DNA of 64,000 nt, taken from NCBI GenBank assembly GCA_036172245.1, contig JAYWIR010000012.1, positions 1,674,001 through 1,738,000 of the forward strand, read 5' to 3'. This document shows positions 1 to 64,000 of this stretch, piece after piece. Each line of letters opens with the position of its first letter. Position 1 is the stretch's first letter. The notes below the pieces were generated by a model, which worked only from the letters and a program-made list of their open reading frames with translations, made no database searches and was not told where the DNA came from. The position numbers were made by a program, and so were the translations under genes. Origin of the DNA: Raillietiella orientalis. Its lineage: Eukaryota.

Positions 1-797
1 TCAGTGTAATTCTTCAGGATAGGGGGCACCCCGGGATGGGGGTCCGCCCTATGAATCCAGGAAGGGCTCGGAGTCCGTTCCTCTCACGCTTGGGGAGGGA
101 TTGCACCTCCCACCCTGGTTGTCTCCGAAGGGGAACCCTGAAGGGAATCTCCTTCCTCATTCTCTCTGGAGAGACACCCCCCTGGGAGAGGGGTGGTCCT
201 CTCCATTTCAACTTTTCCGAAGGGAACCCGGAAAGGATCCGCTTGTAGGAATTTCTTCTCCGGAGGGAACCCGCAAGGGAACCGCTCCTGTTCACTCCTC
301 TGAAGAGAACCCGAAGGGACGCTTCCGAAATTCCGAAGGGGCCCTGAAGCTTCTCGCAGGGAATCGCTCTCGCTTGCTTCCTTGTGCACACTCTGTGAAG
401 AGGCGACGACTCGGAGGGACCCCCACAACAGGGGGGGTCCGCTCCTTTGAACACCTGAAGAGGTGCCCGTGAGGGCTCCTGCTCCATCTTGAAACCGGAG
501 GGGTCCCCCGGTGGGGGGGTCCGCTCTCCGTTGTACGACCAGAGGGGGAACTCCCCACTCCTTTTTATTCCTGGGAAGACCCGAAGGTCAATTTCCCATT
601 GTTCCGCCCTTCATCGGCGGCCTCCGGCTTAATCCACCACCGGTACCACGCCCGAATGATTAGGCCAACTAGCACCATTGCAGGAGAAACTCGAAACCCA
701 AACGACTCAGTGGCGTCAGTTATCTGCCGAAGTATTCGAACCTGCGACGCATAGTGCCACGCGCGGAAGCCTTAACCACAAAGCCTCCGACGCGGGC
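1..797 (-). mobile_element. tRNA-derived SINE-like element, copy A (3' end runs off the window edge)
   Basis: The minus strand from 797 reads GGAGGCTTTGTGGTTAAGGC...GTCGCAGGTTCGAATAC, a tRNA-Ser/Leu-like D arm/A box plus B box. The body and hairpin array are colinear with 56060-56815. Confidence 0.75.
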
Positions 798-999
798 CCT
801 TTTGTCGAAAGAAGCAACTGAACAGTTCCTTGGGATCCTCATGCGGGAAGAACGGGCCGTGCTGCACTCGTTGCCATCCTCTCTGCAGGTCCAGGCATTC
901 CACGAGAAGATACGGAAACGTTTCTCTTCCACCTCATCTCTCGCAGTGAACACCTACTTTCCCCAGAGAGGACCTAGCTGAGGAGATCGTCTCTGAGTA

Positions 1000-1610
1000 A
1001 GATCCAATATATTGTTAATGCCAAAAGACGCAGGACTTTCGTAGGGATTCGCGACTGTTCCCAAAAATCGGGAGAAACTTCCACCGAGCGATCATGAAGG
1101 TCCATGCAAGTCTCCCTCCGGCCCAATCTCTTGGCCTCGGACACTTTCTGCTGCTGCCGAACTGGGTTTGCATCTTTCCAAAGGTACTTCTTTCTGGCCT
1201 CATGCCAGATCATCTATCGTGGAGATCTCCTCATCGTGGAGATCGGTCTGTGTCAGGCCTGCACTGAGGCACTGAGGCATTTTCGTGTGTGCCTGTAGCT
1301 CTGACTCTTCCTTTGCTTATTTCCCTCTTCCACAAGCTTTATGTCTTTCGGAGACGTCGTATATCCTGTAGTTTCTCTCTGGCTCCAGGAGCTTGCATCC
1401 AATGGTTCATTGGTGGCGTCTGCCAGGTACGATGTCCAGTCGTGCGGCAACTCTTTGCCTCTGATGTTTGTCGAGTACCTCGGCTACCTCTTTGAAAGAA
1501 GCAGCCAGCTTCCCTCTGACGCGCCAGATGCAGTTGCAAGGACGAAAAAATCTTTCTGGAACATCGGGTCTGCGGGGATGTTCCGACGGTCCCTCGGACT
1601 CTCGCTTTAA
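1000..1610 (+). mobile_element. Decayed non-LTR retrotransposon reverse transcriptase fragment
   Basis: Frameshifted pieces IGLCQAC (cf. GLRQGC) and FVEYLGYLF...DAPDAVARTKKSF (cf. the KYLG...D....I.KA...F thumb region). Confidence 0.45.
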
Positions 1611-3001
1611 CTTCCCAAGAGTGAAAAAGATGCGGAGGGTGAGTGCACCCTGCCCTGCATTCTGTCCCAGAGAAAAGCTCTCCAGGGATGCTTCCGTTTG
1701 TCACCTCTCCACAAAACTCCACTCGCACGGGTGCGATAAAAGCGCCCCCTGTTAGGTTCACCCACGCCCGGTGCGCTTCTGGAACGGGAAGCTTCATCCG
1801 TCGGGATGACTCCTGCTACCTGAACCTCCCTGTCCCTTATGCATAGGCATCTCCCGCCCCTGCTCGCGTGCCATCATCCCACTCAGTGAGCCTCAGCATC
1901 GATAAGGCACCGAGATCTTCCCGCCTGAGCAAGGGACGCCTGTAGAAACACCGTGAGCGGTCTCCATGGACTTCGAGCCAGCCTCCTGTCCGAAGATGGA
2001 GAAAATGGATTCTACGTTTAGGAATTTCTTCCAAGTTTTCCCCCCTTGAGATTTCCATGATGTGCACGCTGCTTAGTTACCCTGCAAGGAATACACTCCC
2101 GTGGCAAGATCTGATTTGGTGGAGGATGCAACTGGGACGTGAGCAAAGCGCGGGGAGAAGGTGGCTTCAGCTGATGTGGCGGTTGGTTCACGAAGATCCT
2201 AGAGGGAATCTCTGCAGCTTCCTTGGTCAGGAGGTGGAAACCACGGAGCAGCGAGGATTCCTACCGAATAACAATGGGGCATTTATTTATCACGAAGGGA
2301 CACGCAAAAGTCGGTGGGATGTTGCGTCCCGCCGGCTATAACGCTTCTTGAAGGGTGACGGTGAGGTCCGCAACGGGAGCGAAGGGAAATGGGGAAAAAG
2401 AAAAGAAACACGAATGAAGCAAAAAGGGATTGTCTGTAGGATAAGAAAGGGATAGAATTCGGTTTCTTCGGATCCCCTGCATCTTTTGCGGATTGCCGGC
2501 CAGCTGCCCCCGATAGCGTCCCAGGTGGGCCCATCTCGACGCGAGCCGCAGGATCGGGGTTTGCCAAGTGTGAGCGGCTTGGCTGCCATGGCATCCCTCT
2601 TCAGAGACAGCAGAGGGGTAACTGTAGCTGCTGCAGAGGCAGGTGGACTCTGGGGCTGACGGGGAGGACTACGGAAGGACGTCCCCCCAATGCTCAGAGG
2701 ACAATATAATGCACTAACAGGCAAGGTAAGGATTCCAACTCCTCTCACTCGTCACAGTTCGGCGTGACCCTTCCCCTCGGTCAGTTGTGGAGGGGCGCTT
2801 GTCGACAGGAGTCAGTGGGCACCTGGATCCGCATCCCGGAGACCAAAGCCATCCCACGATTCCTCCCACTTACATCCCGTGAGCAGTCTCCCTGGAGGAA
2901 GTGGAAAGGGACGAAAAGAAGTGGATACGAGTCACTGCCAGTCCCCTAGGCGCAGTTCTGTTCTCCCCATAGGAGAGAAACGATAGCTGCCAACCGGCAG
3001 G

Positions 3002-3364
3002 GTGGGTGACCTCGTAGCAGAGGCGGCGAACATGATGGGCCGATGGACTGACGTGGAGGCACCTAGAGCACACGCTAGAAACAGCTACTTCTCAGGGTGG
3101 AATAGCTTGACGTTGCACCCTTGGGGATTGTCACCCGTCCCCTCTATCTGGACAGCTCCCTGCTCCCTCTCAGGTGATAGCATTAAGAGACTGCTGTTCG
3201 CGCACTGGGATCCCCCGCACAGCCAGCGGTGGCATCGATGGCCGGAGAACAGCACCTCTTTCAATAGTGCCAGCTGTGGGGAAACGGAAGCTTCCACGCA
3301 ACCGCTGTTGGACGGCTGTGACCTTCGGAACGCATGGAAACGCCTCGCGGCTTTCCTACTTTGA
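3002..3364 (+). mobile_element. Decayed LINE ORF2 C-terminal Cys/His (zf-RVT-like) fragment
   Basis: SASCGETEASTQPLLDGCDLRNAWKRL matches the CxxCG..E...HLLL.C..LR..W pattern. A T-rich tract follows at about 3640-3790. Confidence 0.5.
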
Positions 3365-4064
3365 TCTGAAGACACTCCAGAAGACTTCCGCGGTGCTCCT
3401 CAGGATGAGCTTTTGCTTGCTTCCCCGATCGCTCCATCCCGTGTAACGTCAAGACCGTGGTGTCTTTGGGCATGTAGAAGGCACTCCAGCAAGTAAGCAA
3501 GACCACTTGCCTCAACTCCACAGTGCCAAGGACATGACCTTTGAAGAATTCCAGATGATGAAGGAAGTCTCCTGCAATGCAGGCAGGTCAAAGAAGACGC
3601 AGCAGACGTGTCCGGTGACCCCCGTCCCTTCCTCCCCTTTTACTTATCTATTTATTGTCCCCACTCTTCTGTGTACTCAGCCTGCGAGTCGGAGGTTTTG
3701 TTTTGTTCTGTTTTTTTCCTCTCCTTTGATGTTTTGTTTAGTGGATCTTCTGATCTACATGGCCTATTTGCTTTTCCTTTTTCTGGAAAAGAAACATCCC
3801 GGCGTGACCGAGTGAAAAGCTGCTTGATTGGGGAGCAGGAATACACTGAGCTGTCCACGATCACAGGGAGGATTTCAGCTTCTCAAGTGGGCTGATGAAG
3901 AGCACATCTCAACGAAGAATTCCTTTGGAAAAGGTCCATGTTGTTGCAGCGTAGAAAGCTAAAAAGAAAAGCTAAGAAAGCTAGGCTGCAGTCGAGCCAC
4001 CACTGGGTTTCTTGCGACCCGAGATGTCTCCAGGATTCTCTTGCCTTGCTGGTAAGCAGATGCC

Positions 4065-4560
4065 GTGAGCCTTGACAACTCTGGAACCCCTGCGGCAAAG
4101 AGGGCGTCTGTCCAGCAGGTGCAGCTCCCTGTCCACCTGCTCCACTGTTCTCCTGGCATATCGACGGAATTGCCTGCAGCTGGTAACTTCAACGTGGCCT
4201 TAGTGCCGTGGTCAATCCACGTTTTCACTGTCTCCCGCCGCCAAGACTGTTTTTCTACTGTTCTTGGGAAGACAGGAGATCCACGAGTGTTGAGTCCTCA
4301 GAGCGGCTGCCACTAGCCCCTCTGCAATAGCGCAACGCGAGCCACGATGCTTCAAGGAAGAAACTGCACTGCCGGAAGTGTTGAGACCAGTGCTTCCAGT
4401 AGCTTCTGCCGAGGAGGTCAAGGGTTCCTTTGAGCCAAATAACTTGGGAGTGGAGAAGAGATGGATAACATGGTGGTTCGCACGGCCCATGTGAAAGTTG
4501 CCCATCATGTCCTGAGTCAAAGTTCCAACTGCTTGCCTAGTATGATGGAAATCCTCTTGG
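4065..4560 (+). mobile_element. Decayed LINE apurinic-like endonuclease (APE) fragment
   Basis: AAGNFNVAL (cf. GDFN) and RMDNMVV...SNCLPSMMEI (cf. RID..LV...SDH.PV) occur in the expected order. Confidence 0.4.
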
Positions 4561-4985
4561 GTTCTCCCTCTTTCACTGCTTTTCTTCCAGCTTTTTCTTT
4601 TTCTTTTGGTTCTCAAGGTGCGCTGAAGAACCGTTCGCCTCCTGGAGAGGCGACCTCCAGAGGGAATATCAACCAGATCCATTCTCATAGTCTAAGACAA
4701 GCCCCGAAGGGCTCTTTGATTTCTCAAAGGACTACGGATGGTCGATTTCTAATCCCGGAGGCCAGTCAATGGAGACATCTGGTTCCCGGCTTCCACCAAT
4801 GCCCAAGCCCACAGACCAATCAGCCTCGTCCTGCGGAGGAGGCACTCGAAGCACACGATGTACCCCGCGTTCTCGGCGGTGGTTCTTCCCCAGGAGGGAT
4901 TCGAACCCGCGACGTTCCGGTGCCACCAAGCACCGAGACCGCAGCCACGCGGACACCAACGCTGGCCGTGTGGCCACAGCTGCTG
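4560..4985 (-). mobile_element. SINE-like element copy B, internally deleted (head and tail, no hairpin array)
   Basis: Head at about 4890-4985 with B box GGGTTCGAATCCC on the minus strand. Positions 4570-4640 match the tail of copies E and G (ACGGTTCTTCRGC...CCTTGRGAACC). Confidence 0.7.
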
Positions 4986-6184
4986 TCTTCCTCCGCGTCT
5001 CCCCGCCTTCCTCTTCCTGGACTCCACAGCTGGAAGGATAGGCAGGATTACTCCCCTGGAAAGCCGTGCTTCCCGGAGTCCCTGGCGCTCAGAGTCCTCT
5101 CCCTTGCGTCCCTCGAAGCGCAGGAGGGTTTCATGGGAGTCCACAGCCTCCGAGATTCCGATCACGCCAACTTGTATGCTGAGCGGTAATTTCCATGCTT
5201 TCGTTTAAGCAGAGTTCCTAACAAGAAGGAAAGGAGCCTGTGTGGGTTATTTATCGCTCGCCTTACGGTCCGTCGGTGCCTCCATCCTGAGCGCCACCCA
5301 TCACTGGGAAACGCCGGGTCTCCCGGGAACTCGTCCATGACTGTCTCGCTGGAGGCGCTCTTGATTTACTGTCCCCCGCTCCCACCGATGCTTTGTTCCA
5401 TTTTTTTTTTTTCCCCGCTCGACCTTCCAGATTGCGGGGCAACGTGTCACGCATCTCGCTCTCCCCGCACGCCCTTGCGGCCCTTCAGCTCCCTTCCTCC
5501 TCCGAGCTCGCTAGTCGGGATTCGAATTTTAAGCGGATTCCCATTGCGACTGACTCCGGCAGGGAGACACAGCGAACAGGACCCGCCCGCATTTCCTGTC
5601 CAGGTTCCAGCTCGATGGAAGGCTCCAGTCGCCGGAAGCACTGGGATCTATACGTCCCTCCTGCAGACCCTCTTTACGTAGGGTGGCCACGATGGACTTT
5701 TTTTTTCCACTCGATCACGAACGAGGGCGTCCATCTAACAGAAATGAATAAACCAGTCGGTTTCCAACCGAAGGCGAAAGAATTTCGAGAAGATAGCTCA
5801 CCGACATCCAAGTAGGGACATCTCAAAATAGGGAACGGAAAAGGGAGGACAATAAGTAAACAGAGGGAGGTGGGACAACCGTTTTTGTTCATTCCTGCTG
5901 TTGAGAACTGGAGCTGGATGCCGGTCGATCTCCGCCGTCACTTCCTCTTCCGGGTGAGACCACCTCGCAGCCATCCCCATGTGCGTGGCTGCTATGCGGG
6001 TGACCTCCCTTCGCTGTGCCTGCGTCTCCAGCCCATGGCGGACCGTCGTGACGAAGGCGCGGATGCAACTAGTCATTGCGATCACTGCGCCAGTGAACAG
6101 TCCGTCAGGTACGAAGAGCCGCTGCGGTAGGTCACGAGAAATGGTGTCCCCTTGGTTCAGGAGCGGTGATGCCAGCCTCTTTCA

Positions 6185-6340
6185 ATGCTCCTGAAGAGCA
6201 CCGCAGTCCAACAGCAGGTGAGAGATGGAGTCCGGCCCACACCTGGCACAGTTCGGAAATGCCACTCCCTGTCCCCTCCGGCAACGAGGGTACAGGCGCC
6301 GATTGCGCTGGAGTCCCCAATGCAGGAAACTGCTTCCACG
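6185..6340 (-). mobile_element. Decayed LINE ORF2 C-terminal Cys/His fragment
   Basis: The reverse complement is homologous to 14890-15010 and 18985-19110 (…TGTGCCAGG…CACCTGCTGTTGGACTGCGG = HLLLDCG). Confidence 0.5.
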
Positions 6341-8289
6341 TCACAGGGAACGCAAAAGTGTTCAAACATCCAGTAAGGACCACAAGTTCTTTAGAGGGCA
6401 ACACTTGACGGTTTGAACCCCACCGGAGTCCCTCCTCTTGGAAACACGGAATTACGTCACCGGCCTTCTCGCGCGTCTCCCAGCCTCCAAGGAGTTTCGT
6501 CTTTCCTGCGGCGGTGCAGAAAAATTCCCATCTCGCCGGTAGGCAACTATCTTCGCTTGCCCTCAGGAAAGAGAGCGCTACGGGCATCCAGCATCGGCCA
6601 CTTCATCGAGTCCTGCTTCACCGCTTGGAAAGGATAGCTGAGGAAGAATTGCAAAGGTGGGAGCATTCCTTGGAGCACAGGCCAGGAAACGACCTCCTCC
6701 TGCCTCCAAGCAACACAGTTCAGAGAGAGACAGATGATCCACGGATGAGCTCCCAGGAGGGGAGACGAGTCGCCTCAGGGCCATTCCATCTCCCAAATGT
6801 CCTCACTGGGAGCTCGGCAGCAGCGAAGGACTGATCTTCGTGCATGGTACCAAGTGGTGCCCTCAGCGAACATGGGAAGGATGAAGCGTGCTGGCGCACA
6901 CCACGGGAAAAGTCCAATCTTGGGGCAAGGTACCAGCATTGGGAGCTGCACCTACAGCCCGATTCCCTCCAGCATCAGGATGCCGGCCCGCATGCTCACC
7001 GGCACGTGGACAGTTTTTGAGCGACGGCCTACTCTCTTGGTGGCTCGATCAACTGAGTGAGGAGTTTCCTCGAAGGTCGTGAAATAGCCCTGCTGCGACG
7101 AGGGCGATGGCGGCACCAAAGACGATGGTAAAAGCTGACAACGGCGATAGCGACGGGGATGGCAACCAAAGTGGCACCCAGGCACCTCTTGAGGCTTTGC
7201 GATTTCCTGGAAACGAAACCTGAAAAGCCGGAAGACGAGTCTGTGTGTGCGAGCGTGTGTGCCCTGCACACGCGCGCGCGTGTAGAGGAACCGGTTTTCC
7301 TTACACTTTCCTTGGCAGAAACTGAAAATTCCGAAATTCAAACCTCGTTCATCAGAGAACGCCGAACCAGCCACCTCCGCAGCGGTCCGGCTTTATTGCC
7401 GGCATCCGTGACTTGCGCGAAAGGAACCTACTGGCTGCCTCCTTTAGAGAGTGAAGATAAGCCTTCTTTATCTCGCGAATCCTTCCGCTGGAAACCCGCT
7501 CATTCATGGATTGGCTCATTAAGGAGTTGCCTAGCAAACGTGGATTTATGGTTGAAATAATGCTGTCAAGCGCAATTGAGTATCCGAACGACCATAATAG
7601 AAAAGAGAATCACTTCATAAATATTCCAGACGAACTTTATTTCATCCCTTCTCTTTTCTGCATAAGTTTATGGCTCTGCGAAGTTAAATTTATGGAAAGG
7701 TCACCATCAGGGAGCTTAATCGTCTGCTGACTCTTCTTTCATGGCTCCACTCGGTTTTGTCACTCAGGGTTCGTTGTTTGGAGAATGCGATTCTCGGCAA
7801 GAGCGAGCTGAAGGGAGATTTACGCTCGCGGCAGCGGCTGAGGCCACCCGACGTCGGTGTGGACAACATTGGCCAAGAGTGGCTAATACGGCACGAAGGG
7901 AGCTGCAGCGACGGAAGTCTCGCATGGTGAGGAGCCGCCAAGATTCGAACGAGCCCCTAGCTCGGCTCTATGGGAGCGAATATGAGTCTTCTTTTGCTCC
8001 GTTTCCATCGAGAAGCAAGATGACCATCGCTGCGCTACTGCCACGCCATTCGCAGCTGGCTCCAAGCTAAGTCTTGAGGCCACTAAAGACTATTCGTTAG
8101 CTTGGATGCAGCCGAGTGTCTTCCCAGCACCAAGGCATTTCTCAGCGTGGGTCCTCCACGTAGGGGGATCCGTTCACTACGGGGATATCACGCGCAGAGA
8201 TCGCAGTCACGAGAACAACCATCCACACTCAGAGGCTTTCACTGCTTGGCAGCACTTGAAAGGGAAGGGCAGTCGCCCAGGAGCAAGGA

Positions 8290-8600
8290 TGCGCGTTGCA
8301 ATGGGGATGCCGTGGGGAAGGCCCCAAATCCGCAACCTGGAGATGAAATCTTCGGAAACCAAGCGAAGGCAACCTACAGCGTTTACAGTTTTCAAGAACA
8401 GGTCGATGGAGGTCGTCGAGTTAAGAACCATCCCATTACAGTCTTGTCCGCATCTACGGAGTATTGGACGGCGTTTGAGGAAAAGAACTTTGGGTCTCTC
8501 TTCTCCAAAGAGACTCTTCAGGATAAGGGAGAGGGGAGCTCCACCTGCTTCTGCTTTTTCCAAAGCCGTGACACCTTGACCAGACACGATGCTGGTCCGC
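8290..8600 (+). mobile_element. Decayed LINE RT N-terminal fragment
   Basis: GKAP, then VKNHPITVLS (cf. KNYRPI.LL), then frameshifted FSKAV (cf. DFSKAFD). Confidence 0.5.
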
Positions 8601-11497
8601 AAAGTCCAAGCACAAGTGAATTGTGTTTCTCTTTCGCCCTCTAGTCTTCAGGCTATTCCCCATGTCAGGATCAGCACTTGGACGTAGAAGAGGAAACCAG
8701 AGGCGACTCAACGTGAGACATGCATCATCTCTGCCCGGCAACGCCTTGCAGGTTCCTTCACGCTCCTTGTCGCCACCTTTCTGATGCCTGGACCCGCTCG
8801 CGTTCCACAGTATCTGGTACGCCTGTAATGGAGGGAAGCGAATGAATGAGCCGCGGACGAAAGCATCCAGAGGATCGAGATTCAGACCACATCGTGAAAT
8901 TCGGAAGCTGAGCTCGAGGCAATCTCTTTGCACCCCTTTCAAGGAGGTTCCCTTGGTTTCGGAGTTTCAGTGCGACATAACCTGGTGACCGGAAACAGGG
9001 GCAGCCTAAACAGGGAATGTCTACCAAAAGCAAGACAAAAACGATCGCCTTTCCTGTAGGATTTTCGAGTCACCTTGACGAACCCGGGATGGATTCTCCG
9101 CGTGTGCTCTCTCCGTACGGAAGACCTTTTTGCTTCAGCCCCACCCGCCCAGATGTCAGACGCAGGGGCAAAGCAGGAAACCCGAAGCCAAGCTCAAACA
9201 GGAGTGAAAATCTCAAGAAAGGAGCAGATCCTGAAGGTAGCGCTTCTGAGTCTGGTCCGGAGAGATGAGACACAACGAAGCAGGGAAACAGAAACTTCCA
9301 TTCGAGAGCGGGAAATGACCCGCGCTCGGTCGCTTCATGGAAACACAGATTCCAACCGTGATCCAGCCTCGAAGAACAGGCTGAGCTTTCCGCTCAAATT
9401 CATCTCTCCAGTCCTTTCGGGATCCTTGAAGATCCCCCCCAACATCGGAAGACTATCTAAAGTTCATCCCTTGGATACTGTCTCTACGAAAAGCTCTTAG
9501 TAAGTCCGGCATCTTCAGGTCGAATTTTCTGTGTTCTTCAGCAGCTCCAGGAGTCCCCACAGATTTCCCTTACAACTCTTCGATCCCCTTCACGAACGCA
9601 CCCCTTAGCGTGCAGGTCCCGAGGAAATCTTTCCGCAAAAAACGTGCGCCGCTGGGTCCAGTAGCAGAAGCATCGTGTGTCAGGCAATGACGCTGATTTA
9701 TCTGAAGCCATTAGAGTAATGCTGCCGGCTGCGAACGGTGTAAAGCGGTGAAGCAGCGTGCGTGTGAAGGATTGAGTTCCAATCGGAAGCTACCATCCGG
9801 CAAGCACATCTTACCCTCGATGAACGAGGTGAGAAAGCCTTGCCTCCGAGCAGCCGCGGACGGGGTCCCGCTTGGCCAAGGCAGAGGCAGGCAGGAAGCT
9901 GGGGATCCCCTTCGCAGCCCACCAGACTCGACAACGTGATAAATTATGCGCTCGCGGGACCCCAGCATCGCCGGCTTCGAATCTTTGGTTCATAATAATT
10001 TCCAGTCACGGAAGAGGATCGTTTAGCCTGTTTCTTCGTGGATTTTTCCGGGCTGCTGCAACGCCCGGGAGGACCGAGGAGACGAAGTTCCAGCATCCAT
10101 CAATAATGGTTACCGTCTTCCCGCTCAGAACGGGGGAGCGCCGCGCCTCGAATTCGGAAATGAATTCGGGATTCGCGCCGATTTGATGGACAGGTTCCAA
10201 GCGGGGAGATCCAAAATGATCAATGGGTATTTTCGCCGGAGTAATGGATGAGAGTTGTTTTTTAATCGGTCCATTCCATGCTTCCTATCGCTGCTCTCGC
10301 CAACAAACCTGGAGGGTTTAAGGGGCAGAAAGGAGAACGGACGAGAGTAGGGAATCTTTTTTTTTTGAAGGAGGAGGGAGAGGGAACCCCTAGTTATCTA
10401 ATGGAATTCGAGAGTCGAAGTGGACTTCCTACACACATGGAGTGCGCAGTAGAAGTGTGGCAAGGGTCTTCCTCTGCTTTGAGTCATTGAGGCTGGCACT
10501 TGTCTCCCGTTCCTATTCCCTCTTCGTTACCAGGCTCAAGCGTGTGCGGCTTCCTCTAAGGTGGGAATAGAAACTCATGCAGCAGGACTCAGCCTCGGGT
10601 CTCTGAGCGAGTCTCACTCCTCGATGTTCCCCCTGCTGACTCCTGGAGTATCTGGTAGAGGTTTGTGATGGCCCTCCGACTCCAGGTGGACTACCCCAGG
10701 AGACGTTGAAGTGCCTTTGTGCGAAGTGTCGCTGCTGCCGTGGCCGTCATCATAACTCCCTGCTGCCTCCGCGGAATAGGGACGTCTTGAAGCTGCGCCG
10801 AAGGGGATCATGCCATCGGAGACTCCATCCCCGTCGTTGATTCCTTCTTTAGAGTCACGGCGAGATGTCTGCGCTTGACGAGACCTGAGGAGGACCATGA
10901 TGGCATTTTTCAGAAGATGCAGAGGCCTCCAGAGAGAATGGCCTGTGATCCCTTTCCTTGCCTCCTATTCCACCATACGCACAGGCACTGACTTTATTTT
11001 TTCCCCCTCCCTCCCACCCTTCCCGAAGCGGACCTCACTCTTCAGCCTGCTGGATGGCATGGGACGCCTCTTGCATGAGGTGACATTTAAAAACCCACCA
11101 TCGATGAGTGACCACTGATCGTTTATCTGTAAATATTCTCTTGTAATAAACACCCCGAGGTCACCTGGAACAAAGAAGAATGCCACGGATCGTCTTGGAG
11201 GAGGAAAACATCCTGGGTCACATTCTCAGCAGCAACGTCCACGGCCTGAGCACTTGTGAGTAACCCAAATCGAGAAGCCTGCACCAGAGCGTTGGTGGGC
11301 AGCTCGTGGCCGGCGTCTGAGTGCTTCAGGGGATGAGAAAATTCCGCTGGACTTTCACTGGCTTTCCACGAGCGCTCACCAACAGCATTGGAAGAGGCGA
11401 GGCAGGAGAAGAGTGGGCGCCGAAAGCCGCTTTAGAGGTCGCCTCTGGAGAGGTTCCTGGCACCGTGTAAGCAATCATAGCATTGATTTCCATTGTG

Positions 11498-12235
11498 ACC
11501 GCGGCCACACGGCGCTCGCTGGCGGCTCGTGTGGCTGCGGTCTCCGTGCGCGGCACCAGGTGTTGCGGGTTTGAATCCCGCCCGGGGAAGAATCAAACCC
11601 CGAGAACGGCGGTGCGTTGTGGGGTGGAGCTGCTTGGGCGCTGATTAGACCGCAGTCTGCGGTGGCACTGGTGGAAGCCGGATACCGGATGCTCCCGATG
11701 CGTGGCCGGGATTGGATTCTTTGGGATCCTCCCAGGGATCCAAGAGCCCTTTGGGGATCCCCTCTGGTTGTGAAAAATGGGACTGTCCCTCCCCCTCGGG
11801 AGGATCCTCCATCGCGTACCATAGGGCTGGTTGATATCTCTTCAGAGTGTAAGAAGGGCGCTTCTCCCTTCGGGGAGAGCCCTTCAGAGAAATTGGGAAG
11901 CGCTCCTCTTTGGGGTTCTCTTCAGAGAAGGAAACAGGAAGCGATTCCCTTGCGGGTTCCCTCCAGAGAAGAAATTCCGGGAGCAGATCCTTTCGGGATT
12001 CCCTTCGAAGAAGAGAAAAGAAGAACGACCCCCATTACGGGGGTCCCTCCAGAGACAACCAGGCAGAGGGTTCCCTTCGGGGTCCCTCCCAAGCGTAAGA
12101 GGAAAGGACTCCTTCCTTCCTTCGGAGTCTTCCTGGATTCAGAGTATGGTTCCAACGAGGTCATCCCTTAACTTGAAGAGTTACACGCACCCTCAGATGG
12201 TGTGAACAGCCTTAAAGAGCTTTGCGAGTGCCTAA
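11498..12235 (+). mobile_element. SINE-like element copy C (near full length)
   Basis: Head GGCCACACGG...CGTGTGGCTGCGG...GGGTTTGAATCCC, seven ~40-bp hairpin units at 11838-12130, and the shared tail AACTTGAAGAGTTAC... Confidence 0.8.
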
Positions 12236-12929
12236 GCTTACGGTGCTTGAATGCTTAGAAAAATGATCTGGTCATCAGCTTGCAAAAAAAAAAAAAAACG
12301 GAGCATCGTGTGGATCCTCGACGAGCAATCACAGTAGGGATCTCGAGAGCCCATCCAGTAATGAGCTGCTGAGGAATTCGGCCCCAGAAAAGAGGATCAG
12401 TAAGTCGAAAGAGAAATAATGTGTTCTTGAGCGTGCAGAATACCCTCGATGCGCCTCAGGTTGGGTCATCATCATCGCTTCTCCGAAGTCATGGAAGAAC
12501 CTCGAGGAAGCACAGGGAGAGGAAGAGAACAGGCGGGTAGAAAACCTCCCCCTTGCGCTTCTCTGCTCCCCTGCCCCCCATTCCTCTCACTTGCATAAGC
12601 ACCGTGTCTTCTATGGAGGAACACGAAAGACCTCTCAGGCAGCAAGTCGGCAGGCGTCCTGCAGGATCTCAGGACAGAAAAAAAATCGTTGGGATGCTCG
12701 ACAGCTCGTCAACTGACTGACGCTCCGCTCCTTCTGGCATCCTCAAAAGGACTCCTTCCCTGAGGCGGATCCCCTCGAAATTCCGTTGGAAGACGTAGCA
12801 CTCCTGAGGCATCTCTTGGACAGCTCCTTGAGCCCCCTGAGGTGGCACGACCGGAACTCGAAGGATTCGGCATTGGGATTGTCACATGGGGCTGTTCCAG
12901 CAAGGCACGCCGTCGCCACCGTGTGCTGA

Positions 12930-13150
12930 GGGGGTAGGGTTGCGGGATGGCTCCAGACTGTGCCAGGCGCGACAGAAGGGGAGCCTTTCCTGCAGGTCTA
13001 CTGTTCCTGGGTGCTCGGTCGCCTCCCTAAACTCACCAGGAGGCGACCCAAAGAACACGCTGAGACGCCATCTCTACACGCGTGGCGCAGCATCGTCCGC
13101 GGCTCCATCGCGGCTTTGCGCTGCCTCCGTGGGGCCATGGAGGCAAGAAG
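12930..13150 (+). mobile_element. Decayed LINE ORF2 3' fragment (same family as 14860-15160)
   Basis: Shares GAC(T/C)GTGCCAGGCGCG and CACGCG...TGCGC(T/C)GCCTCCGTGGG with 14950-15147. Confidence 0.5.
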
Positions 13151-14859
13151 CCACGACGTTAGAGGGAATGGGATAACGGATGCCATCACATTTCCTCGTT
13201 ATCGCGATGAGGCAGCCGCATCTGAGCCACTGAGCAGCTTGCCCACACCCTGGAAGGGACGCTGAACACCCCAGGGAAGCCCTGCAATCCCTTCTCTTGC
13301 CCTCCTCCAAACTTTTCAAAACCTTCTCTTTGTGTCTTTCGTTCATCTCTTCTCTTTCGCTCCCTCCTCCCCGTTTTTCCCTGAGAGGCCCGCTGTCGTC
13401 CAGCCGCCCGCGAGCAGCACACCCTCCCAGACTCGTGTGACGTAGCAGGGCTGCAATCTCCTCTGAAGGACTTTTCCGTCAAGAAGGACTCCTTGTAAAT
13501 ATGCATTGTTTCCAAGCAAGCGTCCGGGTGACAATTCCCCTAACCATCTACCCCCATTCCTCTCCCAGTCCTCGCCATCAGCATGTCTTGCGTAACTCCT
13601 CCACTGATAAAAATTTCCGGACCTCCTGAGAAAAGCCTTCTGGGAGCACAGAGGTCCCGAGGGCCTGTGCACGCCGCGTCGGGATGCCGGGTTCGGAGCC
13701 CTCACGTTGGAGAAGATGAAGCGTCAGATCCAGCTTAGAAAGTTAGCCCTAGAGGCGAAGTTTTGGAGCTCCCGTCGGTGCGTTCTAGCCGGACTCCTGG
13801 CCAAGCAAGCAGCCGATGGCGAGGAGCTCGGTATGTTCCTCTTGCGCGGCTACCGAGGGTCGCCGCCCGAAGCGGGCACCAGCTCCGGCAAATGGCCTCC
13901 TTGGTCCAGGAGAACAGGTGAGTTTCCTGATGCTGAGCAGCAGAGGTCTCAGGTTGTTACGCTGCCTTATGCCGCGACGAGTGGGCACTCCATACACGTG
14001 CCGGCCGCTGAAACAGCGTTGCTCCAGCAGGAGCACAGATAGACCGAGAAGACAGCAAGAAATCCCATACGTTCCGGGAGCTCCAGGGGTTCCTGGTCGG
14101 CTCAGTCGAAAGCCTTGCGCAGATAGAGCGCGACCGCAAGTGGTCCATGTGCGTCTGATCCTTGGTGGCCTTGCTTTCCCTGGTCAGAGGAGAACCCAGA
14201 GTTCTCGCGACCCGCTGTTGCAACTAGGGATGCTGGATGATGGGTTTTCCCGTTTTCTCTTCTCTCCTTTAAGCTTTATGTTTTCCTTTTTTTCGGGTTT
14301 TCCTTGTTTTTGGTTTGCCCAGTGCGGAAATAAACCGTTTGCTTCCTAGGGTGGGGCTTAGAAAGTTCCTTGACGCTGCCTAGGGACTACTTTTGCAAAG
14401 GAGCTTCTGGTGTGAGCAGCGTAACACCACCCACGCCACCAGTGGGTGCGTGTGGCTTTTCAAGCTGGGAGATAACTGCAGTTGCCTGGAAACAGGAAAC
14501 TGTTCAGACGTGGACGGAAAGAAACAGCACGAACCCGGAGCCATAGCGATGCCTGTGATTCTCGAGCTGCTCTAACTGCAAGAAATCGTGGACTGTCTCC
14601 TCAAGGAGAACCACTTGGGCACGGAACACCTTACTTGCAGCCGTGCTCAACACAACGCGACAGAGAGGACGTGGCGATGGTCTTGCGAGATCGTGGGAAA
14701 AAAGAAGTAACCGGAATGCTGAATGGTCGTGTCAACCAGCTGACGCATGCATCCCGCCGCCCTCCCAAAAGGAATTCTTCGATGGGCGGAGCCCCTGAAC
14801 ATTACCCTTGGAGAGGGAGGAACACATCCACTGTTTGTGGACAGCTCCACGCTTCCCCT

Positions 14860-15160
14860 GAAGTGGCGAAACTCGGCATTGCAGTTGTTGCTCTGCAAGA
14901 TTCCATGCAACGCACGAGTCTACTACCGGACAAGAGGGAATGTATCCCCGGACCGTGCCAGGCGCGGGGAACGGGAAACCTTCCCGCACCTGTTGCTGGA
15001 CTGCGTTGTCCTCCTGAGTGTCCGGGAGCGCTTTGCTACGGCCCTCCCACTTCCGATGGACAACGGCAGAGATCTTTCTGCACCTCTTCACGCGCGACGC
15101 GATGTCGTCTGCAGCTTCCCTCGCAACTCTGCGCCGCCTCCGTGGGATTGCGGCGACAGA
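14860..15160 (+). mobile_element. Decayed LINE ORF2 C-terminal zf-RVT-like fragment
   Basis: KIPCNARVYYRTRGNVSPDRARRGERETFPHLLLDC fits LP.N.RL...SP.C..CG.ET..HLLL.C with the Cys codons decayed. Confidence 0.6.
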
Positions 15161-16399
15161 GGGAAGACTCTCCGAAAGTGGTCAGTCGGATGATAAGGTC
15201 ATCTCAATTGTCTGCTCCTTCATGGGGAAGACGACAAGATGGCCACATCTCTGCTGACAAAAGGAGGAAGCCGCCAACACCCTCCAGAGGGTGCTGAGGA
15301 CGCCAGGAAGAAATCTGTCATCCTTTCCCTCCCCCCCCCCTCTTTCTCAGCATGTTTTTAAACTGAAGTTTCAAATTCTTTTTTTTTTCCGCTTTTTTTT
15401 ACCCCTTCTCCCACTTCTCCTGTGAGGACCTCATCAGGGGAGCTGCTCACGAGAAGCAGCACATTCGAGACATCTCGCCTCGTAGTCTCATATGGAACCG
15501 CTACGAAGAAAGACATTTCTGTATTTTATATGACTTTTTTTGTAAAGGTTTTGTACAGTGAGCGCCCCCGTCGTGATCGGATGTCTAAAATAAAAAGTCT
15601 CTGTATGCACTGGTTTCGTTCTGTTCGACCTGAACCCTCTTAGTTCAGAAAAGTCCAGAAATCGACTCCGTACCTGAGCTCCATCCCTCGAAAGGTCCGG
15701 GGAAAGGAGCAGCTAGTGAAGGCTTCTTCGGGAACCCCAGCTCGCCCAGAATCTTCGCGCAGAACGAAGGCTTTGGGGAGACGCCCGTTGGGGCAAATGA
15801 AGGCTGCCTGGCGCATCGTCCCCGGATCTTCTAGGAAGCATGCGCCTCCGTACCTTTTGTGGAGATGCACGCCCTCGCTGGAGAATCACAACTGTGCCCC
15901 GGAATTACTCCTCTTCGTCAGGCTGCAGAGACGATCGGGAAGCCGGAAGCGAAAAGATTCGAATTTTCCCAGGGAACTTCCGTAAGACGCTCGCTAGGGT
16001 ATCGTCTCCAGGAAGCAGCTGATTGCCTTCCGGTGTTTGATCAAAACCGCGTCTCCCGAAAGATTTCATGCCACACGAAGATTTCGGGTGAACTGAGATT
16101 CCCGAAGAGGCCCTCTCTGGCTGCTCCCTCTGGGAGGGGGGAAGCAGAGGTGGTTCCCGTGGGCTCCCCCGCCTCGAATGCAGTCACCCGTTCAAGACCA
16201 GAGCGAGAGTCTCCCGGAGCCTCCCGAGGGCGCGTCGTTTCCCCGGTGACTGCGAAAAAAGCGCACTCCGCATAGAAATCGGCGGGCCAGCGAGGTGGTC
16301 AGGTCACGACAGGATTCCAGCACAGGGCCGAACGCCATAAATGAGGAAGCCAGCTGCGGACTCTCGGAAGCGCGTCTCACAATGCCGAAGTCGCCATGA

Positions 16400-16970
16400 T
16401 GATTGCATCTGCACTCGGGGCAGTGGCTCATCGGTCATCCAGTAGGCAAAGATGGCTGCTGAGGTCACAGAAGTGGAAATCGTCCACGAAAGTGTTCGTC
16501 GAAACCGTGACGAACAATGAAAGGGCGTGTTGCATCAGATCAGAAGGAGTACGCTCACCAGCACTCGCTTTTCAGTCGATCGCTGGAGGCTGCTTGTCCC
16601 TGCGAGTTTCAGCCACGGTTTCAGAGGCGAGTGAGTTCAGGAGCATGCACAGATCCGGGGAGTGGTTCGTCGTATCGCCGCTAGATGGGCACCCACATAG
16701 GCTCGTCGTCCGTCTGTGGGATCCGGAGAGCGACAGCGCGGCGAGGAAACCGGAGGCGCTCCTGGGAGCTGGAGGAGCACATAGGAGGCAAAGGCCGTGA
16801 CCTCGAACGCTCTCACACTCCCCGTAGCCAAACACCTGAAGCACAAGCTGAGTCCACAGTCCAGCGACTCAGCCTCTCTCGAGAGAGGGAAGGCGAGGTG
16901 GATTGCGTAGGAGGACAACCTGCTCTCCCCTCCGTCACTGGCTGCGTCCCCTGCCAGCACACCTCATGAA
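16400..16970 (+). mobile_element. Possible decayed LINE RT core fragment
   Basis: EGVRSPALAFQSIAGGCLS resembles the G..S....G..QGC.LSP region; highly degenerate. Confidence 0.3.
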
Positions 16971-18959
16971 ACAAGAAATGCCCATCCGAAGATCCTTGAA
17001 GGCGAAGGAGGATGGTTAGAAATCCGTCAGGGAAAATTCTCTTCAGGTTACCCCCGAGAGTTTCTCCGATGCGGTCACCCCCATGTCACCCCCGTGGCCA
17101 TGTTTTCCAGACCTGGAAGAATGATCCGCCATCCGACAGCACAAAGGCCACGGTCTCGATCAACCACTATCTTTCGAGCGAAGACGAGGATCGGTCCGCA
17201 GCCCGGAGAGCGCTCCGCACGCGGCGGCGTTCACATGGCGACGGAAGTTTCCGCGTGCGTATCGAAATTCCACATCCTCCGTGTTGCAGTGAGTAGGCGC
17301 CAGCGACCGGCGGAACTGTGGGAACCCACTATCAGATAATTCTAGGAAGTCGATTGTCTCCGGAACGCACTGCAGCGCACCTTGGGAAAACGGGTACCCC
17401 TCGCCTCTGCAAGAAGGGAGCATCCCCCCATCCCCATCCCGCTCATCGCTTCCGTCTTGGATTCTCATTTCCAGGTGTGGTTGAAAGCGTGGTAGAGAGT
17501 GGCTGCGTGCTGTTGCACAGGTGGCGTTTCCCCTTGGTTCCAAGATCTGGACGGCTCACGGAGAATGGGGCAATCTGAGGAATGGACGCTTCCGTGGATG
17601 GGGACTGCGTCCACGGATCGCGGGATTCTCTCGCAGCGGCGAGCTCTCGTTCGCCCTCGATGCCAGCGCCGTGGAGGCCGATGAAGGAACCCGCGGCACA
17701 GTCTCCCGGCGTCACAGCCGCTAACGCGGGGCAGGAGCACCTGCTGTATGGACCCACCCACTCGTTTTGCGGATTCTCGCGATTGCCGGAAGCGGCATTT
17801 CCAAGGTCATTCCTAGGCGAACTTATGCGGCAGCTCCAGCAGGCGGCTAGATGACAAGAGACCGATTTCCAATTCCGCCACCGTACAGCTGTTTCCATCC
17901 TTCTGCGTTGCTCAGTTCGTGCCTTGCAAGGATGCGTGAGGACCCGGCTCAAGATAGCAGTACCGAAACAGTAGGAAACTCGCCTCCTACTGTCATACGC
18001 CAGGCCTCCTCACGAAATTCGGACTCCAGTCGTTCCGGGCCACCACCTGTTCTCCTTATCCTTCTCACCAGATTCCCGAGCCCAGAGCCCCCTTCCGTTC
18101 TGCAGGACCTTCGAATCCCCGGCGGGATGCTTCAGTGCATTAGCAGAATTCAAAGCGCTCTTCCTTCGCACGCTTTAAAAAGTTGAAGATCTGCATGGTG
18201 AGGAGCAAGGGATGAGTTTTCCTCAGCTCCTTCCCCTCCTCCACCAGACTCCCTGCATCATGCTGGAGCATTTTCGAAGGAGCAGGGTATGGCGACTACA
18301 CGAATACAGCTCACTTTTTTCAGGAGCTCCTCTTTAAGCTCACCTTCCATCGAATTGATGGCCATCATCCACTTGCTCGAAATATACGTGCCCCGTCGTT
18401 TCTTCTCGAAGCATCTCAAGTGTCCAAAGCATCTGCTCCTCTCTGGCACCTTCGAGACGCGAAAATTGAGCAGATGAATGTCTCTGAAATGGCATTCCCT
18501 GGTCCTCCGCACGAGTATCTTGCCGAGAGGAAAGCGAAGGGAGGAGCACGCGTGTTCATGTGAGGCTTCGAGAGAATGGTCCAGCGAGTCCTGTCGCAGC
18601 TAAATTGGACGGCACATCTGCTGACTCTTCCTTGCATGATACTCATGAGAGTGCGTTATGACGACTCCTCCACAACTCAAGATGAGTGAAGCGCATTTGA
18701 ATTCTGACCTTCGATTGTTTCAAGGAGCGTCTTAGCAAGCAGCAGCTCTGTTTGCCCTCAGGACTTGCAATAACAGTAGCCAGCCGGCAGTGTAGGAGCT
18801 CTTCTGCACCATTGCGGGTGTGACCAAAATTCAAGGAGGCCGGAGGGCGAATGTGTGGTTGACGCCCTCAGGCTGCAGGACTCCGTCAGTTGTCCATGTA
18901 TCCCGCGCAGAACTGGTGATCCCTATCCTTTGCTCGGAGCTCCCGTTCAACTGCAAACC

Positions 18960-19200
18960 TGAAATGACTCTCTTTCTGCTCTGAGGCTTCCAATGCAACA
19001 GTACCTCCGAATCATTTCCGGGACAACTGTATCCCCGAAATGTTCCTGGCGAGGGGCGATATAATCGTTCCCGCACCTGCTGCCTGACTGGGGTGCCCTC
19101 CAGAAACTGTGGCGAAGGCTGACTCGGCACTGCCACGCTTTTTCGCGCGAGCGGGCTTTCCTGTGGCGCGGCGGTCGCTACGTCGGGTTGCGTTTGCGCC
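18960..19200 (+). mobile_element. Decayed LINE ORF2 C-terminal Cys/His fragment
   Basis: My translation RLPMQQYLRIISGTTVSPKCSWRGAI*SFPHLLPDWGALQKLW; homologous to 14890-15020. Confidence 0.55.
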
Positions 19201-20099
19201 ATCTCGGCGGTCTGTGTCGCTCTGGAACTACGCTCGCTGGAGCGGGAAGTCACCCGCCCAGTCGGCCATGCCCTTGCTCCATTCTGGCGATCATCGCCAC
19301 CCACACGTGCAGACGGGGGACAGAGAGTAGGCGACCGGGAAGCATGGAGAAGTTATCAGCCCTTCTTTAACCGCCTCGTGGCGGTTAAAGAATCGTGGCG
19401 TGGCAGGGCTGCTACCATTCCGCAGTGGGTGCCCTCCTTGGACATTCTCCCTGCTGCGTTGCACGGAAGCGTTTCGCATTCCGGAGGAAGTCCAGTGCAC
19501 CAGCAAGTCAGTGCTCTGCCGGTAGCAAAGAGGCATCAACCAGTAAGCTTTACTGGTTCCGGGGACAAAGGATCAAGCGGAAAGAGTATCTCCGGCTTCC
19601 GAGCAATTAGGACAAGGTGGGCCGAGGCTATTCGGATGTGCCTTCGAAACCGGTGAGTGGTTTGGCCCTGTTCGCTCTTGGATCGTTTTTCCTTCCCCCT
19701 TCCGCACCGTCCTTTGAAGACCAAGCCTGAAGTGGCCAAGCCCTAGTCTTTCGGAGGACACCCGGTGCAGGATTTACAGGATTTATGTTCACGCTGCGAA
19801 CTCCCCTGTTAGGTCAAAAGGGAAAACTTCCTTGGTGACTCGAGCGGCAGTTGCCGACCTGGAGATTTCTGGTAGTCTGCGGGCTGCGTTACGATGTGTG
19901 TTGCTTTCACAACGGCACTTCTTTCTTTTGAGGCATGTGACGGATGCCACCGCTGGGATGATGCTGATCAAGTTTTAGACGAATTCCAGGAATACTCTGA
20001 TGTGTCGTCTTTCAGGACTTCGTTTCAGGCCAGCCGCAGACTCCGCAGGAATTTCTCCTTCAGTTCCTTTATTCGATTTTACGATGAGGAAAAGCTTTG

Positions 20100-21100
20100 A
20101 AATGGAGGCTGCTATTTAGGGGGAAAACGACGATACTTCTTGCCTCGATAGGCTTTGGAGAGTCGCTTTCCATCAACAGGAAGAAATATGTGCACATCCT
20201 TCGTCACCAACAGCACCTTTGGTTGTTTGTCTGCTCCAAAGTCTGTGTGTTCGACCAGCTGTTTGGAATCCAAGCAAAGAGAATCGTCCTTGATTGCAAG
20301 GAACGGATGCAACTTGGCGTCTGGTCTTTCATAGCCAAAGCATCTCTGGAAGTGTTCCACATATCCATCGACTGGAAGTAAGCTCTTCCTACTGGAAGGC
20401 AGCGATTTCTGAATACAAGAATTCTTCTGTTCCCAATTCTCTCAACTATTCCTGATTCGAGAGAATCGGAGGCATAAGGAGGAAGGAAAACTTGCAAGAG
20501 CATCCCCTGTGGTTCCTCCCCTCCAGACCAGCTCTTTTTGGACTGCTCTGAAGAAGTTTTCCTTTTATGGTTTTAGGGATTCTACGTGACTTGAATAGCG
20601 CTGTTTGCCTCATCCGACATATCTCCACGCCCTTTCTGGAAAACACTTTTAATTCGGCCCAACTCTTTGGATTTTCACTGCGGCATTTTCCAGCCTCATA
20701 TTCGTGATCTCACCAACGAAAACAGCTCAAAATGGGACTGCCGCAGGAAATTTTACAATCTGCATTCAAGAATCTCATGTCTGTCGAGTGTGGCCACTGT
20801 GACCGACGCAGCACCAAATTCTTTATCGTGCGGAAAAAGAAACGTCCACCAAGGGGATTTCACGGTGCGGTAAAGGTATGCGTGGTTTCTGTGATGCCAA
20901 GATACCTTTCTTCTGAGACGTCGAGTGTTACAGCGACGGCAGTGATCTTCGGAGGTGGGGAGGTAGATGTGACGTGAATCGACTTGCATGTGCGACGAGC
21001 ATCGGTGATGCTCATCGGAAGAGAATGCGGAAGATGAAACGTGAGAACAAACTCGTGATTTGGCACTCAGTTTGTCTTGGAGGGAGAATGAAGTTCCCTT
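20100..21100 (-). mobile_element. Probable decayed hAT-superfamily transposase
   Basis: AVAVTLDVSEERYLGITETTHTF (cf. the hAT first catalytic Asp region TxDxW....YLGIT.HF) and downstream DMWNTS (cf. TRWNS). Many frameshifts. Confidence 0.4.
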
Positions 21101-22889
21101 CGCAACCGTGAGAGCAAAGACATCGCTGGGTGCTCTGAGATGATAACAGAAGCCGTGGAAGACTCTTAACACTCAGATTCGTAGAGCAGGTTTCCAGATG
21201 GCGTTTCGAAATCCGACGAATTAAAATGTCTCCGAAGGAAGGAGTGAGCGGTTATCAGGCAGCTCTGCAAGATGCACAAATCGTTCCCCGCTTTGTTCCT
21301 TGAATCCCTACTGCTCCTCTCATTTCCACCGAAGTTCTCGTCTTCAACCCTTCTTACCTCTCTGAGCTATGTGCTGAGAAATCTTCGCTAGCACTGACCG
21401 TCCCTTTTCCCTGGTCCGACACTCCGCTCGGAACTTTGGGAAGTTGAAAAAAGGATTCACTTTCTTCAAGAAGCGAAGAAGGACGAATATCGGACTCTGA
21501 TGGAAGAAGCGCCTGTCAACACGAAGCACTCGTGGAACTCAGTACTCTCTCAAGAGCCAGAAATTTCGGAGGAAAGTTCTGACTTGAGCGTGGATAGGAG
21601 GCATGCAACGTGATTCTCATCCAACTGCCATGGACCAACCAGTTCAGGAACTCCGGAGAATACGCAGCCTGCTTCAATGGATGCACGTAAAAGAAGTCCA
21701 TCATCTCTGACAGCAGGCGGATGCAGACAGAGGATCGCAAGAAAGGACTTTTCTTGTTTGCGTGTTTCAGCACGCGTGCATCCTCGTGTTCCACGCCTTC
21801 ACCAAGTGTCACTGGTGGGCATGACTTCCTCACACCAAGGGTGAAGCTGTCACCACTAGAGAATGCTTGCATGATGCGATGGTTGCGTTCCACAGCAGAG
21901 GACCTCCGATTGCAAGCATCCGAAAGAGGCAGAGTACGATGCTCAGACCTCTTGGTGTGGGGGAAACTTGGCTGCTTTGCAACGAGATGCACAAAGGATG
22001 GAAACGCTGTACCCTCGTCGTTTGTTCCTCTCCTGAAGCGTATGCCGCGGGTGCTGTCACCCGAGGGAGATGGAAAATCGGTGGAGCAAATCGACTCTCT
22101 CCTCATTCATCGTCATTTCTTCTGGGGACCATAGGATCCGGGATGCAGGAACAAACAAATGGGAAGAGTCGTTGGTAGAGTCCCGAAGTGAGAGTCCCGC
22201 AAACACAGAGCAGCTGTGCTCTCGAACACCGTGCGGAACTCGGAACACCACGACCAGGTGCAATTACACATATTCCCCCTGTCCTGGACAGTTCCACCAT
22301 TGCTTTGAACCTGGCTGCTCGCCCATCTTTACCTTGTCCGGAGCAGACCCTAGAAATTCATGTTCAGCACCGTGAGACTGACCCACCCCCTACTTATTCA
22401 TTTATTTACTGGTCATCCAGTTATCCACTCCCCCCTAATTTTGCTTCAGTCTGCGTATTCGGGCAGGCTCACTGAGGTCTCCAGAACTGGCAGACTCCAG
22501 GTCTCTTCAGCAGCAGACGAGGAGATCCGACGGCAGTGGCAAGTGTGACCACTTCCCAAGCAAGATGTCGTCGTGCCTCCTGCAGCAGAACTACTCCGAG
22601 GCATTGGATGAAAGGGAGCGGTTCTTCATTTTATTTAAATCAATCTAGGATGAGAGGGTCTTGCCCAGATGTTTATATAAACACATAAACAGACTGTACA
22701 AAAATGCAGCCAAGTGACTTACAGATCGACCTCGTGCATGGAAAAAACGGATGAGAGTAGACAAAACATAAAAAAAAAAAGCGTTGGAGAGTCGAAATCT
22801 GTCTAAAGTGCATCAATAAATCTGAAAAGGAGGAAAAGGGGGAGTGATTTTTACCGTAGTTCATTACGGAAGCTGAGGAAGGAGGACTC

Positions 22890-23520
22890 CAGTGTCTTGA
22901 GGTGCAGGCGGCGTTGAGCCAGTCGGCACCATGGAAGACTTCTCCCTGTTCACTTCAGATCTGTCCCGCCGAGAAACAGGGGTTGCGTCGTGGGTTTCGA
23001 GTTCCCCCTCCCCCCCTTTCTGCAGGATGACGCTACCTCCGGATACTCCCGTTGACTGGCCTCCGGGATTGGAATTTGGCCCTCCGGGTCCTCCCAAGAA
23101 TCGAGGAGCCGTCCCCTCCCCCAAGGGGGGGGGGGCTCTCCATCGCCTTCCATTAGATCTGGTTGACTGAAACCTCTCCAGAGTGCAAGAAGCGCGCTGC
23201 TCCCTTCGGGGGAGGAGGTGACCTTCAGAGTATACTGGGAAGTGTCCCTTCGGGGTTCCTCTTCAGAGGAGGAGCAAACAAGGATCGGTTCCCTTGCAGA
23301 TTCCCTTTGGATAAGAAAATGAGGAGCATTCTTCCCTCCTGGGGGTCCCCTCTGGGGAGAGAATAAGGAAGGAGGTTCCCTTCGGGGCACTCTTTGGAGA
23401 CAGCCAGGGTAGAGGGTTCCCTTCGGGAATCCCCTACCAAGCGCAAGAGGAACGGACTCCTTCCTGCTCCAGAGCCCTTCCTAGATCCATGGGCGGTCCC
23501 CTCCCAGGGTACCCTCGGAC
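22890..23520 (+). mobile_element. SINE-like element copy D (degenerate head)
   Basis: Hairpin array CCCTTCGGGG/CCCTTGCAG... at 23170-23470 plus AAGCGCAAGAGGAACGGACTCC, colinear with copies C, F and G. Confidence 0.75.
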
Positions 23521-24010
23521 TTAGAGAGTTGCTACCTTCTCGGAGGAGGAAAGCGGGAGAGGGAACAAACCTAGCCAAAGACCGACTGCACCGAAACGTT
23601 GAAGAAGAACTAACGATGGGCAGCCGTGGGAGGTTTCATGGTTACCCGATGAGCCACCATGGAAGACCTCGGTCTTGTGCACGGCTGTGAGATGGATTTT
23701 TGTGAAGAGTGAATCTCCCTCGCCTCCGTTCCTGGAAATCGACAGTTTCCGCAGTGACGGGGACGACGACCAGTTCCCCGTCGTCTCCATGACCACCTTT
23801 GTCGTGACGGGATCGCGATGATTGTCGCCATTGCACGGTCCTCATGGTTGAGGCAGACATCGTTGAGGAGGTGCGAACCCGGTTATGACGGGACGTTTAT
23901 TTTGTAAGCAAAATAAACTGCAAGTTAGAGGGGGAAAGTATCGCCTCAAAGAACAAGAAATGCCAAAAAAAAAAAAAATTCTGGGATACCCACCGACACG
24001 CTTCCAAAAA

Positions 24011-24178
24011 GTAGGTGCTGCTAGTTCAATAGCGGCAATTGACCACGATGTTAATTGTTTTGTAGAGAGCAATTCCACCAGCAATAGTCATGCAGAAACA
24101 TTTTTTCAAATTTTGAACTCTCTGTTCAAAAAGCACAATTACAACTACGATAAAATAGACCACTTCACGGTCGTAGTT
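24011..24178 (+). pseudogene. tsaB: Fragment of bacterial tRNA threonylcarbamoyladenosine biosynthesis protein TsaB (YeaZ), Wolbachia/Rickettsiales-like; putative nuclear endosymbiont insertion
   Basis: VGAASSIAAIDHDVNCFVESNSTSNSHAETFFQILNSLFKKHNYNYDKIDHFTVVV is the TsaB segment between N-terminal ILAIDT and GPGSFTG (S.HAE.....I..L and .ID...V motifs). It forms an AT-rich island in GC-richer DNA. Recognised from memory, not by search. Confidence 0.75.
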
Positions 24179-24559
24179 AGGGAACGAAGGGAGAGGACAA
24201 TAGATAAATAAAAAAGAAGATGCGTACAGGGTTCTTTGGTATGAGACGTTTCTTAATTTTTAGAAGCGGCTCTGGACGGTGGCGATCTCCCTGGCGACTT
24301 CTTCTGGCAGATGAGGCCACCTTACTGCATTCCTCATGAGTGCTGCTGCCATTCTGGTGGCCTCTATTCGCTGCGAACCTGACTCCAACACTTGGCGAAC
24401 TGTCGCTATGGCGCTGATGCAACAGAGTGCTGCGATGACAGCGCCCTTCTTCGGTCCACTTTCTGTGAAGAATCGTCACAGCAAGTCCGTTGCAGTGTCC
24501 TGCGGTCGACGCTGAGGCGAGTCTCTTCCACAAGTCCTCGAGGGCACTGCGTTGAGTTG

Positions 24560-25100
24560 GTGAGGCCGTCTTGCCATCTGCCTCATCATGGAAGGGGGTG
24601 GAATGGGAGGACGCCCTTCCGTCACCCCATTGCGTGGCGAGATGCGACAACTGCAGCAAAGCTTCGCCGGCAGCCCTTGTCACGTGAAGAGCAGCGCTCA
24701 GAAAAGCTGCCGAGGAGAGTCTTCCGGGAACAAGAGGGCTGCTGCCGCTACCCGTCATCCGCTGTGGATAGACTTCCATTCCAGCTTGGAGCCAACTCGC
24801 TCAATAACGGTATTCGCAACGTGCCGCCCTCGCAGGGAACATCACTGGAGCGTTCACGAGAGTGGTGGCGACCACTAGTCAATCCAAGCAATGCCATGGA
24901 CTCCTGTCATCAATGTAGTGATCAAGTCGCGGGGTCTAGAAGTTCTCCTGGATTACCTTATAAGTTTGCAGACTACTGCTACGGGGAAGACCTTCCACTT
25001 AGCCACTTTGCGTCTGTCCGCTCCCATTGGGAAAGGGACTCTGAGGCTAGGGGCGACGACGCTGGTGCGTGTGACCACTTCTCTCGTCGTACCACCTGCA
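24560..25100 (+). mobile_element. Decayed LINE RT fragment (RTE-like motifs)
   Basis: FQLGANSLNNGIRNV...ERSREWWRPLVNPSNAMDS (cf. Q.GF..S..D.I...EKSRE..RPL...D..KAFDS), followed by KSRGLE..LDYL. Confidence 0.55.
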
Positions 25101-26299
25101 GGAGGAACTGCCCCGAGGCGTTGGATGAAGGGAGGAGTTCCGGACTGACCCGAGAGACCCATGTTTATGCAACTGGAGCCTCCTGCCGCTACGCGTTGCG
25201 ATTTAGCGGCAGATAGGAGATCCATGCGTGCTTCGCAGGAGGGAAGCTTTTGGTTGCGGACCGATCCACTCCGCATCCCCAAGAATGGGAGTGTCCCTCA
25301 TCGAAGGGATGAACTGATCTCCAGGATTCGAAACCGCAGCCTCCTACTCGTCGGTCCTGATGGCTCCTGTTTCGACGTGTGTGCGAACCTAAGAGGCACG
25401 GTCTTTTTCTGGAGACTGGACTCTGAAGATTTGCACTCGGTGATTCATGTCCCAGACGGCGCCCTCAGCAGAAGCTCCGACTTTACTGGACATCTGAAAA
25501 CCTCACGTCGCCTGAGGAACACACGATGATGGAAGAATAGGAATGGCAGAACAGAAATCAAGCGGTACCGCGACGGAAAAATGGAGACGCACAGGAAGAA
25601 ACCTTGCCGATCGGTAGCCCGCTGCGCACTTTTGTCCCTCGCACGAGTAGCAAAAGTCTTATTTCGAGTTTTCTTTAGACGGATTTTTCTTCCAAGAGGA
25701 GGAAGAAATTTGAACCCTTTCGATCATATCAGCCGAGTGTATCTTTCGCAACAGTGCTGGAAGATACTTTGTTTCGCGATCGCTGAGATGCTTGTCTAGA
25801 ATCATTGGGAAGGGGGAGACGGTGCAAGTCTCTTCCTCTTAACTGGTGGAGTATCTGCCTAGAGATGCGAGCAAACGGAAGAGAAGGAAGAAGAATTTCA
25901 CCCTAATTTTCTCTGTTAGGCAACTTGGAGGGATTTTTCGGTCTCGGGAATGAGATCCCGACTGCGCTGCAAGCCGAAGTGTCACTTGCAGTGCAGCACT
26001 TACCTCACAGGGAGCTGGATCAAAAGGACTGCCGAGATGGCCCGCGGCAATTAAAATGACCCTGCACCTGAGCATTGGCCGGAGTCCCTGACAAGCAGCG
26101 CTTCGAGTCGCAAGCAGCAAAAAGAAACTGAGCAAAGCCGATGAAGCGCAGCCATCTCCTGGCCTCACTCCTCCGTGGTCACTCCAGGATGCATCTCTCC
26201 GCTCAAGCGAGCCCATGGGTATCTCCCCACCTTCGTACTTCAGGGTGCCGCCACGCTTTCGTCGTGCTCCTCTAGGAGCTTCCCTTTCATACAGTGCCC

Positions 26300-26460
26300 A
26301 ACGAAGAAAGGGATGGTTCTTTAAACGGCCAGCGCCTCGGGTTGGACCAGGACCACTCCGCATCATCTGACAGCCTGTGACGTTCCACGACCAAGATGGC
26401 ACCGCACCACAATAACAGTTTCCCCTTCCAGGAGACGACTCCCCAAGCATTGCCAAGGCG
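26300..26460 (-). mobile_element. Possible decayed LINE ORF2 C-terminal Cys/His fragment
   Basis: GNCYCGAVPSWSWNVTGC spacing resembles C.CG..E...H....C. Confidence 0.3.
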
Positions 26461-27419
26461 ATTTACAGGCTGAAGAACTTTCTTTGACCTCAAACCCAAT
26501 GCTCCATCCGAGAGATGAAAATGACCTCTTCTCGTGAAGATTTGAAGCCAAGCGACACATCAGAGGGCACCATCGTTCCCGTCACCTCCACCATACGGAA
26601 GGGGATGAGAAGCAGCTGCCCTCAGCTGCAGCCATAAAGGAGTGCGTTGGTAGGCGTCATGCGAGCACTCCGAGGAAGAACTGCAAGAACTCCCTTCTCT
26701 TTCCTTTCCAGCTTCCCGCAACCCAGTACCGATATTCCACCCATCGGCTCCATCCCCACATCCCCGCCCACATCAGCGAGCCCTGTTCTTGCGCGGTAGA
26801 AGGCGGCGCTCCTGCTGTTTCCAAGAAACGCGACCGAACTCCGGGAAACAGGAAGGGGTCTCTGGTCATTCAGAAGGAAGTGGATGGCTTCGGTCCACTT
26901 GCTTGGTCCCTGCGTCCAAGATTAACACTGGGTCGCGCAGACGACCCAGAGGTCACAAAGCAGCAGATCCGAAGTGCATCCCTTGCACTCAGTGTGAGAC
27001 CTCCAGATCGAAGTGACCTTTCCAGGCTGTCCACTTCTTTCCCAAGAGGCAAAGCGGTTCGGGAAGAAAAGGGAAGGCTGCAGCTTCGTGCCGCGCTTCC
27101 CACTCAGCCCTCGCGGAAAGGAACTTTTCCTCTGCGCTCCTGGTGGTGCTTGCGTGAACTGGGAGGACATGCGTCGCTGTCCCTCGCAACGACGAGCTGC
27201 GAAGGGCAGAGACAGGCATGTCACCTACGTCTTTGACCTTCCTGTGCAGCAAGCAAGAGAAAAATCTTCAGCCCTCCCAAGTGAAGAACCCACCCAATTG
27301 ACTCTGACTGACGCAAGGACTCACCTGGGGACGACCCTCGCTCCCCGCTCGTGAGAGCATCTGCTTTTAAAGACGTCTGAAATTCGTTTGTTGCGTGTTC
27401 CATCGTTCTTAGCGGGGTT

Positions 27420-28205
27420 CCCTTTTTGGAAGGTTCTCAAAGGGTGCTGAAGAACCGTTCGCCTTCTAAGAAAAGGGGAGGTCACAAATCTCTTGAACGC
27501 TGTCCACGCCACCCGAGGATTCGTGTGGCTCTTCAAGTTAGAGGGCGATTCCGAATGCCCACCCTATAGACCCAGGAAGGCTCCGGAGCAAAGAGTCCTT
27601 TCCTCTCAAGCTTGAAGGTAGGAACCACGAAAGGAATCCCTTCTCTCTCATTCTCTCTGGAGGGACTTCCCGGTTTGCGGGGACCACCACAAACCGGGAA
27701 GGGAACTCGGAAAGCATCCACTCCTGAATTTCTCCTCCGGATGACACCCTCAAGGGAACCGCTTCCTCCTTCTTTGTTTCTTCCTCTGAAGAGAACCCCG
27801 AAGGGAAGCATTCCAGTTTCTCTGAAGGGCTCTCCCCGAAGAGAGCAGTGTGCTTCTGACGCTCTAAAGAGGCGACCCTTTGAGGAGGGTTTCAACCAGC
27901 TTCATGAAGCCGAAAGATAGGAGTGGCCACCGTTCACAACCGGAGGGAACCCCAAGGGGGTCTCTGGTTTCCGGAAGGACCCTGGAGGTCAATTTCAATC
28001 CAGGCCAGCCAACAGGGTATCCGACTTCTGGCTATTCCCACCAGTGCCGCACCCGAAGAGGCCAATTAGCGTATTCCTGCGATCCACACCCCTGTTCTCG
28101 GCGTAGGTTCTTCTCCAGGTGGGATTGGAACCCGCAACGCTCGGTGCCACACTCCGAGACCACAGCCACACGGCCTCCAGAGCGAGTCGTGTGGCCACAC
28201 GTGGT
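27420..28205 (-). mobile_element. SINE-like element copy E (near full length)
   Basis: Minus-strand head GGCCACACG...CGTGTGGCTG...GGGTTCCAATCCC, followed by the array and tail as in copies C and G. Confidence 0.8.
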
Positions 28206-30154
28206 GGGCAGGTCACCTGTTTTTTTTTTTTTTTTTTTGACCGTGCGGCTCTCACCTTCGACCACCGCGCGACCGTTTCGTAGCGCCTTCCATCGTGGGC
28301 ACACTCCCCCGCACTCAGGGCTTGAGAATCGCGTGAGGCACCAGGCGTCTCGGGAGAATGAGCTCGCGGAAGGGAGGAAAAAGTCCAGAAATCCGAGCCG
28401 GAATCCGAGCCAGCTTGAGCCATCCCACAGCACAGAGGTCGGAGACGGAGGAGGCAGGTCCGAGCGCGGAATCGGAGTTTTGACATGAGCTAGGCGAGGA
28501 TCCCTTCCGCCGTTGCCTTGGCAATCTGACCGTCTGACCGCACGTGGCGAGCGGCGTCGCCCTTCGGAAAGCGCTGATCTTCCTGTAGACTCCTGCATGT
28601 TGGGAAATTCCATTCCCCGAGATTAAGATCGAGAAGAAGAAGGGGGAAAAAAAAGAATGCGTCAGTTGGTCGTCAGATGATGGCGGAGCCGCCAAGGCCT
28701 TCGAGTCTGCGTCGAGGAGTACAGATGGTATCATCGGTCATCGGGAGTCCATGGAGTTCGCTCGTCTCCTTGGGAACCGGTGCGCCCCGGTCGGGAACTG
28801 TTGCTGCCATCCGGGCCAGCCGAAGGACCCTCGCCCGACCGCTCGGAGGGGAACATGCACGTCAACCAAGGGGTGTCTAAGCGACTCAAGCGACTACTGG
28901 CTCCCCATCGATTGTGAGGGCTCACCAGCAGGACGTCTTCGAGGATTCGTGTGCGAACCAAGGGTAGACGAGCAGACGCAAAACTGTCAGAGATGATTGA
29001 AAATCGGTGTCGAGGACTCAGGCAGATGGCGCTTTGTCTGGAGGAAAGCTCGCCGTTCCGTTGTCGGTGCTATCCGACAGTTCCTCCTAGAGGGAGCGGG
29101 ATTTGACGGAGGAAGATTAAAAAGGGATGCTTTCTGGAAGTGGACAACGGAGATGAGGTCCGATTTACCACCGGGCAGTCGCCCCGGAAGCTGTCTCTCG
29201 TAGCAAACATCTGCTGATCCTCGGCTTCAGGGCAGGTGCTCTGAGATCCAGATGATCAGGACAGACTGAGGACAGTTCCATCCGGTTCGCTTGAACGTGT
29301 CCCAGCAGGATGTCAGGAAGCATGCGGAAGGAGGACCACCACCGGGTGTTTTCCGGCGGGTTGCGACAGAGACGAAAAGGGACGTTCTGGTCCTCTTCCT
29401 TAGACAGATGGAAGTCTTGCTCCGTGCCGAACTCCGAAATGCCGCTTCAGAAATTCCAGAACTTCATTCCAGAAATTCCTCGTGGGCGTTCCAATTCGAA
29501 AGTTCTTGCAAGCCTGGCTCTCTTCCTCATGAGGAACTCTTCGTGTTGGACCGCCTCCGCTGACCTGAAAATCAAACAGTGGCTTTCGCCGATTTTCTGC
29601 CACCAAGAGGAAACAGCCTGAGGCAAAATGGAAGCGCAATCGCCGGTTCAAGGGAGAGCTATCGGTCGCAATCGCTCTCACGTGGAGGGTGACCCAAACC
29701 GGAAAACGGAACCGAAGAGAGCGTCGGGATAGCGGCGAGCCGAGCGAGTCCCGACCGTTGAAACAGCACCCTGAGCTTACCCCCTTCCTCTCCCACCCTA
29801 TGCAGTCTCTTGGGAACGAAGTGGTCGCTATCTCCATGAGCGATCTGGTATCTCGCATTTGGCATACCTTCGTATCTCGTATCTCTCGTATCTCCAGTTC
29901 GTATCTGTTTGCTCACTTGTAGGTCATCCCTCTTCACCATCCACTCCTCCTCCTCTCCCCAGCCATGTCCAATCAATCTCTGGATGCCTACTCCTTGGTC
30001 CGGCATTTTCTTCACTGATCTCGAGTTGGAGCTCCAGCACGCGAGAGCCAAAAAGAAGCGAAGCGCCGAAGAGTGATCCTCGTGGACAAGTCGAGAAATT
30101 CCCGCTGGAATGTACATCATCATCCTTGTGCGGTCGTCCTCCAAAGACTGGCGG

Positions 30155-30970
30155 CCACGAGGCCACACAACCACAGAGAGATGTCGCACGCTCGCGTTGG
30201 CGGCCGTGTGGCTGCGCGTGGAAACAAGCATTACTGGTTAGAATCCCGAAACGATTGGTACGAGGAAGCATCGACGCCGAGAACGGGGAGAGGAGGGATC
30301 ATAGGTTTCAGTGCCTTTCGCAGGATGATTCTGGCTGGCCTGCAGGCTTCGGGTGCATCACTGGCGGTAGCCGGAGATCGGATGTACCCGTTGACCGACC
30401 GGGATTGGAAGTTGACCTTCCGACATACTTTCAGGAATTAAGGAAGCAGTTCCTTTTGAGATTCCTCCCCGTTTGTGCAAATAAAGCTGTCTCCCGCCTT
30501 AGGGGGACCCTTCATTTTATACTATTGAGCTAGTCGATACCCCCCTCGGGGGTGGACCTCTCTAGAGCGTCAGAAGCGCTCTGTTCCTTTCGAGGTTCTC
30601 TTCAGAGGAGGAAGCAAAGAAGGTGCGGAGCGTTTCCCTCGGAGGTTCCCTCTGGAGGAGAAACGAGAAGCAACGCCCACAAATTAGAATTTTCCTCCTG
30701 CAAACCAGAGGTTCCCTCCTTAGAGGGTTTCTTCCGGAGAGAAAATGGAAGAGGCAGGTTCCTTCCGGAGACAACTGGGTCCAGGATTCCCTTCGGAAGC
30801 GTAAGAGGAACGGGACTTCTCCCTCTGGAGCCTTCCTGGATCCATTAGGTGGTCCCTACGAGGTTGCTCTCTATAACTTGGAGAGTCGCATGCACCCTCG
30901 GGTGGCATGGACGGTGTTGACGAGCTTTGTGAGCTCCCCCAAGGAGGCGAAGGTCCTCTTGGTTCTTCAG
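30155..30970 (+). mobile_element. SINE-like element copy F
   Basis: Head GCTCGCGTTGGCGGCCGTGTGGCTGC...GGTTAGAATCCC, array at 30540-30840, tail CCATTAGGTGGTC...ATAACTTGGAGAGTCGCATGCACCCTCGG. Confidence 0.75.
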
Positions 30971-31679
30971 CTCTTCAGCTCACAGAGGGATGGAGGAGGT
31001 TGTCTTTCCCCTCGAGCAGATGGTACAGTTGCGAAAGCAGCACGATTGGGTCGCCTGCAACCCTGCGCTACCCTTAGGCACTTCAGCGCTCGACTGAAGA
31101 GCGCCAACTGACAACTGTGCGGATTCAATCGTGTCCGGAAGAACGCCGTCTCCCTCGTTCCCTCAGCGTCCTCAAGATCGTGAGAGAGTGAAGCAACCCC
31201 TAGCATGCTTGACTAGCGGCGATGGCTGTCCTGTGAGCAAGAGAGGACAGTGGCCTACCGGTAGGGTGAGACTTCTCAGTGCTCGGATGCAGAAGCATGA
31301 GTCACAGAGCAGTACCGCCAAGTCCTGGAATCCTTGGCCAACGCAGGTTCACCTGGAGCTTTGCCAAAGGAGAAGGGGAACAGAACAGGGCACAGCGGCC
31401 GAAGGAAGGAGGGAGCAAAAGTCGAATCTGCCTCCGGGGAGCGGGCAGAGAGCCGCATGAGCTTTTTGAAGGTAGTCCGACTGCACTCTTACAGCTCAGG
31501 AGCCACTCGCGGCCACCTGCCTGGAACAAGGACGCGCCTGTGCTGCCGAAGGACTTCTGTTTCGATCGCAGAGGTGCAGAAACTTCGGGAGCTGCGATTG
31601 ACGAGGAAGCTGGTTTGGACAGCTTCGGTGAATCCAACTTTCAAGTTCGTCCCCAGATGAACTTGTGGTCCCTCCCCTC

Positions 31680-32030
31680 TCGTGTTCTTGGACTCTTCCG
31701 CCGAATTGGCATCACGTGGCGGGTTCTCTTTCTGCGCCGGGACACTCAGCATGACGAACGTCAATGCCTCGTGCTTGCGGGGCGAACGGTGCCACTGTGG
31801 GGCGATCGAACCGTTTGCGCACCTGTGGGTGGACTATGGGGCTGTCCGTTACGCATGGAAGCGTCTGGTGACGGCATGCTCCTGAATTCGAAGGACACCG
31901 CCCCTATGGAGTTCCCGTGCTGCTTCCTCGAGTTGCGTCCACGGATTTTCGTATTCGAGGCTTTTCCAGCAGCGGCGAAAACCACTCTCATCCTCTGCCT
32001 CGTGGATAAAGGGTGGCAGCTGCGTGACGC
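31680..32030 (+). mobile_element. Decayed LINE ORF2 C-terminal zf-RVT-like fragment
   Basis: ERCHCGAIEPFAHLWVDYGAVRYAWKRL fits C.CG..E...HL..DC..VR..W. A pyrimidine tract follows at about 32105-32170. Confidence 0.5.
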
Positions 32031-34888
32031 TATCTGAATGAAGTTACTAAAGAAGGAAGGGTCTCCTGCATGTCATGCAGGCCGTTGGAGGATCCGCCTA
32101 ACCCCTTTGTCTGCTTCTTCCTCATTCTCCTTTTCATTTTTCCCTGCTTCCTCCCACTTCACTCTGTCCTCTGTGCACAGTTGACCTGAGAGTCCGTGAC
32201 CTGTCCCAAACCAACCTTTGTCCCCTAGTGGGCACCTATTCCCTACTGCCATGCCTTCACATTAAGCTCCCCTCCTTAACCGGGTGAAGATCCAGGGGAG
32301 GCAGGAGATTTCTCCGTCACTCCGCATGAGCGATGATTGGAGCGTCTCCGCCGAGAGCAACGTCGAAGACCTCCACATAACCTCCGAAAGCAGCTTGGAG
32401 TGGTCAAACCAGAGAGGCCGAAGGGAACACCAGCCACTGTATGTCGAGCTTGATGGCGGGTGGGAAAGTCCTTCGAGCCGTCGTCTCGGCACTCCATCTT
32501 TTGCGACAGCCGACCTCTCTAAATTAGGTGTTTTCTGAAACCGCGGATGACAACTTCCTCATCTTTTTAGTGGCCCTGAACGCATACCAGGGCGTTTCCC
32601 ACGTCCTGAGATTCCTTGGCGTCTTCTCCTACCACAAGTGACTAGTGGATGCGTTCACTTGACAAAGACGTCCCTGATGGCTTCTAGACCCAATCCACCC
32701 TTCGGTGCAAAAGGAAAAAATCAGAAGGGCTTCCTACCCCTTCTCGGTGCCTCCATCTTCTTTCCTTCCCCGATTCGTCGACCTGAGTCTATGGAAACGA
32801 CACGGGTGCCTCACAAATCGTGGAGTTTGTTCTTGACGTCCGGGGTCTCCCTAGAAATCAGGGATAGCCTGTTTTGCTCTCTGAAATGAAGAAGCGGGGG
32901 GTTTCTTTTGTTTATGTGTGTGTGCCTTGTTTCATCAGGTTCTCGATTCGTCTTCGACCTGCCTGAGATCTTTGACCCATGCTTTTGACCCGTGGAATGT
33001 GCTCCATTGAGACCGATGCAGAATCGAACAGTTTCCGAACTCAATATGTCATTCTGCAGTCCTCTTAAGCGTATTTCGACCTGGGGAGTGCGCCCTGGGG
33101 CACAAAGTCCTTTTGATTCCCAGTGCAAAAAGCTCGTCCTTTACCTCTGTCTGGTGACCCCAGCCCTCTGGAGCAATTCACCTTCAAGATGCACTTCCTC
33201 CTCTTAACAAGTGTGAAAACGAGGGCGAACGCTTTCCTCGTGAGGGTATTGGTGCTGCTGCTGGGGAGTCACCGGCCAGTGATCCGCGTCCATCATTCCG
33301 TCTCACTAAGCCGTTCCACTCAGGTAGAAGAACTTTCTCCTCCGACCAAAGGATCGAAGTCGTCTCCATAACGGTTGTGTCCATCCTCCCTCCTTACTTC
33401 CTTCCATCCATCCTTTCTCCTCCTCCTTCCTCTCCTTCCTCCTACTACTTGCAAGACTGCCATTATCGCTATCACTACTTCTAGTAGTGGTAGGTTGCTT
33501 TCTAGTAGTTGCTTCTTCCTTTTTTCCTCTTATCCTTCAGTGCTTCTTTCAGAGGTTCCAGAAACTACCGTTCCTGTGGAATTGCTGCCATGCTGTCCAA
33601 CCTACCCATGGGCACCGGAAGCGTTGTCGCGCACATGGGGCTCTGATTCGCTCCCGAGGCTGTAGGAAGCTGACCAGCAAAGGAAAAGGTGGAGCCAAGA
33701 AGAAAGGAGGGGGGGGGAATTATTGGAAGGAGTGGGCAGGTGGCTCGAGCGTCTTACACTCGGTCTTTCTCAGCGCCGGTCCGCACCTTGTGATGGAGCT
33801 CCCTGCGCAGGCCACGTCTGACGAGGGAGGCAGGGAAAAGGGGAGGCGGGGGACGCCGTCCTCACGAGGCGCTGGGAGAAAGAGGGCGCTGCGGTGCTGG
33901 TGGCATACTCTTTTCCAAGTGGCTGGCGCTCCGATACCTCCGGAGGACACTTGCACTTGGCCGGTGAGAGACGCGCCCCGCAAGCTGAGGCCGTAGAGGA
34001 AGAAGAAAAAGTCGCCTCCTCCACTGCCTCCTTGAAGGGGGTGGTCAGAATTTTTTGCCAGCATTGTCCACGGGGGAGCGCGCGCATGCTTGGGATGCTC
34101 TGGAATGCTCCCTCAAGAAGTGCGGAGCCGCCACGGAAATCGAAACTGCCATCTAAACCCGTTTGGAGGGCGTTCCTGCGCCTTCGACCCCGCGGTTGTG
34201 CTCCTCCGACCTTGCCGGACTTCCTCCCAGCGCGTTCTTGGGGCCCGGGAGCACCTTCCTTCCCGAGGGGCACCTGCTTCACCTCCCGGAAGGAAACGAA
34301 AGGGAAATTCCGACTCACACTCGATCCTTTCTCCTATCTTCGACATTGAAAGATCCTCCCTCCTCTTCCGTCCGTCACAAAACACCCACGGGGCATGTCT
34401 CTAGAACATCGCCGCACGAGGTTCCTGCCGATGGAAACACTCGGCAGCAGAGCGTCCAGGTGCCAGGTGCGGACCTCGACGATTCATATCCTTAGGAAGG
34501 GCGGAGGGAGGAGGACCAGGGGAGAAGAGGACCACGAGCTCTTCCTTGACCTCCATCTCTCATGACCCTGTGAGGAAGCCACATGCCACCGTGGGGATTC
34601 TCGCTCCCGGGACGCGACGAAGAAATCTTGCCCTTCTGTATTGCCGTCACGTGCCTCTTTACCGCGGGCGGGAAGGGCGTGTGACCAGGAAGCTGGTCCT
34701 TTCCTTTGCCCTTCCACCCACCCCGGGTGACTCGCTATTTTTGCGAGAAAGAGCATTCGGCAGCGGCGGATCACCAACGATTCCTTTCTGCGTCCTTAAC
34801 CCGAATGCAGGTCTTCGCCTCTGGCCTCGGAGACACGGTGTCTGCACAGCATTCCCCTCTTCTTGCTGCTACTACTTCTGTTGCTGCT

Positions 34889-36311
34889 GCTGCTGCGCGG
34901 GGGAAGCGGAGAAGAGAGGGGAGGAAGGGCAGGGAAGGGGCCGCAGGGACTGCGCGGAGCGTCGTCACCGAGCTGCGAGACTTGGCGCGCGCCGAAAGTC
35001 AATCTGTCTGCGAGCCGACGAGTCACATGGCACGAGGAGCAGGAGAGAGAAAGAAAGAAAAGCTTGCCGACTCCGCCGCGGCGCGGAGCTGCGAACACAC
35101 TCACTCAGATCGCCCCGTCCACCACAGCGGAGAGCTGCTGTATCTTTCGACCATTATGTCCCGCTCCGCTTCGCTCCCCTCCTTCGAGCCTCCATGCCCG
35201 ACCTAGCGTCCAACATCGCTGCTGCACCCTTTCTGTGGCTGAGGGGCAACAAACAACTGCTCCAAGAGGTCGACCTCTAGAACACTCTCCCTTCTCCTTG
35301 TAGAACGGGAAGTCCCCCATCCCTCTGTCTAAATGCTGAATGAGGCGGGGGACAGAGGCACGAAGGACTTGGGAAAGAGGAGATGGGTAGGCCCCCTGAT
35401 CCTTCCTCTCCTCGCTCCCTCGACCGCAGCTCCTGATGTTTTCCCTCTGGAGGCTCCTCGAGGCTTTTCCGTGCCTGCTGACCCCCCCTCTAGTAGTGGG
35501 GTCGACTCGCTTGCACCACCGCGAAGCGGATGGCGCGTCTGCTCCGCCGCCCCGTCTGCTGCCAGCCAGGCCGGAAACGGATAACATTACCCCGTCCACC
35601 CTTGTCCGGGACCGCCGAGGGCACCTCTAGGCTTCTGGGCGAGAAGACGGTGCCCCAGCGCGCGTTGGTGGACAGGTCTCCTTGCCCTTCCGATCTCCCG
35701 ACCCATTCCCAGCAAGAGAGGAGACGCTCCGGTCGTCCGCCAAGGGACGCAGCGCCCATCCTCCTAGAAAGACGCGCCTTCCGCCTGATCAGGAAGGCGA
35801 GGAACGGCGGCACCGGGTCGGTTCTTCCCGCGGGGCGATGGTGCTCCGTCTGTTCGCAGGACGAACGAGGTGCCAGCAGTCCGAGAAGCGGCGGCGCCCC
35901 TTTACTGCTTCTCGTCTTCGTCATCAGTTAGGCGATGGGTTCAATGGGAGTAGAAAAAATGGGGCAAAAGTTGGAGAAAAAAAAAAACAAAGATAGGGTG
36001 AGATGCCCGCTCGCGTGACAGCTGCGTCATAGCAACCGCCGCCGCCGCTGCTGCGCCAAGTGCTGTAGCGGAAGTAGCGAGCTGAGCTCGTGCGTCCTCA
36101 GCGACGCGACGCGGCGGAGTCGGCAAGCTTTTCCTTCTTTTTTTTTTTTTCTTTCTCTCTCCTGCTCCCCGGGCCATGTGACTCGGCGGCTCGCAGGCAG
36201 ATTGACTTTCGGCGCGCACCAAGTCTCGCAGCTCGGTGACGACGCTCCGCACAGTCCCTGCGGCCTTTCCCCTGCCCTTCCCTCTCTTCCCCGCTTCCCC
36301 CGCGCAGCAGC
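34889..36311. repeat. Long inverted repeat: arms 34889-35108 and 36082-36311, ~1-kb spacer
   Basis: For example GGAGCGTCGTCACCGAGCTGCGAGACTTGG and CCGAAAGTCAATCTG in the left arm have exact reverse complements in the right arm. Confidence 0.9.
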
Positions 36312-39300
36312 CCGCCGCGGCGGAAGCGACGGCGGGCAACCGGTGTCGGTGGTGGCGACAGCAGTAGCAGCAGCGGCAGCTGCAGCAGCGACGGCGGGCG
36401 GCATCAGCAAGAAGAAACGGCGGAGGCGGCGGCGACGGCAGTGACCTTCGCGCGCACGCGCGTGCCATTTCGGGTAAGTTGACCCAGGCGGCGAGTGTTC
36501 GTCACGCGTGCGCGCGGGAGGCACACGAGAAGCTCTCCTCCTTCCCTGCTTCCTCCCTTGCGGCGAATTTGCGGCAAAAGGTCGTGGAGGGCGGGACCCG
36601 TGGAGCAGGGAGGCTGCCGCGGCCGCGCGCATAGGGAGGGCGAGGAGCGAGCGGGCATGGCACGGTCCTGGCGCACGGTGCTGCCTCTTCTTCCCTTGGA
36701 GGTCGCCCGCGGCATCGCCAGCGCCTTGGGCAGCCAAACGCCTCCCTTCTTTCACCCTTCAGACGACGACGCGCGCGCCACCTGAGACGGCGGCAGTCGT
36801 TTCGCCACTCCTCCGCGAGAGGCGTGCCCGCGCCCGCGCGGCGGTGCCTTGCCTCCGCTCCTGGGATTTTTGAGGCGACTTCGCCCGGCACGAGTAGCAA
36901 TGGGGCAATGGAACGACGGAGAGACTTCCAGAGGAGGAATAAGGAAGCCGCACGCGCCACGGGAACGCAGAAGGCCCTCAGAAAGGATCCTAGCTGGTGG
37001 CACATCTTCGCCCGCGCGTTGGTTATCCGAGATTTGGGACGAGCTGCGCCACCCCACTGACCACGGCAGAGAAGAGTCCCTTCCAGGATCTTTTTGAGAC
37101 TCATGGGAGGATTCCGGAGAAGCCGCAGGAGCGGACAACCGCGCACTTCCCGGGGGAGAATGAGAGGACCAGGAAGGACACCCTGGGATTTCCTCCTCCC
37201 CTCGGGACGTGTGGGGCGACCTCCGGGGATCAGGGAAGTAGGGACGACGCTCATCTTTCTTCTGAAAGGGGGAAGGAGAGGAAGGGGACCGACATACGGG
37301 GAGGGCTCCAAGGGTCAGAAGTAAAGGATCACGTTGTGAAAGTCAGTGCATCCGTCCCAACCCGAGGTGTCGAAGGTCGCCAGTCCGCAGAGACGATCTC
37401 CAGAGTCACCAGGGAGCACACCTGGCGACATCGGAAATCGCAGAGCAGGGGAATGGGCGTAGGGAGCAGAAGGGTGTGCCGGGATGCTGCGAGAAGCTGC
37501 TGGCTGCTCCCCCCGGCAGCCCGCGCAGATCGTCCGGCACCTCAGCCTTTCCTCCCGGCTGTGCCCCCGGCGACTCCCGGAAGCGAGTGCTCTTTGGTGC
37601 CGGCAGAAGCACGGAATGCCTGGCGCCAGAGAGGGTCCCTACGGGGGGCGAAGAAATACCAGGGGCCAGGGAGGGGAAGGGTCGTCTCCATTGCGCTCGC
37701 ACCGGAGGTGCCCCAGAATCCTCCGGAAAGTCAGGGCATCGGAAACTTTCGGGGCGGAAGGACGATGGGCAGAGCACCGGTATTTTCCTGTTGCCAGGGG
37801 CAACTCAGCTCCGCTGAGTGGTGTGCTCTGGGAGTCCGAAGGAGTTGCCAGCAGGCGGACGGGGACTCGAAGTCCGGGACCCGCCCGAGGACGAACGACA
37901 GGACGCAGAGTTGCAGGCGTGGCAGGAGGAGGAAGATGGATCGCGCTGGCGCCTCCATCTTCCCGTTTCCCTTTTTTTCCCTTACGACGATCCCTCAGGG
38001 GTGTCCTCTCCTTACTGGCAGCCCTTCCTAGCCAGAGAATTTTGTCGGTTGGACCCAAAGCCTCCTCTGTCGCCGGCAGGAAGGTGCCACTTTCCGGGCG
38101 GCGATCCTTCACCCGCTCCCCCTCTCCCCCCTCACCTCCTTCACCAGTGCCTTGTTGCGAGCGATCCCGCGCACGGGCTCTCCCGAGGCGCAGCCGTCCT
38201 CACAGGAAACCGGCAGGGTGGAACTTTCCGCCCAGGTAGCGCCTCCAGGAACTACGCAGAGCGCCTCTCTGGAAGGAACGCAACTGTGCATCCCTAGACA
38301 TACTCCCCTTCCGACCATTCTTCATCATTAAAGACTTAACAAGCCTTGTGCCACTTGCCTCGCCCTGCGCGCACGTCTCCCGGAGACCTGCGGAGATGCT
38401 TCTGCTGCCGCCGGCACGCCCCCTCTGGCAGACGCGCGCTGCCGCCGCCTCCCGGATGGCTTCCGCAGGGTCGGCTGCCGGCCGCGCCTCGCGCGACTCC
38501 TGGCGGCGAGGCCGCGAACCGATATCGGGTGCCTGCCGGGAGGAGGAAGGGAGGGGAAAATCCGTCCCGGGGCCCACAGAGGGCGAGTGGAGGGACAGTG
38601 CTTCGGAAGGTTGCTCGAAACCGGGGAGTCCGCGGCGCCACCACTTGCGGCGGTGGCGCTTGGGAAGGACCCACCCCTCCCCCGGGAATCTGTGAGAAGA
38701 GCGCGCGCGTCGCCTGGTGGAGGACCGCGGAAGCAGCAGGAAGAGGCTAGAGGCGGAATAGGTCGCGCGTGGCGCTCGCCGTCGCCCGGCGCGACGGCTG
38801 CGAGCGCTGGAGACGATGGCGGATGACCTTCGGCAAACTCGCGAGGCTGGACGGCCCCGCTCTGGGAAGGAATCTCGTCACCCGGACGACGCGGAAAGGG
38901 AAAGTCCCGGTGGGTAAAGGAGGCCTCGGGGAACTCGCCGAGGCACACCGGCCGCCTGCGCAGTCGCGCCCGCGTAGGAGGGTAGCAGTCAGGTCTCGCC
39001 CCTAGGAACGTGGAGGATGGGTCCGGGCTCACGCTTCAGGGAGCTTAGGTCTACTCCGAGACGCTCCGACGGGCTGGGAGGCGAGAACCCGAAGACACGC
39101 CTATGCATGGGACTTCTCCCCATTCCACTGTAACCTAGGGGGCAAAGAACGGGAGGATTGCTGAGCGCCGAGGTGGACCCTGAGGGATTGGCGGCTGGAA
39201 AAGGGCAAGGCTTGGGAGTGGCGGGTCCGGAAGGGCGAAAGAGGAGGGGTACGTCGAAGGCGTTGGCCAGCGCGCGCGCGCTGCTTCCGAGCATCACGGG

Positions 39301-42300
39301 GCGTTAGGAAGGCCAGTGGGCGGTTTACGGGGACGGAGTCAGCCTCCCAGCTCTCCCGCAAGCAGAGGCACTTTAGATGCTCCAGAGAAACGGGGACGTG
39401 GAAACCGAAGGCGGTGTGCGGTCCCTCTCTCTCTCCCAAAAAAGCAGAAGGAACTCTCCCACCTCCAGGGAAAGGCGGACAGTGACAGGTGGTGATGCAA
39501 CGAGGAAGGCCGGGGGAAGGTGAAAGCCGCCTACGTGGAAGGCCGAGGGTGCGCCCCCGCCCACCCAGCCCTCATCCCATCTCTTCGTGAAGGGCGCGGG
39601 CCCTATCCGGGTGAAAGAGGGAGGGGGGATCACAGAAGCTGAAGCTCCGCAGGGGAGTGGCGGACGGCGGATTCCGCCTCCGACGTGGTTTATCTTTGTC
39701 GGTCGGGTCGGGATGAATAATTTCTAGCTGTCAACTTCACCGGAATCGAGTACCATCAGACGCCCATCGAGCTTTGGTCGAGTGATCTCGTCGCTTCTAT
39801 TGACGACCGCCAGAGGCCGCCCGCCTATAGGGAGTGACGCGAGTGCGGACCCCGTCTCTGGGTATACTCACTTTCCCTTTTCCGCACGGTAGCAGGGGGC
39901 AAGAAAAAGGGCCATTTTTTCTCCTCTCCTCCTTCTCTTAGTCCTTCTCCTTCTTTCTTTCATCCTTTTTTTCCCATCGTTCTCATTCCATAACCTTGGA
40001 GGCGCGCCCTCTAGTGGCCTGCTCTTCCGAGACACTCTTTATCTAGAGGAGGAGGGAAGGTGCAGAGTGGGGCCTTAGGTGGCGAGCACGGGAAGTGCTC
40101 CCGGATGCTCAAGGTGTCTCCGCCGTGGCACGTCTCCAGGGGGCCCGCCTCTGGGTGGCAACGGCGCATGCTCCCGGGCAGTAAATGGGGACGTGCGGAG
40201 CTGGATTCCATCTCTCTTCTCTTCCGTGCCCGCAGGGGTCGCCTCGGCTTCCCACCGATCAGGAAAATCAGCATGGGGGGAGGGAGGAAGGACTTCACGA
40301 GTTTCTGGACCCTTCTGAGACGTGTACCCATCCGTGTCTTGGCGTTTGCGGCAAATCAGGAAATCCCCCAGGGTGTGCATTTTGTAGTCTTCCGCATTAA
40401 TCGAGCCGCGGTCTTTCGAGGTGACACCAGTTGTCGCTGTTTTACTGTTGATTCCACGGGATCGTGTAGCCCTTCTGAATCTTGGATGCTTCCCTCTTGC
40501 TCCGTGTTCAAGGGAGCTCAGGGGAAGGAAGGTTCGTCTCCCGACAGGGGGAGTTCCCGATTTGCAAACCCGAGTCCGGATCACCCTCTCAACAATAACC
40601 GCCGTGTTGTTGTTGGCGCTTCCGGGTCACCTATGGGAGCGTTGAGGGGAATTTCGCGGGCGCTCAAAGTTGATGGTGAACCGGTAGGTGGGTTGCAAGA
40701 AGGGAAACACGAAACCGAACCTCTAGTGGGAACATCCCTGATTTCTGGCGGTTCTCCGTCGACGTCTCGATCGCATCGAAGTGGAGAGGGAGCGGACCGC
40801 GAGCCGATGCCGTGACGTCACGCAGGCATGCACGAGAAGAACCGATCCCTCGTCATCTTTCCGCGCTGCTTGCTGTTGGCAACGCGCAGGCGAGGAAACT
40901 TGGAGACCTCCCCTGCATCCGCTTTCCCTGTCCCGAACGCGAACGCAGCTCGGGTCCCATCCGACTCTCCTTTGAGAAGTCTTCTGCCAAGCCTGCGGTC
41001 CCATCTTCCGCCCATTTTCGAAAAGGCGCGTGGACCCACCCCGAGCCGAGGGGTGCAGCAGGCACCCACAGATGCTTGCCGTCGCCTCTTGCAGGAGAGA
41101 GAAGCGCGCTTCCGCTACGTCTGTGTCTTCCCGTGCAGGGTATTTGCCTCAAGTGTTCTTAAGACACCTACAGAGCAATGGAGGCGGGGTTGCACGCCTG
41201 CGACTCGCTGATTGGACACGGTCTTTGTCAACCTGATCTGACCATCTGGTTGCTCCGGCCGGGAGCGTGGAGACGAAAGGAACGTGAACAGGCGTCTTCA
41301 TTTGCTGAAAGCACTCGAACGGAAGAGGCAGACGAGGAAAGTACCAAAGCGGCAGGAGAGCCTTTGGTGGTCTCCTCGATGTGAGAATCATTTTGGAACA
41401 CGAAGTGGACCATCCAATTAAAATCGAGGGCGCTCGACGAAAAGGGAGAAGCGCGGGAGGGGGGGGGACTATCTCTATCTATGACCTTGGAAGTAAATGA
41501 AAGCGTGCGTGCAGTCGAACGGAACTTCTGATTGCTCGGCTTCAGAGGAGCACTGATTTCTCCACCAGCATTCGAGCCTTTCACTGCCGAAGCGCGCGGG
41601 GAAAGAAAACAAAAACAAAAAAACGGTTCACAGGCGGACTCTGGTTCAGCAGCTGCTCCGTGATCAAAAAATCATCTGACAGTGAGAAGCCAGTGCAAGG
41701 AGCCATAAGCTTTCAGAGCGATCTTCGGGGATTGCAAGTGCAGGAGCTACCGCCGCAGAATCAAGCCAGGACGCCTGGTGGCGAGACTAGTCGAGACTAG
41801 TCATTAGTCGAGACTCCTGGATACGGAGTAACAGAAACTTCTTTTTCTGGGTGATGGATGCGAGAGGGAAGATTGGCAGAGGTATCCTTTGGAGTCGGCT
41901 ATGCCAAAGTGGTGGCTTGGGCTCGAACCAGACCTTCAGCTCAAAGCCGTTGGCGCTTCCCCCGAAACCATGGAAGACCAGAAGAGCCGAAACGTTGCGA
42001 CAACGGAATCTCTCATTTGGAAGAGTCTGTGCCCTCTAAAGAGCACCTTTCGGAAAGGAACGTCCTGCATCCGCTCCATGCTGCCTCGGGGACGCGTCTA
42101 TTGGAGGAACGCAAGTCATCTGCCACCTGGAAGGGCATTGTCAAGCCACGAGGTCGGCTGATGGAATCCTCGCGTCCGGGTGAAGCGCAGCCTCCATCAG
42201 GACAGCAAGCTGCGTTTGCACGTGATGCCGTGTATCTTCGAAACATCACCCGGACGAAGAGGACCTATGATGCCCCGCCGGATCTCATGGATCCTTTGCT

Positions 42301-42379
42301 TCTATAAACTCATCATTTTTTTCTTCCCTGCAACGAGCGGAAACTGAGCAGAAACTGCTTCAGAGAAGACAGACAGTCG

Positions 42380-43180
42380 GATGCAAGTCTGGCTCGCGTT
42401 GGCGGCCGCGCGGCACGAAGCGTCACGGGTTCGAATCCCACCTGGGGAAGGATCGACTCCGAGACCTGGAGGCTTCGAGTGCAGCATCAGTGGAACCTGG
42501 AAACCGGATGAAACCGGATGCCCCTGTTGACTGGCTTCCAATCCTGACCTGCTGGCTGGACGGGATTGGAAGTTGGACCTCTGGGGTCCTTCCAGCATAT
42601 CAAAGAGTCCTTCGGGGTTTTTCACGGTTGTGAAAATGGAGCCGTTCTTCCTCTTTCTGGATGGACCTTTCATCGCGATCCATGGAGCTGGTTGATGCCG
42701 AGGGGGCATGGTGCTCCAGGGTGTCAGAAACGCACTGCTCCCTTCCGAGAGAGCGCCTCAGAAAAAAGTGTGTCCCTTCAGGGTTCTCTTCAGAAGAGTA
42801 AAGAAGGAGTGGTTCCCTTGCGGGTTCCCTCTGAAGAAGAAATGAGAAGTGGCTCCAGAAACCAGAGGGTCCCTCCAGAAAGAACAAGTAAGAATCTCTT
42901 CCCTTCGGGGCTCCCTTCGTAGACAACGAGGACGAGGGTTTCCTTCGGAGTTCCCTCCCAAGCGTCAGAGGAACGGACTCCTTTCGGAGCCTTCCTGGAT
43001 CCATTAGGTGGTCGCTTAGGGGATGCCCTCTATAACCTGAAGAGTCACATGCCCCTCGGATCGCATAGACAGTGTCAAAGAGCTTCGTGACTTCCTACAA
43101 GTTCCGAACACGGTTCTTCGGCACTCCTTGGGAACCAAAAAAAAAAGAAAAAGCTGAAAGGAAAGCAGCGAAAACAGAAC
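42380..43180 (+). mobile_element. SINE-like element copy G (near full length)
   Basis: Head with perfect B box GGGTTCGAATCCC at about 42427, array at 42730-43000, tail ending in A-rich AACCAAAAAAAAAAGAAAAAGCTG. Confidence 0.8.
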
Positions 43181-46100
43181 ACGGGAGAATTTCCGTTTTG
43201 CAAGAGGCCGAAACTTCCGGTCTCTCTTGAGGCATGAACCCTCGATGACTCGGATGGCCGTGAAGAACAAGACCACTCAAGAACCCTGCCGGGAACCCCT
43301 CTCAAGCGAAACGCGCTGGCGTTCCAGGGTTTTGGGGTCCTTCGACCTCTTCCTTGGGAACTCTGCCGTCTTTTTGGCTCTGGAAAAACAGCCGGGCTCC
43401 GATGGCGATGAGGAAGGGCGCGCAAGCTGCCGAACACCCGCTGCCCGGGTGTTCTGCCCGAAATTGCTTGACCTCTGTTTGGACGACTTCTTCTCTAAGA
43501 GTGCGCTGCCTTCCTCGCGAAAGACCTCCACCGCCTGGAAGTCTCTCCTGTCTCAGCTGGATCAGCAGCCGGCTGATCCATGGCGGAGGATCTTCCGCTC
43601 CTTAAGAAACCAAGGACGCCACTCTCCGTTGTTTTAGCCTTTGATGACGCCGAACACGATGCTCGCAGGGGCAGAGGGATGCCCACAGGGCTTACCGTTT
43701 CAGGAAGCGTTCCCTTCGACGACTCGGGAAGCTGCGCGTCCTGAAACAGGCGGCCAATGAGCCCTCAGGACATTGAAGAGTCAGGGAAAGTCGCGGGGCA
43801 GGGTGCGGGCGGTGTGCCACTTTTTCGCGACGTGACGCAAACGGGAGACGCTCCAGAGGCGAGGAGATAATGGGATGTTTTCGTGGGGAGCGCGTGCGGA
43901 TCACACCCTTAGGCACACGGGAGCGCCACCGTGCGTTGGCACGCCCGTCCGCAGCGCAGGATCAAAAAGAAGCTTGGGAGATCGGGCGGGATCTCCCAGC
44001 TGGCTCCCTCGCAGGGGGGGGGAAAGAGGAAGCTCGAGGAACGGGGGATGGATGGCCTCCGCTATCGAAGTCGATCCCGGCACTTCCGCGCAGGCATGCT
44101 GGGGGAAGGAAGTGGACGGCCCGGGTAGCTAGCACTACCTTGGGTTGTCACTGGCTCCGAGCGCCGATGCCGGCAAGTAGCCTGAAGGACGGGGGCGCCC
44201 CGCGGCGGTTCGGGAGGAAGGCGGGCCCGACCCGGACAAACCGAGCCACGAACTCGAGGGAGGGGGAAGGGGGAGCTTTCCTCCCTACTTACTTCTCCTC
44301 TCCCCCTCGGGAGAATGCCGTGGAGGGCTACACGCAGCGCCTCGGGTGCGTCAGGCGGCAAGCGTCGGCGCCGAAATCCCTCACAGGCGAGGCCGGCCGA
44401 CGGGGCGGCCTGTTTTCCTCCCTCCGCGGAGTCGCCATCCGCGACTGGAACGCTTACGAAACCGGTCACATGACCCGACCGAACACTTAATCGGTCGTAA
44501 TGACCTTTTATCTAATCTTCGGTCCTGGGAGGCCCGGAAAGCCCGGAGCCATTTTTGGATTCCTTAATCAGCTTGCTTTATTTATTTATTCTTCCTTTCC
44601 AAATCGATTTTGAAATTGGAGTTTGCCCCGAGGGCGGCGCATACTTTGGAAGCAGGTCGCCGTGGACCCGAGAAGGCTTGCCTCCTTCCCCTCAGGTGGT
44701 TGGAGCAGCCCTCTTCAGGGAAGGAGCGCGGACTCCAGGAAAGCCCGCATTCCCCCTCCTCCCCGCTTCCCCCTCGTGCGCGGTCGCTCCCGGTGCCGAA
44801 GACGGAAGAAGCGCGGAGAAAGGCCGCGTCGTACCTACCCCCCGCCGCGACTGGATAGCCGTTCCTTGAGTGCCCGTCGCCGTTGCCAGGTCACGGCGAG
44901 GGGGCTCTTGCCAGCCCGTCGGCGTCGTTTCGTCTCCCTCCTGAGAGGCCGCCCCCGCTGCGAAAGGGCAGGCAGAGGAGCCGCCTCGGAGGTCGGTCCG
45001 AAATAGGAGAGGATGTCTGCGGGCGCCTCGGCGGGCGATGGAAAGGGACAGCGCCATCCCCTTCTTCCCCCCCGTCTTCGAGTCCCCGGTTGCGAAGCTG
45101 CTCGCTGAGGGTCCTCACCCGCGGGACTGCAGCGGCGGAGGTCAGAGAGGAAGTACCTCAGTGGAGGTAGTCCAGACCGCCGTCTCTCGCTCAGGGGTGT
45201 CAGGAGCGATTGTGGGAGGCCTTGTCCTCGTCTGCCTGCCTGGAGAACCGACATCCCGCTCGTCAGCATCGAAGTGTCTCGCCGTGCCCCGCGACGCAGC
45301 GGGCGACACGCGGGCGCGCAGGGCTTCCCCCGCCCGGTGGCTATCTCAGCCTCCATTGACTTTGCATTCGGGGCTTCGTCCCCCCGAGGGTCGCACCCTT
45401 GTTTCCCGAACTCTCCGAGATGCGGGAGCACCCGCCTAGAAAGAAAGCCAGTCCACGCCCTTTCCTCGTGCTGCGCGTATCCCCCGGTATTTCGGATGCG
45501 AAGGCAAGTCATCCCCGATCTTCGCCTCGCGTCTGGTCGTCTGCGTTCTGACGCACCGGGTGCCGTCTGCTTCGGAGAACGGCTGCGTTTGCACGTCACG
45601 CGGGCGGCTACGCGCTCTCGGAGGACAGTGGCACGAGGAACCGGGCAGCTGGCGAGCGCCACTGCCTCCTCGCACCTGCGCGGAGGTGACTGGCGGTTCG
45701 AACGCCGCGCACCCACGCTTCCGGGACGGAGGGTGCCACCGGATATCCCGTGACCTTCCTATCCCCGTCTCGAGGCTGCGGCGGAGCGCCTCCTCGGAGC
45801 GATTCCGGAGGCCATGCGAGACAACCAGCGGCGGCGGCGGCGTTTCCAAAAGGACGCACCTCCCTCTCGTGGTCAAAAGAGAAGGGGGGAAGCGCTCAGA
45901 AGCCACAGGAGCAGCGCGCGCGCGCACCCCGTAGCAGCTTCTGGTTGCAGCCAGCTTCTCTCCTTCCCCCTCTCTGGGATGCTCCCGGCACACTTTGCGC
46001 GTTTCGTTCGCGGGACCTCCACCTGACGCCGCGACAGAAGAGGAGCTTTTTTCAGTCAGATCGATCGGATCAGTGCACTTAGGGGTTCCTTCTCCCGGGG

Positions 46101-46351
46101 CGGTTTTCCCCAGAAAAGAAATGGAAATGAACTCCCCCTGCCTTAATTGGGGATGCCCGGCGGAGGCATTGCTTTTGGAATCTCCGTGGCGGCTCCCCAA
46201 GAGCCGGGCGGAGCGGAGGGGGCGTCCATTCCGATCGTGTCTGCTTTCTAGCCTACCCCGAGTGAACTCCCCGACCTCCCGACGAATCTTCAAGTAGCGG
46301 CAGCGTGCCCGGAAGATGCTTTCTGGACCGAGAGAGGAGACACTGTGAAGG

Positions 46352-46385
46352 ATGAAGTACGATTCGCTTTCGAAGCAGCCTCTCG
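46352..46385 (+). CDS. Kir channel predicted first coding exon (MKYDSLSKQPL-G)
   Basis: ATG preceded by an in-frame TGA. Donor G|GTAAGG at 46386 is phase 1, compatible with the acceptor at 46459. Confidence 0.6.
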
Positions 46386-46459
46386 GTAAGGGGTATTCCC
46401 ACAAACGAATCGAGGGATTGACCTCCGCCCCTTCCCCTTTCCTGTGCCGCCAACCTAAG

Positions 46460-46607
46460 GAGAGACGGTGGTCTCCCTGGACAACGAGTCTCTGAGCAAG
46501 GAGGAGGAGATCGAGCTGCACCCTGCCAACTACAATACCACGGTGAACTCTACCACTTCCTTCCTCCCGAACCACCACTCCGCCATCCACCGTCGTATGT
46601 CCAAAAG
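46460..46607 (+). CDS. Kir channel N-terminal coding exon (ETVVSLDNESLSKEEEIELHPANY...HRRMSKR)
   Basis: Polypyrimidine tract plus TAAG| acceptor, GC3-rich codons, and a phase-2 donor AG|GTACCA matching the phase of the main exon. Confidence 0.7.
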
Positions 46608-46638
46608 GTACCACCTCCGCGGAGAGGTTGCGCGACTC

Positions 46639-46671
<33 letters not shown>

Positions 46672-46674
46672 TGT
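46639..46674. repeat. (GT)n microsatellite at the start of a Kir intron
   Basis: Direct reading: gtgtgtgtgt... with one interruption. Confidence 0.9.
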
Positions 46675-49611
46675 CGCTGCTGGTCGACACCGAGGCCCAA
46701 AGAGGAGCCTGAGAGCCTATTTCCTCCTCCCCTGTACCGCACCCTTTGGCAGAAGGCCCACCAGCGTGCCCTCCCGCAAAAACCGAAATTTTCCCTCCGG
46801 AATTTCGGCGCGAAAACCCCCGAAGAGGAGGAAGCACGCAGCCTCCTTTCCTTCTTTCCTCCTCCCAGGAAGGAGCAGGAGAGTACCTTCGAGTGTGAGA
46901 CACCGAAAGTCTGCTCCTCCGCCCGGGAAGAGCAGGCTGGTTGCCTGCACCCGTTCCCGTCTCGCGCGCGGACCAGCCGCCCGTCTACTCTAGCCCGATC
47001 GTCCGTGGGTCGCGTGGTCCCTTCGTCCGCATTTGGCGGATTCCGACTGCTTCCGTGCCGCTGCCTCCACCGGTCTTCGACCTCCGAGGACCGCACCCGC
47101 AGCCCTGACTCTTTCCCGAGAGTCCCACGTTGCTTTCGAGAGGTTTCAGCCGCGTCTCCCGGATGCTGTGGTCCCGGGAGTATCCTGCGATCAGTTGGCC
47201 CGGAAATCGCTCAGAAAATCCCATTCCCTCCCTTTTTCCCGTTCTTCCCCTTTCCCACATGTGACCTCCTGTGGGGCTTGGCTGGACTCCAAACTTGGCA
47301 TGGGACCATGGAACTCTTCCCTTCCTCGGTCCTCTTGTGGATCGGGAGGCAGTGCTCTGATCGTGGTTCCCTGATGCCTCTCCGTAGGTGTTGGCCCACC
47401 TCTGTTCGTAGGACCAAGAAGCCATGAGGTCGCATGTCACGTCCTGCGTCGTGACGTGGGGGCGGATAGGACGTCGCCCACCCGTTTCTCTTCCCCCCTC
47501 TCCTTCCTTTCTTCCCCGCACATCCTGGGCAAGAGAGTGATTGCGCTCCCCACTTTGCCGCCACTCGCGCCCGCGACCGGATGCGATCGTCGGGAAGCGC
47601 GCCGGGCGGATGTCGCCAAACGCGCGAGATGAACCTTGACCTTGAAGGCGAACCCTACTCGGATGTTGCTGCTATCGAGAAGGCAAACAATCCCAGAGAC
47701 CCAGATATCATCTCTCTCCGGCTCTGCTTGACACGCCCCGGTTTCGACTATCAGCTCCGCTCGCGGCGATAAAACGCCCGAGGCAGGGCAGGTGCTCCCC
47801 GACGCCGCGCACGCCTGCACCGTAAAGGAAACGAGGAAGCGGAAGCCCCCGAGCCGTCCGCTTCCGCCCCACCGGAACTTACGTGACCACCGCCGGGGAG
47901 AGGCGGAGGGTGGTCCCCCCCTCCGCCTCTCCCTGCCTGCCCTGCGCGCAGGGAGATTTCCCTCCGGCTCGCGGTGCCACGTCCCGCCAGTGTGCCTGCC
48001 TCTGCCCATCCCTGCTCTTCCCCGACGGGGTGGAGTGGATGGGGCTCGATCATCTCTCACGGGGCAGCCGAGTCTTCGGGGAGGTTTGGTCGCCATAACG
48101 CCGGGGTGGTCTCCTCGCCACTGGGCTGTCCCCTGTGGCTTTGGCCTTTCCGGCTTCGTTTCCGCTGCCTCCCAGAACTGGACCACATCCTCCTCTCCTC
48201 TTCCTCCGCCTCGCGATGCCCTTGCTCTCCCGAAGGAGTTTCCCAGCCCAGGACAACCAGCTGTCCCTGTTGAGCGCAAAGAGGGCTGCGCCGGTATCTG
48301 CGCATTGGAGCTGCCCCGGGGCATTTCCTCCTCCGATAAGAGGAGGGTGTGACTTGGGGCAACTCCTCGAGCCGCTGCCGCTCTTGCTCCAGAATCACAT
48401 GCTCCAAGCAGCATGCCTTCTGATAGTGCCCTTTTCCCCGCTTCCTTCCTCCTCCCTTTGACCTGACCCCCAAAGGAACGCCATCCGCCTTCCGTCTCGC
48501 CTCGGCCGACCAGCTGACCTTGGTCCCCTCGCTTCCTCCGCTCCTGTGCCTCGCTTGCCTCGATCCCCTGCAAAGGGATCCACCAGAAATCCACCGACCT
48601 TTGACCTCCACAGCACGCGCCGGGAATTGTGCCCTCTTCCGGGTTAGACTGGACGGAGTTCCTCCCCGATCTCGTCTCCACGTACCCTCTCCAAACTCCT
48701 CTCTTGCTTGTTCTCTCCCCATGGAGCCGACCAGACGAAGAGACGTTTCTTCTCGATAGCCTCGGGGCCGAGCCGCTCTTCCAAGAGCTCCGAAATCTGC
48801 GCTCCTCCGTAGTTGTTTGGGGCGACCTTCGTGGGATGGCCGCTCGCATTACGACGCTTCCCAGAGAGGCCCTGGCCCCCTGCCATTCCCCAGGAGCCGC
48901 CGCATAGTTTCCGTGGAGACGGGCGTTCCCTTCCCGTTTCCATAGAATTTTCGTCTTGCCCGTGGGATTTCCTTCCCCCCCCCCCCCTCTCTTCCCTCTT
49001 TTGTGCGAGTGCAAGGAGCAGATCTCAGGCCAATTCGTTCCTGCCCACCCCTGGGGTCCGAGAGATGCCAAGTGGGGCAGAAGAAAGGAGGAGATGTGGC
49101 CCCTGCGAGCCCCGTTGACCGTTCCCAGTAGAAAGAAGGAAGCACGGAGAGGGTCGCTTTCTCTCCTTCCCCCCCACCCCCACCCCCAACACAACCCCTA
49201 TCGGCTTCCCCAGGCAAAGAAGGAGGGGAGCTGGGCGCGCGCGTCGAACCCTCCGCTGCATTGCCCCACCAACGCTGCACAATGAAGGGAGCGGAAGGCC
49301 GGAAACCTTGGATACCGCAGGTTCCGGTGACCTTCTCAAAGATCGAGCCTTCCTTGAGAGGGATGCGGGGTTCCGTGGGAAAGGAAGAACCCCGGGGTCC
49401 GCGTCTCGTTTTCATCGTGAGCGCGCGGACTTTCGCTGCCGGTGGGGTGAGGGGAAAGGGAGCACGAGGTCGCCATTCGCGTCCTTGCCTGGGGGAAAAG
49501 AGGGTGGAGGAGGAGGCTGCCCCCCGAGTTCCGTGGGAAGCGCGAGTGTTGCCACATCCACAGCCTCCGCGCGCGCGCGCTGGAGATAACAGCGCGGCAC
49601 AGGGGCGGGTC

Positions 49612-49630
49612 CTCCGCCCCTTATAACAGC
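49612..49630 (+). promoter_or_regulatory. Candidate core promoter (GC box plus TATA-like element) for an alternative Kir first exon
   Basis: CTCCGCCCC immediately followed by TTATAAC, about 190 nt upstream of a consensus GTAAGT donor. Confidence 0.3.
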
Positions 49631-49790
49631 AGAACTGCGCGACCCGCGCGGCGTCCTTTCGCAGCTGCCGATCCCTCTGCCGTTTCCTGGATACGCGCGA
49701 GCGTCCTCTCCCCCCTTCCCCGAGTTGGAGGGCAGTCAGCCGAGTGGACAGAACGCGCAGGTTCCATGCGTCACTCCGGGAGGCGCCTTC

Positions 49791-49816
49791 ATGTGGCTCC
49801 AATGCCTCGTCCTGTG
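49791..49816 (+). CDS. Predicted alternative first coding exon of the Kir gene (MWLQCLVL-W)
   Basis: ATG at 49791 and consensus donor TG|GTAAGT at 49817, phase 2, in frame with the exon at 51306. Confidence 0.45.
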
Positions 49817-50689
49817 GTAAGTGGGATCCACCCCATCCCGAGATCGTCCCTTCACCCCTCCCTCTGCCCTCCAAGCTCCTCGCCAACTCGCTGCTTCTGC
49901 GGAAGGAGGGATGGGAAGTTTGGGAGGGAGTCAAGACGAGGGAAGAAGAACCAATCCCTCCTTCCCAGCCAGAACGTCCTCTTCTTACCCTCCGGCGGAG
50001 CCCGGCGGCGTCCGTCCGCCTGCGGTCCTTGGGAAAACATGGGATGCCTCCTCCTCGCCTCGAGGGCGGATGGAGGCGGCGTCTCAGCCCGTCTTCCCTC
50101 CCATCCTTACCCGGGAGTCGATCTCAGGGTGGTGGAAACTTGCTCCTTGAAAGCCCTTTTCCTTCCGGTCGGTCCACCCTCTTCTCCCCTACAGTGCCAT
50201 GTGTCCCGAGTTTGAGTGGACTCGGAGAGGCGGGGAAGGCGGCGACTGGACACCACCGGCTTCCTTCTCCCCTTGCCCATTTGCAAGCCGAAGCTGGGCC
50301 CCTCCCCCTTCCTGTCTTCCCTGCCTCCTGACCGCTTGGAATCGCTCCAAAAGGAAAAGTGAGTGATCGATGTCTTCGACTTTTCAAGCCCTGGCAGCTC
50401 CCTTGTTCCCCCTCCAGGAAGGACTGTCGCGTACCCTCTCCCTTATTCGCTTGCACATGCGTGTTAAGGAGCTGTCTTGCCCCCGATGATGGCACCACGG
50501 CTTCGCGTAGAAACCCCCTCAGGCGATTTCCCCTGGTGTCTGCATTGTTACTGGGGTTTTCACTATCAAGTGGGTGCGACGAGATGGCTCCAAAGCACCG
50601 TTCGGGGCGCGCTTTTTCATGGTGTCTCTGGTGGGGGCACTCGAAGGCAAAACAAACTCCCATCTCCTTCCATTCCTCCTCCCCTTTCA

Positions 50690-50790
50690 CTCTTCCTCCT
50701 CCTGCCTGCTTTCTTCCTCCTCCTCCTTCTCCTCCTCTCTACTCCTCCTCCTCTTCCTCTCTGTTTTCTTCCCTCTTCCTCCTTCCCCTT
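50690..50790. repeat. (CCT/CTT)n low-complexity pyrimidine tract
   Basis: Direct reading. Confidence 0.8.
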
Positions 50791-50791
50791 T

Positions 50792-51165
50792 GCCCGCGTC
50801 GGAGGCCGTGTGGTTACGGTGGTCTCCGCGCGTGGCACCATGCGTCGTGGGTTCGAATACTTCGAAGGAATCGACGCAGTGCGTCATGGGTCTCGAGTTC
50901 ACCCCACAAGATGACGCTGGTTGGACTACATTCATCCGGGTGCGGCACTGGTAGCGATTAAAATCGGGTGCCCCCGATGAGGGCCAGGACCAATGGGAGT
51001 CGACCTCCGGGTTCTTTCAGGAATCACGGAGTGGGAGCTCCCCTCCGGTTGTGAAGGAACTGATCTCCCGTTCCGGGGGGACCCTTCCCGTCATACTGAT
51101 GGAGTAGGTGTTGCCACCACCTCTCCAGAGAGTGCAGAGACGCGGGCCGATCCCTCTTCCGGATT
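50792..51165 (+). mobile_element. SINE-like element copy H (3'-truncated, intronic)
   Basis: Head GCGTCGGAGGCCGTGTGGTTACGGTGG...GGGTTCGAATAC; close reverse complement of 56440-56812. Confidence 0.8.
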
Positions 51166-51305
51166 CCTCGCCCCTCCTCTCCATCAGCACCACCACCAGC
51201 ATACGTAGTGCACGTGCACTGAGCCCTGCGAACCTCAGTCTCCACTCTCACCTTACCCCTGAAAACCTGCTGACCCCGGCTCTGTTCTCTCTCCCTCTCC
51301 TCCAG

Positions 51306-52351
51306 GCATCGTTTGGACCGTTCCAAGAAGATGAAGAAGCGGATCGTCATGAAGAACGGGGACGTGAACGTGAAGCTGAACAACGTCTCCAAGGAGAGCC
51401 ACCGCTTCCTGGCCGACATCTTCACGACTCTGGTGGACTCCAAGTGGCGGTACACGCTGCTGGTGTTCTCGCTTAGCTTCATCCTGGAGTGGCTGGGCTT
51501 CGCCATCCTGTGGTGGCTCATCGCGTACTCTCACGGAGACCTGGAACCGGAGAACCTGCCCCCCAACCAGCAGGACTCCGGTTGGAAGCCCTGCGTCAAA
51601 GAGATTCACAACTTCGCCTCGTGCTTCCTCTTCAGCGTCGAGACGCAGCACACGATCGGGTACGGCTACCGGCACGCCACCGAGGAGTGCACGGAGGGCG
51701 TGCTCCTGCTGTGCCTGCAGAGCATCCTGGGCATCATGAGCCAGGCCTTCATGGTGGGCGTGGTCTTCGCGAAGCTGGCCAGGCCCACCAAGCGCACTGA
51801 GACGGTGCTCTTCAGCAGGAGCGCCGTGGTCGCTTGCAGGGACAGCCGCCTCTGCCTGATGTTCCGCGTGGGTGACCTGCGCAAGACGCGCGTCATCGAG
51901 GCCCACGTGCGCGCACAGCTCATACGCAAGAGGTTCACCAGGGAGGGCGAACTGATCCCCTTCGAGCAGCTGGAGCTGAAGCTCGGCTTCGACGGGGAAG
52001 AGGACAGGCTGATGCTCTTCTGGCCCACCGTCATCGTCCACCGGATCGACAGCGCCAGCCCCATGTATGAAATGTCGGCTTTCGACGTCCTGCGAGAAAA
52101 ATTCGAGATTTTAGTCACTCTGGAGGGCATTAGCGAGTCCACGTCTACGAGTCTGCAGGCCCGATCGTCCTACTTGCCCTGCGAGATACAGTGGGGCCGC
52201 CGCTTCGAGTCCCTAGTCGCTTACAAGGGGGACACGAACGAGTTTCAGGTGGACATGAAGCAATTCAACCGCACCTACGAGGTGGAGACCCCCCACTGCT
52301 CCGCCAGTGAGCTGGACAGGTACCTCCGGAAGATGGACGCAGCCACGGCCA
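51306..52351 (+). CDS. Kir: Inward-rectifier potassium channel (Kir/Irk family, insect Irk2-like), main exon
   Basis: DIFTTLVDSKWR slide helix, two TM helices, selectivity filter SVETQHTIGYG, AKLARP, CLMFRVGDLRK, IEAHVRAQL, FEILVTLEG and ARSSYLP. Acceptor ...CTCCAG|51306 and donor A|GTAAGT at 52352. Confidence 0.97.
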
Positions 52352-55213
52352 GTAAGTAGCATCTCTTCTGCCGCCCGCCCCTTGGCCCCGACCCCTCCCG
52401 TTGGTGCGCTTTTCCCGGGAGCGTGGCGCGACCCTGGCGGAAAAGCGCCGTCCGAGGAGGAGCGGATCATTCCCTTCCTCCCATGGTGCTTCGCGCTTCC
52501 GGCAGGTGGACTCAAGAGGGGTGGAGTGATGGAGTGGTGTCCGATACGAAAGGGGGGGAGTCGAGCAGCCCGCGGCGAAAGTCCTAGCGGCCTTCCAGGC
52601 GATTCCCTTCCTCCCCGCGCGACCTCTTTCACCCCTTGCCTGCGGAAATGCCAGGCTCTCCGCGCCTGCCTGACGATCCCCTTTGGAAACACCCGTCGCT
52701 CCCTTCCTTAGAACTTCCCCCCGCTTGGGTCCCTCCCTCACTTCCACCCCTTTCCTGATTCGCTTGTTGCCTGCGCACGTGACCCACCGAATCCGCGTGC
52801 GAGGGGGAGGGGTGGCCAATGCGGATAGTGGACCAGATGGCCTTCCTATGCCTTCCGCGCGCCCGACAGCCCTAGGGCACGTCTCCGGGAGAGCGCTCCA
52901 GTGGCGCGCGAGAGATTTTGGTCCAGAGAGGGCTGGAAAAGAGGGCAGAAGTCCCTGCTTCACCCGGGCATGGAGGTTGGGCCTCCTGGTCTTTCCGCTG
53001 GCCCCAGGAGTTTCTCTGCTCAGACGGGTTCCGCATTCTTCCTGATCTCAAACCGAGATCCAGCGATCCCCTTTGCTGGGCGCCGCGCGAGAGATCTTCG
53101 CTCTCGCTACGCCTGCGGTAACAAAGGGGCACGGTTAACCCCTCCCCTAGTCCCTCAGGCCCTTGCGGGGGAACCCTTGGGATCTGGCCGATGGATGCGG
53201 GCCGCCGGGATCCACCCATTGCAGTCGCTGCTGCGGGCAGTGCAGTCACCGTAGACGAGATTCGTCTCCATGTTGGTGAAGTCAGTTGCAGGTGACTTCG
53301 ACGCATGCATCCCGCGTTGGGCCTTTCGCTCTCCCCCACCGCCTTGGCCGGTTCTCGCCCGGCAGCTTGGCAGTGACCTCGTGACCCCATCTGATCTCTC
53401 AGATCGCGAGTCTTCCTTTTACTTCGCAGCACCCCGGCTGCTGGCCGGTCTTCCTGAGGGAGACTCGTGCTCTCCCCTGATGCAGAAGCCACGAGTCACT
53501 TCCGGTCTCGAACCCTCTGGGAACAGTGGAGAGGTCCTGCCCTCTCAGCGAGAGGGCAAGACCTGGGAGTCGTTCCTCTTCTGACGGCCCTCACGGCGTC
53601 ACTCGACCCGAGGCCCTTGACTTCGGTGAGGTGATGTCGCGAGCTCTGACCACCTGAGCCGAGAGCTCGTCCGCTGGCCTTGGAGAGAACCATGTGTCCC
53701 GGGGACCCCCGGTGGCGGCCTGGACAAGCTCGTTTCAAACTCCGCTCGTATGCAAGGGGTCAACCCGCTACCTCCCTCTCCCCCCCTCCCTCCGCATGAT
53801 CTCCAGTTGTACTGCTCTGGCTGCCGGCTGGCTTCCTGCCGGGGGTTGCGAGAGAGTGCAGGCAGGGAGGAGGGGGGACGAAGAGGAAAGAGGTGGTCGT
53901 GGCCACCGGAGGTGGCTCCTACTACTCGGAACATCTTCACGGGGGGTCGCCGGCGCCTCTTCTTTCAACTAGGACCAACGCAAGGTCCATCCAGGAGGAA
54001 GTGGGGTCCTTTTCCTGCAGGATGAGACGTCAGACGCCGCGTCCGCTGCCACCTGCCCAAGAGACGTTCGCGAGGAACGAGGAGCCTGGCATCCGGAAAC
54101 GGGAGACCCTCGCTGAAGGAAGACTCCGGCCGTGGTCCACGCGCGAGACGATGGCCTTTCCCCGCCTCCGTGGGGATCTGCTCCAAGAGTCGGCTTTCTC
54201 CTTCTGCGGCTTTGCACGTCCCAGTCATGCCTGCTCCTCACACCCCGCTTCCCAATCCCTCTTTGTTCACCTCCGTCCTCGACCCCTCCAACGCGCATTC
54301 TTGGGTTGCTGGCGCCTTCTCCTCACCGGGGGGAAAGCGGGGAGCACCGTCCTGAAGACCTGCGAGAAGAAGCTGCTCCCTCGCTCCCTGTTATCGTGGA
54401 GTCCCCCCCCCCCCCCAACGGTTGGATCCACGAGGTGACATCGTCGCCTGCGGACACGTGGGCGTTCGCTTGGGATGACACAAACTTTTCGTTTCTTTTT
54501 GTTTCCGACGCCCATGCACCCCCGTGTTTGCTCAGGGATGCTCCGACGCGCTAGGGCGGCCTGCAGCTTTTGGAGGGTGATGCATCTCTAGAAGACCCAC
54601 GGCTGCGCCCTAGGAGAGATGCTTAACATCCGTTGGCGCCAATGGATGCCGCCGCCGCGCCCTCTCGAGTTGAACTCTCGAGGCTGCTCTCAACCTCCCC
54701 CTAAGGGACCCTCCTCTCCTGCTGAGCGCCAGGACCGCCGACGTGCGGGCTCCACTACCGTCCGCGAGAGGAAAGCGAATGTGACCTGGGTCGCGGCGCG
54801 CCGTCTGGTCAAGAAGAGCCTGGAGGCGATCGCGGGCTTGACCTCTTTCCGAGCACAACCCATCCTAACCGGAGGGACGGGTCGAATTCCTTGGCGGACC
54901 GCATCCGACCCGTCTCCTTCCCCGGAGAATCTCAGCCCCCGAAGCTCCGCCACTGTAACTCCTTGAGGCCTTTGGAAGATTCTTCTCCTGCTCCGTCCTC
55001 TCCGGCATGGACCGGCGAATCCCTGCGGAGGGGACTTCGGGAGCTTCACCCCTGCCGGTCCTTGCGCCTGCGCGCTTCCTTCCAGCAGCGCTTGCTCGAA
55101 AGTACTCCTCGATGTAGAGGGAGGGTAACGATGGAAGATCCACGGTTTTCCCTTCCCTCCTCCTCCTCTTGCTCCCCACACCACTCCTCTCTCTCTCCGT
55201 GCGTGCGTTTCAG

Positions 55214-55485
55214 CCCTCGGAGTTGCCGAAGATCCAGAGCAGCAGGGCGGCAACGAAAAGCGAGGAGACGGTGGCAAGGACAACGAAGTGGACCTCTACG
55301 CCATCTTCCCGCGCTCCAGTTCGCTGAGCATGCTGCCCTCGGGTGCCATGCCCGACACCTCGGACGACGCCTACGCGCTGATGACCTCCAGCAAGCGTTC
55401 GGGTCTCGTCATGACCAGCGGGTACGCCGCTTTCAGCGGCACCTGGCGCATCCAGAACAAGTGGGACAGTGAACCAATCTTTTGA
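55214..55485 (+). CDS. Kir channel terminal coding exon (…VDLYAIFPRSSSLSML…QNKWDSEPIF*)
   Basis: Long polypyrimidine tract plus TTTCAG| acceptor, phase 1 matching donor 52352, strongly GC3-biased codons. The joined CDS is 1500 nt. Confidence 0.8.
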
Positions 55486-55685
55486 GGCCCTCGAGACATT
55501 CAGCGAAGGAGGGAGGGTCAGAACAGGCTACCTTTCCACCCTACACTCTCCTCCCGAACACCTCCCACTTCTTCCCGCATCGCATCGCGTGCGGAGAATC
55601 GTGTCTTCCTGCTGGGCCATTGCGAAGCGTGGCGCCAGTAGGCGTTCCCATGGAGATTTCGTTCCCCCTTTTTTTTTTTGCACTA

Positions 55686-55691
55686 AATAAA
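55686..55691 (+). terminator. Candidate polyadenylation signal of the Kir gene
   Basis: AATAAA 200 nt after the stop codon, with GT/T-rich sequence downstream. Confidence 0.5.
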
Positions 55692-56059
55692 AATCGAGTC
55701 CAAAGGAGTGGTTGTTTTTGGGGGGAGACGGAACGCCCGGGGACCAGGGACGCCGTCTCGTTGCACCCCGCCGCCGCTGCTGCCACCACCCTCCTCTCCC
55801 ACGCCCTCCTTCTTGTGAGTCGTCACAGGCACGTAGATGAGTCCTCAGGACAGAGGACACCCTTGATCTTCGAAAGACTCTCGGAACCTGGATGAGGTTA
55901 CCCAGCATGGAGCCGAAGTCCGCCCAATGAAGCTTCTGGAAGTTCTTCAGCGGCCGATGTGAGTACCACACATCGGTGCTGAAGTTGCGCCACTGTCACT
56001 TCCGTTCCCATAACGTGCCTGGAAGGGAGAAAGGGATGCCCCTTTAGCCTTTCTGCATT

Positions 56060-56815
56060 CAGTCTTCGACACGGTTCCACGCCACCCGAGGGTGGGTAAT
56101 TCTTCAAGATAGGGCGTACCCCGGGAGGGGTCCGCCCTATGAATTCAGGAAGGACTCGGAGTCCGTTCCTCTCACGCTTGTGGAGGGATCCCGGAAATGG
56201 ACATCACCTCCATCCTGGTTGTCTCTGAAGGTGAATCCAGAAGAGAATGCTCCTTCCTTATTCTCTCCGGAGGACCCCAGTTGGGTCCACTCCATTCTTT
56301 CTTCTCTGAAGGGAGCCCGGAAAGGATCCGACCCTGGAATTTCTTCTCCGGAGGGATCTCCCTCAAGGGATCCGCTCCTGTTTTTACTCCTCTGAAGAGA
56401 AGCCAGAAAGGACGCTTCCGAAATTCAGAAGGACGCAGCTTCCCCGAAGGGATCGGTTCGCTTCTCTGCACTCTCTGGAGAGGTGGTGGCGACACAGCTA
56501 CTCCATCAGTATGACGGGGAGGGTCCCCCCGGAATGGGAGGTTCGCTCCTTCACAACCGGAGGGAAGCTCCCACTCCGTGATTCCTGGAAGAATACGGAA
56601 GTCGACTCCCATTTGTCCCGGCCGTCATCGGGGGCATCCGGTTTGAACCGCTACCAGTGTCGCACCCGGATGAATGTAGGACGACCAGCGTCATCTTGCG
56701 GGGTGAACTCGGATTCCACGACGCACTGAGTCGATTCCTTCGGAATATTCGAACCCACGACGCATGGTGCCACGCACAGGGACCACCGTAACCACACGGC
56801 CTCCGACCCGGGCAT
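56060..56815 (-). mobile_element. SINE-like element copy I
   Basis: Colinear with copy A (1-797) and inverted relative to copy H. Confidence 0.8.
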
Positions 56816-59158
56816 TCAGTCTTTGGGATGCACGAAGCCCCCACAACAGGCAGGCACACACGGTGAGAGCATTTCATGGTACCCCATGGCAACGGGTCGG
56901 AAGTGAGTCCCTCTACGGATTGGCCTCTTCGGGACGACGGTCCGCTGGACGCGCTCGTTGGGTGAGGACGAAGGCGCGCCACGGCCGCTGTGCGCATCGG
57001 AAGGTCTAGCTGCGGCACCATGACAGGGAGGGCACGGGGCGCTCAGACCCTCATTTTGTGGATGGGCAGCGGCAGAGTCGAGAACTGACCAAGGAGGCGG
57101 TCATTTGCAGCCCTCGTTGGCGCAAGACCGGTGTCCTTAGTCCGGGACGCCTGCATCATTGGCCCCTCGCTAGTATCCAACCAACAACCAACGCAAGAGA
57201 GGGACCAGTGCTTTATCATCTGCAAACACTGGCCCATATTTCTGACATCATTTAGGATATCCCGTTTTATCACTCCCGAGCTAATACGGAGCTTCTGCGA
57301 CTCTGTGAGTTGGGAAAGACAAAGAAAAGTCAATCCAATGAAATGCCCTTTCCAAGAGTGGCCAAGATGAAGTCCCATTCACTTTTTGAAAAAGGCCGAT
57401 TCTTCAGTCAGCACCACACGAGAGGATCCGATTGAAACTCGGTGATTTCCTGGCTGCTCGATTCCTCGGATCATTTCGAAATTCCCCAAAAATCCGTTCC
57501 TGAGAAATCCCGCTTCGACAGCACTTCAGCACGTCCCGCTTCGACTGTGGTCTGGTGTACACAAGGTCGTGCTTGTCTTATGACCTTGCTGAAACGGGGC
57601 CCAGAAAGTTCCGCGCTGCCGTAGTCCGGTCTGAGATTCCCGCGAGCTGGAACTGGGGGGTGCATCACCTAATTCTCTTTGCTTCTTCCCTTTCCGCGTA
57701 CTTTTCTTCAAAATTCTCACGCCCAGTAATATTCTTTACCTTAGGCTACTTCTAAGGAGCTGTAACGGTGAAGATCAACAATTGGTCTTCTGATGCGAAG
57801 AGAGGCATCCGCAGATGGTGCGGCGGTTGCTTGCACGAGTATCTTCTTGGTAAACTCGACACGTCTTGGTCTTTTCATTCATTTGGACACCGCGAGCGCC
57901 AGGCTGCACGCTGAATCACTCGTCGCAAATTGCAGAATAAGCAAAACCAATCACGCAAAACACTTCTGCTTGGCTCGTGTGTGAAATGCGTGTTGCCTAT
58001 CAGAAAATGGGAACCGTGAGTTACACGCACTTCAACTGAGAAGTGTGCCAGACCCAACAGACGCGGTGACGCGAAGCACACCGGTGGACGGGTGTGCCCT
58101 ACCCACGATGAAACACTGAACCCCGTACTAAGGCAAGGCGGCGATCCATTCATCTGAACGTGAAAGAAGCGCACTTCCGAGAGGGCAGAAGGTTTTTTTT
58201 TGGGGGGGGGAGGATGAATTTAAGTACGAAAGTGAGCAGCTTCGAGATGCTATCAAGCAGATGCAGCCTCCCGCCTCGTAGGAAAGCCATGAATACGGGA
58301 GTGCAGCTTTCGCCTCACTTTCGTTGATGCTGAGCTATCCGCCGAGTGCGGGTCTGCAACGCAAAATTTCACGCAATCGCTGGAGGATTCCAATCTTGGA
58401 AGTTTCGATTGCCACGCGCGTCTCCCGGGAAGCTTGACCTGTGACGCACGCGTGCACACTGGTGGAGGTTGGGGTCCTGCTTTTCACGAGTTCCCTGCAT
58501 GGACCTCAGCGATCGACGTGATGCAACTGGGAATTCGAACGCCTCTTCGTGAACGTGCCAAGTGACGTTCGAAAGGTGGAACGTAGGAACAGTGGAAGTC
58601 TCACTGCGACAGGAGTTTCGCCACAGGGAAAAATCGTACAGCGCTCTTATTGCAACCGAATGGAAACCTTAGAGTGCGAAGTGCTTATGAGTAAACGGAA
58701 TTTTGCACCGCACCATTTCGACATACGAAACCACTGCTGACGTTACGGGAGATCCACCACTTATCTGACACAAGTTGAAGCTGGATGTAGTTACGGATGA
58801 AAATGCTGTGCCGAAAACACCGAGAAACGAGAAATACTCGCGAAAACCTGACACCCTTTAACACACTTGTTTAGAGAAACTGTAAAGTATACTACGAATG
58901 AATGCTACGAATGTGATTTTAAAAAACTGATAATGGTTATCCATTCGAAATATACAAAGCCTGTTGGAATCAATCAGAAAGCATTTTACTATACACATAC
59001 TCCGCTTCTGATATGATCGGGATTTCAAAAATATTTTCTTATGGTTTCCAATATTGACTGCATGCGACCTCTGCAGGTCACTCAGTTTTCCTTCTTGACT
59101 AATTTGTTTCCATTAAACATAGTTCTCAACAAGTTCATAAATCTATTTAAATCAAATA

Positions 59159-59308
59159 CTAATTCAGGCGGCATTCTGAACACTGGAAGATTCCATTCTG
59201 TATGCCAACAATACGTGCACAGTGACGATGCACTGCCCGAAAGCAGGTAATACATGGTTGTAAGTCATCTGATTCACTGTGACAAACCATGCAACTCATT
59301 TTATCTTC
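59159..59308 (-). CDS. BAZ1B-like last exon encoding a third PHD-type finger (missed by the ORF track)
   Basis: After a 45-nt phase-0 intron the frame reads EDKMSCMVCHSESDDLQPCITCFRAVHRHCARIVGIQNGIFQCSECRLN* (C4HC3 pattern). Confidence 0.8.
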   Translation of the reverse strand, partial: EDKMSCMVCHSESDDLQPCITCFRAVHRHCARIVGIQNGIFQCSECRLN

Positions 59309-62300
59309 CTTACACAAAAAATTGGATGATATCTTGAATCAGGATGCACTTACAGGAGATCCACAATGTTCATTCACTTCCAAATTAGTTGATCGCTGTC
59401 TGAGACCATGGTCACAAACTCGACAAACCCAGTACCGACGTACACGAGAAGAATTTTCTTCTCCATTGCATTCTTGATGACACAACTTGCCACAAGAGGA
59501 GCATTTTAACAGTTCACCATCTTCACCACAATGATGGCACATCTCCGATTTGCCAATCAAATCTTTGAGAGTATCAGCACGCTGACATGATATACAATGC
59601 CAGGAAGTTTGGGGCAAGCTGGTTAACATGGGTCGTAAGCAACTTAGATGGTAACCTCTGTCACATATTTCACACACAACCATGGGAAAGCTGCCTTCTT
59701 TTCGATGGCACACCTGACACCTTTTGTTCTTAGGTGTTTGCTCCCATTTAATGGATACATCAAGCAAAGCTAGCAATAGCAACTGACGAGATGAAGTGCT
59801 AGCCATCTGCACTTCTGAACGCCATGTATTCAGCAATATGCTACCAGCTGTTGCCAGTGGCTCTTTCAAGTAGCGTGATGGAATAGATGCTTCACATCTG
59901 AGTAATAAATTGAGCATATCAGCGTTATCTGCTATCTAGCAATATAACAACAAATGGAAAAATCGTGAAGCACAGATCACTTACCTCACAAATCTCCTGA
60001 TTCATTTCCTGTAAACCTCCCAATTGTTTATTCAGAAGCTCCTCATTCAGATCCAGCAGTTCTTGAATAACACAACTTTTACCTCCATCGTTTGGGTTAG
60101 TAGCTAATGGTGCTACTCTTCCCTCACTAAATACTTGTAAGTCATTTTCATTGTCTCCGAATCTTTCTCACCTTGCTGGCAAATTGGTGTCCATTTTTAG
60201 AGAAGGCAAAACAGAGATGATTTTCTTCTTCAGAGCTGACTCTCGGATTCCTTGATCCAGTAAGCAAGAGACCAACTGATTCACTTCATCCTTTGTGGAG
60301 TACACAAACCACAAGTTCTGTCCTGGAGTTGGCAATGTGGTTCCTTGGTTTACATTCTCACAATCCGCCAAAGAATAGGAATACACTGGAGAAGATGCCC
60401 ATCCCTTTTCAACATATAAAGCTGTGCTGGAATGAAACAGCCAGTAACGATTGTGGAAGCGATCCATGCCGAGTGGCACGATACGCCGACACTTTTTCAT
60501 CTCTTGTGTGACTCCATCCAATTGCTTCTTGATTTTAATTTTCATCTGACGCCAGTGATCCTTGAGAAATCTATAAAGCAGTGAGAATTGTTAACCAACA
60601 TCATCCAACATACCTATCTTTCTTTTCTTCTTCATGTTTTTTTTTCAACTTCTTCAATTCTTTGATTTTTTGATGCCGATGGCGCACTGTAGACAGCAAT
60701 GAAGAGGGAACATCAGCACTGGGAAGACACTGATCAGCAGTGTCATCTGCAAACGCATTATGAAGTGCCCCGGAGTCAGAGAGCAGAAACTAAGGTCAGG
60801 CAAGTAGGATCAGGTCAAAAGGATATCAGATTACCACTCTGTTACAACAAATAAAACCACTCACCCTGAGGTTCTTTTGAAAACATATCCTTGATCTTCT
60901 GAGGTTCCTTGTTTTCAAGCTTACTCCAGTGTTCATGCCACTCTTGCCAGAGTGTATGTAATTTGTTTTTCTGCTCTTCCAGATAAGTGAGCACAGATGA
61001 AGAAGCCAGAACTTCATTGGCCAAAGCTGTCAATAGTTGCACTTTATGGGTGGGCTGTAAGTCTACCCAATCAACATCTTCAAGTTCAGCCAATACCTCA
61101 TAAGGCTGCTTTCCTTATTATACACTATTCTGCATCATTACTCACATAAAAATCACAAGGGCAGCCTAAGATATGCTCCACCTTGCGGGCACATAATGTC
61201 AAATAAATGCGGGCTATTTCTGGTGCAGTCAATACATGCAGAGGAATGCTGTGCAATCGCAACTTCATGTGGAAAAAATCCTGGAAAAAAAGCTATAAGC
61301 CATGTACTTCTTCAAGTGCGCTCACTTTGGAATTTGGATCTGCAAGAAGCACCCTCAATAAAGCAAGCAGTATTTCCGCAAGTAAGGGCCATCCCTCTGG
61401 TCCAGCACATACTGCACCCATCAAAATATCTGCAGTCACTCTCTCCTTTAAATTAATAACAGCCTTGTAGCAGTGTAACAATTCCACAATTATCATCACA
61501 TCACCAAAGTATTCATTGGGCAAGCCCTCGGGAGTGCTTACTAAGGATGGAAGTGGTAAAGGATTATTCCCAATTAAAATCGTGTCTTCCTGAAGCTAAG
61601 AAATGAAAAACTCGTACATGCAATGGCTTGAAATGACACTACCTTGGCTTGAACAGGAAGTTGCTGTTTTTGTTTTTGAGTACTATGCTTCCATTCATTT
61701 GAAGGAACCTGTTTCTGCTGTTTTTTCTTGGAAGCCCTCTCATGTTTAAGGAATTCCTTTCTTTCAACTTCTGTCATAGTTTGTAGTAACTGGCAGCGCA
61801 TTATTTTAGCCTTTTTGGCCTAGGAGACGAAAGTAATCGAAAATATTCGGATGTACGATCATTCCAGATTCACCTGAATAAGATCCTGCAATTCCGTGGG
61901 CAAATGCTGGAGCTGTCCATCAGTCATTACTTTAGCACACATGCGCACTAATTTAGTAATCTCTGGCGTAATGTTGTTCTCCTTATGTTTCAGCTGAAGA
62001 CGTCGGGCACATGCAGGCAAATGAATGTCTCCTAATTTTTTCGCAGAATGCTGCTTGCAGTCAGCATCTTGCAACCTAGGAGATGCTGACTGTTTCTCAC
62101 AGGTCGAATCACTTTCTTTGGTTTTTTTTTGAGATTTAGGCACTTTCACAATACTTTGTTTCCAAGTTGACTCCAACGTCCTTTGTTTCCCGTCTGGGTG
62201 TAACTTGGACTGCATCTTCTTTTCTGAAGATACTGCTTTGCAGACCTTAGTGGAAACTACTGATTTTTTGGCCTTCTTGGTGGTAGCATCTAATTTAAAT

Positions 62301-64000
62301 GGTTTCTTCTTTTCTAAATCACTTGGATTCTTTCGCTTTCGATTTTTCCCATTCCGACAATCTGTACTGTAGCTATGGTCAGCTATGTTGTTTTCCTCAA
62401 CATTTTCAGGCTGCAGCACACAGTAATTATGTTCATCCTTTGAAGGTGAGCTACGTTGGGCTGCATACTCTTTGCTCTGACCATGGGAGCTGTAATTATG
62501 GTCTTTCAGCCTAACAACGGGAAGACAGAAGTTTTCAAGACATCTGGCCATCTCTTCTATTGCTTCAGAACTCCCATTCAATTTCAACAAACTGTAACTG
62601 TGATCACTGGCCGTTTTACTGTTACAAGCACCTTTTGGCTTTTTGGAGGAACTATAACTATGGTCACCGGAATCATTTGGTTCCTTTCTCTGGAAACAAT
62701 TTAAGAAGCTCATGTACTCAAGAGTTTTGCATACCTTATCTGAAAGGGAAAATCTTTTGGCAATGTCTTGGTTTACAAGCCAACAACCCAAATCCTTTCT
62801 TTGAGTTGCAAACTCGGGAATCAAAGAATACAGTTCCGAAGTTGATGGGAGAACGTCTTTTCTTCTATTGCATGAAAATGGCATGAATAAAAAACACGTA
62901 TTTACTTGCAAATCTTTTTACCTAATTACATTTTCAAAATTAGTAGTATGATTATATAAAGTTTTACAAACAAAATTATGCAAAAAATGTTAGACATGCA
63001 TCTCATAAATTATGCAAACTAGATATACTGATATGTAATTAACTAGGTAAACAAAAATATACAGTATGGTAAAATAATTTCTGGAAAATTGAATGCATGA
63101 TTTCTATGATACCTAATTTCAGACAAGGGCACAAAATTTAACAATTTATTTTCTTCTGGAAGAAGAATGGAATAAGTATTTGGAGCTGCATTATTGCTGT
63201 TTTCTTTATTTCCTTCACCACAATCCACAATTTCACCACATATTCTACATATTGATATTTTGTACTCATATCTATTTAAAGCATACTTACCTTTTACCTG
63301 ATTTGTTGATAGGCAATTCTACTATTTCACCATTATAAAAGTGATTCTCTAGATGTGATGTAATTTTTTTTGTAAGAGCTTTTAAATTATCACGACCTAT
63401 AAGAAGAAAACGAACTTGAGTTATCTGCATTTCAAAAGGAACTATCCACAACAAAAAAAACCAGATGATGGGGAGAAAAAAAAAAAAACACACACACATA
63501 ACATGACAATAAATCTGCAAAATCTGAAAAGTGGAAAACTTGGTGACTGGCATATGAACACAGTGAGGCAATCACGATACGGCTTTACTGGCACGATTTC
63601 GAAATCTAAATGCACATTACAATAATAACTGGGTGCATTCTAAAGTCTCCTGATAGACGCAGACATTTGCAGGCACACGCAAAAGATCTCAAACCCGGAA
63701 TTTCAACTGTTCATCATGAAACGTTAACTCGTCTGCACAAAGGCAAAATCAAATGATATGAGCCACAAGAAAAACACTGAAGGCACCCTCCGATTCTTGC
63801 TACATTACTTAAAATGAGCTTCAACGAAAACGTATCACGACAATGCTACAAAGAACACGGTACTTGGTTTCAACATTTCAACTTTCCGTGCCACGGATGG
63901 CAAAGCATCATAGGAAACAATCTCTTACTATGATGAATGATTTCTAAAATCGGCCGTTTAAGTTCTTCGGATAGTGCGAGCCTCTGGAAATATTCCATTG
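59159..64000 (-). CDS. BAZ1B: BAZ1B/WSTF-like (BAZ1 family) ISWI-associated chromatin factor, multi-exon, 5' end beyond the window
   Basis: WAC C-terminal part (LKRPILEIIHHSRDNLKAL...FYNGE), DDT (STPEGLPNEYFGDVMIIVELLHCY, WSTF-like), WHIM1 (HKVQLLTALANEVL), WHIM2/3 (PLGMDRFHNRYWLF; LLDQGIRESALK) and PHD fingers. Phase-consistent GT-AG introns include 63397-63928, 63245-63290, 62865-63112, 62690-62734, 61820-61873, 61590-61642, 61281-61325, 60571-60613, 60127-60171, 59936-59984 and 59309-59353. Exon borders near 60.8 and 61.1 kb are uncertain. Confidence 0.85.
59354..59935 (-). CDS. BAZ1B-like exon encoding two PHD fingers
   Basis: CQVC...CEIC....H..C...W.CISC and CHHC...CSSC....H..C...WVCRVC. 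Confidence 0.9.

Follow-up and report, generated by a model that had tools for sequence, protein, structure and literature searches.

The window, the whole stretch of 64,000 nucleotides that was analysed, carries a short piece of the bacterial gene tsaB inside the tail of an old retrotransposon. Very probably, this piece is a nuclear Wolbachia transfer (NUWT) from a supergroup F-like strain, captured by end joining in the retrotransposon tail and neutral since. It is apparently an ordinary, functionless fossil of symbiont-to-host transfer, one of many and no rarity in this genome.

Translation confirmed the frame of 56 uninterrupted codons reported by the first-pass annotation (24011-24178, plus strand), which is open and without a stop. 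Direct homologue searches established its identity as TsaB, as that annotation had proposed: all 32 proteins found (from 41 candidates) carry PF00814, at 70–86% identity and with a best E value of 7.6e-23, and the likeness to Wolbachia was borne out, all six GTDB loci among the matches listed being from Wolbachia. In nucleotide comparisons, the tsaB segment was matched in 56 of 60 Wolbachia genomes, the best match being wPaur, the Wolbachia of Penenirmus auritus. The insert differs from wPaur tsaB at 16 of 168 bases without any gap (90.5% identity), and over codons 9–64 the amino-acid identity is 84%. The peptide does end between ILAIDT and GPGSFTG, as had been noticed, both motifs lying just beyond the transferred codons. 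Compared with Wolbachia TsaB (YeaZ; PF00814, TIGR03725), the insert retains 56 of about 202 residues and lacks the start, the two motifs and the C-terminal part, and it cannot work as TsaB. Eukaryotes are not known to use TsaB and have KEOPS and Qri7 in its place.

By itself, the 56-residue peptide matched nothing at the cut-offs of Pfam, NCBIfam or PDB. Against TIGR03725 it aligned with profile positions 10–61 of 212 (E 0.0028), and its 17.7 bits fall below the curated cut-off of 69.3 for full-length TsaB, making it a fragment and no member of that family. In the whole assembly, tsaB was found as this piece and a 61-base piece on contig C9 only, with no whole tsaB. The C9 piece covers about codons 112–131 and is one of seven Wolbachia pieces of 46–69 bases that lie within 0.7 kb (C9:3546420-3547120).

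The insert could also be placed among the Wolbachia supergroups, as the first-pass annotation had anticipated. In a tree of 30 rows, one long-branch row having been dropped from 31, it grouped with 10 F-like rows with support 99/98; with all 31 rows, it grouped with wPaur and the strain from Mansonella ozzardi (84/98). Apart from the insert, the donor tree covers Wolbachia rows only. According to the available portions of two reports, wPaur and the Mansonella ozzardi Wolbachia belong to supergroup F (PMC9903615, PMC12693587). The insert is thus of Wolbachia origin and nested in Wolbachia diversity, as a NUWT should be, and its nearest rows include named F strains. An AU test on the 168 bases, using groups named after inspection of the tree, rejected one alternative placement (p = 0.0095) and did not reject another (p = 0.20). 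Because one alternative stands and the groups were named post hoc, the F placement from this segment alone is only suggestive. On another contig, a 1,042-base Wolbachia piece has its closest matches in the same genomes, with identities of 91–95%, and none of the remaining genomes among the 60 exceeds 88%; this piece supports an F-like source for the inserts of this genome. The 168-base tsaB segment of strain wCon from Tribolium confusum, which we take to belong to supergroup B, also fell with the F-like rows, possibly through recombination.

The surroundings of the insert differ from the earlier description, which had placed it with a SINE on one side and a LINE on the other. A single repeat makes up both flanks, which adjoin each other in its other copies. 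Since we found neither a tRNA gene in the window nor an Rfam match in 20000-28000, a distinct SINE headed by tRNA- or 5S-derived sequence is absent, and the supposed SINE on the left is a continuation of the same element. At the element end (23867-23900), AATAAA is followed by a short inverted repeat and then by a tRNA B-box-like word near 23870, with no long poly(A), and this end may have been the source of the SINE call. Likewise, the AT-rich island with abrupt ends described at first does not coincide with the insert. The GC content is 37.5% in the insert, 40.7% in the adjoining host UTR on the left and 36.6% on the right, and the step to about 57% occurs at roughly 23870 and 24260, away from the insert ends; the island is the host UTR plus the insert together.

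The host element exists in a high number of copies: a first look with its coding end returned 4,767 candidates, and all 150 that were scored matched. This coding end had no Pfam hit of its own. A paralogous frame aligned (30%, E 9e-11) with a frame that matches zf-RVT (PF13966) at E 4.8e-5, below the cut-off, a second pair of frames aligned more weakly, and in the Atlas the coding end scored 0.90–0.91 to reverse-transcriptase zinc-binding clusters. Judging from these sequence likenesses, of which that to zf-RVT is indirect, the element is probably the 3′ end of a LINE-like retrotransposon. The copies compared cover the 3′ part of the element, and it is there that the high copy number, the UTR and the zf-RVT likeness are seen. 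A more distant relative of the coding end, with 50% amino-acid identity, occurs at 5927-6118 on the minus strand of the window.

The insert lies antisense within the 3′ UTR, 81 bases past the stop codon of the element. A genome search with 23900-24300, in which the best 40 of 190 candidates were scored, yielded 53 matches elsewhere: the right flank was matched 39 times and the left flank 14 times, and no match covered the insert. The site was empty in all 12 other copies examined. Host nuclear sequence therefore stands on both sides of the insert.

These empty copies allowed us to read both junctions. At the left join, GTAGG occurs in the six commonest donor forms listed, and AAGTAGG[GA]AAC was read at seven of the 12 empty host sites; because GTAGG is exact in only those seven, the pre-insertion letters of this copy are inferred. 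A microhomology of at least 5 bases appeared in 0.5% of simulated blunt joins. At the right join, the T at 24178 fits the donor too, a 1-base overlap. In three empty copies the matches to the left and right flanks overlap by 4 bases, and the site shows a net gain of 166 bases with no host loss. The distance from a nearby motif to the site is 21 in the window and 29 in 8 of the 12 empty copies (30, 34, 23 and none in the others), revealing a small deletion private to this copy. The GTAGG microhomology and the TAGG duplication fit end-joining repair of a DNA break. A study on organelle-derived insertions describes blunt joins and joins with short microhomology as characteristic of end joining (PMC6215612). 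A fold-back stem at the right junction (24143-24151 with 24170-24178) was considered and discarded, because it did not stand out from shuffled sequence (z −1.07), 27 of 200 shuffles doing equally well.

The mechanism that we propose would begin with a chromosome break in an old LINE-like 3′ UTR, in a germ-line cell whose arthropod host carried supergroup F-like Wolbachia. Repair of the break would have captured a short fragment of Wolbachia DNA. One of its ends may have annealed via the five common bases GTAGG, the other having been joined with the 1-base overlap; TAGG could have come to stand on both sides through a staggered cut or through fill-in. The piece would have entered at about its present size, never as a whole gene, and then undergone neutral decay. 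End joining is the probable pathway, its classical and polymerase-theta types being indistinguishable here, and the insert was presumably fixed through the germ line and presumably has no function.

Table 1. Features of the insert, its junctions and its host element (positions in the window).
Feature	Position	Strand	Basis
Wolbachia tsaB fragment, codons 9–64 of ~202	24011..24178	+	Ungapped alignment, genome comparison, tree
Left-junction microhomology GTAGG, common to donor gene and host target	24011..24015	+	Donor rows, empty sites
Second TAGG (first at 24012-24015) of a 4-base target duplication	24178..24181	+	Flank overlap, letters
Deletion of 8 bases in this copy, ~9 bases to the left of the insert	24000..24003	.	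Motif-to-site distance
Chimeric 83-codon ORF: ATG and 17 antisense-UTR codons, 56 tsaB codons, 10 UTR codons, stop	23960..24211	+	Translation
5′-truncated copy of a high-copy, putatively LINE-like retrotransposon, hosting the insert	23867..~24563	-	72–78% identical to 12 copies
Decayed coding end (C-terminal) of the element, with stop codon 24260-24262	24260..24563	-	Paralogous-frame alignment, Atlas
AT-rich 3′ UTR of the element, AATAAA near its end	23867..24259	-	Alignment with empty copies, GC content

The mutations of the insert are unlike those found among Wolbachia. Ten of its letters are absent from all eight closest Wolbachia rows, and these private letters comprise seven transversions and three transitions, as against 7 and 32 among the Wolbachia rows (Fisher p = 0.003), which is as expected of decay in the nucleus; some of them could be the donor's own, since the true donor strain is absent from the 60 genomes compared. 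Nine are replacements and one is silent, as against 21 and 18 among the Wolbachia rows (p = 0.066, not significant alone; p = 0.032 for the replacement excess without the last 13 bases). Because two Wolbachia rows, among which private letters number 0–6 per row, are also replacement-skewed (3:0 and 5:1), the transversion excess is the stronger sign of decay. Near the right end, three private changes fall within 7 bases, a clustering that was not significant (p = 0.28). Truncation at both ends and the transversion excess, although in small numbers, thus indicate release from selection, and together with the missing motifs they support the first-pass view that the fragment is non-functional. The open frame is little informative, since 74% of simulated copies remained free of stops after 10 random substitutions.

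Wolbachia DNA is widespread in the rest of the assembly (210 Mb in 491 contigs, the window being on contig C12). A search with 6.2 kb of Wolbachia sequence produced 14 matches, spread over 10 contigs, and four 20-kb queries from Wolbachia reference G016, two picked blind and two picked as repeat-poor, gave at least 54, 60, 43 and 62 matches; a 20-kb control query from phage T4 gave none in the assembly. Together, the four queries identified at least 87 Wolbachia-like places on at least 48 contigs and covered at least 16,633 of 64,293 single-copy query bases (26%), in pieces of 185 bases in the median. A few long matches of less than 70% identity may be conserved host genes. The same Wolbachia-like pieces occur with identical scores at C80:7099-7440, C29:2776246-2776587 and C29:2937732-2938073, which suggests duplication after insertion.

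Among 17 stretches around the first matches, nine regions contained 82 pieces with a median of 168 bases. One patchwork, at C56:13400-29800, consists of 39 pieces of about 50–1,040 bases with scattered origins in the reference, mostly butted end to end. Smaller patchworks of two to seven pieces were found at C35:910563-911128, C31:2108250-2109220, C4:3221010-3222270, C36:448600-452020, C2:37570-38900 and C13:4344440-4344920, and several small patchworks include sequence with dozens of copies in the reference. Ends of single-copy pieces fell inside long reference ORFs in 74 of 102 cases (background, 64%), so the order of the pieces is not accounted for by gene-level rearrangements separating donor and reference. 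At 38 shard-to-shard junctions (gap of 12 bases or less), in regions chosen because they matched and judged against a reference that differs from the donor, mean microhomology was 1.53 versus 0.70 in controls, and microhomology of at least 3 bases was present at 10 of the 38 versus 5.5% (0 of 20,000 resamples). Longer transfers occur as well, as indicated by largely colinear Wolbachia DNA at C34:2038548-2042158 (a block of 3.6 kb at 83–88%) and C6:36030-43400 (pieces of up to 1.9 kb at 88–92%).

A strict first look for bacterial 16S in the assembly gave three matches, the sole full-length one spanning 1,843 bases at 513 bits, which would better fit host 18S. This result is no proof of an uninfected animal, because symbiont contigs may have been filtered out.

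The first-pass annotation had argued from the small size and eukaryotic flanks of the fragment that it is no contaminant. Its conclusion now has stronger grounds: the empty site, the end-joining marks, the non-Wolbachia mutation spectrum, the absence of a whole tsaB and the dozens of similar inserts. These bear on the possibility of an assembly or library chimera, in which a read or contig of live Wolbachia was joined into the host repeat. Misjoins do occur at repeats, and the junctions are placed here from the assembly sequence. In one sequencing run (8% of words), 22500-26000 was represented by 40 short low-depth contigs, two of them at 99% or more, and these contigs had zero depth in the bin 24021-24137, a result that speaks neither for nor against a chimera. 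Nevertheless, we consider a chimera very unlikely, because the differences that separate the insert from every Wolbachia are rich in transversions and free of indels, the 4-base duplication is neat and lies at a homologous empty site, and the assembly lacks a whole tsaB. Moreover, the sequence on either side of the insert is that of this particular diverged copy, at 72–78% identity to other copies, and identity to one reference varies among the sister inserts from about 78% to 97%, which suggests different ages.

It is also highly improbable that the piece was captured by the retrotransposon itself, its reverse transcriptase having switched during insertion from the element RNA to RNA or DNA of Wolbachia tsaB and then returned. 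Such a route would account for an insert in a LINE-like 3′ UTR with microhomology at the joins, and an RNA route has been proposed for Brugia nuwts in the available part of one report (PMC3849323). However, tsaB is antisense to the element, and a jump to mRNA would be expected to give the same sense. The insert is 6–10% diverged from its relatives, as compared with 22–28% between the host copy and other copies, suggesting a later event, and the sister inserts in the 17 stretches show no consistent link to the element.

The small size of the fragment could alternatively reflect a larger Wolbachia insertion trimmed by later deletions. Decaying large insertions are known from a recent report (10.64898/2026.09.16.751987), multi-kilobase colinear pieces exist in this genome on C6 and C34, and the 8-base deletion sits beside the left junction. 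This explanation appears extremely unlikely, as the host resumes without loss on either side, the duplication is intact, the piece is colinear without an internal gap and a deletion would need to end exactly at the junction; furthermore, the 64-kb window gave no other Wolbachia match to the 1.2 of 1.25 Mb of reference G016 that were compared.

There is, finally, next to no chance that the 83-codon chimeric ORF is a functional new microgene, expressed and kept by selection: although it is complete, with an ATG that lies in frame 17 codons before the tsaB part and a stop 10 codons after it, and begins with MPKKKK, nine of the 10 private changes alter an amino acid, an open frame is expected by chance at the simulated frequency given above, the piece is without both conserved motifs and how long an A-run is determines the frame. 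We take this ORF, which by its sequence bears no sign of selection, as a product of chance.

The preferred reading, capture of a short Wolbachia piece by end joining, agrees with what is known of other transfers. In the available portions of the corresponding reports, filarial genomes contain hundreds of NUWT regions, mostly non-functional, classed by supergroup and enriched near some repeat classes (PMC12693587), most Brugia nuwts measure 100–200 bp (PMC3849323), and pseudogenised Wolbachia DNA is common in arthropod genomes (10.64898/2026.09.16.751987). As far as those portions go, the insert resembles filarial and arthropod NUWTs in being a short gene fragment of placeable supergroup, nuclear, among repeats and apparently neutral. 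It differs from them in that the pre-insertion site is readable from paralogous copies of the repeat, with both terminal junctions resolved, and in that many of its sister inserts string shards from distant parts of the Wolbachia chromosome end to end into patchworks. Blunt or short-microhomology joins and several distant fragments per insert are also features of numts and nupts formed by NHEJ, as described in PMC6215612. That study was restricted to inner junctions; here it is the terminal junctions that can be seen. Unlike in numts and nupts, the donor is a bacterial endosymbiont and not an organelle. Among the titles and opening abstract lines of open-access papers, we found no account of junction microhomology or patchworks in Wolbachia transfers, and this junction-level aspect may be undescribed, a weak negative.

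A repeat with thousands of copies provides a built-in empty site, so that terminal junctions can be read without a sister genome. We tentatively consider a broader model, which we hold to be possible if somewhat doubtful: by a distinct route of symbiont DNA uptake, Wolbachia DNA may enter pre-cut into shards of about 50–500 bases, used singly, as at this locus, or strung together, as on C56, to serve as end-joining filler, rather than as long blocks that erode. At least a quarter of the single-copy Wolbachia DNA sampled would then be present in this form. Under such a model, the present locus, with its readable empty site, would be a direct demonstration that a shard entered at its present size, and a genome-wide set of such sites would test entry as pre-cut shards via end joining.

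The locus indicates that supergroup F-like Wolbachia once inhabited the germ line of this arthropod lineage. Nuclear pieces of this kind could pass for infection in PCR or read screens. That the host is an arthropod follows from an uninterrupted 361-codon frame at 51274-52359 (plus strand) encoding a whole inward-rectifier potassium channel (IRK, IRK_C), which matches arthropod proteins of many orders, being 47–64% identical to those of insects, crustaceans and a myriapod alike among the best 120 of 806 matches. A Pfam search of 20 frames from the window detected only this channel and a PHD finger. The PHD-finger frame (59339-59935, minus strand) and a 352-codon frame without a Pfam hit (61859-62917, minus strand) are located in the AT-richer end of the window (34–41% GC) and probably represent host-gene exons. 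The window also contains a second dispersed repeat, rich in GC, in at least seven copies that are 67–77% alike, at 24-280, 11807-12141, 23137-23514, 27751-27872, 30585-30672, 42714-43004 and 56116-56484.
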